A stretch of 63,960 nt of DNA, filler included, from Lenisia limosa (GCA_001655205.1; 12 parts of 12 records of this genome joined end to end with filler, not necessarily neighbours in it); one strand, 5' to 3'. Counted from the whole stretch's first letter, positions 1 through 63,960 are shown. The notes: generated from the sequence alone by a model not told the origin. Numbers and translations are program-made.

Positions 1-2
1 CC

Positions 3-940
3 AAAAAGCCTGTCCCCGTCCCTCCCCTGCGTCTTCACTCACACCAGGCTCCTGAAAGGCCGCCTTCCCGGTGAGCTGCCTATATCTGTGTAAAATCTGC
101 AATCCAAAAATATCTCAACTTTCAATTTCTTTCATAATTTAATATACTAAACATATGTAATAAATATACTGGATTAAATACCCATTTTGAAACGTGTTGT
201 AAACGCCTTCATCACTTTGCGTTAGATAACGGTGGGTGTATTATATTAGCGTTTCTGAGAGTTATTGATTTCCCTTGCACATTATCTATTTATTTATGTA
301 TTTAGCCATATTTCCCAAACAGTCCCCTTAAACGAGCCGTCTATTCCTGAATCAGAAAGTGGGGGGGGGGGGGNNNNNNNNNNNNNNNNNNNNNNNNNNN
401 NNNNNNNNNNNNNNNNNNNNNNNNNNNNNNNNNNNNNNNNNNNNNNNNNNNNNNNNNNNNNNNNNNNNNNNNNNNNNNNNNNNNNNNNNNNNNNNNACCT
501 TATACCTTCTTTTTAGAAATTGAGACTCTTCCGCGTGAAGCATCTCCAAGTCTCCGTGGCGAATTACTCAGGTTGGATGACAAAATTATTATTATCTTCA
601 GATACATTGCTGTTTTCGGCGCTTTGTGATTTCAGTGTTGGGATGTAATGTTTCAATCACTAGTCAACTCTTTCCCACTCTTATACCAGCTTACCTAATA
701 GAGAGCGACTCAAGTCTCGCGTTTTAGACCTGGGGCTACAGTCTGAGGACTACGATGATCTGCCAACAGAAGTGGGGGAAGGTATTGTTAAAGAGTTGTG
801 ATAAAACCAGGACATGGAGCTTGAAACAGGATTCAACTTACTGTCAAGGGTCTGGAGCCACCCCCATCATTAGAGGCTCTCATGATGTCCTAAGCCCCCA
901 TCCGGAGATGATCCTCCAAAGGGGGAAACGTACCTCGTTG
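3..940 (+). CDS. Fragment of a multi-exon gene, unassigned
   Basis: Exon 517-571, a 30-nt GT-AG intron at 572-601 and the next exon read IETLPREASPSLRGELLRYIAVFGAL. Further exon-like segments lie at 3-70 and 730-860. No family recognised. Confidence 0.3.
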
Positions 941-1949
941 TAGGGTTTGCGTTTATTTTGATCGGAATTTGTATTATGTTAGTTTTTGTATGATAGGTTT
1001 TTGAATGGCAGCTTTAGGTACAATTAGAGTGACTTTTTTCAAGAGAAGTGTGTGTGTCTGTGGGGGGGGGGTCACAGAACATTATTATCATGAAGTATCT
1101 GCCTTTGTGGCGTGATATAAAATGTTCTGGGTGACGTCACGTCATTCCATATAGGCAAATGGTACAAAGATTAAGCGTTTTTATAAAAACCGAAGAGAAC
1201 CCTAGTACCACTTCAGGGAAGACTAGCGAACAGCTACCCAAATCTGAAGAGTAAGACGAAATTTTACTGTTGCCGTGAAAATTCACATTGCTTTGCCAAT
1301 CAAAACTTTAGAGTTTTCGTATCTTCAACCCTATGCCATTCCATTCTATTCTATTCCTGCCATTGCGGTATTGCCACTTGGGTATGCTATCGTATCTTAC
1401 GCCCACCTGCTGTTGACCAGAAGTCAGCATCGCCTCTGTGACCACCGAAGCGTCATATTCCGAGTACACTGCGGAGGATTTTTTCATACTAAACAGCTGA
1501 GGACGATCTTTTCATGTTGGAATTCGAATACATCACTTTGTATGCCCACTTACTCGGTTAATCCAAAACTAGAGTAAGTTTTACACTGGCCGGTGAAACA
1601 CGTTCTACATGCATGAGGCGTTATTATTATGTAATATACAGTTCACTGAATGGTTATAAAATAAAAACATGGATGACGAGACGACTTTCTTCCCAAAAGG
1701 GGCTGTTTCCACAATAACCTTAAAAAAGATTCCCAAACCCCCTCCAGTTGGTAACCGTGATTTACCACCCCAACCTATACAAGCTGTCCCAATAGATTGC
1801 CATTGACTGTTTTGAGCCAGCATTTTCGCAGGAGTATCTTGCAAGATCAAGCGCTGCAGATTTAGAGTGAAAAAGACGGTAACAATGAACTTTTTACCTT
1901 CTCGGTGCGCATTTAGTTATTATGTATTGCCAGTTCATAGTTTCTGATT

Positions 1950-3270
1950 TCACATGTAGACATGGCAATATTTGTTGAATAAGCAAACTCCTCCTCACCC
2001 ACCGATGTAGTTCGAAGGTGATGATGCTCTTTCAGTTAAAAGAGACTCGAGAAGATAAAACTCGTAGCCATATTGCCTCCTCGGCGTTTCGCCAGCAGGT
2101 GAAATGAATGCCTTGGAGAGTCAGTGGAACAGCAGTTTTCTTGTCGTAGGAGTTTGCATTTTGTCTTCATTCCAAGAAGACAAGCTCACATCTGCTTTGA
2201 CACATGATTCTCCTGAGATTGCTGTTGGGCTGAAAACAGTGTCGAAGGATGTGCCCGAAGGTACCTGTTGAGGTTGTAAGTTGGATTCAAATAAAAAAAT
2301 CCTGTGAAATATGTAGAGATGATTAATAAATTACTGTCAAGCAAAATGGAAGGCAATACAAAAAAAAAATAACAACAATACAATGGTGTTATAACAAAGA
2401 AAATTTGCCATGAGAGTGTGGAACCCCTCACCTTAAACCCGTAAACATCGGTGATGGATGACCCGACTCCGATGATGACTTCGGAGAAGGTGTTCTTCAA
2501 GAGCCTGGTAGAGTGAACCATCTGATTACAAGGATACGATTCATATTCTTTTCCCAATCACTCTTTGGTCATCACATCATTTTCCACGCAGATATCACCT
2601 CATTTCCACTAGTGCCAATGATGCTCTTACGAGGTGATCCCTTGTGTTATCCCCGTTCTTGAACACCACTCAAGAAAGTGAAAATACTCCACCAACCTGG
2701 GGGGAAGGCTGAAGGTCGTGTCGCTTTGAACTCCAAAAGGAATGTTGATCTGATAGTTAAACGAGATAGCCAGTTGAATGAACGCAATAAGAGGCAATCA
2801 AAGGGCCGCATTTAACAGAGCTTCACTTTCGATTCAACAAAAAGACTGAATTCTGGGTAAATCACCGAGAAACATCAATCTTTGCAGGCTTCTTGTCAAA
2901 AAGATCTTTGATAGTTCAATTTGCAATGAAGTGCTTTGATACCATCAACATAATCCCGTTTACCTTGCTGATATAGTCGTAAAGGAAAGAACTTTCAGCT
3001 GGGGCTTTAACAGATTTCGCCACAACCGTCCAGCCGCCTCCGAATAGCGTCTACGAAGTGAATAATTAAATTGTGTTAAGGTAGAAACACTTAATTGTGT
3101 CTTCAATACGTATCCTGCATTTTAGCCAGTTCAACATATCAACGTTTTTGATCCACATATTCTCAATACACCCCCTCACCCCAAGGCACTGTACTTCTTG
3201 GAGGGAATCGTCACTTAAACTCAAAGTCCGAACCTCGTCAACTGTAACGCCTTGACAGTCGGGATCTAGG
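1950..3270 (-). CDS. Multi-exon gene, unassigned
   Basis: Exon-like segments with GT/AG ends, e.g. MVHSTRLLKNTFSEVIIGVGSSITDVYGFK|gtgagg and LKVLPLRLYQQ|DLFDKKPAKIDVSR. Frame joins are not fully resolved. Confidence 0.35.
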
Positions 3271-6200
3271 CTCCCGTGAAATGCGTCTGAATGTCATAGT
3301 ATATGATCATATCACTTGTAGATATAATTTATATATATATATATGCATATATATCATATGTACATGTACATGTACATACATAATTAATATAATTAATATA
3401 CACTATATACATAATTATATGATATATAACATCTATATATATGATATATACTATATATAGCTATACATATGATATACATACATACATACATACATAGTAT
3501 ATAGTAGTTTTGGATGTTTTTAATAAGCGTTCGCGTCATGTGAGTGTTCGCGTTCATGTATAGTCACCTATATATAAAAATATAGAAATATATCATATAG
3601 TTTTGAGGGTTTGATTCGAAAATGGAACAGCGTTCGAGTCCATGTGAGTGTTCGCGTTCATTTATGGTCTACAAATATATAGCATATCATATACTATACC
3701 ATGTATACTATATCACATAGATATGATATAGCTATTATACAATGATATATTATATATAATCTTGATATTACAACTAATTATCAGTACAGACGGTATTTCT
3801 ATAAATTTCGATCAGAGTTCAGTTATACACCAATTCTACCCCCAGTATTCTATCTTGATATTCCGATAATGCATTGTGTTATCCCTGTACAATCGTAACA
3901 CTAGTAAGTTGAGTAACTCCACTCACAATTATCGTGTAGTGTCTCGAGAGCCAGCACTACGTCAAGTGATTCCAATAAAATTATGCAAATGACTTCACAA
4001 GACAAAATTACTCATATATGATGATAAAAAACCAATAATTTTGTCTCAGGCTGAATATAAAACCTTTATGTTTCAGGGATATTGGTTACCTAGTGAAAAG
4101 AAGAACCCATGTCAATGTTTTACAGCAACGTCACTTACAGACCCCTTCGCCCCAGCTCCTCAACACTCAAGCCTGACGATGTGATGAAGTCGTTTGCCGT
4201 CACATTTTTGGTGATAACAACAGCCTCGTTGGTGTCAATGATCCTATATATGAGTTGAAATAAGAGAAATCTGGAAATCTGGAATAAATCAGATTATAAA
4301 TTAATGTCTGATATTCAAAATTGACTTTATTTTTGGATTCTCATTCTATGTTTTAGCGTTTTAGCCAGTTTGAGGTTTGAATGCTTGTTTTATCAATGCT
4401 TCAGATATTCCAGCCAGTGGTGTTTTATGTTTTACCAATGTTCAATCTTCTTATTATATTCCAATTAAAACATATCAATTGGGGAAAAACACCCCATTTT
4501 CCAGCCTAGGCAATTCCAGGTTCCAGATTCCAGATTTCCCTTTCACCCTTTCGTTGAAAAGAGGAAAAGAGAAGGACCTCAATGCCGCCAACCATGCAGT
4601 AGCTCCATTTTTGAGTAACATAAATGATGAGAGAAGGGCAAGCCATAGAAGGGTCTTCATCATCCAAAACAAGTTGCCTTCAATTTCAATATTAATCAAT
4701 ACCACTGCCCTAATTCTCTCTTCTCACTATCAAATTATTAAATTATTATTATCTTTTATGATTATGCGTTTAATTTTTCAGCTGAAAAACGGGGTAAGTT
4801 CATCCCTCCCCCCCCCCCCCCCGGGGGGGNNNNNNNNNNNNNNNNNNNNNNNNNNNNNNNNNNNNNNNNNNNNNNNNNNNNNNNNNNNNNNNNNNATCGG
4901 TTCGGAAAACGGGATGGATATGCTTTAAATACTGTGTTAAGATATAAAGCGCGAGAGAGTCGAGTAAAAGTCCTTTTATTATGACAAGTGGAAATTTTGC
5001 ATTATTACCTTCTGATGCTCCTTTAGTGGAATAGAGCTTTTCAATGAATTCTAGGGAGGTTTTGGAGAAGTCCTCATCACCTTTTTATCGGCCAGAATAG
5101 TGATGAGAATCACTGATCAGGGCAAAACTCAAAATTTCTTCCCAAACGTATCCTTTTTTTCGGAATTCTCTTGCCCCTCTAACTGTTGTTATGGTTGTTT
5201 AAAATGCAGCTCATCAAAACAGGAATTTTTTGCTCTGATTCAAGACTTATCCTTCCTCCCACTTGCCTACCCCCTTTTGTCATTTTGTATTTTCTCACCT
5301 CTCATCACCATTCCTTTCGACTTACTCTGTAGTTTTACTCAATAGATAAATGATTCCTTTGTTTGCAATCACGCTGTGAGTAGGTTACGGTATTTGTGTT
5401 TATACTAGCCTTCAATATCTGACGCTGACGCATGTAGTTTATTGTGCTCTCTATTTCAATCTACTACGACGACATCTCGGTGTCTACTGAAGTTAGATGT
5501 CTCTGTCTTTAGTAGATGTTATTCTGGACAATCTGAAAAGGTTGGACGAAACTGATTTTCCCCCAGAGGAAGATTGTAAATGTGCTTTTTGTAACAAATC
5601 ATACAATATTCAAGGGACATTTATGACGCTCAAGACAAGCGAGGACTTTCTCAAAAACAACGGTTAGATCGGGTTAAACCTGCCAGAAAATGGTTTTTTT
5701 TTTTTTTTTTNNNNNNNNNNNNNNNNNNNNNNNNNNNNNNNNNNNNNNNNNNNNNNNNNNNNNNNNNNNNNNNNNNTATACCAAATTGTTGTAACATTTC
5801 ATTTTGAAACAATAGGACCTTTAAGGTATCATCATAATCCAGCCGCTTTGGATCTCCATGTAATTACAGGTTTAAATCTACAGATATTGTTGAAAATTGA
5901 TTTTCCAACTTAAAAACAATTGCTGGAACACCAACTCTTCATAAATTTTTAAAATACCTTCCTAGTATATTGAGAACATTCTATATAACAGTTTTAAAAA
6001 GTTATATTTTGTAACACAGACATCCAACATATATTATCATGATGACCTTGATGCAACACCATTGGTTCTTCAGTACGATCAAGACACCAAAGAAGCCCAT
6101 CATCAAACAAAAGAGAAGAGTATCCACAAGCCATCCCCCATGTTGGCAAACTCAGCACGCGGGGAATAGGTTACCAAAGGAGCGGGCGGCAATCCAGATG

Positions 6201-6589
6201 GTCTCTAATTACACATTATTTAATTTGTTTCCGTTTCTGTTCATTACGTTAGTTCCAGGGAGATAGATTTTGGTTTTATCTTTTCCATGTGAATTTTTCA
6301 CAATAGTATACCAAAAACGTAAAATATGTATAACATCAAGAAGAGTTCCCTCTTGAGAAGTAATATTTCAATATATATTACCTGAAAAGAAATTGACATA
6401 ACTAGTGGAGAAACAAGCTGTACACCAGCAAAACACCTAATAATAAACAATCATAATAATTTAGTGGGACATCTCATCAAGACTGGATGATACTCTCTCC
6501 TGGAATAATTAGCATCAGGTAGCATCAGGTGTATGCACATATCCAAGACGCACCTTTTCCCTCACATTCTGATGAAGAGTTGGGAGGGG

Positions 6590-9402
6590 GTTACTGAATG
6601 TCACTCCGCCTGAAGAGCTTTTCTGAAGTCAAATGAGTACTCTGCTATTATTGAACCACAAAACAAATATCTATAATTCTTTGGATCACGTCATGTACAA
6701 AATGACCACAAATAGATATATTTCCACCACAAAATCCAAGTTCGCAATTATGCATTTTCCCTTATAGTGAGATTAAATTCGCCCATGATACAATCCATTA
6801 GTGGAAAGAAACGACGGTGCTCTCACAGTTAAGCCTCTGGGAGTCTTCGGGGTCCTCGGCGTTCTAGGGGTTAGTTCAGTGATCAGGTCTTCGAGGTAGT
6901 CAGAACCGTCCAAGCTGGCGTCACTAATGACCCTCTTCAGAGAGGACCTTGGGAGGGTAAAAAGAAATGGTTTGATAGCCCACAACAGTTCTTCAAATAA
7001 CTGCACAATTTTTATCATGGGAATAAGAGGATTATATTTTCAAAATGAGTGGTCGTCAAATAATGTAGTATATCATATATTGACGACTACCCTCACGCCA
7101 AACACAAAAAGCATGCAAACTTTGGCGTTGGTGGCGCAGGACTGCAGTTCCAATTTAGGACGTAGCCCGACTGGAATGGTCTGTGGTCAAGTTGGGAGAG
7201 GGCCTCGTCATCAGCCCACATCTCGAGGTTCGAGGGCATCTTTGATAACCTTGAGGGTCATTGTGTTCTAAGGGTTCTTATGGCATACGAGTCACGGTCC
7301 GATATAATGATCTACAAGGCCTACTTCAGTTTTGGAACGGCCATGGACTTCTTAGCATTATCAGGCAACAGGCAGTCTTTTGATGTGGCAGCAGGGAGGA
7401 CTCCATTGGACTGAACCTCCATCATTCCAATAGAGTCAGTCAAAACGTACTGGAATTGTGAAGTGATGAGTTGCTGTAATAGTATAATGCTGGCTATCAT
7501 TAACGGGTGAAGATATGTTTGCAGAGTGGAGATATGAGCTTCATAATTACACATTTGAACATAAAAAAAAACCATTTGAAAAAAACAATTCCATCTAAAG
7601 AAGAATAGTTTGAAAACCGCCTGCGGTAGCTGTAACAACAAATTGGCTAAATAGGCACCAATGAATCGGCTTCTATGATATGATCTTCTTCATCGTGTTT
7701 TCACCAGAAAAGGTACCAACTCAATATAACTCCCCCACTGAAATGAACAGTTTATGTAGCCAACCTTGGAGTTATTGTTGTAATAGCTTGGGATGTTGTC
7801 ATAAGATGAGTCATCTGACATATGGGACTCCGAAAACGGGGTGTTGCACTGCGTCCGTGGCTGGGATATAGTGAATTGCATTTGATATAATATCATCTAA
7901 GGTATTATATTGACCCTATGCGGTTTAACGATATCGATATATCGCATACTATTGGAGTCTTTGACACATTCATATTCTGACGAATCAACACGGCAGTCAC
8001 ATAGACCAGGTTGACAGCAATAATCACAAGAATAGTGACGATACACAAGACAAGCGCGATTCCGGAAAGCTTGTCAAAGAATAGCTTAATTGTAAGTAGA
8101 TGGATTATATTACAAAAAAATAACATTCAATATAAGGTACACCAATATCATGATCTATACTCATATCATTCAATATAAGGAACACCAATAGCATGATCTC
8201 TACTCATATCATTCAATATAAGGTACACCAATATCATGATCTCTACTCATATCATTCAATATAAGGTACATCAATATCATGATCTCTACTCATATCATTT
8301 TTACTCTTTCTCAACATATGATATGCTATACTACTACAAAAAATGTCCATCTGCCCCACCAACCACTCCAAACACCAGGGTGAGGAGACACGAGAAAAGC
8401 GTCCATGACTCAAGCCGGTTCAGGTCGGGTGAACGGTAGGGTCGATGAAGGGAGTGGACGTAGAGGCTCACAAGGAAGACTATGAGGATGGAGGACGCCA
8501 AGAGAAGGGGACGACTGTGGGAGTTAAATGGAGAAGACAAATGTAGAAGCAAACATGAACCACTGTACATTTGTACTGATAGAATCTTGCTCATTATCTT
8601 GATATAAAACAATTGCAAAGGTATAACAATACATGGCCATTTCACAATATGTACTGAGAGAACACGTTAATTCAGCCCACACAATATATCCCAAAACCCC
8701 CCATTTTTTATATCATAAGCAAATGCAATAGAGAGTGCCAATCATATGCCTTACAACTCTGTGCACACACGTAAAAGTACCAGACTCCTTCCCTCCTACG
8801 AGTCGACAAAAGTCAGGCAAATCACAAAAGAGATTGACCGTAGCATGACGACCAACTCCCACATGTAGAGCCTCTCTTGGAACCGTGTGTAGAGGAATCC
8901 GTATCTAAAGCAGTTAAAATGAAATTAGAGGTTCAAAAAAATCATATCTAAAAATCTGATAAAACTGTTTAAATTATCCATAAAGAATTAGACAATGATT
9001 TTACCATCCATATATCTATTCATAATAAGCCCATTTCCGCACACCTCGCGAGTGACAATTTGGCTTGGAGGCCATGGCGCTTTGCTCTCAACAGAACAAA
9101 CAGGGTAATGAGTGGTACGCCCGAGATGAAGACCAGCATTGCAGCCACGGCCATGGGCAAGTAGGTCAAATGGTCGCCTTCGTAGCACTGCTGGTAGGGC
9201 GCTGGATGGTGACGGGAATCTTGCCGCTGAATTGGCTGCATTTCAAACAAATTACTCATAGTATAATCCCAGTTGAATAACAAAACAGTCCCTTTTAAGA
9301 CCAGTTTGCTACGACAATGGCCGCTTGAGCGTACCAGCATCCAGGGTAATGGACCCGTCATCCTGCAGCGTGCAGTCGAAGTACTCCAGGATGAAGCCTG
9401 AA
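6590..9402 (-). CDS. C-terminal multi-pass transmembrane region of a large protist membrane protein (5' truncated at scaffold end)
   Basis: Spliced exons give FILEYFDCTLQDDGSITLDA / PYQQCYEGDHLTYLPMAVAAMLVFISGVPLITL / YGFLYTRFQERLYMWELVVMLR / HRPYRSPDLNRLESWTL. This is the YGFLY...WE..R pattern of the common protist 7-8 TM tail family. The 3' end is approximate. Confidence 0.7.
8124..8299. repeat. Intronic minisatellite, 43-bp unit x4
   Basis: cattcaatataaggtacaccaatatcatgatctctactcatat at 8124, 8167, 8210 and 8253. Confidence 0.95.
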
Positions 9403-9502
9403 NNNNNNNNNNNNNNNNNNNNNNNNNNNNNNNNNNNNNNNNNNNNTTAATTAATTAANNNNNNNNNNNNNNNNNNNNNNNNNNNNNNNNNNNNNNNNNN
9501 NN
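9403..9502. other. Artificial scaffold linker (44 N + TTAATTAATTAA + 44 N); the same 12-mer is at 9447, 25753, 32768, 38130, 40850, 45420, 48148, 52132, 54241, 61265, 62839
   Basis: Identical 12-mer with stops in all six frames embedded in N runs, 11 times. This is a pseudomolecule spacer, not biology. Confidence 0.97.
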
Positions 9503-10019
9503 CCCCCCCCCCCTTATACCACATCATTGGACTCTGGTCACCTTGCTACATTTTTTCACACTTCTTAATGATACTGTGCGTATTTATTAGCATTTTACTC
9601 TTATTGTTCATATATATTACGCCTGCCGGTTAATTTTGCTAAGGCTGGCTTGGGCTTCTTTTTTTTTTGTGTTTTTGTCATTTGGTTTTTGTCTAGTTTA
9701 AGCGTTGGTTGGAGTTTCAGATTATTCGGTTCGTAATTAGTACCTTTACGCCAATATTCTTTATCGAAATTTCCTTCGTTTTACCCCCCCCCCCCNNNNN
9801 NNNNNNNNNNNNNNNNNNNNNNNNNNNNNNNNNNNNNNNNNNNNNNNNNNNNNNNNNNNNNNNNNNNNNNNTTCACAACGCACGTGTCAACGAGTAGATA
9901 GATGTAAGAAGGTAATATAATGTATAGTAATCAAAATGTAACAATGGGTTTCGACATGATCAGTTAAACAGGCCTTTGTACTGTGGTAATGGGAGTAAGC
10001 CTGATCACAAAGGCAGTTA

Positions 10020-11103
10020 TCAAACCACAAGCACGCTTTTCAATTGGTTGTCAGATTCCCTTTGGGCAATGGGAACCATTCCCTCCACATAGCAATAAGG
10101 AACCCCAAGATGAACTCTTAATGGTAACAAAACAGAAAAGCTCACCTGTGTTTGCAACTGTATCCATGGCGTTGCAATCTCACGAAGGTTATGCCCAGCA
10201 TACAGTAATACGTTCCAATCCCCGTAAAGAAGTGCCTAAAGGTCAAAGGGTCTTTGATTCATACCACATTGCATGAAGCTTGAAAAGGTTGACAACATTG
10301 GAACAAAGAGTCATGTCGATTAACCAACAAATGCCAGCAATTGCGGTAAGTATTGACCCAGCCTTAATTATGTCATTTCATCTAGAGCATCAACCAACAA
10401 TGTACATTCTTTTCACCACTTTGGGAGTTCGCTCAAGTTGGAGCCTGTGCATTGAAATCACAAAAACGGAAGTTGCCTTGAGTCAATCAGTGACAGGACC
10501 ACTTACAATTAAAACGTAAAGAAGCTGGAAAAGGATTGCAATGGGATAAACAGTGTAGGACCCGATTGCAATTAAGTTAAAGAGTACCAAACAAGGCTTT
10601 GACCATTGATGCTACGAAATTCAGTCAAAAAATGATCCCACTTTGTGATTAATTTCATCTTCAAGAAGGTTGTAAACAAGAAGGCTAGCAGAGAAAAGCT
10701 GGACAATAATCACAGCACAGTTCTTACCATTGGTAACTCATCAAATAGTTGGACATGATATCGCAAACTTGCATGAAAAGCAACAGAGCCCAACCCCATA
10801 AATGCAATTGATAAATAAGTTGCTGTAAGCCGTAATTCAGTATAACGTCGGATAAGGAAGAGACCCATTAAGAAAAGATAGACATAAATAAAGGATGATG
10901 CTGAAAGTTAGTATGTGATTTCCTTACTTGAGTTGAAAAATTCAGATATCCATTTGACCATTGAAAAATTTGGTTCGCAAAAGTCAACGTTGGCATTTGT
11001 CTCCCAGTAACCTGAGTAAATTTACTAGGGCATTATTGAACAAACCCTCATGGTCACACGGCCGGTCCCACCATCCGTCATCTACTTCTCCACAGAGGCC
11101 CAT
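10020..11103 (-). CDS. ACER: Alkaline ceramidase (ACER/CREST family), complete, about 8 short introns
   Basis: Spliced: GYWETNANVDFCEPNFSMVKWISEFFNS...LGSVAFHASLRYHVQLFDELPM...KLHAMWHFFTGIG. Matches the ACER motifs CE.NY, GS..FH..L, DELPM and H..WH. Ends TGA TAA. Confidence 0.92.
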
Positions 11104-11673
11104 GATAGCTTGAGATGTTTTTGAAAGGTAGATACTAGGTTCAACAATTCTAAACTTGTTCTTGTATTGTACAAAACAAGAGACAAAATAGAACAATAAA
11201 TGCCTCTAGAAGATCGTTGAAGATTTCGAGTCGAGATATATTAACAGATTTAAAGGCCGGTGTAGACTGCAACTTGCCTTATTGGGAAGTCGCGTCCGTG
11301 TGCAGCCGGTCTCAAGTTTCCGGCACCCCGGACCCCGAAACCGCTTGGTATTTCCCTTTCAAATTCATTCCTCAGAAATTCCCTTCATTTTCTCTTCTTC
11401 CCCGCCTCTTCTTCTGACCTGCGCAAAACACCAGTCACTAAAATTTTGATAAATCAGCCTCTGAACCAGCGTGTTTTATCTTGTGTCACCCTAGCACTCA
11501 AACTTCTCGTCCTCGGTTAAGTTGCTTTCCGTCTTCGTCGTAGAGGAGCCTTCCCACTCGCCACATTCCGTACACTTCAATACGTTCCGCTCAGCTCGTG
11601 AGGTGGCTCGTGAGAAGGTCCTTTTACTCAGAAAGGGGAAAATAAACGAAGCTCTCTAGTTTTTTGTTCTTCA

Positions 11674-14600
11674 ATGAAGTCGGCAGTCTTCGGCTTATCC
11701 CAACCTGTAGGAAGATTATTTGTTACCCTCAAGGGTTCTTCTATTGCATCAGCTGGTGTTGGTGAATCATCACTTTTTTATGCTTCAACTCGCCACCCAT
11801 CACAAAATGAAGTTTGTTTTCTGTAGTTGTTTTAACCCTTGAGATTGTTGCTCTAAAGGTTGTTGATTCAGGAATAGTATGTTCTGGTACTATTCCGTTT
11901 GAAAATGAGATAAAATCTCTCAATGTCATGCAAAGTCATCCTCATATCGTGTCTATTGTCCACTCAGGTTGGACAACACCTTTTTCTTCCTTTAATGCCC
12001 AGACTCTCAAATGCAAAAAGCTTCTTTTGTTTCCATTTGTGGAATTTCTGGTATTAGCGTCTCCAGTGAAGGTGCGTGATTCTTTGCATTTTTATTTCTC
12101 AGCTAAAGATATTGATACTGAGATGCAAGCTTTAGAAGCGGAACTATTTTCTTCCGTTTTGTCTTCTTCAGACGATGCTATCGGACTCTCTAATGAACAG
12201 TAAGACTGCCTTTGGCTGAAATTATAATCAGGGTTTGTATTCCCTATGACGAATCCGGGGATGCTCGCGTTGAGAGCATTTTTGATCTTGACCTTGAAGG
12301 AGATGCCCTCTTGTAAGCACGCACTAAAAAGTAACATTTTAGTTCAGCAGTGTTTAGCCCACTCACCAAAACATCAGCATTTTACGGGTCAAAGAAAGAA
12401 ATTGGTGTTGTTGATCTTTCTCAACAAACGGTAATGTATGCTTGTTGGGAAGTAATTGTCTAGATTGTATCAACTTTTGAAACGGCTCAGAAATATGTAA
12501 AGTGCAGTCCTCATAAAGTAGATGACCTTTGCATCTGGGGTATTGGTTCCATTTCCCAACTTATGGTTTAGGAAAAAACAATCTTGAGCTTTTTAATTTG
12601 TTAACAAATCAGTGAGTTTTATCAGTATCTTCTAATAAAATAGAGTTTCATGTGTTTTAGAAACTCCACACTGTTCAAACACCACAGCAATGGCATTTAA
12701 TCCTTCACAGTGTCATCAAATTGGTACGGATAACATTCTCTACCAACCCAACAGCTACGGGAGGAAAAGATGGTTACATCCGCATTTGGGATTTGAGAAA
12801 TGTATCATCACCACTCCTTTCTACAAAGGCACATGATCATTGGTAAGTAGCTTTGTCCTAATCTTTGGACTTACCAATAGGGTCACTTCTTTGGACTATA
12901 ACCGCTATGATCAACTCTGTTTGTGGGATTAAAACTTAGTGCCAATAAAAGCGCATCTCTCTTTTGTACCAATCATAGAAACCAAATTGAAGTTTCTTTT
13001 CTCATCGTTTCAGTACTGTCATCATCGTCAGATAATTCTATAACCCTTTGGGATATGACTTGCTTGTCATCGACCGTTCTTCCTCCATCCGAAAGCACAA
13101 CCACCAATGTTTGTTGACAAATCACTGGATTAGTCACTCAACACTTCCTTTCACCTCTTAGTTTTCAACACCTCTTATACCTGCTCAAGTCACCCCATTA
13201 TCACCATCAAGACAGCATTTACCGGTCCTTCCGTGTAAAGCTAGGTATGAAGTGTTGAAAGCTGATGCAAGGCTAAGTCTTTGAGTGACCTTTGTTGTTT
13301 GGATGGGAACATTTCGTTGTCTTTGTCTTTTAACAAATAGTATTATCCATCACTTTTTATCGTTTACCTCTGGTTTGTGTGACGTGTCACTCACTTCTGG
13401 GTGACATACGTGCTTTAAAACAATTTTAATACTAGGAAAAAGTGATATGATTCATGTTCAGTATGACGCGCAAAACAGAAGAGCGTGCTTCGGATATTCG
13501 AGACAACTTTCCCATTTGAAACCCTGATTTAAGCCACTGTATTTTTTCCAGATTCTACTTCTCCTTAAAAATATGCGTTCGTTTCTATTGTGATACTTAA
13601 AGCCGCAGTCCACATAAATTTTGTAGACAAACTATACGATTTTTACCCAGAGGTGGGCAGTTTTAGGCACATTTTCTTCTAATTTTTCTTTCTAAATCAC
13701 CGCTAAGATTGGGGTCAGGGTAGGGAAGGAGGGGTAGCAGTATATAGTGAACTAGTTTTTTTTAGATCTCAGTGTTCTTAGACAATCTAACAGACACAGA
13801 AAGCTAAAGATGTACTAAATCTGGAGCTTTGATCATCATAAGAATCACCCTGTTTTTTTTTCCTCTTGAAGTTTAGTTTCCATCGAGGAATAACGTCTCA
13901 GGTTCCAGATACTAAAACAAAATCAAAGGACTCCTTTTGTTATTGAGCCAGATTTGCGTGCAATTTTTAAATTGACCCTTAAGAATAATTCTCGGGGTAG
14001 TTTCTTTTATATTCCAAAAATGGGTAAAAATGGCCTGGAATATGACTAACAGGCTATATGAGGCAAACATAAAATATTTTGGTAATTATTAGAATTCCTC
14101 AAATATCCTGTCAAAAATCCCAACATAGTGAAAAAGTGAAACCAAAAAACGACCAAAATTGGAATAACCCAAATAGACAAAGCTGTTTTATGGAAAATTA
14201 CCTTGCGGAATTATCCCAGGGGAACTAAAAACAAAGCAAGTTTATGTAGATGTAGCTAAAAGATAACTGACCAGTGAAGGAATACAACCCACCTGTTTTT
14301 ATTGACACCTTGAATTTCCATCTTTACACCGGATTGTCAGAATCACTGACATTTGGTAAGGGTTTGTTTTTTATTGTTGCAAAATGTTAACACGTGGAGC
14401 ACCAAAAAGATAATATGGTTTAGATTATGTTTACTGAATTATTTTAGATTTGATATCAAAGTGTACCATCACCATGACGAAAGTGTTTACCAAGGTTGGC
14501 TAAAAATATCAGTTATTCAGAGGAGCAAACCCAAAATTCAAATAGGAATTATTTTACAATTGTGATATGATTTATATTTTATCAAAAGCAGTATTGCCTT

Positions 14601-14740
14601 TCTTTATATAGTTTCAATAGTTTCACTTTTCAGCCATGTGGGCAATTAATGACCCATGGACTTTCGCCTCGGTCGCCCATGATGGTAATGTTGTGTTAGG
14701 AAAAGTCGATAGCTCCGTTGTTGATATGTGCATGCAGTAA
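11674..14740 (+). CDS. EIPR1: WD40 protein EIPR1/TSSC1 homologue
   Basis: MKSAVFGLSQP start; DGYIRIWDLRN...AHDHW|VTSLDYNRYDQL; SSSDNSITL; C-terminus KVYHHHDESVYQAMWAINDPWTFASVAHDGNVV ending TAA at 14738-14740. Contains a ~1.2-kb intron at about 13245-14447. Confidence 0.85.
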
Positions 14741-14774
14741 ATACATTTTAAATAATAAATCAGAAACCATTTCC

Positions 14775-16151
14775 TTAATCTTGCTTTTTTGAAAACAATT
14801 TTGTGGGAGAAAGTGTTGGCTCAATAGTGGATTTCCCATAAACTTTTGAAATATCTGAATTGTGATGGTAAAAATTGGCTTACGAGGATTTTCGACCTTA
14901 ATCAGGAAAACGAACTGTAGTGCATGGGCGGCTATTGAAGCGGCAAGAACAGTGTAGGATTGGGTAAGTAATGAAAAGCCATAGTAAAATCCATATCTGT
15001 GTAAAAAAGAGTAATAAGAAGCAATTTTGTGAGTGGAGTAGCTTACCCTGCTGTATACATTGGATGAGGTACCATTCGGAAGACACCATCAAAGTTGAGT
15101 TCGGTATCAACAAGATATGCAAAATCGGTCCAGTACCAGGCAAAATCTCCAATAACACGATGGGCATCTATAATTATCAGAAAACCAGCTTTCATACCTT
15201 GTTTTGCCCACATGCCTGCAGCAATCAGACTCAACCCAAGAACATAAGAAAGGCTCACAGTCCATGTCAGCTCTGATGGAAACTCCCAGCAATAAACACA
15301 GAGAATAATATATGCCTTGAGATATGAAAAGATTGAATTGTGCTTACCCCAAAGTCTCCGCCAAGGATGAAGTCAACAAGATAACGGAATGTAAACCAGG
15401 AATTCATTTCAACTGGAGCCTCCTAAAATTCATGAATTTCATTATATTCAACTTACATAAAAATCGTAACAATCACTACAATCACTGGTGAGAATGCGCT
15501 TCCACAAATTATGAAGAATATGCTCCTTGTCTGTAACCGCCTATCAAGTGAATAAGTGGTGCATTGAAGTGACCTACATGTCCCCATCTGGTAATTGTCT
15601 GATAGTTGGATTGAAGATAAAGAAGATAGCCTAAGAACACATTATATCCTAGGCGATAGCTTGCAAATACTACTAGATTTCCCTGAAAAGTAAAGAAAAG
15701 AGTGCATACCAGGAGTCCAAAATTGAAATACAGCGAAAGTGACACATGGAATATACACGTGAAACACATCAGGTATTGAAAGAAACTCCATTCCTTGAGG
15801 TGGAACATTCTTGAGAAGTTCTGCTTAAATGTGGGCACAACAAACTCTGAAAAATAACATAACTATGTAAAATAATTCACAAAGAGGGTTGCATATATCA
15901 GCTTGAAAAGTCATTCAAAAGAGAGTCAACATATTAATCAACAAAGATATATCTTTTATATTATATATAACCGTAATACTATAGGCTTTAAACACCAGAT
16001 CTTTGCCTCCCGTACCCTTTCCTTCAAATGTGATCCCAACACCGACCGCATCTGAGGGTAGATTTTGCCGTAAATCTTTTAAATTTGGATATGAATCTTT
16101 TTTTTTGAGAGCAACGGTGGAAAGCGGTTCAGCAAGAACAGTTCCTGGCAT
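14775..16151 (-). CDS. CHO2: Phosphatidylethanolamine N-methyltransferase, Cho2-type, one PEMT domain
   Basis: IGDFAWYWTDF...LNFDGVFRMVPHPMYTAG|YGFYYGFSLLTQSYTVLAASIAAHALQFVFLIKVENP|HISKVY; stop TAA at 14775-14777. Confidence 0.85.
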
Positions 16152-16621
16152 ATTTCAAAATTTAGGAAGCTGCTCGGAAAAGATTTAATATAATACAGCA
16201 AAGAATGTCTCAGTTAAGCCGATAAAAAGGGGAAATGCCTCAGTGTTCGTGGTTTCATAGGTGTCAAAGTGACGTTTCCGTGAATTGATTCTGTCACTGC
16301 TGAGCGTCCACGCCAAGCTGTCGGCATTTGTCTCGTGCAGATGTCGCGCACGCGCATTAGGGTGGCTGAGAGGCCCCACAGGCAGACTCCTCCCCCTACA
16401 AAAATATAATCAATAATCGATCAATAACTTAATAACAATCATCAATCAATTTGAAAATTTGAAATGATTGATTGATTTGAGTTTGCTCACCGTTGTCCGT
16501 CCATGATGAAATTAGTTGATCGATTGATCGTATTTGCAATATTGCATTTTTCAAACAGTTTTTCAATGTTTTATGCTAAATTTGAGCTTTGAATAAAAAA
16601 AAAACATAAAAAAAAACCAGG

Positions 16622-19600
16622 ATGAAACTGTCTGGTCTACTTGGAGAGAGTGATTCAGACACTGAAATAGAGAAGGCTCAGGGCCAGGATGGTTCTTCCA
16701 GTTCTGAAGAATCGAACAGCTCTTCCTCCGATGATTCATCTAGCGACTCTTCTAGCGAGTCTGAAAGCGATGAGGAAGAGGAAGGAGAGGTCCAGAGCAA
16801 GGCTGAAGTTTTGGAGCTTGGCAGCTCAAGCAAACTCGATGCTGTGACCGCTATTCCTGACCTCACTCCCCAAACTAACGTTTGTGAAACATGTCGAATT
16901 GTTCCTGCTCGTTACACATGTCCAAGATGCCAGGTGCGTGCGCATATACAATATTTCGAGGCTCTTCAGAGGTTTTCTGTGCCTTCATATTCTTTTTTTT
17001 TTTTGCCACTATTTTGTTAATTTTATACCAGTAGCGCATACCTGCACCCTCAAACTATTGTTTCATATAACATTGCCAGCAGCGAACGTGTTCAGTGGAC
17101 TGTATCAAACTGCACAAGCAGTTGACGAAATGCAATGGAAAGAGAGACAGGACCAAATACATTCCCATTAACAAATTTACAGACCAGAACTTAGAGTCAG
17201 GTAGGAGGTGAAAGGTGAACACCTCATCGCAATATCACAGCATTTGCTAATTGTACCCTTTTACCAAAAAAAAAAAAAGAATCATGTTGTGATACTTTAG
17301 ACTTCGGATTTCTGACTGAGGTTGACCGCTCCTTCACAAGTACGAGAAAACTGCGGAAAGTCACGTGTAGACAAAACCGTGGCAGAGCAAAGATGGTGGC
17401 AATGGTCAGAGGAGGGACACTTCCCAAATAATATGATATAGAATGAAGGCTTATCGTTTATGTACTAATTGATACAAATGGATCTGAACCCATTTTAGCC
17501 ATACTGTTTTTTGATTTGATAATAGAGTGACTGACTGTTTACACCTTGTGTTGGTATTTGTTCCCTACTTTTTGATATTTATCAACTGTATTGAGATTTT
17601 ATTTTCCTATTGCATATCACTGATGTTGTATCACTTTTTGGGTTATTTGCGCACTGCCTCATATCCACTCGTATTTAATTTAAACGTCTAAATGATAGTT
17701 TGTTATTGTTGGATGTTCTTCATGTGACCATCTTTCACCACCATGCTCGCAAGTGGCTTCTGGCAGCGGAAACAGAAGATATCAGCAATGACAACTTTAG
17801 AGCAAAGAACGCCTCATGGTCCTGCAGCTTCTACCCGATGGAATGGCCAGAAGGAGGGAGAATCACACGTATATCAACTACAAGTAAGACTCAATCGGGG
17901 TGAATTTAGTATTCGTGATGTTTGGTATATGTACATATCCTTAATTAAGTCATTAATTCGAATTGATTGATTTTCCCTGAATAAATATAAACAATTCAAA
18001 AATTTGCCCTTTTGATAAATCGTATATTTTTTTTTCAACAACCTAACCACACAAAACAAACAGTCACCATACAACATATCCGACATAGCATAGAGGTCAT
18101 TTATATCCTAAATAGGTCCTGGAGAGGGTGACAAAAAAAAGAGTAATGATGAAGGTGAGGGTGGCAAAAAAAAGAAAAAAAAAGAGTGGCAACACATTTA
18201 TGAGATATTACCAATCTTACTTTAAATGGTGTGTGAAAGTAGACGAACACCTTGGAGGAAAATCAGAGCACAGAGTCTGAGAGAAGTTAAACAGTATTTT
18301 AAAAAAAACAAGCACACAAATTATATGTAATATATAGTAGAAAACTAGTATATACTAGATCTCACCAAGAAGGGGATGATGGAATAAAGGTAGGGGAGGA
18401 CTGTAGGGTGAGGTTGCTTTCAATGATAAACGAAGTGAAAATACGCCTCAATGTCTTGCACAAGCCTATTAAGTTGTTTGGCTTTTTTTCAGAATAAAAA
18501 AAACTACATGACGCACTCAGAGCAACGCAAATAGTGCAGATGTATGGGAAAATCATGAAAACAAGAATTAAAACATAGTAGTAGTATATGATATAGTATA
18601 TGAGATATAGTATATCATATCATATATTTTATCATATAAAGCTTGTAGAAACTTAAATTTATCCTGGGAAAACTGGGAGAAAACGCGGCACCCCCACGAG
18701 GGTTTGTGTTTTGCTGGGAGCTTGACCCCCTGTCAATATGAACTTAATTAATAATATAAAAATGTGTAAGATCACTTCCTCGATCACTTGCTGATTCATC
18801 AAAATGTTGTTTTCCCTGCTTATTTCCTATTTAAACGATTCTCCATCAATAAATGAAGTGTTTTTGAGAAGTTTCTTGTGAAAATAGTCTTCTCTTGGAA
18901 CATAATGATTTTAATGACTTTGTTTAGGACCTTGAGCATATACATACATACATAATACAACCCAATTATATTGTTTCGTGTCACTTCGTTTCCCTCAAAA
19001 GACTAAATGAGCCCGCTTATTTCCCTTACAGGACCAACCAATTGGAATGGACTGTGGAACTTAGGGTACCTTTTGACAGAAAGACCAAGTACCTTAGCAG
19101 GTATGCTTTCACAAATAGCCCTTTGCTTTCTTTGTTTATCTATTTCGTGGTTCTTCTTGATCATAATTTTCCTCTCAAAAGGAGCTCTTCTTACTTCTAG
19201 GGTCTGTGAAGAACGGAGTTGGGGGAAGGTCCTTGAAAGCTATCTTCATCCCAATGAAAATAATCACGTGAATAAGTTTGAGGTGGAATATTAATCATAT
19301 AAAGCTCATCAGTGGCATTACCACGCGTGTCCTTTCCTCATCGTCTTCTATACCCCCTTACTTCTTAGGTATGACTATGCTTCCGTTTTCGCAAAGGAGG
19401 AAGGAAATATAACGCTTCTGCTGCTTGCTGAAGGATTCCCAGTAAGCTTCACAACTTGGTAGATAACTTTTGAAATGTGTTAACACAGCAGGGCGGACCG
19501 TATTACTTCCGACTTCCTTTTGAAGAAGTTGTTCGTGATAGTCTTGTTTCCAAGTATGTGTTGCCGAGAACATAATAGATATCTTTAGAGTCAGCATAAC

Positions 19601-20511
19601 CCTGTTTTAGAGTCATTGTAGAGTTCCCAGTCATCTACCTTGTGCCCAAATCGGAGCTTCATAGTTTCCCTGAACCACCGAAGGACCGGTCTGACCTTGT
19701 TCCCATTCACCCTGGGGTTGAGATTGTATTGGATGGCATTGAAAAGGTGGGTCTTTTATTTTGGAAGTAATTTGAATTGCAAATAATTTAGAGATTTTTT
19801 CATTTTTTTCATCTTATGGTCATTAGGTTAAGGTTACTCCTGCTGATAACTCGATGAAGAGGGTACCTTCTACTCAATCGCCACCCCCAAGGAAACGTAA
19901 ATCTGTCGGTCCATCATTCATGCTTGAAGGGGACAGTAGTAGTGACGAAGAAGGCATGGTGGTAAGGGGTTGTACATAGGGCTTAACTTCGGTTCGAAAA
20001 AAAGAATGAATTTCTTGATAAATCCTCGAAAACTATAGATGTTTTACCGGTATTTTTTGAACCGAAGTGAAGCCCTAGTTGTTCAATTCGAAGTGAAGCC
20101 CTAGTTGTTCAATTCGATTCACTTCTTCTTTTACCATAATACGTTTATAATCAGACAGCTCCAGTCAAAAATAGCATTGACATGAATAGATTGAGCAAGT
20201 ACCCCCTTCTGCACCTGCGTGTGAAACTCCTCTCAAAGGCGGCCTACTTGAGGTTTGCCCCGCCCCGTAATTTCTAATCCTCTTTATTCTAATAAGACAG
20301 GTGCCGTCAGTCCCGCATACTCCGAGCCTTGCCCGGATAGCCACAGTATCCGAGTCGGTGGCTTCCGCCGAGGTGGAGCCGACGGAGGAAGAAATGCTTC
20401 AGTCTCTCATGCAGGCCATTGCTGCAGGTATTTTTGTAGCACTTGTTTATCTAATCCTTGTCAGTTAAAGCAGGGTGCCAATCCAGAAAATTTTCACGGA
20501 TATCCGAATAA
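16622..20511 (+). CDS. BCD1: Box C/D snoRNP biogenesis factor BCD1/ZNHIT6 (zf-HIT)
   Basis: CETCRIVPARYTCPRCQ|QRTCSVDCIKLHKQLTKCNGKRDRTKYIPINKFTDQNLESD|FGFLTEV; LQLLPDGMARRRENHT; LEWTVEL; RVIVEFPVIYLV. The last exons are less certain. Confidence 0.88.
19977..20077. mobile_element. Family A hAT-type MITE (~100 bp, TIR TAGGGCTTCACTTCGG)
   Basis: TIRs at both ends; 8-bp flanks gttgtaca/gttgttca; lies in a BCD1 intron. Other copies: 37731-37830, 39082-39217, 42529-42610, 45096-45192, 53998-54097. Partial or degenerate copies: 2818, 38608, 54477, 56250, 61781, 62243. Confidence 0.88.
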
Positions 20512-20926
20512 AAAGTTTCGTTGACGTCATCTTTTAACTACTTTTTACTAAAATGTAAAGAAGATTTTGGTCAGTATGATAATCACAACATTTGCACTCT
20601 TTCTTCGAAAACAACTGCTCTATTAACAGTAAATAAAAATCACACAGGTTACGCTCGGTTTTGGCTCTATTTTTGGTTATCCGAGCCAGTTTCTGGGTTG
20701 GCACCTTGCTTTTAATACTCAAACAATTGTTATTCCTTTCTTTAATATTTTAGACGGATTAGACAGCTAATTAGATGACCTTTTGACTTTTTTTATCTTC
20801 AATTGAACCCTGTTTCTAGAGGCCGAGAAAACAAACATGTTTTGGCTTGTATCAATAGAATACCTCTTCCTGATTTCAAGCCTAGGTGTTATGATGAGCT
20901 CTATTCTTTTCATAACAAAATGATAT

Positions 20927-21713
20927 TTGGGGGCACCTTGCAATTAATTGTCATCATTGGTTTTGTTTTTTGCAATTAATTGCCAATAATTGAAAATAAT
21001 TGCGGAATAAGTTGCAAATAATATTATCTACAACATTATTTTGAAATAAAGCTAATTATTGAGTGGCTGTTGGAACNNNNNNNNNNTGGGCCAGTCGGCC
21101 AGCGTACTGGAGACGCTGACGGGACACACTGTCGCGTCAATCACGCGCCACGAGTCGCTTCCGGTCCGAGTCCATAAGGTCCGAGGGCACTGCGTTAGGC
21201 ATTGCATCAGCGTAGTGTTAAGGATGTATCAGCAAACATGGTACCTTGCAATTAATTGTCATCATTGGTTTTGTTTTTTGCAATTAATTGCCAATAATTG
21301 AAAATAATTGCGGAATAAGTTGAAATCTTTTGTAGACAATAATATTATCTACAACATTATTTTGAAATAAAGCTAATTATTGAGTGGCTGTTGGAACAGT
21401 TGGAAACTTGTCTTAATAAAATACTGAAGAATATACTTGTGCCCAGCCAAAAATACGGAAGTTTTATTTCTCTTTTTTACGCATCTAATTACATTTTTCA
21501 ATTCATTGCTTATTATTTGCGATGGTCAGGCAATTAAAAAAAAAAAAAATTGCCGGCAATAATTGCAATTAATTGCACGGAGCCCTAAATGATATNNNNN
21601 NNNNNCCTAATTACATTTTTCAATTAATTGCTAATTATTTGCGATGGTCAGGCAATTAAAAAAAAAAAAAAAAAATTGCCGGCAATAATTGCAATTAATT
21701 GCACGGAGCCCTA
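20927..21713. mobile_element. Family F hAT-type non-autonomous element (TIR TAGGGCTCCGTGCAATT)
   Basis: 8-bp direct repeat AATGATAT at 20919-20926 and at 21588-21595/21714-21721. The left TIR is degenerate. A second left end lies at 52981. Internal duplications abut 10-N gaps. Confidence 0.7.
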
Positions 21714-21791
21714 AATGATATACTATGACCAGGTTATTCAATGTTGATTCGATGCATTATACCCAGACACAGAGTCTGCTAATTAATGTGC

Positions 21792-23085
21792 CTATTGTAA
21801 GCCCATTAATTCCTGAAGTCGCGTTGAAAAGTTTTTTCGATTGTCCAGGGGAAGTGTGCCTGTCTGTTGCTCCTGAAATGTCAGTATTGTACTCTGTTTA
21901 GCTTCTCCTTCAAGAGCCCCAACAAACAAGTGCAACTGGTAGAATTGAAAGGAGCTCTGCTGCGTTTGTCCATGTGCAAAGCCCTGAGGCATGTCAAATG
22001 GTGACTAAAGGCTCTATGGGTATCATCATTAGGTTGAAATCTGGTGCAGACGGCGCCAAGAAGGTGTCACAAACAATAACCGTCATACCCATAGAGTTGA
22101 ATTTGGCAGCCAACTCATCCTGGTGTCCAGCCATAAGAGTTGCGTTACTCACAACAATAAGGTGTTTTCCAGCCGTAGCCACCTCCATCATAGTACCAGC
22201 ACCTAATTTTAGGTGATTGCGGAAAAAAAAGAAGATTGAATTAATATCCACAGTATTTTTCGCGAAGAAGTTAAATGTTACTCCCCCCTATGTGATGATT
22301 GCATGTGCACACACCTCCGTGGCTGATGACTGCTACCGAATCGGAAATGAACCGCGTCAAATCATTACAATATCTGGAGAATGAGTTTAATAAAGGTGAG
22401 ACGAAAAGTTGTCCTTTTGTGGAATTTGAGTTTTGGAGAGAATTATAGCTACTTGTAGTAGAATCATAGGACGAATTTTTTTTCATATTTTGATTTGATT
22501 TATTAAGGCAAGATATTATCAACACATATCCAGAAAAAAAATAGTTAGTACTTGAGGGGAAAATGAACAAACCTAAATACGGACACACTGACCCCTGAAG
22601 AGGCATGATAATAGCCAAACACCCTGAAACATTATTGGAGAAAGGGCTTTGTTCCTAGGAGAAGACGTTATAGCTTGTACTTCTTCAAAACACAAAGTAA
22701 ACATAAAGCATACTCATTTCGCCAGTCGGAAGAAGGTGGAGAAGTCATGAGGCTAGGGACCAGTTTTGTCGGGAGGTATGACCCGTTTCCAATCTTGAGA
22801 AATTATAACATAAAACTGTATTGCAAAACAAAGAAGTTGTTGCTTTCGATTATCAAAATGTGTTCAAAATGATTCGCATATATGAACCCTTGTGGAACAT
22901 ACCTGTAAATTGAGGTGATATATCCTCAGGTTCCTCATCACAAAGAGGAAGTCCAGGGTATCGATTGCTGATATCAAAGAATCAAAACTAAAAAGTGAAG
23001 TGGTGGTTGTCGTGGGTCTTTTCCTTTTAATTATTTCCGCTTACTTGGTAGACCCCACAGTGATGAGGAGAGATTTGGATGCCAT
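21792..23085 (-). CDS. ALG13: UDP-GlcNAc transferase subunit ALG13
   Basis: MASKSLLITVGSTK|...RFISDSVAVISHG|...GAGTMMEVATAGKHLIVVSNATLMAGHQDELA...LPLDNRKNFSTRLQELMGLQ*. Confidence 0.9.
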
Positions 23086-23544
23086 CTTTGCCGTAGAGTG
23101 TCGTGAGCAACGATATGTCCACTATTTGGCAACCATACTAGGGTTATAAACAAGTTTATTTACCCCCTTCTGGTAGTGAAGGGATAGGCAGGTGGGGCAG
23201 TTGTTAGGTATTGTAGGCCGAAAAAAAAAAAAAAAAAAANNNNNNNNNNNNNNNNNNNNNNNNNNNNNNNNNNNNNNNNNNNNNNNNNNNNNNNNNNNNN
23301 NNNNGGGCAATGGCAAGGTACACTGCAGGGCTGATCTTTTGGGTATAAAGGGGACATGGGGTAGACTATTCTCCCATGCCTCACCATTTGGTGTGGCGCC
23401 ACAACTTTCGCGTTAATACACTTTTTTTGAGTTTGACCATTGACCAACTCACCCACCCACTCTGAACGATCCTCTGAGTGTCCTCTGAAGAACTCTCTTG
23501 CCTGTATCTTGCTCTCATCTTGCTGCACTTGTCGCCTTGCGCAA

Positions 23545-25032
23545 ATGGTTAGTTTCAATTATATTCACATTGGCCAGAACTTTTTGGACTTCTTCGGACA
23601 AGCCCCCCAAAGAAGGGCAGGCGCAACATTTACGAATACCTACAGAGTGATGCCGATCAATTTTCTTGAGAGAAAAGAGAACGCTGATAAGGGTGGAAAA
23701 TGTGGGTGGAAGCTCTTAAATTATTCCACTCTTATTATTTAGTGATTCTACCTCCCTCTGCTTTACGGCGACTTTCTGAACTTGAAGTGATGTATCCTAT
23801 GATCTTTAGGTGAGTAATTTTTTAAAAACAAGATGTGAGCAGTATAGGGAAAATTAAATTAATTCACCCAATCGTTTGCCTTACGACTCCCAATACAAAT
23901 GCGAATGAATGCCATTTGTTTTTTACTTTCTATTATCCACCTTATGTGTTGATCAAAGTAACACCGAAACATTTTCCAAATTCGAGACGTATCTTTCATT
24001 CTTTCAGAGTCACAAATAAGAAGATTGGGAGGTTTTCGCATTGTGGAGTGTTGGAATTTGTTGCTGAGGAAGGACAATGTTACATGCCTCACTGGGTGAG
24101 TTTTTGGGTTTTGTCCTCACTTATAAAGATGATGCAAAACTTATGCCTCAATATCAACGATCTGATTGAGGTGGCCAACACAACCCTCCCCTTGGCAAAA
24201 ATGGTCAAGCTTCGACCTCATGAAACGGCATTCACACAGACAAGTAACCCGAAGGCAGTGTAGGGAGTCAATTTGAGTTTATCTTTAGGCTTGAGAATAC
24301 ATTGCGAAACTTTAGTTGTTTGACAGTTGATGATACAATATCTGTTCATTACAATGACAGAAATTATTTGATTGATATTGTTGATGCAAAGCCAAATAGT
24401 AAGGATTACTCTGTTAAGGTCACTTTAGATGCTGTATGCATTGTTGAATGCGACATGAATGTTGACTTTGACACCCCATTGGTAGGTTATATGTGCTCCA
24501 ATGTTATCGGCTACTTTTATAACTGTGGTTTTTCTAGGATTATGTTGAACCCAGGCGACCATCTCCTAAAGCCTTAGAACCCGAGGCTTCAAAACAAAAG
24601 GTAAGAAAATTGTAGATATCGATTGAATACTGTAGGTGCGCGAAGTTGCCTTTTATGGATCTGGGTGTCGATTAGATGGCAAAACCGCACCCAAAGCTGC
24701 ACCGCTTACAGAGGTTGTTGTAGCTTCGGCCAATAACAATATTGCAGAAAATGTAAGGATTATATTAAAACTGTATATCGAGGCAGTAGATTACATTTCA
24801 TGCATATGATTTTATCATGTATATATCGAGGCAGTAGATCACATTTCATGCATATGATTTCAATATACACAATAATCATATGCAATAATATATTTTGATT
24901 TGAGATAATATTTTGTTGGTCAGATTTGTTTTATCTTTTCAGGATATGGAGGATATGTCTGACTCAAGTGATGATGAAAAGACGCAAGAGGGAGATTATA
25001 GTTGGGGTTCTGGAGGTCAAACTCTCAAGTGA
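23545..25032 (+). CDS. UFD1: Ubiquitin fusion degradation protein UFD1
   Basis: DKGGK|..LPPSALRRL; SHCGVLEFVAEEGQCYMPHW|MMQNL; NPKAV|LENTLRNFSCLT; IVECDMNVDFDTPL; ends GSGGQTLK-TGA. Confidence 0.96.
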
Positions 25033-25156
25033 TGATGTAAATTAATATTGTCATAATGTAACTGTACCATATGAAAAACCCTGAAATTCAAAGGAGAATG
25101 CAATAAATAATATTAGATCAGGAAACAAAATACAAACATATCAAAGACAAAACGGA

Positions 25157-25490
25157 TTAGAGGAAGAGAATATCAGCATCAGGAGTGGCTGGAAGCTCAA
25201 GGTCAACGACTTCAGCAATCTCGCCGCATTGTGAACATTTCTTGTCCCAGTGGTGGTGGTGGCTTCTGTGATTGGGTCTTCTTTCTCGACAATCTAGCCT
25301 TGTGTTTCTTCGATTACATAAGGTAGTGGGGTTTTTGACAGACTCAGTGTCAGAATCGTCAACCTCGGTCTGGACAAAGAAAGGATGCCAGTTCCATACA
25401 GGTGATGGTGTTGAAGCCGACTTGTTCTTGGCTCTTCTGACCTCCTCTTCTTCACGTAGACGTTCTAGGCGGTAAGTTTTTTCATTCTCT
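25157..25490 (-). CDS. Terminal exon of an unassigned gene
   Basis: An open frame of about 110 codons (RLERLREEEEVRR...HHHHWDKKCSQCGEIAEVVDL...FL*) ending TAA. The upstream splicing is unresolved. Confidence 0.4.
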
Positions 25491-25977
25491 TTTCCTCAGC
25501 ACTTTGACATTCGATGTGTTCACGCTTGTTGTTGACGGTGTTGGCGTTGATGATAGTAGCGTTATGATGCAGGACTGTATATGATACGAAGCTATATCGT
25601 TGTCATCCTTGTCACTAAGGGTGCGATTGATTGTTATTATTAAGTTAAAAACAGTTGAAATTTTTAAGTGCGCGATAAAATTATTCTTATAAGCGTGATG
25701 GTGTGGACNNNNNNNNNNNNNNNNNNNNNNNNNNNNNNNNNNNNNNNNNNNNTTAATTAATTAANNNNNNNNNNNNNNNNNNNNNNNNNNNNNNNNNNNN
25801 NNNNNNNNAACCTTTGTGTGCACCATTTCCCCCCTCCCCCTTCCCCTGGTCATGTAATATACCTTTTTGACCATCAAAAAATACAAACGACCAGCTTATG
25901 CACTGTAATCTTGTATGAGTTGCAGAAAAATAGTATCCTTCAATTCTCCAATTGAGGAGGATAACTCAAAGCACTAG

Positions 25978-28900
25978 AATCCTAGTTTTATACCCACACG
26001 GCCTGTTCATCTTTTTATCAGAGGATCATCCAATAATTGTGTAGTTCCGATCAACCCTGTCATCACTAGCGAAGAACCAAAATTTGAGATTACTCATTTC
26101 TCTGTCACAAATGCGCATGATATCCAATTCAGTCATAGCTCCGGTTGGTTTTTGGGTGTGGTTTTTAGTGGACATTATGAGAAACAAAAAAGGTACAATT
26201 ATATTGTCAGTTACTTCTTGATCATAGCTGATACTTTAGATGGCCTTAAATTGGCGTATATCCACGAAGGAACTGTCCGTAAATGGACCATATCGTTCGA
26301 TGGGGTAAACCTCTTTGCTGAGCAGGTTAGTTACAATACTGAGATAAAATACAATGCTTGGGCTAGTATATTATGAATCTACCGCTTTCAAATGATTAAG
26401 TCAAAACCACCCTTCACCAATCTAGGAGGCTGTTATTCCTATTCTTCTCCATGGCAGCCTTATCTCCCTTTCTTGTCGTAGAAACGCGGTTGGTTAGGAG
26501 GTTTTTTTTTCGATTTTACCACAAATATTGCTATTGTGGTGCGAAAAAAAATGCATAAATCTCCTATTAGCTTCAGATTCATTGCCAGCGGTAAAGATGT
26601 CATAACGTCGGTACCTTCAAAGCTTCTATGCTCCATGCTATCCCATATTGAGAGTACACTTCATGCGAAAGACATCTTGAATATTGCTTCATCTGGCCAA
26701 CGCCGTCATATTATAACCCATTCTGCTGAGCAGGCTGCACAACGAATAAATCGTATTGGAACAGCCCATTCGCTGTATACGTATGATTTCTCAACTCTCT
26801 ATACCAAATTCATACAGTCTGACCTCATCAATGAATTTAAAAGCACAGTTGACGAAGCCTTCACCTATATTTCCGAACGTGATAACACCTCTATTGACCA
26901 TCTGAAATTATGTCTGAAATCCGGTTTCATTCAACGCCAACATGAAACTAATAGTATCTTGTCTAAATCTGATATTTATGAACTTATCCACTGGGTTGTC
27001 TCTATTACGTATGTCCACAATGGTGATCTCACCTTTCACCAAACGATCGGCCTACCCATGGGTACCAATGCAGCTCCTCTGCACGCTAACCTTGGGCTGT
27101 ATCGTCATGAAAGGGATTTTGTCACGAGTCACGACGACACAGTGATATCAACCTTTAACGCCATAAGGTTTATTGACGATATTCTACTTATTGACCCTCA
27201 TCATAGCTTCTATAAACATATTGTATCGACATCTGATGATATTGACCCTATATATCCAAGCTCTCTACAGCTATCACAAATGTCCGCTTCCACAACCGAA
27301 GTGGGTTATCTTGGGACAGATTAGTCTTCATTGGAATCATATCAATACTTCAATTTACGATAAACGTAGGGAATTTAGCTTCAAAGTCAATCAATACCTT
27401 ATAATATTCATTCGACTATTCCAAAGCATATTGTGAAAGGTGTCTTGAACGGGCAACTCACGCNNNNNNNNNNCGCCTACAACGCTGCTCGTCTCATCCT
27501 GACCCTCAACAATAATGGATATCATATACTATTGCATTCCTTAAGAAGTTGACGATATCATTCATATTCAAATTCAAGCTCGCATTTATGACACCCCATC
27601 AAAGTAAACTGAGGGGGCTTCTGCTAAGCATCCTCACTGGCTCATAGACTAGGGGATCTCTACACCTGAGACCTAGTCCTACTATTAAGCCACTTATTAT
27701 CCCATTCTCCTATGAGGACGTTATAATCACTATGATAGTGTTTGTTCCATAAAGCCTTTGATGTCTGCAATTCTAACTCTCTGGCTCCTCCTAAGCGTTT
27801 AGGAGGGCCTACATGGGTTACTATGCAAGGACGTACGTCCTTATTCATTAATCTAATCCTTGTAGGTATGCTGGGGAGGCACGCAGAAAGCTGTGTGCAC
27901 AGAGTTGTCAGGCAAATGATTGGGTGAATTAATATTTATCGTCTATAATCATTATAACCATTATAAACGTGATGATGTGGACGGCTTTGGCCTGATACTC
28001 TTATTTTTTCTTATTTCTACATATTGTGGTGCGAATTAAGTTCATCATTTTCTTCAGAGCGAAACAGACCTGAGTATCATTTCCACCCCAACTGGTCTAC
28101 ACATTCTCAAAGGAAATGGTGGGATGCGGTTTATCTCAAAGAAATTTCAAACTGGAAATAGTTTTTTACCTTCAGAGAATGCAGTTTTTTTTTTTGGCTT
28201 TTCTTTAGGTTTCCTCAGCCTCTTCTGTTGAATAATTATAATAGTGTTCCACTCGTCGGGAAGAAGGCTGACAGAATCCTTTATCGGTTGGGGATGGTTA
28301 ACATTATTATTGTGATTACTCGCATTCATCCTACAGACATACGGTTCCTTGGCAATGGGCACGAAATAGTAGCAAGAAGTAACGATACCATCTTCGAGTT
28401 TTTGATTGACGAGTGGGGGGGGGGGTATTGGAAAAAAAAATAGTATGCGATAATTTTATAACACTGAAAATAAATATTTGTATTTTGTCCTCCTGATCTC
28501 TCACGATTTTAGGGAAAATGTAAGCAGAAGAAGTAGAAGTGCCAAAGGATATTGAGTTTCATTCATCTTCTTTTCTTTTTCTTGATTCAATGTTTCTACC
28601 ACCGTTTTTCTGTTTCCAGTGACTCTTTTTAGGCAATAGTTCTACCTGTCGATGTTTGGAGCCCTTTGGTTGTTGATATGATGGGGTGAGTTCAAGAGAG
28701 ATATGTTTATTTCCTTTGAAGTTCTTCCCTTCTCTTGAATCGTTTCTGGTAGACGCTTCTGTTTCTGTTACTAACCCCCCTCCCCCACAGCGTTGAGTCT
28801 CTTGACGTCTCTCCTTGTGGGACCCTTTTGACAATGGGAGTGACAATGGTGGAGCGGCCTTCAACTGCTCGTTCTACAATCGCGGTTTTCCCCCGATACA

Positions 28901-29430
28901 GAGGTATGTGTGGAAAACCGGGTTTTCCTTGGGGGAGATCTTGTCTCTCTCTCAATTGAATCAACAATTTAGCAATGTTACCTTTTGAAAACTTCCAACA
29001 CATCTTTGCTGAGTCCATGATTCGTATTACAAGACAGAAATCAATCAGGTTGGTAACTTAAATGGTAATAGACGCGTTTTACCAACTTTGCTTTGGGGTA
29101 GCTTCCAAGCTATTCATATTTACTGCAGTGAGTACCACCCTGTTCACCTTGAGACACTTTTGGCATCTCTCCTCTTCACGCCCAACTTCATTGCAGGTTT
29201 GATTCTGGGGTTGCACTCGTGTTAGAATCATATCATATGAGCATTCCCCACAGAGAAAGCAACTGTCTGGTTGAAGACCACCATCATATTTTATGGGAAT
29301 ATTGAAAATATAGAACCTTACCCCCTCTCAGAAAAAGTTGTTCAGCCTACCATGCCTGCTGATAAAATCAGTACTGCCAAGTCGCTTTCATGGTATTTCG
29401 ACACAAACTGTGGAAGGCACTTTGTTGATA
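25978..29430 (+). CDS. Multi-exon gene, unassigned; hosts the Penelope-like insertion in an intron
   Basis: Exon-like frames at 25978-26325, 26401-26487, 28059-28122, 28211-28290 and onward. There is a donor near 26488 and an acceptor at 28058 on either side of the PLE. Confidence 0.4.
26546..28021 (+). mobile_element. 5'-truncated, frameshifted Penelope-like retroelement (RT with no C-terminal endonuclease visible)
   Basis: KMHKSPISFRFIAS, YTYDFSTLYT, QTIGLPMGTNAAPLHANLGLY, RFIDDILL, IYPSSLQL, GYLG, then after frameshifts IYDKRREFSF and HSTIPKHIVKGVLNGQL. Flanked by a 14-bp direct repeat TATTGTGGTGCGAA at 26532-26545 and 28022-28035. Confidence 0.88.
27865..28018 (+). repeat. Family C dispersed repeat (~150-165 bp), identical in kind to the PLE 3' terminus
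   Basis: GGTATGCTGGGGAGGCACGCAGAAAGCTGTGTGCACAGAGTTGT(A/C)AGGCAAATGATTGGGTGAATT...GCGTGATGGTRTGGACGGCTTCGGCCAGATAC. Copies at 8738(-), 25685(+), 40975-41125(-), 41334-41434(+), 44624-44743(-), 54297-54356(-), 55455-55514(+), 57303-57353(-), 59734-59858(-), 60897-60930(+), 61191(+). Confidence 0.92.
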
Positions 29431-29794
29431 TCAAGTATGCATGAATAATTGTGAATCACATTCTTTTTTAAAAGGGGAATTATCCACTTTGCAAATTCAC
29501 AGAAAGGTATGTATAGCACCGTTTTCACCTAAACAACTGTGATACATTCGCAATGCTGTGATGGTGTAAACTGCTTCAAAATATGTATTTTATCATTTAT
29601 GCATTCCTCTCATTTCTCCTTCACCCCTTTCTTCCCTGTTAACATTTTAGGCCAAACAGAGTGGAGATTTCACGAAGGGCAGCCAGTTTAGCCTTGTTTA
29701 TTGAAGTTTGAGGAAGAGACTATTGTATTTTTTAGTCTTATGAATATATCATCTTGGAGGAGAAACTTAGCGTCGTTTTTTTTACTGTTTCTCT

Positions 29795-32150
29795 AGTACC
29801 TTACTTCCAATCCTTCCACTTGGAAAAAACCTGAAAACGCACCGACTCTTGGATTCTCGGAAGCGTAAGAGGGGTTTCGGGTGCCTGAATCATGTTGTGT
29901 AGTTTATATATGATATGATATATGATATATATATGATATATTTCATCAATTACACTTTCAGATTCAACTTTGATGGCGATATTCGTTCTCAAATTGATCC
30001 AACCAACCGCCTGTCCCCACTCTACTGCAAGCCTGAGGTGAGGGATGCACTCAATTTTGCTCACGAATAGTTCAAGAGTTTTCACAAATTTTCCGCTCAC
30101 CTATCACCCCCAGGAGAACATTGTTCCTGGAGTGCACAACGTTCTTGTTAATGCAGGGCTGCAGTCCGTTTTCACACCTGTTCATAAGGTTGGATTTTTA
30201 TTACTGGAGAGATTGCCCACATCATAAGAAAAGCTAGTAATTTTTCAGGCGATTGTGCAGAGTACGCGTGCCCTTGCCAGCGCAATGACAACCTGGATGG
30301 ATAGCACAGCTGCTGAGCGCTCAACTATGCTTGCTGATGACGCCGATGGTGAGGGGGAACCAGTATCTTTGATGAAACCACCCCAATATTCAACTTCAAA
30401 TTTTTATGTTTACCCCCCCCCACCCACCTGAGCTTTGTTTCGTTGTTCAATTTTTCTTATCAACCCTCGTGTGTTAATTATTAGCCAACAGNNNNNNNNN
30501 NNNNNNNNNNNNNNNNNNNNNNNNNNNNNNNNNNNNNNNNNNNNNNNNNNNNNNNNNNNNNNNNNNNNNNNNNNNNNNNNNNNNNNNNNNNNNNNNNNNN
30601 NNNNNNNNNNNNNNNNNNNNNNNNNNNNNNNNNNNNNNNNNNNNNNNNNNNNTTGCTTGTTTTGTTTTTTGTTTGTTTGGAGCTTCAGATTATTCGGTTC
30701 GTGATTAGTACCGTTACGCCCCCCCGCCAGGCACAACAGACCAGATGCTGGGCTTCACTGAGCCTGATGTTCCTTATCCACATGCGTCTTGGTCCGGTTT
30801 CATGGGTTCCATAGACAACTCACAGAGTAAGCAGGGGGTAGGGAGGCTTTTAATAAAGATACGAAGATAATAATTACAGATTTTCTTCTTTGTTTTTGTT
30901 TTTTTTACCACGTTTCAGGTTTGGTTAACCTCCTTGTACTTACCAACAAACTCCTCAACTTTGACAACCTAAAAACTGCTGTGGTGTCTGACAGGTCTGG
31001 GGGGGGGGGTGACGTGATTTTTTTTTAAAAAAAATCTCACTTTTTACAGCTGTTCAATGGGGCCATCACCTGAGAGCCTCACTAAAATTGTGCAAAACTG
31101 TGCCACGCTCCTGAGGGCAAGCAAGCTACATGATATAGCAGAGGTGCTTATTCTCCATGCAGGTGTCTTAGGTAAGGAATCGCTGATAAGTAGAATATTG
31201 GAATTATTGATGACATTTTGATGAACACAAACTTTGTTTTGGAACGTACCTGAGGTGATGATGTTATTTAATTTTGTTTTCAATCTTGTATTTGTGAGAA
31301 AGTGTAACTCAGTAGACTGCCCGTCTTCAGATAAATGCACAATCTGTGATGAAAGTGGGGATGGGGGAGTAAATGAGAAGTGCTTATAATGGTTCACTGT
31401 TTATCTTTTTGGAACAATTTCGTTATTTCAGAAATTGATGCCATTTCCTGCTTCCGAGAAACCTGTGCGTCATGTGCGTGTTGCCTGGGTGAGTGGGTGG
31501 ATACAGTTGGACAGTGGGTATTATTTGGTGCCATTATGTTGTTGTCTCTTTAAATCAAATTGATCTCAACACACCAGCTCTACTCATCTTTGTGCTTTTT
31601 TTGCTGTTCTCAACACTACCTGTCTTATCTCAGCAGAAAGGTGCCCTGTATCCCTTCTGTTGCCTTCAACCGAAACACCAGCATCAACTTGTCTCGCATG
31701 TTACCGCGAGGTTGACGGAAGAATATCTCAAGGTTAGTCTTTTATTCTGTAATCTAGATGATGACATCTTTTCAGCTTTTTCTCTCTGACCATTGTAGTC
31801 CAGCTGAAGCCGTTTGACATCGTCCCTCCTGTACCAAGCAGTAAAAGACAGACTCACATACAGAACAAAAATCCTGGTGCTGGCGGACAAGCATCTTTTT
31901 CTTCTGTTAGTTTTTGACCATATTCCCATTTTTCATATGTTCCCCCCACCCCCTTTTTTTTTGATAAACAGAACTTAACCTTTCTTTAAAGACTATGAGC
32001 GTCAGTTCCCAGTTCTCCTTTGTATCTGGTCTTTTGTGGCATCCAGCTCAAGGTGAGGTTATAACACTGTTGACTCATTTGTTCCTTTATTGATTCACTT
32101 TTCAGGTTGTCTGGGGTGTGGCAGTAATTCTTTGGTCACTTTGTAGAGTA
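29795..32150 (+). CDS. Multi-exon gene, unassigned
   Basis: Phase-consistent exons: RFNFDGDIRSQIDPTNRLSPLYCKPE|ENIVPGVHNVLVNAGLQSVFTPVHK|AIVQSTRALAS...|GTTDQMLGFTEPDVPYPHASW...; no family recognised. Confidence 0.6.
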
Positions 32151-32297
32151 GTGGTTTCTTTATGATGTCTCTTTATTAATTGTATAATATAGTAATGTTG
32201 TCCTTTATTCTATAAAGGGATTTGTCCATCACAGAAAAATAAAGTAGTATTATACATTAATAAGAATCATTACATAACCTTATCCCCATGTACTAGC

Positions 32298-32723
32298 CTA
32301 AGCGGCAACAAACTTATTGAGAAGTCTCTGGGTCACAAGGAAGCCACCACCGACGTTAATTGAAGCAACACAAACGGCAATAAGAGAAAGGATGGACACG
32401 GTTCCGTCAAGGTTGTTGTCAATAACCTGAGTAATACCACCAAGAATGACAATTCCTAAGAAAAGTTAGAAAAATTATGAAGGGTTGGAAACAACATCTC
32501 TTTTGCTCACCTGAGATAGCGTTGGAAACGGACATAAGAGGAGTGTGTAGAGAGGCCTGGACGTTGTTGATGACAGCCCATCCGACGTAGCAAGATAGGA
32601 CGAAGACGAAGAGTTGGGCAATAAAGCTAGAAGGTGAGGAAGATCAAGAGGTTTAGAGTGTCCTTCATACCTGGTGGGAGCGAAGATTGCGGCAAGAACG
32701 AGAAGAATCACACCGACCACGCC
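32298..32723 (-). CDS. NNT: NAD(P) transhydrogenase, C-terminal membrane part of the alpha moiety (5' truncated at scaffold end)
   Basis: FVLSCYVGWAVINNVQASLHTPLMSVSNAISG|IVILGG...LIAVCVASINVGGGFLVTQRLLNKFVAA-TAG; matches the PntA C-terminus. Confidence 0.93.
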
Positions 32724-32823
32724 NNNNNNNNNNNNNNNNNNNNNNNNNNNNNNNNNNNNNNNNNNNNTTAATTAATTAANNNNNNNNNNNNNNNNNNNNN
32801 NNNNNNNNNNNNNNNNNNNNNNN

Positions 32824-35800
32824 AAGCTTCAGTGACCCTGCAGTGTTAGGGCTTTGACAGCGAATGAATAAGAAGGGACAATTCATTAGCCCTCCCAACC
32901 CATAGTATCGAAGATAGGAGTGACGTTGGTGAGCTGAGTTTGATCGCACTCGTCTGTCCACACCAAGCGGGATTTGCCAGTAAGAGCGATAGAAAGCTCA
33001 CACGTGAAGGTCTCCTGAAGTGTTAATAGTGCGGGCCGATTTAATGAGAACTGATTGAGAGCCTATATCTTAGCCCCTCAAACCGCATTGTTGCTGTCGA
33101 CGACGGGCGTAGTCTGAAAGCCGCTGAAGTTGAGGCTGTGCTGCTTCAGAACCTTCAGGAGCTGGTTCTTCGCCTCCATGTCCTTGTTGTCGGCCTTGGG
33201 ACTAGACGCGATGATAAAGCATTTCATGTACAACTATCATTATCCCCTNNNNNNNNNNNNNNNNNNNNNNNNNNNNNNNNNNNNNNNNNNNNNNNNNNNN
33301 NNNNNNNNNNNNNNNNNNNNNNNNNNNNNNNNNNNNNNNNNNNNNNNNNNNNNNNNNNNNNNNNNNNNNNNNNNNNNNNNNNNNNNNNNNNNNAAGGCAA
33401 TGAGAGTTCGGAAGAAGACAGGGTCCACCGGGAACGTTACATCGTCGCAAACGAGATGCCGCGTGTTGAAGTCGGGGCTACGGGGTGAGATGGGGTGGGT
33501 AGAGGTTGGATGAAAGAGCCACCACTCACAGCGCCTTGAGATGAATGAAAGCCGCCCATAGGTGTTCGAGGCTGATGTCTTTCAAGGCAGGAATGAACTC
33601 AGAAATGCCTGAACAATATGTAAGGCTATGTGTTGAAAAGGCTCAGATTTAGTATTGCAAGAAAGAAAGGCACAAACCGGCCATGGCGGCGCAGGCAACA
33701 AAGTCAAGGTTGAGGAGGGGGGAGCTCCGCTGCCTGGCTCGGATGGAGAAGTTGGTTCGGAGGAAATTGATGTCCATAAGGCGGAACTTCTCTNNNNNNN
33801 NNNNNNNNNNNNNNNNNNNNNNNNNNNNNNNNNNNNNNNNNNNNNNGGGTTGTGAGGGGCTTGATCAGTATTGCATGGATGTATCTGTTTTATGATTGAT
33901 TCGTCTATTATGATTATGAGAAGCACAAATAGTCTTGCTCTTTATCTTAAAAAGAGAGGGAGTACCACAAAAGGGTTTCTAAATGATGGGATTGTAGCCG
34001 TCCAACCTTCGTCCTTGAGGGGCTTCGGGGTAACAAATAGAACAGTCACATCACGAGCTTTGTTGGCAATCACTGCGAAAGTTAAAGTGGCCTCAAATCA
34101 ACTTCTACTTAGTAACAATTAGTACCAAAAGTAACTAGTTAATATAATGAAACTAATCCAGAGGGGGGGGGGCTTACATTGAACAACCAAAGCAACTGAG
34201 TTGGTGCTGACAAGGTGCTTCATTCCCTGCTGGTGTTAACAGATCTAAATCCTGGCACCAATGCTCAGTTAAAACTACATGTCTACATACATACATACAT
34301 ATATATATATATACTATATAAAAGTCCCAAGGCAAAAGCCGTACTCACCGGCTGGATTGCCTCTCTCTGGTTGATTTCGGATATGATTTTCGACTCAATG
34401 GAGCCTGCAGTGTCGGCACCTTTAGATGATAAAAGACAATAATGTGGACCATAAAATATTTGAGCAATAGAACGCAGTTATACTATTCATAAGATTGGGA
34501 AATAATACAGATGCTGCCGTTCATAAAGAGGGAAACGAAGTCTATCGCAGCACTCATACGGACCCTTACCATTGAGGAAGGAGCACAAGACGCCACCGGC
34601 CTGAGAGCACTTTCCAACGTGCGTGTAGAGCGCAGACGCGCATACAGCCTCCAAAACCCGGGAGGTGTAGTGTCCAGGCATGACCTGAATATTGTTTACA
34701 ATGAAAATAAATAAGAGAAATATGGGGAACCATCTGGCAAACATTCACGATTAGACTAAGTCAAAGAGCCTTTGTGAGTACAATATAATATTATATCATC
34801 TCAAGAGCCGAACGCTTCTGGAGAAAACACAGCATTCAAACATATTTAGCAGCAGGCCCTACCTCGTAGGGGGTGATTGCGCCTGAAACTTGGTGTCCTG
34901 ACAACTAGGGTGTGAAGTGTGCGTTTGCAAAAGGGTACAAAGGAGTATTGCAAAAAGGCAGGGACGTTGTTTGATGCAAAGGATGATTGTGTTGGTATAA
35001 AGTTGAGAAGCATATCTGAAAAGCCTACGCTGCGAAGATCAGGAATTCTTTGCTGGAGTTGAACATTGGGAACTGAAAGAATTAAAATGTAACTCCACCG
35101 TTGAAACCCCCAGAAATTTCGTCTGACATAGTGAATATCGATAAACTACATGTACATGCAGTTATCAACAATAGCTGGCTGTGTTAAAGCAACGAGCCCG
35201 TCATCACAATTATTATTAATGATAGAACATAATAAGCTTGGACAGCAGAGATACAACGTTGCAAAACGGTTTTCAATTACACCTTCGAAAATAACAGCCT
35301 GAAGAGAAACCTGATGAAAATATTACTTCATTTTGAATTTTGTAAGGTGGCTGTCAGGAAGGTAATAGTGAATCTTCAATTTCGAATAGAGTAGGCTAGG
35401 GGTGAAGCAAAGCATTACATGGTCACCTTGGCCTTCTAAAGCAATAAAGACAGATTTTGATGCTTTGGCGAACTCCAAGACTTCGAAAATATCCTGTAGT
35501 AAGGTAAGCGCTATACATGCACAAATAAACAGATGATCTTGTGTTTCTGTGTTCGTAACTAAAAGTAAAAGGAGTCTGTTCCTGAATTTCTCGTTTTAAA
35601 AGTCCATGTCAACACGTCTTCATGTCATTCTGTCACACCCCTTCAAGAAACAATAACAACAACAATCAAAAGACAAAGAAAAGTGACTTCAGGGATTTCA
35701 AAATTCACTGTCCAAAACCCTTACCTGATGGATCCCTTGGCTTATGTCACTCAAGGAACGGTCAAGAAAGTGCTTTTGGAAGAATGGTTTCACATCAATG

Positions 35801-35970
35801 TAGAAGTGATCACTGCCAAAGCTACTCGGTCAATTCTCTCATTCAAAAGAACAACATACAGCTCTTTCTCAAGTTTTATTCCCTTAATCACGTCTGGAAA
35901 CTCGGCCTCAACCTAAGTACATAAAAAAAAAACCTTTTAACCTTACATATTCCAAAAATGGCGACGCCAT
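32824..35970 (-). CDS. XRN-family 5'-3' exoribonuclease-like protein with a degenerate catalytic site and a possible C-terminal dsRNA-binding domain (3' truncated)
   Basis: Spliced: DHFYIDVK; KSVFIALEG; VMPGHYTSRVLEAV; FLNGADTAGSIESKIISEI; KHLVSTNSVALVVQLIA; LDFVACAAMAGISEFIPALKDISLEHLW. These are colinear with the XRN motifs LYLDMN, AIDG, TPGT, PGEGEHKI, GxDADL and GNDFLP. Confidence 0.65.
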
Positions 35971-36419
35971 TTTTTTTATATAATCTGACAACCCCCACTC
36001 TAAATCACTAACTCTGGCTTCTGACTGCTGTTGGCCTGTTGCTTGCTGTTGCCTTGTGTTGGCGATAAAAATAACATAAATAAAAATATACCTGGGTGAT
36101 GGTATTGGTGCTCAAATAAAAATGTTAGAACAAGAACATATGATCATATGTGAGAGTCACAGGGTCACAGGGTCACAGGGTCAGCACAGGTCACAGGAGA
36201 GTCATTAATTATGAGAGCGTCATGGTACAAATGAAGAATTTCTGGAACCTGCGGGGTTTAGATGTCTGTGTCTTTTCCCTTCAAGAATGGGGGTTTTTTC
36301 GACCTTTTATTCGGAACACTAATCAAATAGTCTATATATAATAAGATTCTAGTGAACAAACCCTTTTGTGGGATGAATTAAAAGGTCTGACCATCATTCT
36401 AAGGCAGCTATAGTCGAAA

Positions 36420-37986
36420 ATGAACATTAATCTCGTTGAATACAAGCCAGGGGTGATCCCTATGTCCCTGGACGATGAGGAGAAGCTCATTTTCCCTTAT
36501 AAGGTGGGTGATTCAGCTAAGTAAGGACTCTTCACTTACATCTAGGTGTCTAATGTGATTGGACCTGTTTACAAAAGAGGCAGCATCTCCTGGACTGGTG
36601 AAAAGGACAGTCACGTTTTGATCACCCCAATGGGCAACCGAGTTTCTGTTGTTGACTGTCTGAAGTACGGAGGAATGAACGGAAAACTTCGTAACAGCAT
36701 AACATAGCACATGGTGTACCTCTAAATGGCCTTTCATTCTAATTTGTGATGCGGTGTTGTTAGTTCAGGTCGTTTTTGATTATCCTTGCGATTGTCTTGT
36801 TCTCACAGCACAGCTCACGCTCCTGGACCCTTGGTTTTGAATCCCGAACAAACATCATCCATCTTGCAGCCTGTCCTGAAAATGGCTACCTTCTGACAGT
36901 CGATGATGGTTTGAGGGCCAGCTGGTGGGAAAAGCCAACCCAGCGGGGCACGTGCGTTTTCTGCATTGATTGTGACGAGGGACATATTGTGACAAGAGTA
37001 TGATTTGATGCGATTTTAAGGGATATATCTATACAGACCATACATATGTTCTCTCATGATATATCATGATGAATAATTACACACTTCGTCGATTTGCAGC
37101 CTTTTACACCCCTACAGGCGGACTTGGCATCATCTACCACATGCCCTCCAAGAAGGAAGTCCACCGAAAGCAGTTCAAGCACAAGGGCCTGACTCACGCC
37201 AAGCCCATCCGCGATGCTCAGTGGAGCCCTGATGGAAAGTGGGGGGGGGGGGGNNNNNNNNNNNNNNNNNNNNNNNNNNNNNNNNNNNNNNNNNNNNNNN
37301 NNNNNNNNNNNNNNNNNNNNNNNNNNNNNNNNNNNNNNNNNNNNNNNNNNNNNNNNNNNNNNNNNNNNNNNNNNNNNNNNNNNNNNNNNNNNNNNNNNNN
37401 NNNNNNNNNNNNNNNNNNNNNNNNNNTGGACCAGTACAAGCAGCACAAAGTCTCAAATGACGATATTACACACATATCTTGGGTATGAAAACATATAATA
37501 CTCATATTTTATGAGTATGACAGCATTCTTTGTCAACCTCTGCAATCAAATCTGTAAATAAATAAAGACAAGTCTTATCAACGTAGTCGCCGGATAACGG
37601 ATGGATTGCTTGTTGCACCGAGGGTCTGAGCGTCGTCATTTATTCGAGAAACAACCTCGAGAATTACCAGCCGACCATCTTGAAGGGATTCAAGGAAAAC
37701 CCGGTATGTCCTTTGGTCAATTGCCTTCAGTACGGCTTCACTTCGGTAAGAAAAAGACCGGTAAATTATCGATAGTTTTCGAGGATTTATCGATAGTTTC
37801 TGACTTTTTTTGAATCGAAGTTAAGCCCTAGCCTTCAGAATTGAGAATGTCCCGTGTCGTTGGTCACACTGGTCCAAAAAAGACTTTCTACTAAATCCTA
37901 TTCAATCAATGTTTTGCCCTACCTTGACCCTCCAGATCAGCTCCTTCTTCAACGCTAAGTGCACCCACCTCTATGTCATTACCCAG
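36420..37986 (+). CDS. PWP2: WD40 ribosome biogenesis factor PWP2/UTP1, 5' part
   Basis: YK|VSNVIGPVYKRGSI...LITPMGNRVSVVD; FESRTNIIHLAACPENGYLLTVDD|GG; IRDAQWSPDGK. Divergent from the XRN-like gene across ~450 bp. Confidence 0.88.
37731..37830. mobile_element. Family A hAT-type MITE with a perfect 8-bp TSD
   Basis: GCCTTCAG at 37723-37730 and 37831-37838; lies in a PWP2 intron. Confidence 0.92.
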
Positions 37987-38185
37987 GTAAACAGGATATG
38001 CTTTCGACACTATGTTATAAGATGTGATATAAAGACAGCGTATTTGTATTGTTGCACCGGCATTTGACTGTGTAGGACGGGGCGGNNNNNNNNNNNNNNN
38101 NNNNNNNNNNNNNNNNNNNNNNNNNNNNNTTAATTAATTAANNNNNNNNNNNNNNNNNNNNNNNNNNNNNNNNNNNNNNNNNNNN

Positions 38186-40805
38186 GGTGAAGTCCTGGGA
38201 CGGCACAGTGTTTGGCAAAGCAAGGGAGTTGGAGGCCAAGCGCGAAGCGGAGGAGAGGAAGTCCCACATCCCGCCGAAAGGTGCGCGGAAAAATGAGAGT
38301 TTTACTAATTGAAATTGGTCAGGACTTATCGCGGTCTACATAATGCGCGGTTTTAGATGCTTTAGTTGTTGTAACACGTATTCCCATGGCTTTCCTTTCC
38401 CCTTGGCGTACATGTCATAGACACGTGTAATTTCGGTTTTGACGCTTTAGTTGTTACTCTGACGAAGCAAACTTGGGCCCAGAGGATGATGGCAAAAAAT
38501 ATGAAACCGTGGGTGACAGAGATAAAGCAGAATTTATGCTAACTAATTGCCCTCACCCCTACCCCGCACAATCATTTTTTTTTTTGTTGTTTCTTGCTAT
38601 TGTTGTAGTTAAATTGTCGATAATTTTTGAGGATTTTTCGAAAAATTCCGTCTTTTTTCGGACGGAATTGAAGTCCTTTTTGCATTGTGACAATTATAAC
38701 CTGCACAGGGTGGAGAAGGACGCCGATGGTCGGCCCGAGTATAAAGTTGGGGAAGGGAAACGATGGATCTCCATGTACATACTTTCATACTTTCATACAT
38801 ATCATCTATAATTGTATATGATATATCATATATACTGTAAAAAGGTATACAATGTACATACTATGTACATATAATATGATTATTGATACATTCTGCCTTT
38901 CCCCGCTCATTAGGAGAGATAATTTGTTTGTAATCGTCCCTCTCCCGATATCTCTCACCTCACCACGCAGACTCTGATGCTGACGGGGCCTCCCGGAACA
39001 GGAAAAACGACCTTGGCCCACATTCTTGCAGTCCATTGCGGGTATCGTGCCGTCGAAGTCAATGCCAGGTAAGAGTACAACTGGGGCTTTACTTTGGTCC
39101 GGAAAATGACTGGATTTCTCGATAAATCTATATCACATAGCAAATCGGTCAAGACTTATCCTGGTCACCGTGTATATTTCGATACTTTATCGATCTTTTT
39201 CGACCGGGGAGAAGCTAGTTGCAACAATGCTCATCTTGTATTCTTTGTTCTTTTATTTCCTATTTCAACTAAGCATATTCTTGGGATATGAAAAGTGGAA
39301 TGAGACGGGTGGAATATGTCACTTCCCAAACGAACAAATTTTCTCTTTTGTTCACTAATATTTTGCGTTGTGTGGTGTTAGAAACGTAGATGGTCTTGGG
39401 CATTGTTTTTGTTTTTGACAATGTAGTGACGATCGAAGTGGAGAGGGTTTCCAGAAGATTGTACACAATGCCCTTCATAACCGATCAATTGTAAACAACA
39501 AACCGAGCCTTCTCATCATTGATGAGTGTGATGGACTCCATAAGGTGCGTCAATACTACATAAGGGATAGTGTTTCATGTTGAGAGTAAGTAGATATATT
39601 AAAAATAATCTTGGGATACATAATATTACTTAGGGATTCCATAAAACAATATTTCACGATACGTCTGCTTCTCTGATGCCGTGAATAGGCGTTTTAACTT
39701 TGTATACTTTGTGTTGTAAAATACATGAAACACTTAATTCCCACTTTGCCACACATAATTTTAACTGCGTACTTCTTTCCTGCCTATCAAGATATTACTT
39801 GCTTCGTGAATATTGATATGAGGCCTCTTTGTCTTCCCTCGAATTTGGGGCTTATTTAAAAAGGGTTGTTTTCGGTATCAATTTGCTATTCTATTTAATT
39901 TTTAAAAAAATTAAAACAGTTACAATACATTTGGTATTTTGGACATTTTCATCTTGCTCCTCATGCTCCAGAACGCAGTAGCGTACTTAGAGAAGCTCTT
40001 GAAAGATACCCCTAAGAGACTTACTCGGCCTATCATCTGCTGCTGTAATGACCTGTGAGGGGGAACTTCGTTTTTGCAAGGTTTATATTTTTATTGTAAT
40101 ACCATCATCTTAGCTTCATTATGAATAACTACGGCTTCCCTGCGTTTCCAAAAAAAGACTGAGAAACATACTTTCAATAAATATCGATATTTTAAGGTCT
40201 TTTCGGAACGCTGTGCGTGTTTTTTTAATACACATAGGTACGCACCAGCCCTTCGCCCCATTCGATTCCTTTCTCAGATCCAACGCTTCAAACCCCCCAC
40301 GTACGCAGGGTGACTTTGCCTTTTCTTTTTATTTTCCTCTCCTTATGATGGTTATGATGTTCCCGCTTTTCTTCTTCCCTCTTCTTATGATGATAACTAT
40401 ATAACGATAATGCCTCAGCTTTTTTATGATGATTATGGTGTCCGTATTCTTCTTCATATAAAGACGATTATGATGTCTCCACTTTTCTCATTTGATGTCC
40501 CCACACCTGGATGATGATTTTAACCCATTCAGCCCCCATCGTCTTGCATCTCGTGTCAGCTTCGTCATTAACAAGGAAAACGTAAGCTCGAGAGGGGTTG
40601 TTCTTGTCATGATTATTAATAGTGTGATTACTCCATGTCCTTAAATCTATACCCCCCCCCTCCCTACCCCCAAATTTTCCGATTTTGAGTTGATTTGGGC
40701 TTTTTTTGTTTCATAAATTTGCCAATTTTACCCCCCCCTCCCCTCACCCAGGTTCCAGTAGCTCAAGATGCCATTCATGCCCTTACTAACCGACGGGACT
40801 CTGAC
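38186..40805 (+). CDS. CTF18: Chromosome transmission fidelity protein CTF18 (RFC-like AAA+), internal part
   Basis: [10 protein letters not shown]; [30 protein letters not shown]|DDRS; [11 protein letters not shown]; [10 protein letters not shown]|YAPALRP. Confidence 0.95.
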
Positions 40806-41222
40806 NNNNNNNNNNNNNNNNNNNNNNNNNNNNNNNNNNNNNNNNNNNNTTAATTAATTAANNNNNNNNNNNNNNNNNNNNNNNNNNNNNNNNNNNNNNN
40901 NNNNNGAATAGTCAAAACACTAATCCCCAGTCCATGTACAATATATATATCATATTATATAGTATATCGATATAGCAATGAGAAATAACAATAAAGATGT
41001 ATCTAACCGAAGCCGTCCATACCATCACGCTGATAAGAGATATTTGATTATAGTATAATATTAATTCACCCAATTATTTGCCTTACAACTCTGTGCACAC
41101 AGCTTTCTGCGTGCCACCCCAGCATGTATACATATATATATAGTACAAGTATTGCATATAATTTTATTGGGTCACTACCAAACATGGAAACTATCAGAGT
41201 CCTCATATTCACTAGCCTGAGG

Positions 41223-41272
41223 GTTCATCATTTCGACTCGAAAGTCGAACATATGAGCTTATCACTAGTGGC
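41223..41272 (+). repeat. Family D repeat (core palindrome TTTCGA-C-TCGAAA, then CATATGATCATATCACTAGTGG)
   Basis: Copies at 41223-41272(+), 44915-44950(+), 55323-55422(+), 57394-57467(-). Confidence 0.8.
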
Positions 41273-41514
41273 TATTTGAACACTATGATATCCTTGTTTC
41301 CAGATACAATATCATTATCAATAAATCCTTACCAGGCAAATGATTGGGTGAATTAATATTATACTATAATCATATCTCCTAGAAACGGGATGGTATGGAC
41401 GGCATCGGCCAGATACTGCTTTATTTCTCATTGCAATAATATATATCATACAAAAAAAAAAATACGAATATATATCATATCCTTATCCCAAATCCCAGCT
41501 GACCGAAGTGGAGT

Positions 41515-43776
41515 GATGTGGACTTCTGAGCCTCTTTTAGGATCACAAAGAGAATATTCTTGATAGCCCCGTTCTGGGAGGTGAGGGTACTATTTTAAAG
41601 AAGAAGAGGAGGAGGAATAGTAAGAAGAAAAATAAAAAGACATAATACATGTTTGTCACATAAACTGTCCACTCAAAAAGAGCCAATCCAAATGGCTAAC
41701 TTGTAAAAATCCATCACAATTGTATGATAAACACTTGCCCCCCCCCCCCNNNNNNNNNNNNNNNNNNNNNNNNNNNNNNNNNNNNNNNNNNNNNNNNNNN
41801 NNNNNNNNNNNNNNNNNNNNNNNNNNNNNNNNNNNNNNNNNNNNNNNNNNNCTGCCAATGCCTGTACCGCTGAGCTGAAGAGAGGCTTAGACCTATATTG
41901 TGAGGGGGGCTGGATTGTCTTTTGGCCATCTCCATCTCCATGGTGGAAATTTAAATGATTGTAGCTGTTGCCCCCCCCCCCTCACTCAACGAGAAGAAGA
42001 CTGACCAAACTTGTGATCATCTCAGAGGTGGCCAGGGTCTTGTTGACTGAAATGTCAAAAAGATGGCAGAAATATGAAAATATATGATGTTGTGAAATAT
42101 AAACATAAGTATGTCTTGATACACTACGGGCGCAACTATCAATATACCGTGACCGGGATAAGTTTTGACCGATATTCCTTGGGAAATCACACAGCAAATC
42201 GGTCACAAAACCAACCGATATCTGAATAAAGAACACCCTTCAACATCATCACGCAGGAGAGAACGATCTAAAAATAATAAAAGGATGACACGTGTCTAAA
42301 ATCGTGTGCATTTACTCAGGGCATTATAAGTCCTGGTAGCCACTCCAAATAAAAACGCAATATCCAATCAGAAAAACTTGTAACTCATCAAAATGATTTA
42401 TGCACTGCAGGTTCTTTGTTAAAACACTTGCACCCAACCGAAGGGTTTGTTGATTGGAGAACTGAGCAGAAGATGGACGCGACGTTTTCATAGGCTGCTA
42501 ACTGCTCACGACCCTAAAACGTTACAATTAGGGCTTCACTGGTCTGAAAAGACCAGTAAATATCGATATTTATCCGTGAAATTCATTTTTCGTACTGAAA
42601 TGAAGCCCTAGATGCAATGGAAGAGATAATGGTGGACTATCCCCTCGGGGCCTGAGGCCTTTTTTCAATTTGTCACTTTTTGGATCGTGGTCATACAAAG
42701 CACAATAATACAATACACTATATTTATCTCGCCGAAGCCGTAGAAAATAATATGTCGTAAGAAATGAAAAAAAGTAGTGAATGAACATAATAAACAACAC
42801 AAAAATAAAGTCAAATCAATCGACTTATCCCTTTGAAAGACACACAAGACATATTCTTCCCTCCAACCTTAGATACACTACAGAGCTGTGAGAGGAGGGC
42901 GAACGCAGGGGACACCGGTTCCCCGACAGTCTTATGCGCTGAAATATGCCGCATTGTGAGGTCCAACAGGTCGCCCTCAGCCAGGGAGTATTGTGCTGTT
43001 TCCTAGAAATATAGGGTGTAAACTGTGTCTGACAGGTTCCATACAAGAGCGTACATATTACTTGAATTGTTGATTTGATGAGGGAATCGGAGCTTGTAAA
43101 AAGCTCTTTATTTGTTGATGAACGCTTCAATATTTTTTAAAAAAAACAAGAGCCAAATACAAGCCCGGGGGCAATCCGGAAAGAAACAAAGAAGCAACCC
43201 GCACACCTGTGAAGAGCATATTCTAGTCAGAACTTTGAAGGCTTTTGCCGCCACATTTGGCGTCACATGTTCAATATTAAGAACTTCCATCATCTTTGGC
43301 ACTCCTCTTTTTCCTAGAGGATGAACTAGAATCCATATCTCCAAAAAGTGTGATGGTCAAATACAAACATTCTGTGGATATGTCTAGATTTCTATTCAAA
43401 ACCAGTATTCGTAGTAATATTCCTCTTGATCTCTCACAAGTAGGCTCGAAACGATATGGGTGAATCCATTTGGAGTATATCAATAAAGAGAGCCTGAAGA
43501 CGTGGAAATGAGAAATATAAATGATTGAAGCTACCTGAAATTTAACTTGAAAATGATAACGGTTGTTTGGCTACGAGAATCATAAACTCTGTGTACAGAA
43601 AGAAACAATATGAATATCTTAGTGGTCTGAAGGGTGGAAAAGGCAACCATCTTACCATATGCAAAAGCAATTTCATCAGGCTGCTTGTCTTTTTCGAAGT
43701 CAGCAATTGGAGTGGGGAGACGCTGATCAAGGAAGTCCGAAGGGTTGTGGGGGGAAGACGCCCCGCCGACGCTCAT
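41515..43776 (-). CDS. Probable ARM/HEAT-like helical repeat protein, 5' part
   Basis: Exons HPLGKRGVPKMMEVLNIEHVTPNVAAKAFKVLTRICSSQ, LAEGDLLDLTMRHI...AFALLSQLC, LATSEMITSLVSLLLVE, TSQNGAIKNILFVILK. Confidence 0.5.
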
Positions 43777-44005
43777 GTTGCCTGTTAGCTTTTCTGGAGA
43801 CCCTTCTTTATATTATATAGTTAACTCAACTAGAGAGATAAAATTTGCAGCCAAGAGGGCGTTAAAGTGGACGGTTTCAGCAAAAGGGCGGTGTTTGCGT
43901 TGTGCGTAGATGCACGTATTTAAATAAAACAAAATTATCAAAAAACACGAAGAAGAAAAAAAACCAACTGTCTGTAAGATATATACTTTCTAGTTAATAA
44001 TAAAA

Positions 44006-45090
44006 ATGTCGGGAGACGCAAGTGATGATGAATCACAGGACTGTTATCAAGATATCATTGATCTTCTGCTTGTTGGAGGTAATTGACTCCGTCAACAGTG
44101 TTGTTTTACATTTTAGGATATTTTAGAGCAAGATTAGCTGACCTTACCCCCTTTGACAAGGTAATTATTTGGTTCCTGCTTTATGCTGTGTCTCGCCTTT
44201 ACCCTCTTTGATATTCACACTATTAATTAGATTGTTGGAGGCTTTGCATGGGCCGTAACATGTTCAAGCGAGGATATTGACCTTGACTACTCCGACCAAC
44301 TTTCTCTTGGACAAAAAATGTAGGTTTCTGTTGAGGAAGGGGTGGACTCCACTTTTGGGAGATAGTAAAACAAATCATTAGGAAAACGTTTTAGTTGATC
44401 GAACTTTGACAGCATTTTCACTAACTTCCATTATAACAGAAAAGGATTATCCCGTTGATTGAAGATATGCATGTAGTTATATGGAGTGGTGTGTCATTTA
44501 CATTTTAGCGAGCATCAACTTGACAATTACATTTCCGCCATGTGTTCTTCTAAACCATATCATACCTAGTTCACCAAGCCCATATAGTCTATCATACTAG
44601 TAATATGATGCATCATACTGTTAGCAATGAGAATAAAAAATAAGGTTGTATCTGCCCGAAGCCGTCCATAATCACTCTTAAAGATATATTGGATTATAGT
44701 ATAATAGTAATTCACCCAATCATTTGCCTTACAACTCTGTGTATCAGAACACATATACACCGTAGTAATTTTGATGAAACTCTGATGTACAGGAATGATC
44801 CGTCGTGTATATCTTTGTTTGTATTTTCTCTTTTTGGGAGTAAGAAATATAATAGGAATATGTAGGGATATCTAAAACAAATCACCATAATTATCGCTGC
44901 TGGGGGACTCCACCCATTTCGACTTGAAAGTCTGTCATATGGTCATATCCTCACACCATTCAGTGCAGTAGCAGAAAAGGTGATCAAGTCCCTTCGTCGC
45001 ATGAAATGTCCGTATCCCCTCCACCCCAATCAGATCCAGGGTCTCGACTACGACCATCTCCTGCCCGTCTTCCAATGGCTCATCAAAAAA
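44006..45090 (+). CDS. CCDC93: CCDC93 (Commander complex), N-terminal part
   Basis: YQDIIDLLLVG|GYFRARLADLTPFDK|IVGGFAWAV...LSLGQKI|..AEKVIKSLRRMKCPYPLHPNQIQGLDYDHLLPVFQWLIKK. Confidence 0.95.
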
Positions 45091-45218
45091 GTTGGTGGAT
45101 TCACTTCGGTTCGAAAAAAGACTAGATTTCTCGATAAATTGTCGAAAACTATCGATATTTTACCGGTCTTTTTTAAACCGATGTGAAGCCCGAAGTCAAT
45201 CTTGCGATTTTGGGCTTT

Positions 45219-45303
45219 ATTTTGCAGAAGCAACTGGCCTGGGTTTTGTTTGTTTTGTTGGTCTCAACCCTTGTGGTCAGCCAACCGAGTTGATTCTGGG
45301 CTG
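45219..45303 (+). repeat. Family E dispersed intronic repeat (CAGAAGCRACTRGCCTGGGCTTTG...TCAACCCTCGTGTGTTGTCAGCCAACAGAGTTGATT)
   Basis: Copies at 30455-30491(+), 51070-51146(+), 62097-62182(-); partial at 52232 and 53655. A related segment GGAGYTTCAGATTATTCGGTTCGT occurs at 9705 and 30677. Confidence 0.8.
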
Positions 45304-45559
45304 TTTTACTCCCCCCACCACGGCTACCTGGCAATCCATACGTCTCGCATATTATTGAGGCTATTGAGGGGTTCTNNNNNNNNNNNNNNNNNNNNNNNNN
45401 NNNNNNNNNNNNNNNNNNNTTAATTAATTAANNNNNNNNNNNNNNNNNNNNNNNNNNNNNNNNNNNNNNNNNNNNATATATATCATATATACATATACTA
45501 CATATATTATATATGATATGCATATCATATGTACTAGTATGTATTATATACCTGCACAT

Positions 45560-48050
45560 TGTTCAAAAACGCCCAGAGGGTTCTTGTGAAACAGCCTGAG
45601 TAAGTATCACCCCCCCTCTCTTACTCAGCGGTTGGAGCAAGTCATCCGAAACCGCAATATGCTGTATGGCAGCAGTGATGGGTTGTAGGGCCTGAGATCT
45701 GGGTTCTGAAGGGGTGATAAGGACTATATATACTAGCTATAAGAACTGACATGATACATAAATTTATATGATCATTTTTTTTACATAATATATCCATTAG
45801 ATATCATATGGTATGTCGTTTTTCTATTCCCCCCGTTCCGCCCTCTTACTAGAACCTTGGAGGAAATGTTTGGCAAACTCCATAAGTGTGGACATGATTC
45901 GGTGGGGCAAAGAGGTGGCTGAAAGGTCAATCAACCTTACTAAATTAATGAAAATATTCCATGTTGATTGCTTCCATGCCTACTCATACTCCTGCAGATG
46001 TTGTCAAGAGTCATAGCCATCGCGTAGAACTAAACTGTAATCAAGACGACAAATTTTCTATTACACTACAGATATCCATAAACCAAAGTTGTCCCAATAC
46101 CACGAAAAACAAAGAGCTTTGAAGTAAACTCCGCGTTAGGGGACATTCCACAACCCAGCTCAAGAAAGAAGAAAGCACCTGTAGCATACCACATCTTCTG
46201 TTGGCTCCCTAATCTTGACTGCCGCCTGTATGATGGCGTTGGTAAGGGCTTCAGCCGTGTTGTGTAGGGGGTGGACAGGTTTGGGGACTATAGATGTGAG
46301 ATAAAGTTCAAACATAGCATGGATGGAAGTCAAGAGAAATACAATCTATCTTTCGGGACTATTTTCAAAGCAGTTAATAATTCAACCTCTTACCAGCCTC
46401 TGAGGGATTTGGGAGTCTCAACGGCTTGATCACACTCTCTAAGGCATTGAAAAGGGCTACGGTGTCATCTTCAGGCTGATTTGGTGAGAAAAAATTGGGG
46501 GAGTGGTACTCTAAAAGGTGAGAAAAGGCTTGAATATCAATACAAAAAAAAAAGCAAATGAGTCACACAAAATCTCTCTTCTGTTATTGGAATTGGAGTG
46601 GTGGATGAGTTCCATGTCTTCGAAAAATGGTATGTTGGAAATTGCCATCAATACGTTAGTTAGATAAGTATAATTAGTATTTCATTGTTTTCAAACGAAA
46701 GAATGTTGCGTTTGCACCTTCTCAAAGTGAACTATGGGCACGTTTTGTCCTGACATTGTTAATGTGCATCGCTACATTTCAACTTTCAAAGAGATCAACC
46801 TCCCAACTCCTGTAAGTACTGGAGCTTTTAAAGAATATAAACAATGAAAACAAAAAACTGCCAATTATTATAATAGAACAGTGAATATATCATTTGTGGA
46901 AGATCAATTGCAAGGTGATTGACCACAAACAGCTCCTTACAGCCACCCTCTCTCAGAAGAAATCCGAGAAATATCTTCTTCCTTAGCATATTATAATATG
47001 ACAATGTCCCAACAAGAGGAACAAGACTTGAAAACCGCGCTGCTGCTCTTCACCCTTCCCTTCCTTAAATTTGGTAGTAATATACTCTACATAATATTTC
47101 ATATCAGTCGAGCTTGATAGTGTCGCCCTTTCGGCATTTCTTTGTTTACGTCAAAAAAATTTCATGACCACAGGTACTACAAAGATATGTTTAAGCGGCT
47201 GTGAAATCAGCTGCTTCAGAGCCACGATTGAAAACTGGCCACATGACTTATCCGTCGCCAAAGAGCAGAAGAAGGATCCGTGACCATCGACGTATTTTAC
47301 GTTGTAGCAAGGTTTGATTAGAAAGCCAACCTGTACCGCCGTCTCTCTGCGGAGGTCCTTAGGCCTGATAACTTCGACAAGATGAGGTTAGGCCTGATAA
47401 CTTCGACAAGATGAGGTTAGGCCTGATAACTTCGACAAGATGGTTAGGCCTGATAACTTCGACAAGATGAGGTTAGGCCTGATAACTTCGACAAGATGAG
47501 GGTGAATATGATTTTTAGTTTTGTGACTTCTTTATATTTAATCTTCCATGTTCAACACGCGTCTGGCGTTACGGATCATCCTCATATCTGTAAAAATATG
47601 AACTTGGTGACGCTGATGGAGGCATAAGCTGAGGCTGCTCTTTTACAGGTCAGGTGACCTGACTGTGGTTGCTGACCTCTTTTACGGTAAGTTCGTTTTT
47701 CTTTCGGCTAGTTATGTATTGAAGTGGACAGTCCAGGGGCTCTTATTGAAGACGTTCGTGGAGGTATCAGCATGGGCAATAACACTCCAAAAAATAAAGA
47801 TATCAACACAAAAAAATTTGGTTCATGAAGAGAAGTAATATAAAGTTTGTTGCTTTATACAAATGGTATCATAGCAACTCACGAAATTGTCAATGGGCTG
47901 GTTGAGAGAAGTCTCGGCAATCTGTCCGATCATTTGGACCAGTGGAGTCACGACAACGTTGAGGGCTTCGGTAGTTTGCTAGAGGGTCAAAATGGGAGTT
48001 GACATTATACTTGTGGAAAGAGCGTTAGTAGTAGAAGATTTCCAACCTTG
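45560..48050. CDS. Exon-like segments of one or more unresolved genes
   Basis: Minus-strand exon-like frames at 45560-46480 (e.g. HNTAEALTNAIIQAAVKIREPTEDV). Segments at 46700-48050 read plausibly on either strand. Confidence 0.3.
47359..47501. repeat. Minisatellite, 29-bp unit x5
   Basis: ttaggcctgataacttcgacaagatgagg, one unit 2 bp shorter. Confidence 0.96.
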
Positions 48051-48524
48051 GATAAAGAAAAAGAGTGTTACATTGTATCCTCTGATTAGATCATATTACA
48101 TTTNNNNNNNNNNNNNNNNNNNNNNNNNNNNNNNNNNNNNNNNNNNNTTAATTAATTAANNNNNNNNNNNNNNNNNNNNNNNNNNNNNNNNNNNNNNNNN
48201 NNNAATATATGATATATGATTGATAATTATATGATATATATGATATATATATATACGTGTGTATGCAATATAGTATATATAATCTATAATATATGAAATA
48301 CATATAACTAGTAGTAATTACTAGTATACATATGTACATATGAGAAATACATATGTAGCTATATGATATATTATATAGTATATGCATATGTATAACATAA
48401 TATAGTAAATGGCATTATATTACATATGCTGCTAAATAATGTTTCACAACTACATATTACCACATCATATCTTATTGGATGAGCTATCTTTGTTCAAATG
48501 ATATTCTCTGCATGCCCTTCACCC

Positions 48525-51500
48525 TTTAGTTTCGGCCAAGCTGGTAACCAACTTGTCTCGTGTGCTGCCGATAAAAGCGTCATTTTCAGGAACATTTCCG
48601 TGACACCTGCCACGTGGGGGGTCTGGTCTGAAGTTGCTCCTCATAATCACAGCCAAAATGGATTTATTAATATTGTTTTTGTTTGACCTTTTGAAAGGTC
48701 TCCGGTATTAATATAGTAATATGTTGTTTATGAATTAAACTATTTCAATAAAAATAATGGGTTTTTTGAATATTGTTTCAAGAGATACCCTTTAATAACC
48801 AACACAGGTAAATATCCATATTCACGCAGCTAGCATTTAATTTTGGGGTTTTTTGTTATTCCCAAAACCACCCATGGGCTAATTCAAGCAGCAAAACCTC
48901 GACAGCCCCCCCTCAAGGCACGTGTAAATCCCTCTACAAGTTTGAACGTGGGGAGGGGAGGTTCTTGATATCCAAATAATGGTATAGCTATATACAGTAT
49001 GTATTTAATCGCTCCCCTCCTTCCGAGTACACCCGTATACAGTATACATTTAATCGCTCCCCTCCTTCCGAGTACACCCGTATACAGTATACATTTAATC
49101 GCTCTCCTCTTTCCGAGTACACCCGTATATACAGTATGCATTATCGCTCTCCTCTTTCCGAGGACACCCAAAAAGTAACAATAGTATATTTCGTTATCAG
49201 CTTTTTTTTTTTTGAGTTTTTTTTGGACAGCAGGGAAGCATCATGCTCATCATTATAGTGTCCCGCTACCACCAATCATGTTCTTCATTTGGGACTATGT
49301 ACGACCTTGCTCTCGATCCCACTCACAAATACGCCATAAGTGCTGGTGAGAGGGTGTGTTGCGCTGTTTAAATGAAGTTGATATTTATCATAATTTCTCA
49401 TTTTACACCCCCAGGACAAGATCGCAAATTGAACGTGTTCGCAATGGGAACTGGAAAAGTGAGGGGGGTCGAGGGGGTCGATTGTTGTAAAACAGTATTT
49501 CATATCAATAATAGTTTATAATGGAAAATCGTTCAAGGCTCATCCCGGTCACTGTATACTTGATCTGAAAATTTCATCCCCCCCCCCTCCAGGGTGTCCG
49601 GGCTTATCGGGTCGGAGAAGCTGGTAGCGGATCCGAGCCTTTGAGGGTCACTCTGGACCCTGGCGGAGTGTTTGCTATGACGTCCTCTGCTGATCGCTGT
49701 CTAAGGTGGGGGGGGGGGGGGTAANNNNNNNNNNNNNNNNNNNNNNNNNNNNNNNNNNNNNNNNNNNNNNNNNNNNNNNNNNNNNNNNNNNNNNNNNNNN
49801 NNNNNNNNNNNNNNNNNNNNNNNNNNNNNNNNNNNNNNNNNNNNNNNNNNNNNNNNNNNNNNNNNNNNNNNNNNNNNNNNNNNNNNNNNNNNNNNNNNNN
49901 NNNNNNNNNNNNNNNNNNNNNNNNNNNNNNNNNNNNNNNNNNNNNNNNNNNNNNNNNNNNNNNNNNNNNNNNNNNNNNNNNNNNNNNNNNNNNNNNNNNN
50001 NNNNNNNNNNNNNNNGGGGAGATGTCATAGACTCACCCCACAGACTCTACGACTTCTTTAGTGGACAGTGCTTAGCTAAAGTAGGCTGCATGGCTTGTCT
50101 TTCTTGGGCTTAATGGGCCTAAGCAAGAGAACAATATTTTATTCCTCCATCCATATGCACAATACCTTTACCACTTTTGTATGCACGGACTGTGGTATTG
50201 ACCGATTGTCTGAAGGGAATCGGACTGTCGGCTAAAAATTCTGTAATCATGTCTTAGGACCCTATATACAGTGACCGCGATAAGTCTTGCTTGGTCGATT
50301 TGCTTTGTAATTTCCTAAGGAAAATCGGTCAAGACTTATCTCGGTCATTGTATATAACTTGTTTTACAAATATATTGTCACATAATATTTTATCATAGAT
50401 GTATGTATGTAATATATAATAACTCCTAGGTGGGCGGTCATGGCGACGTCGTAACTTCGCTGCAATTCACGCATGACGCGCGGCGCCTGGTTTCATCATG
50501 CTCCGACGGGACCATCTTCATCTGGCGGCTCTGTCCCGAGGTTCAGCATCAGGCCCAGACCAGAATCAAGGAACTCCGGGGTAAGGCTACGTTGTGTTTG
50601 TTTCTCTAATAACGCCAAAATAAGAAAACATCAATTATTTGACCTTATTGGGCAAGGTTGAATAAACTTACCTTATTAGGGAGGCCTGTAATCACCCGGC
50701 CGATCGCTTCAGTCCCCCAGGAGGAACCCCGAGGTAAGATGGATTATGGAAACTGAATAAACGCGCTTCGTCCACGATACCTCAGTCGTATTTATTTTGT
50801 TTCTTTGTTTTCCATTTCTGCATAATATGCAAACTCAATTCACCGATGGCTATCGAGAATGAGTCATCAGAATTGAATGATTATGAAGAAAAAATAGCCT
50901 TGATAATTATTAACAAATCACTTAACTCAAGCCCGATATGCCTTTACTTCAACCTCTTCTTTTCAATTGAAATGATGTTATCCCCTCGAGCCTTTTATCA
51001 CTTATTTCTTGACTCATCAAATCCATTTTATCTCAATTCCCTCCCTCCCCTCGTGATGGGATGCGATGCAGCACTGGGCTTTGTTTGTTGTGTTGTTATC
51101 AACCCTCGTGTGTTGTCAGCTTGTCAGCCAACAGAGTTGATTTTGAAATTTTTTCATAATTTTTTTTCGATTTGACTCCCTCAGGCCCTGGCCTCTCCGC
51201 ACGCGACCTTCTCAAGGGACAAGCTATTCAACTCAATGTGGGGGGGGGGGTTGCATATTCATGAAATTGATGTGAAGCCAGCTTTATCTCTATGGCTTCA
51301 CATCAGTTACAAAAAGACTGAATCCGAATCCTCGTTGTAATAAATACATGTACATATATAATACATATACTACAAGGATTAAGATTTTTCACACTTTTGA
51401 AACCAGATTGAAGCTTTATTTACAGTAACATATTCCCTTTACCCCAGGCAAAGCCGTCCACAACCTCTTCAACTCCCCCAAACCCCCCGTCCACTCCCCA

Positions 51501-51920
51501 TGATAAAATGCTCGAGTCTATGACCGAAATGCTGGTGGAGTCTATTGGTGGGTGTAATGGTGGTGTTCATATCATTGAATGATTGTTTTCCACCTCTCGT
51601 TATAAGAGCGATACTCCAAAAGAGTGAATTCTTGATAAATGATAAATATTTTTTCAGTCTAATGGAAACAAAAGTGAAGCCCTAATCTCCACTTTGCTAC
51701 TATTTTTCAAACCTTATATTGTAATACATTATGGCTACAGGAGCCCCCAAAGAGAAAAGAGTTAAAGTTGAAAATTATGACTTAGCACATTTTTGTACTT
51801 ATCTCCATGACCAACTAGTATCATTCAATCCGCTAACGCCACTATAGAGAATGAAGAACCAACTGAAGAGGAACTGTTCCATTTCCGCCAGTCCATGCTC
51901 CCTGATTGGGCTCGTGAAAG
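48525..51920 (+). CDS. WDR62: WDR62/MAPKBP1-family WD40 protein, internal part
   Basis: LVSCAADKSVIFR; TMYDLALDPTHKYAISA|GQDRKLNVF; LRVTLDPGGVFAMTSSADRCLR|LYDFFSGQCLAK|VGGHGDVVTSLQFTHDARRLVSSCSDGTIFIWRL. Confidence 0.9.
48988..49168. repeat. Intronic minisatellite, ~45-bp unit x4
   Basis: tatacagtatacatttaatcgctcccctccttccgagtacacccg repeated. Confidence 0.93.
50269..50350. mobile_element. Family B Tc1/mariner-type MITE (~80 bp, TIR CAGTGACCGGGATAAGTCTTGACCGA, TA TSD)
   Basis: TA|CAGTGACC...GGTCATTG|TA. Full copies at 59911-59990 and 61067-61143; partial at 38315, 39133-39172, 42147-42205, 49523-49554, 55757-55788. Confidence 0.88.
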
Positions 51921-52643
51921 TCCTGGTTCGCTCCACCCACTTTATCCTTTATTTGTAAATATTGACAATTGCAAATTGCCCCAATTTGCTCCACCCTCAT
52001 TGTTCATTTTAAAACAGTTTTATAATAAATTTGGTAACGGATATTCTTTGCTCGTTTTGCTCCGTATGTATTTGAGTGATGGGATGCNNNNNNNNNNNNN
52101 NNNNNNNNNNNNNNNNNNNNNNNNNNNNNNNTTAATTAATTAANNNNNNNNNNNNNNNNNNNNNNNNNNNNNNNNNNNNNNNNNNNNGGTGTGTGGGTTT
52201 GTTACGTATATTTTCCATGTTTACGACGGGATGCGGTGCTGCAGAAGTGTTGTTATCTGCCAACTGCCAAGTGGCTTGATTTAGGCCTTTTTTTTGTTTC
52301 ATTCATTTTCCAATTTTAGCCCAGCCATCCAGGTTCTTTTTGTTTTTTGACACAAATTTTCCAATTATCTTCACCCCACAGCTTAACAAGGCGACTTGGA
52401 AGGAGTGGGCNNNNNNNNNNNNNNNNNNNNNNNNNNNNNNNNNNNNNNNNNNNNNNNNNNNNNNNNNNNNNNNNNNNNNNNNNNNNNNNNNNNNNNNNNN
52501 NNNNNNNNNNNNNNNNNNNNNNNNNNNNNNNNNNNNNNNNNNNNNNNNNNNNNNNNNNNNNNNNNNNNNNNNNNNNNTGAATGGGGTGTGTAAATGGAAG
52601 AAATACAGTCTCTGTGGATGGGATTATCCCCCCACCCCCACAG

Positions 52644-52757
52644 AACTTTGAATTCTTTGAAGAGCCCTTCTCTGAACCTGTAGAATCGAGGGGTGAAGTG
52701 AACGAGGAATTCGATGACGATTTCGACTACGTTGCCCCCGAACAATACCATTTCTAA
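52644..52757 (+). CDS. Terminal exon resembling an AGC kinase C-terminal tail
   Basis: ccacag|NFEFFEEPFSEPVESRGEVNEEFDDDFDYVAPEQYHF*; resembles a hydrophobic motif F..F.YV. Confidence 0.45.
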   Translation, partial: NFEFFEEPFSEPVESRGEVNEEFDDDFDYVAPEQYHF

Positions 52758-53810
52758 GTTTATAGTAGCGAGGTGTGTGACCATGGTTATAAGTGTTGTA
52801 GGGGAGTGTAATATATTGTGTATTTCCAATCAAAACGGACACTGACAATATGTAAACATATTTGTTCGTTGTAGCGATGGTGACTAGCCAGTCTGAGCTT
52901 TTACTCGCTTGTTCAGTTCCTCTTCGTCATTTGTCCTAAGGGCGGTGCTAAGGGCGGTGCTAAAAGACGAATTGAATTTCTAGGGCTCCGTGCAATTAGT
53001 TGAAAAATTAACTGCTTGGAGCCTTACGAATTACGGAGAACTCTCAATAAATAATAATATCAAATGAACAATTCAATATAGTAACTCAAATGAATCCTTG
53101 TTGTTCACATGTTTGAAGCATGTTTGTTTGTTACGTGCTTGTTATGTGCGTATTTGGGAACCCCATGAAGAGTCGTGAACAAATCGAAGTTACTTTGGAA
53201 TGTTGCCAAAACTACAAATGTTGATTTATACCAGTACATTGGGTTGAGGGGATGAAGTTCCCGGAACGCCACAGGGCTGCGACTTTTTTTATGAGTTCCC
53301 TTTTTTGCAGCTTTTTAGCGTTTGCCCCTTCAAACTTAAACCCTTTTACATGATCTTTTTCAGTTTTTTTTTGAGCCTTTTGGCGTCTAAAAATGGGGTG
53401 GTTAAAAACGTCTGTGGCAAATTATTTTTTCTTCACACTTTTTTTTTTTATAATTTTTTCTGATTGTTAATTGATCTTTATCCTCCATTTCGGGTGTAGT
53501 CGTTTTGCCTCGCTAGGAAAATACCTAGTTGAATCCCCAGGTATAATTTTCCTCATACAGAAATCAGAAATCCGTATTATTGGTTTGGTTTACGGATTTT
53601 GAACAGTTTGGCGTAAGTCGTCGTATTTTTTATACGACATGATATCGATGCAAAACAAAGCAGGCCAAAAGCAGGCCAGTCACTTCTGCAGCACCGCACG
53701 AAGGGGGGGGGGGGGGNNNNNNNNNNNNNNNNNNNNNNNNNNNNNNNNNNNNNNNNNNNNNNNNNNNNNNNNNNNNNNNNNNNCAAGATTAAATACAGTA
53801 GACAAGAAAG

Positions 53811-53939
53811 CTAAGAATGGGACTTTTGGTTTTCCCAGTAGGACAGGTTTTGAGAAAGTCTTCGGGTGAGTTCAGGACAACTAGCCCATTTGGCGTAGGT
53901 TCGAACCAGAGGCATGACAACGAATTTAATGAAGCCGAC
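53811..53939 (-). CDS. Terminal exon of a class I cyclic nucleotide phosphodiesterase
   Basis: ag|VGFIKFVVMPLVRTYAKWASCPELTRRLSQNLSYWENQKSHS*; matches the (Q)xGFI..IV.PL....N...W pattern. Confidence 0.75.
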   Translation of the reverse strand, partial: VGFIKFVVMPLVRTYAKWASCPELTRRLSQNLSYWENQKSHS

Positions 53940-54654
53940 CTGTTAAGTGAGCGGAGGGTACTGCGAAATCCCCGTTAAAAGATAGGAGATTAATAATTAG
54001 GGCTTTACTTCAGTCTGAAAAAGACTGGTAAAATATCGATAGTTTTCGAGGATTTATCGAAAAATTCAGTCCTTTTTCGAACCGAAGTGAAGCCCTATTT
54101 ATAAGCGATAGTAGATGGGTGGGGAAAGGGAAAGAGGTAATGATGAGGAAGTAAAATGAAGGAAATTTCGATGAAGAATATTGGTGTAATGGTACTNNNN
54201 NNNNNNNNNNNNNNNNNNNNNNNNNNNNNNNNNNNNNNNNTTAATTAATTAANNNNNNNNNNNNNNNNNNNNNNNNNNNNNNNNNNNNNNNNNNNNTTCA
54301 CCCAATCATTTGCCTTACAACTCTGTGCACACAGCTTTCTGCGTGCCTCCCCAGCAGACATTATGTTATGTTAAGTCATTCATTTTCACACGTTTTGATT
54401 GAACTATCACTATCTATATATGATCCACTCTGTGACAATTGCCCGACAAGACTCAATGGTACCCTGATACAACACGGAGCTTCACTTTCGGATCTTCAAA
54501 AGGCATTTAAACTATCGAATATTTATCGAGAATTTATCTAGGATTTATTGAGGATTTATCGAGGATTCAGTCTTTTCAGGAGCATAAACGACGTCCATAT
54601 TTTCATATCATATTATACATACATGTATATCACACCAAAAGCAAACCCACAGAC

Positions 54655-56800
54655 CTTCCTCCAGGTTTAAGGGGCTGAAAAGAGAGTTCAATTGTCAAGT
54701 GGTCAATGGTGATGTTCAAGCCTTCTATGATGCTTTCAACCTGCGAGAAATAACTCTAACTTCATTTGTAGATGGGTAGGGGGGGGGGTGAAAAGAGCAG
54801 GTATTTGGATTGGAGATATGTGAAGGACGTGAAACTGTATCCTGAAATGTAACTTGCCATTTTGAATGACTTTTTATATCTACTATGTGATCTATATTAA
54901 CAGATTATGCACGCCTCTTATCTAATCAGCCTCCCCCCCCCCCCACCAAAGAAACCAGGTGTTGAACTGTAAAAGAAAACTTCGGATAATGACTGAAAGG
55001 TTAGAAAATTGATACATATGATATACTAATAAAAATGGTACAATCATGTAATATATATAAAGAATAGTAAGAAAATTGACATCATTTGTTTTTCTAGATG
55101 AACTAGTTTGTTTTCCAAGACTTTATAACTCTTGCTTCCAAAAAAAAACTGTTCAAAAAAAGAACATAACTCAAGCAAATTGGAGTGGCAAAAGCTGTGT
55201 ATACAGAGGGCAAATGATTGCGAGGATGATTTCATATTTTGGTTCATTTTCACACGTGTGAACTTTCATTTTCCACGCAGTGATATGATACCTCATATCC
55301 ACTCGTATGATAATTGACCGGGAATTCTCAATGATACTCTGATACACTCGGGATAAACCCTCGTTTATCTTCGTTCATCATTTCGACTCGAAGGTCGGTC
55401 ATATGATCATATCACTAGTGGATATGGGTTACCATATTACACTATACTCAAAGATCTCTCAAGTGTGATTGTGAGGACAGCTTCGGTCAGATACAACCTT
55501 ATTGTATATTTCTCCTCTCTGTAAAAGAATCGGAAGAAGACGGTTGTCAGACGATTGTGAGTGGCCATACACAACCGCGCATTGACTTAAGATTTAGAAT
55601 CCCCCCCCCCCNNNNNNNNNNNNNNNNNNNNNNNNNNNNNNNNNNNNNNNNNNNNNNNNNNNNNNNNNNNNNNNNNNNNNNNNNNNNNNNNNNNNNNNNN
55701 NNNNNNNNNNNNNNNNNNNNNNNNNNNNNNNNNNNNNNNNNNNNNNNNNNNNNNNNTTTCCTTAGGTCAAGACTTATCCTAGTCACTGTAGAAATACCCC
55801 ACCTGTCTTCCAGAATAATCTCAGGCTCTTCCATGACGATGTGAACTTGCCCCACATTAACGTTCACGCTTTCGGACCGCAAGTGAAGAAGTGAGTACTG
55901 GGAGTGAGGTAAACATTCATAGGTGCTAAATCATGCATATGAATGGGTGTATTTCCATTGGCTTTCCTATCAAAAGTCATAATATGTGAGCTGAACAAAT
56001 CCAAATGAAAATGTGATATTTAAGGGGGAGTAAAATTGAAAAATTTGTGAAACAANNNNNNNNNNNNNNNNNNNNNNNNNNNNNNNNNNNNNNNNNNNNN
56101 NNNNNNNNNNNNNNNNNNNNNNNNNNNNNNNNNNNNNNNNNNNNNNNNNNNNNNNNNNNNNNNNNNNNNNNNNNNNNNNNNNNNNNNNNNNNNNNNNNNN
56201 NNNNNNNNNNNNNNNNNNNNNNNNNNNNNNNGGCAAGAATTTTGGAAACACATACAAAGAACCGGGGAAATATCGACAGTTTTCCAGGATTTTTCGATAA
56301 ATGCCGTCTGTTATTGGACCAAAGTGAAGCCTTATTCATACCTTGGTTTTGGTGGTAGAAATGGTGAACTTCTTGAGCTCTATGGATGGGATGTAATGCG
56401 CCACAAAAGGCTTAACCGCTTCCGTGTTAATTTCTGGGGGAGTAAAAAACAGTACTTGAATCGCGAAACAAAAGAGAGAAACAAACCGTCAGAAAACACA
56501 AAGAAACTTCTAGTTACAACCCGCAGGGAGGGGGGGGGGGCGGNNNNNNNNNNNNNNNNNNNNNNNNNNNNNNNNNNNNNNNNNNNNNNNNNNNNNNNNN
56601 NNNNNNNNNNNNNNNNNNNNNNNNNNNNNNNNNNNNNNNNNNNNNNNNNNNNNNNNNNNNNNNNNNNNNNNNNNNNNNNNNNNNNNNNNNNNNNNNNNNN
56701 NNNNNNNNNNNNTAAATCCGAGGGTCCCCAACCAGACCTATGTCATTGAGGTAGGCAGTACTCTGGAAGAAGTTCAACGTGAAGTTTGACGAATCCAATT
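54655..56800 (-). CDS. Chorein-N (VPS13-like, BLTP3/UHRF1BP1-like) lipid transfer protein, N-terminal exons
   Basis: KLDSSNFTLNFFQSTAYLNDI|EINTEAVKPF...TKTK|..YSLLHLRSESVNVNVGQVHIVMEEP; VESIIEGLNITIDHLTIEL. Confidence 0.6.
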
Positions 56801-56819
56801 TCTACAGATTGTTATACAT

Positions 56820-57085
56820 ATAGAAGTAGAGAGATGAGAAACAAAACAAGGTTGTCACATCGAAGTAGAGAGATGAGAAACAAAACAGGGTTGTTTGATA
56901 GAAGTGGAGAGATGAGATACAAAACAAGGTTGTTACATCGAAGTAGAGATGTGATACAAAACATGGTTGTTATACAGAAGTGGAGAGATGAGAAACAAAA
57001 CAAGGTTGTTTTATCGAAGAGAATAGATGAGATACAGAACAAGGTTGTTATAGAGAGATGAAGAGATGAGATACAAAACAAGATG
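56820..57085. repeat. Minisatellite, ~39-bp unit x~7
   Basis: gaagtagagagatgagaaacaaaacaaggttgt... with diverged units. Confidence 0.92.
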
Positions 57086-58261
57086 GTATCTGCCACCATT
57101 CAGTTGATTATGGGCTTTTTGATTCATAAATTTTACCACTCGTTAATANNNNNNNNNNNNNNNNNNNNNNNNNNNNNNNNNNNNNNNNNNNNNNNNNNNN
57201 NNNNNNNNNNNNNNNNNNNNNNNNNNNNNNNNNNNNNNNNNNNNNNNNNNNNNNNNNNCAATGTATGACGTCATTCTTACTCCTGCCTAAACGATCAAAT
57301 CTCAATCGTTTGACCTACAACTCTGTGCACAGAGCTTTCTGGGTGCCTCCCCAAATATGGCCAATTATGACCCAACCCCACAACTAATAAGAGCATATGA
57401 CCGATCACATTTCGAGTCGAAATGATGAACGAAGATAACACGAGGGTTGCACAGATATTGAGAATTAGCTTTTGTGAATCGTGTCAGGACTTAATGCGGT
57501 CATTACCAAGACTTAGCACAGTCACAGTATAAAATAAGGTTGCATTTTTCCGAGACTGTCCACATAATAACGCTGTTACCCTTCCAGATTCAAGATCCTG
57601 ATTGAGATCCCCAAGACCCAACATACCTAATGGAAGGAGGCGCTATGCCTCCCTTCTTTCTTCCAGTACTTGTTTACGTAATTTGATTTGTAATAGAAAC
57701 AGCAGTAATGGAGTGGGGGCTTAATGAGGGGTTTGCTTGTTCAAGGCAATTGTATTCTTCTCATAACATTTCCTTTTTGCTCAATTATTCAATTTAAGAG
57801 CTTTTCCGTTTTTTTCATGTTTGTTTTTTTTTTTTGGGGGGGGGGGGGGNNNNNNNNNNNNNNNNNNNNNNNNNNNNNNNNNNNNNNNNNNNNNNNNNNN
57901 NNNNNNNNNNNNNNNNNNNNNNNNNNNNNNNNNNNNNNNNNNNNNNNNNNNNNNNNNNNNTTTCTTGCAATTTTGTTTTGAAACAGTAAAGATTGATTCT
58001 CCCATCTTCCCAACATCCTCTGGGCTGTCTTTATTGCTGTTTGACGAAGGAAACATTGGGTCCCATCTAGCAAAACAGCAAATAATATTTATTATTGTCT
58101 GTCTGTCTGGCCTACACATCAACGTTATGCAATCCTGTTATTATTGCAGAATTTGCAGAGGAAATAGACGGCAAAATTCGGGATTTTGGTTTTAAATATT
58201 TATACAAATCCTAGTCAATACATGAAACAGAAACAATAAGTGCGCTACACTTATATGCAAT

Positions 58262-59057
58262 TTAAAGAACCAAGCAACCACCCTTCTTCTTGGCCTTCTT
58301 GGTGTTCTGAGACGCACCATGGGTCTCGTTGTACTTGTTGATAGCGCGAACTGGAGGATATTACCCAAAATCTTATTATAATCAGCAAATCAACACTAAA
58401 CCTGTTTATAGAGGGGAGGAAGGGGAGAGAAAGTTCCAAGAAAATGTCCGAACATACCAAGGTTGTGGAAGATCTCGGTCACATTGACTTGGGTCTTGGC
58501 AGAAGACTCAAGGAAGCCGCAGTTGTTCCATGATGCAGCCATTTTGGTACCATCTTCAGCAGAAACAGCGCGCTCATCTTCCAAATCGCACTTGTTTCCG
58601 ACAAGAACAGTGGGGATCTATTCCAATAAGGAATCAAAACAGTGAACTTACGTCTGGGGTTTCCTTGGTACGGACAATCTGCTCACGGAGCTCGGTCAGA
58701 GCCTCGAAAGAGCGAACTGAGGTAATAGAATATACAAGAACAAAGCCTTGACCAGTCTTCATGTACTGATCGCGTAGGGCTGAGTATTCTTCCTATAAAA
58801 TTATTCAACCCATTATTTTGGAAAATAAACAAACCTGTCCAGCAGTATCCAGAATATCAAGCATGCAAGCAACTTGGTCAACCTCGACTTGCTTACGGTA
58901 TGAATCCTCAATTGTAGGATCGTACTAATGGCGTAAACTACGTTCAAATGTTCTAAAACCTCACCTTCTCAACGAAGTTACCCTGAATGAAACGGACAGT
59001 CAGAGCAGACTTGCCAACACCACCGGATCCGGCAACAACAATCTTGAAATCACTCAT
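58262..59057 (-). CDS. Ras-subfamily small GTPase (Ras/Rap-like), complete
   Basis: [11 protein letters not shown]; FVEK|[13 protein letters not shown]; DTAG|[18 protein letters not shown]; LVGNKCDL; ESSAK; CAAX CLVL-TAA. Confidence 0.96.
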
Positions 59058-59231
59058 TATAACAAAATAACTAAATTATTGGGGATTTACGTGAAACAAA
59101 AAATTCAACAAAAGAAAACTGGATGACCTCAGTTCAGTTCAGGTCCAAATTCCAATCGTATAATAGGACGTTCACTAAATTAATTCAGCCTTTTTAAAGC
59201 AGTATGTGCCAGAGGTAGTCGTTTACAGATC

Positions 59232-60789
59232 ATGAGAAGAACGTTTCGATGGCAGAAGAGAGGGAAAGGTGATTCGTCCTCAGACTCAGACTCTGAAGAC
59301 CGCCTCTCAGCCTTAGCCCAATGCGTTGTTGATATTCCAGAAGTAAAAAAAGTAGTTGTGCCGACAAAACCTTCCGAGAATCCGCCTCCCTTCTCAGATG
59401 AAGCCGATCCTGAACCACCTCTTGTCAACGCAGATGAAGTGTTTGGAGATGTAGATCTACCGACCCCAGTGTGGGGCGGAAAGTCAATTGAAGAATGCAA
59501 GAATATTGGAGCAACCGGCAATGCGCAGGCCAAAAGGAACCTTCCCTCCAAAAGACATCTTCTTGAGGTATATCATTGATATTTTTCACTATTTCGAGTA
59601 TTGTTATTACCCATTTCCCAGATTATTCATTGATTTCTTCTTAATAGTATCATAAAGTATATTTTTTATTTTCCTTATCATTATTTCCAGCTCCTAGCTT
59701 AAATCCCATCTCCCTTGATGATATCTTTTAAGAGAGATGAGAAATAAATAAGGTTGTATCTGGCCGAGCCGTCACACCATCACGCTTATAATTGATAAAT
59801 TCAATATTAACTCACCCATTCATATGCCTGATAACTCTGTGTACACAGCTTTTGCGTGTATTATATTCTTCAGTTTCTTTGGGCATGATGATAAAAGATT
59901 ACATATGATACAGTGATCAGTATAAGTTTGATTTTTTTTCCTTGGGAAATCAATCACATAGCAAATCGGTCAAGACTTTCCCGGTCACTGTATGTGACCC
60001 TTTGTGCCAGTCTCCATACCAGATACACAACCGGCAAAATCTCCGCCCAAATCTATTTAAAAATCCCGTATACTCTGGAGTTTAAATCTGGTTTAGTGAC
60101 CTGCTTCAAGAAGGAAATTATGTCTACATCTCATTCCTCAGAAAGCGTCAGGTGAAAACGAAGAAGATGACAAATACAGCATTTTCAACAGTGAAGGAAT
60201 GAAAGACGCTCTCTTTGTTCGACTTAAAGCCATTTTGGATGGGTCTTTCGATTTTGTCAAGTTGGAGGGGATTTTTGAGTGCAATCAATTGAGAATATTA
60301 ATTTAACAATTTGAAATGGAACAATTTTTTTTTTGTTTTGTTTTTCTTGTTTTGTTTTTCTTGTTTTGTTTTTAAAAAAAATACTGAGTGAAGCCCTACC
60401 TTTTTCATATTGCATTTCCATGTTATTATTATTTTGAATAATTATTTCAGTTTGGATTTAAATTGTCCCACTTCAAGACCATGATAAATTGTCCCACTTC
60501 AAGACCATGATAAATTGTCCCACTTCAAGATCATAATAAATTCTCAGTTAATTGCATTGACACTCCCAGGTTTTACTCAAAGTCTTCTCTTATTCTCAAA
60601 ACAGGTACCACAAATGCAAGAAAGTGGCTTGGGACGACCCCCATTACGCCCGACTCTTCTTCTCGAAATCAACCAAGAAGTTCCTCCGAAAACAGGTCAA
60701 GAGCCTTCTGGCTTCGGGGCAGATAAGAGATCCAAATAGGCCAACCACCATGAAAGGTTTGCGAGAAATAGTTCTGCGTGCAATTATTT
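59232..60789 (+). CDS. Multi-exon hypothetical protein (weak resemblance to CUSTOS/C12orf43 in two segments)
   Basis: Exon 59232-59567 (SSSDSDSEDRLSALAQCVVD); later SEGMKDALFVRLKAILDGSFDFVK and DPHYARLFFSKSTKKFLRKQVK. Joins are uncertain. Confidence 0.45.
60459..60540. repeat. Tandem repeat, 26-bp unit x3
   Basis: taaattgtcccacttcaagaccatga. Confidence 0.93.
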
Positions 60790-61394
60790 TGAGAAGAAAT
60801 AAAATGAGAAAATTTGAAATTAAAGTGTCTGAGATGGATATGTCCCACTTCGAATTTACATTAATTTTACAATTATATTGCACGTCTTAGTAATTAGTAT
60901 GCTGGGGAGGCACGCAGAAAGTTATGTGCAAATGGTACTTGTATTTATATTTCCAGCTGATAATAATATTACATTTGCTTGTGATCCAATCACCCCTCCC
61001 ACACGCACACACACACACACATACGCACACGCACGCATACACACATACACATACATGTAATACGTACATTAACCGGGATAAGTCTTGACCGTTTTTCTAT
61101 GTGATTCCCCAAGGAATATAGGTCAAGACTATCCCGGTCGCTGTATATTATCACACAAGTTGATCATAGGAACACTAATATCCGAAGGAGTTGGGAGGCA
61201 CGCACACCCCGCGCCGAAATNNNNNNNNNNNNNNNNNNNNNNNNNNNNNNNNNNNNNNNNNNNNTTAATTAATTAANNNNNNNNNNNNNNNNNNNNNNNN
61301 NNNNNNNNNNNNNNNNNNNNTATGTGGATGAGGTGACATAATTGAATATTTATCATATAAAACCCTCATCTACAGCATATAAAAGTCATATTAA

Positions 61395-62660
61395 CCCCGC
61401 ACCTGCTGCATATAAACGTCATGGCCGTCATGGGAGTCGAACGTCCAGACTGAGGAGTGGGGCAAGTCCTTCGGGAGGGCAGCTAAAATGTAAGTTATAA
61501 TGTAAGGTAATGTGAAGTTAATGTTAAGCTAATGTAAGCTAATGTAAGCTAATGCAAGCTAATGTAAGCTAATATAAGCTATATGCTAATAAAGCTAATG
61601 TAAACTGATGTTAGTTAATGTGAGTTAATGTAAGCTACTGTAAACGGATCTTATTTAATGTAAACTGATGTCATGTAAACTTATATTAATAAAAAGAAAT
61701 ACAGTTGTATTCAATACATATCATATACTTTTTAAATAATAATCATGATGTAAAACAACCCCCCCCCCATATCGCATAATTAGGGCTTCCCTACAGCCGA
61801 AAAAGACTGTTTATATATCGNNNNNNNNNNNNNNNNNNNNNNNNNNNNNNNNNNNNNNNNNNNNNNNNNNNNNNNNNNNNNNNNNNNNNNNNNNNNNNNN
61901 NNNNNNNTTGGGACCGTAGGGAACCCCTACGTATAATATTGTATATAGTACCCCCAGACGAGGAGGCATGTCCCCGGAGTTGATACAGTAGTCCGGCATG
62001 GCGACGTCATCTAGAGGCGCTATTTCGAGGTCGAATGCAAAGGTCTCGCAGTCGTCAAGATCGCTTCCCATTCTGGGGTTGCAAAATTAATGAAACACAA
62101 AAGCCCAAATCAAATCTGCTGGCTGACAACACACGAGGGTTGATAACAACAAAACAAAGCCCAGGCTAGTCGCTTCTGTAGCAGACAGCAAGTTGGAAGC
62201 ATTCTTATGATCCCCCAACAAATTGAATATCATACAAACAAGGACTTCACTTCGGTACAAAAAAAAGAAGACTAAATTTCTCGATAAATCCTCGATAAAT
62301 ATCGATATATTATCAGTCTTTTTCGAACNNNNNNNNNNNNNNNNNNNNNNNNNNNNNNNNNNNNNNNNNNNNNNNNNNNNNNNNNNNNNNNNNNNNNNNN
62401 NNNNNNNNGTTTGTACAGAAGAGCCTCTTCTCCTCCCATATGGCTTGCCTAAACAGGTAAGTATAAAAAGCAATCACATGAATGAGACTTGCCTAAATAG
62501 GCAAGTGCGCAAGTAAAATTTTTTAACAAAACAAAACAAAAAACACTTCCCCTCTTACCTGGGCTACCCTAGCAGTTTCAGATCGATCAGGGCCTTGGTT
62601 GAAAAGTCGCAGGTCCACGTCAATAGCGTGGGGCTCGACGAAAATGCGCAAAACGGATCC
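61395..62660 (-). CDS. Internal exons of an unassigned gene
   Basis: GSVLRIFVEPTLLTWTCDFSTKALIDLKLLG|, GSDLDDCETFAFDLEIAPLDDVAMPDYCINSGDMPPRLG|, ALPKDLPHSSVWTFDSHDGHDVYMQQ|, all with coding-like codon usage and GT donors. Confidence 0.5.
61493..61680. repeat. Degenerate 10-bp satellite (aatgtaagct)n
   Basis: More than 10 diverged units, intronic. Confidence 0.85.
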
Positions 62661-62894
62661 CTAATATGGTAAGTAGGTTCCTAATATGGTAAGTAGTCCT
62701 TATCTAGTAAGTAGGATTTAAAATAAGGTATAACAATTGGAACAGTAAGTGTTATATAATTACTCCCCCCACCAATTCCACAGTGAATTTGATANNNNNN
62801 NNNNNNNNNNNNNNNNNNNNNNNNNNNNNNNNNNNNNNTTAATTAATTAANNNNNNNNNNNNNNNNNNNNNNNNNNNNNNNNNNNNNNNNNNNN

Positions 62895-63960
62895 AAATTG
62901 GACCACTCTGTTGTGAAGCGTATTGCAAGGAACAACTCTATCAAAATAGGAAGAACTACAGCATTTGGGTTGATCAAGAGTTCCATTGAAAGATCAAAAA
63001 TGGAACCAGACCGTCAGCGTCAATGCCAGGTTGGTGTGATTAGGCATACATGGCATACTATGTATTTCTCATACTGTAGCCAGAAAGGACTGTTCAAAAT
63101 GGTCGCACGTTCAACCAATTGGTTCGAGGCTACAACTACATTGTTTCTAAGATACCAAAAGGCATGGAAGGTAAAGAAGCCGATGAGGTTGCAGTGAAAG
63201 CATGGGTAGAATTCTTCTCAATGGAAGCAATCATTTCAAGATATGTTACTGTATGTCGCCATTTCTTTGACAAAATATCAAAAGATGATGGTAAGGGGAT
63301 TTGAATGATTCTTTAGCTAATATTTAGAAAGACTCGATTTGAACAGCCCCCTTGATGAACCCTACCAACGGCACAGATCAATTGTTTACGAGAAACTTGA
63401 TGTGAAGGTAAAAGAGCAACTCAAATTGATTGAAGATGTTATCGCTAGAAATGAGAGACCACGAGCAATGAAGGCTGCAAGAGATCTTATCACGATCTAC
63501 CAAAGTTCAATTCCCCAGAAAGAAGTCCCTGCCACAAGAATTATCTTCAGTGACGAGTCATCCTATTGTGGAAGATTCTTTGATCGCTTCGATGGCAAGC
63601 CAAGAGCATCAGTGTTGTCTGTGATAAACCTTGCCGGCCAAATGCTAGGAACTGCCTACATATTGGGTGGTGACAAAATTGGAGAGGAAGCCCTTGAAAG
63701 GAAGAAAGCTGGGTACCAACCTGAAGAGAGAGAACTCCCTCCTGCACCTTGGCATAGGACCAATTTGGGACTAATTGAAGGCTATGATGAAGAAGAAAAC
63801 ATTCTTGGAACTGTTAAAATTCCTCCGGCGTCAGAGGAGGTATTGAATGCTGACAAATCGTCCCCCCATTGGTGTGCTGGTGTCACTGGAAATGCAATGT
63901 TTAGCACCCCAACCTATCTTGATACACTTCGTTCCATTTCTGCACACAGTTGCTCAAGAC
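62895..63960 (+). mobile_element. Intron-containing pogo/Tc1-like DDE transposase (or domesticated derivative), truncated at both ends
   Basis: An open frame of about 210 codons from 63329 to the window end: RIIFSDESSY (first catalytic D), SVLSVINLAGQMLGTAYIL (cf. pogo TVL.C.NA.G..L.P..I) and VTGNAMFSTPTYLDTL (cf. N.KGWMT...F..WL). Confidence 0.55.

Follow-up and report, generated by a model that had tools for sequence, protein, structure and literature searches.

Penelope-like elements (PLEs) with an endonuclease N-terminal to the reverse transcriptase (RT) form the Naiad and Chlamys types, and the order of a GIY-YIG domain, a KR-rich block, a CxC motif, a DKA motif and the RT is diagnostic of them (Craig et al. 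2021, PMC8557442). The Naiad/Chlamys lineage is without hammerhead ribozymes (PMC8557442). Chlamys elements are found in green algae and protists (PMC8557442), and Naiad elements are the N-terminal GIY-YIG PLEs of invertebrates. MRC1 and the non-autonomous Chlamys derivatives of Chlamydomonas are short, non-coding sequences whose 3' end is also that of an autonomous PLE, by which they are presumably mobilised; they have pseudo-LTRs, head-to-tail arrays and bodies of their own. Non-LTR retrozymes, also small and non-coding, derive from the pseudo-LTR terminal region of PLEs and are marked by hammerhead ribozymes and a tandem organisation. In LINE/SINE pairs, the short element bears the 3' sequence from which the RT of its partner starts, and the SINE has a head with a Pol III promoter (tRNA, 7SL or 5S).

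The locus described here lies in the piece 25809-32723 of a window of 63,960 nucleotides, filler included, which is the whole stretch of DNA from Lenisia limosa that was analysed. It holds the remnant of a PLE RT followed by a 3' UTR, the terminal part of which we call family C. The resemblance to Chlamys comprises relatives with a GIY-YIG domain that lacks CCHH, the KR-rich block, CxC and DK(A), a seemingly long spacing between motifs A and B, frequent 5' truncation, no canonical hammerhead and tandem or circular relatives; non-autonomous partners with a common 3' end are known on the Chlamys side. Unlike Chlamys, the studied copy is without the endonuclease part, the likeness being one of motifs and not of a comparison with labelled Chlamys sequences, and it has not inserted into a (CA)n or (C)n microsatellite, which leaves a clean 14-bp duplication visible. 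With Naiad the locus shares the lack of a hammerhead and, as read in its relatives, the domain order and the combination of CxC and DKA; Naiad, however, keeps CCHH and an upstream CX2-5CxxC finger, and relatives with CxxC fall outside the clade of our query. Like MRC1 and the related derivatives, family C is short and non-coding and has a 3' end in common with a PLE, but it lies wholly inside the 3' end of that PLE, and no array was seen here. It resembles the non-LTR retrozymes in size and in coming from the terminal region of a PLE, whereas neither hammerheads nor a tandem organisation were found here; it likewise parallels the short member of a LINE/SINE pair, but is without the Pol III-promoter head of a SINE.

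Results

Querying the RT open reading frame (ORF) against 1.84 billion representative proteins yielded 1617 relatives, the query ORF itself included. One of these, P0002, is a sister copy with 86% identity, and P0151 falls into the same cluster; the remaining relatives are at most 39% identical to the query. The best full-length relatives comprise 920-1100 aa, with the RT match at ~590-950. Among nine full-length relatives that were scanned, eight have an N-terminal GIY-YIG match (E < 0.01) at residues ~2-230, upstream of the RT, and three of these eight reach the Pfam gathering score for this domain. The order in the relatives runs from the GIY-YIG core through the KR-rich block, CxC with GCVLTGD (reading CPCR..GCVLTGD), the DKA motif (reading VDKAAN) and LPYLYWxPKFHK to the RT. 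This architecture was read in relatives at ~29-38% identity, the region with the endonuclease, CxC and DKA being missing from the studied copy.

To place the RT, full-length relatives were sorted according to whether their GIY-YIG core has CxxC, a pair belonging to the CCHH motif; a quick maximum-likelihood tree was then calculated from 118 RT domains, with clade types given by motif definition rather than by labelled Naiad/Chlamys references. The query falls into a clade (SH-aLRT 99) with all 21 relatives that are devoid of CxxC and with 0/12 of those that have it. By these motif definitions, the endonuclease of the RT relatives appears to be of Chlamys type. The position of the RT, for which a preliminary description made from the sequence alone had proposed a tree, is probably inside the Chlamys-type clade, on a long branch (1.8) and among clades named by motif only.

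An AlphaFold model of the RT, built with 55 aligned relatives, had a mean pLDDT of 86.8. Its top 10 PDB matches were all telomerase RTs, both fungal and human (E 1e-5 to 5e-4), and DRT, group II, retron and R2 RTs ranked lower, which is the pattern that a PLE should show. The 88 residues between D79 and G167 (motif A to B) include extra helices and strands in the model, a lengthened A-B stretch being the mark of the insertion-in-fingers domain in Naiad/Chlamys elements. At the sequence level, the Pfam RVT_1 match of the 262-aa ORF was sub-threshold only, and a PDB search with the ORF gave no significant match. The protein atlas contributed nothing beyond RT-like clusters without a name. Metagenome contigs, in turn, supplied more than 458 relatives at no more than 33% identity, on contigs of 1-6 kb from marine, freshwater and soil sources; several of these begin and end with the same stretch, as long as the assembler k-mer, or represent circular permutations of each other, and in some, tandem units follow on the 3' side of the ORF, an arrangement that corresponds to the head-to-tail organisation described for PLEs. 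For the studied copy, a pseudo-LTR or tandem partner was not present in the piece 25809-32723, in which only the single unit is found, while k-mer overlaps, permutation and tandem units are features of the contigs of its relatives.

The features of the locus are collected in Table 1.

Table 1. Features of the PLE insertion and its surroundings, in coordinates of the window
Feature	Position	Strand	Basis or remark
Putative host intron with insert	26489-28057	+	GTTGGT start, TTCAG end; flanks open in phase 0
Left 14-bp target-site duplication copy	26532-26545	.	Exact repeat; RT homology from 2 nt downstream
Inserted 5'-truncated PLE copy, N-terminal-endonuclease type	26546-28021	+	Bracketed by the duplication; content identified from relatives
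RT coding remnant, KMHK to C-terminal tail	26548-27647	+	Stop TAG 27645-27647; alignment of relatives
Assembly gap in RT thumb region	27464-27473 (10 N)	.	Flanks collinear with relatives
Proximal 3' UTR (~220 nt)	27648-27866	+	Absent from solo C copies
Predicted RNA three-way junction	27777-27878	+	-60.3 kcal/mol, z = -5.9
Family C, 3'-terminal ~155 nt	27867-28021	+	Occurs alone elsewhere too
8-bp hairpin, 5' end of C	27879-27898	+	Fold; directly after the three-way junction
Right 14-bp target-site duplication copy	28022-28035	.	Exact repeat

Homology of the RT to every relative begins at 26548, with the K of KMHK. Judged against the full-length relatives, ~585 codons, plus the 5' UTR, are missing from the 5' end. 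The RT ORF is open from 26536 to 27324 (262 aa), with the catalytic D79 and the FIDD motif kept. Frame changes are found near 27315-27325 and 27375-27392, before the assembly gap, and a further, probable one near 27530-27545, after it: past 27321 the frame of the family runs on in another frame via ..INTSIYDKRREFSFKV.., at ..IPYNIHSTIPKHIVKGVLNGQLT the first frame is resumed, and past the gap the frame probably shifts again. The left flank of the gap ends in ..NGQLT(R) and the right flank begins with AYNAARLILTLNNNGY; both have collinear counterparts in the RT thumb of the relatives and therefore belong to one element. Across the gap this copy is ~8 residues short relative to P0004, and in the sister copy P0151, 12 codons separate these flanks, from which we estimate that the gap probably hides ~36 nt. 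As written, the 10 N keep the frame numerically; since the reading frame is disrupted before the gap is reached, the frame of the gap has no effect on the conclusions. The breaks in the sister copies P0002 and P0151 lie elsewhere. The studied copy is dead, and the known members of this PLE family are all defective.

Both copies of the 14-bp direct repeat, TATTGTGGTGCGAA, are exact, and the insert between them amounts to 1476 bp as written, 10 N included. This pair is the only exact repeat of at least 14 nt in the piece 25809-32723; as some exact 14-mer pair also arose in 67/500 dinucleotide-preserving shuffles, the repeat is weak on its own, and it is the position that identifies it as a target-site duplication, with the left copy ending 2 nt before the RT homology and the right copy adjoining the 3' UTR. 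A second copy of the enclosed 1476 bp was not found elsewhere in the piece 25809-32723. The RT, the UTR and family C were inserted as a single reverse-transcribed unit with a 14-bp duplication. Several statements of the preliminary description are borne out by these results, namely that the RT is of PLE type and of a lineage with the endonuclease N-terminal to the RT, as evidenced by the GIY-YIG domains of the relatives, the motifs and the RT tree, that it starts abruptly at KMHK directly after the left repeat, and that an exact direct repeat encloses the RT, the 3' UTR and family C as one insertion.

When 1490 bp (the element plus one repeat) are removed, 26489-28057 becomes a 79-nt GT-AG interval. 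Around it, three + strand segments (26152-26325, 26426-26488 and 28058-28160) can be read through in phase 0 and are bordered by canonical GT-AG sites, and the PLE insert has the same orientation as this putative host gene. The putative host exons around the insert, each queried singly, had no Pfam or PDB match. The insert thus plausibly sits in a short host intron between exons without homologues. For the restored intron of the preliminary description, we do recover the GT-AG interval and its phase-0 flanks, and regard the intron as likely. For the host, no effect of this dead copy in a probable intron is evident.

Family C makes up the distal part of the whole 3' UTR (27648-28021). Other copies were compared in translation, via ORFs called in the same source, the query being a chance 61-aa ORF across the UTR/C junction, and the search led to three called ORFs: 1) P0181 is collinear with 27737-27929 at 52-82% identity with two frame changes, i.e. 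the UTR runs into C; 2) P0182 matches 27868-27924 perfectly, after 33 initial residues that have no counterpart in the element; 3) P0183 aligns between 27874 and about 28024, with 20 unrelated residues in front. At the protein level, the two solo copies begin within a few nt of each other (27868 and 27874); they number n=2, against one linked copy, and may be the same copies that the preliminary description had seen. The residues MLGRHAESCVH (27868-27900) are identical in four copies, with P0183 keeping them from G on, an invariance of the first ~33 nt of C that is biased by the finding of matches through shared 5-residue words. A search with the solo copy P0183 returned only itself and P0182, one with a minus-strand UTR ORF returned only that ORF itself, and an exact DNA scan with the first 20-24 nt of C gave no match in viral, metagenome or prokaryote genome contigs, collections that evidently lack the source assembly.

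With the UTR-C junction present in a second copy, family C is the terminus of the element and not a secondary insertion. As judged from these translations, C is linked to the UTR in that second copy, the solo copies share a 5' boundary, and family C is the PLE's own 3' end, existing also as stand-alone copies. The earlier observation of C copies that lack the remainder of the element and start at a common point agrees with P0182 and P0183, and P0181 supplies another copy in which the UTR runs into C; the accompanying remark that no other copy has the UTR does not hold if read genome-wide, as P0181 has the UTR joined to C.

The whole 3' UTR folds better than its shuffles (z = -5.8), and for C itself folding is stronger on the + strand (z = -3.8) than on the - strand (z = -2.0). 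In the fold of 27770-27905, the minimum-energy structure accounts for 20% of the ensemble. The predicted three-way junction is closed by a stem in which 27777-85 pairs with 27870-78 (9 bp), and comprises hairpin 1 (27787-27806) and a long hairpin 2 (27807-27867), the most stable one in the 3' UTR. Family C opens, at 27867, with the outermost base of hairpin 2, placing the foot of this hairpin at 27866/27867.

Rfam, with 4227 families including the known small self-cleaving classes, gave no match at E <= 1 in the piece 25809-32723, and the hammerhead core CUGANGA...GAAA is not present on the strand of the element. Inspection by eye showed no HDV-like pairing from the 5' end of C. Nor was there an Rfam match above gathering in the contigs of 16 relatives, in agreement with the published lack of hammerheads. 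The likeness to retrozymes drawn in the preliminary description is not upheld by these searches. A tRNA-like head was not detected by ARAGORN, nor were 7SL-, 5S- or tRNA-type matches at E <= 1 by Rfam. Family C has no terminal inverted repeats, which the preliminary description had named as speaking against its reading, no inverted repeat joins the two ends, and no separate duplication surrounds it. Three assignments for family C were rejected on such grounds: SINE, given no tRNA-, 7SL- or 5S-derived head (ARAGORN, Rfam); MITE or other DNA transposon, given no terminal inverted repeats; and retrozyme, given no hammerhead in the repeat unit.

Discussion

We consider it likely that the insert is a 5'-truncated and decayed PLE of the Naiad/Chlamys clade, inserted into a short host intron by target-primed reverse transcription that left the 14-bp duplication, with family C as its own 3' end that is also found standing alone. 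As for the common 5' end of the solo copies, our tentative preference, which we infer and regard as possible rather than probable, is a truncation hot spot brought about by stalling of the RT at hairpin 2. According to this scheme, the RT would copy C first, since any cDNA must start from C. Because the boundary is the hairpin foot, an RT copying from the 3' end would meet hairpin 2 right after completing C; if it stalled or dissociated there, the short cDNA could then be joined to the target, and stalling at this point would create a truncation hot spot that we see as the common 5' end of solo C. We favour the stall owing to the coincidence, to the nucleotide, of the boundary and the hairpin foot. 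The difficulty is that the RT must by then already have melted the 9-bp closing stem as well as the 8-bp hairpin at the 5' end of C.

The preliminary description had held that a fixed 5' end implies a defined transcription start or cleavage site. The shared end is there, but a stall of the RT at the hairpin fits the C boundary at least as well as either of these. Similarly, its reading of family C as a discrete or processed terminal repeat moved by the PLE captures the mobile terminus, whereas a discrete non-autonomous status has to be set against that of a short retrocopy of the same RNA.

A transcription start would be the basis of an alternative in which C comes from a short RNA started at an internal promoter in the terminal region, extending to the 3' end of the element and reverse-transcribed in trans by the PLE enzyme. 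We think this rather unlikely, though second in likelihood to the stall, and rate as equally unlikely the corollary that C is a true non-autonomous partner. There are precedents in that Penelope and Chlamys-3_cRei start transcription in the pseudo-LTR, a copy of the 3' part of the element, and that non-autonomous Chlamys partners with a shared 3' end, e.g. MRC1, are known (PMC8557442); the shared 5' boundary of the solo copies, together with the first ~33 nt of C being unchanged in four copies (a biased sample), would be in keeping with such a promoter. However, an internal promoter offers no reason for the boundary of C to match the foot of a hairpin, and the conservation signal is biased by how the matches were found.

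If RNA structure did set the end of C, it might also do so by cleavage at the three-way junction, with either a ribozyme not yet described or a host nuclease that recognises structure making the cut, in functional analogy to the hammerheads of canonical PLEs and retrozymes. We deem this quite improbable. The junction is unusually stable in terms of its z score and its share of the ensemble, the boundary of C lies in an unpaired hinge, and a PLE lineage lacking hammerheads would need another processing device; yet the Rfam and hammerhead-core searches were negative, and stable hairpins are common in the 3' UTRs of retroelements. That the junction is a new self-cleaving or processing device setting free the ~155-nt module as a defined RNA, and C the retrozyme-like non-autonomous partner produced by an undescribed ribozyme class, we would call a long shot. 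Finally, that C should be a short repeat foreign to the PLE copy and only adjoining it (SINE, MITE or satellite unit) is hardly credible, for although C is said to occur many times without the PLE and is seen twice in that state (P0182, P0183), the duplication encloses the RT, the UTR and C as one unit, the diverged P0181 has the same UTR-C junction, and C has no terminal inverted repeats, no tRNA-, 5S- or 7SL-like head and no duplication of its own.

Chlamys elements are known to have non-autonomous partners that share their 3' end, and all features of the locus fit the published description of Naiad/Chlamys. The locus adds a further example among the N-terminal-endonuclease PLEs, one in which the target-site duplication is clean rather than concealed, as it often is in this clade, by insertion into microsatellites; it also has a short terminal module of which separate copies exist with a fixed 5' end. 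Should the end of C be set by RNA structure, be it by stalling at hairpin 2 as we favour or by cleavage, this would inform how PLEs without hammerheads define their RNAs and spawn non-autonomous partners.

In the same piece, a pyridine nucleotide transhydrogenase 4TM region is encoded on the - strand as a neighbour (exons 32512-32625 and 32301-32453; Pfam E = 4e-13 and 1e-10). Host introns measure ~55-100 nt. The two transhydrogenase exons are separated by a GT-AG intron of ~58 nt, indicating that introns of such size are normal in the host DNA.

Results and discussion

Among the metagenome contigs carrying distant relatives of the PLE RT, we noticed that the RT segment, read from stop to stop, is exactly 489 aa long in seven (L018, L021, L023, L034, L035, L070 and L071), with versions of ~481-491 aa in L025, L026, L055, L059 and L060. 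Members of the 489-aa subgroup come from different samples and share 48-80% pairwise identity; their stop-to-stop segment starts just past the region of DKA, the motif between the GIY-YIG endonuclease and the RT in PLEs with an N-terminal endonuclease. If present in this subgroup, the endonuclease part would have to lie in a different frame or ORF.

In four of the contigs with distant relatives, one end repeats the other exactly (L004, 127 nt; L005, 77 nt; L022, 55 nt; L001, 123 nt), and the contig pairs L070/L071, L021/L023 and L034/L035 are mutual circular permutations. These contigs therefore assemble as circles, a pattern suggesting that the elements occur as circular DNA or in head-to-tail tandem arrays. 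Non-coding tandem units also lie directly 3' of the full-length ORF in L080 and L048, and could represent either arrays of non-autonomous partners or tandem repeats internal to the UTR.

Positions of features in the window and in two contigs of distant relatives
Feature	Source	Position	Strand	Detail
Family C likeness to P0183	window	28005-28024		through TAT, 28022-28024
G or C homopolymer runs	window	28416-28425; 30412-30430; 30992-31010		9-10 long
Apparent multi-exon gene	window	~29900-32060	+	
Second assembly gap of the piece	window	30492-30652		161 N
Final two transhydrogenase exons	window	32301-32625	-	4TM region; PF12769, E 4e-13 and 1e-10
Tandem units	L080	3358-6510		period ~1266 nt, 93-97% identity
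Tandem units	L048	3640-4711		period 730 nt

At the 3' end of the window's family C copy, the likeness to P0183, a solo copy with unrelated upstream sequence, extends through TAT, the first 3 nt of the 14-bp duplication. This reach into the duplication could reflect microhomology between element 3' end and target, or chance.

(C)n tracts are a reported target of Chlamys elements; the three sites with G/C runs are without any element, and the latter two form an imperfect inverted pair with a spacing of 561 nt. The assembly gap falls within what looks like a multi-exon gene. Near the end of the piece, the alpha-type 4TM region of a pyridine nucleotide transhydrogenase is represented by its final two exons, with a ~58-nt GT-AG intron between them; since the protein ends immediately past the 4TM region, Lenisia limosa has the alpha part either C-terminal or separately encoded.
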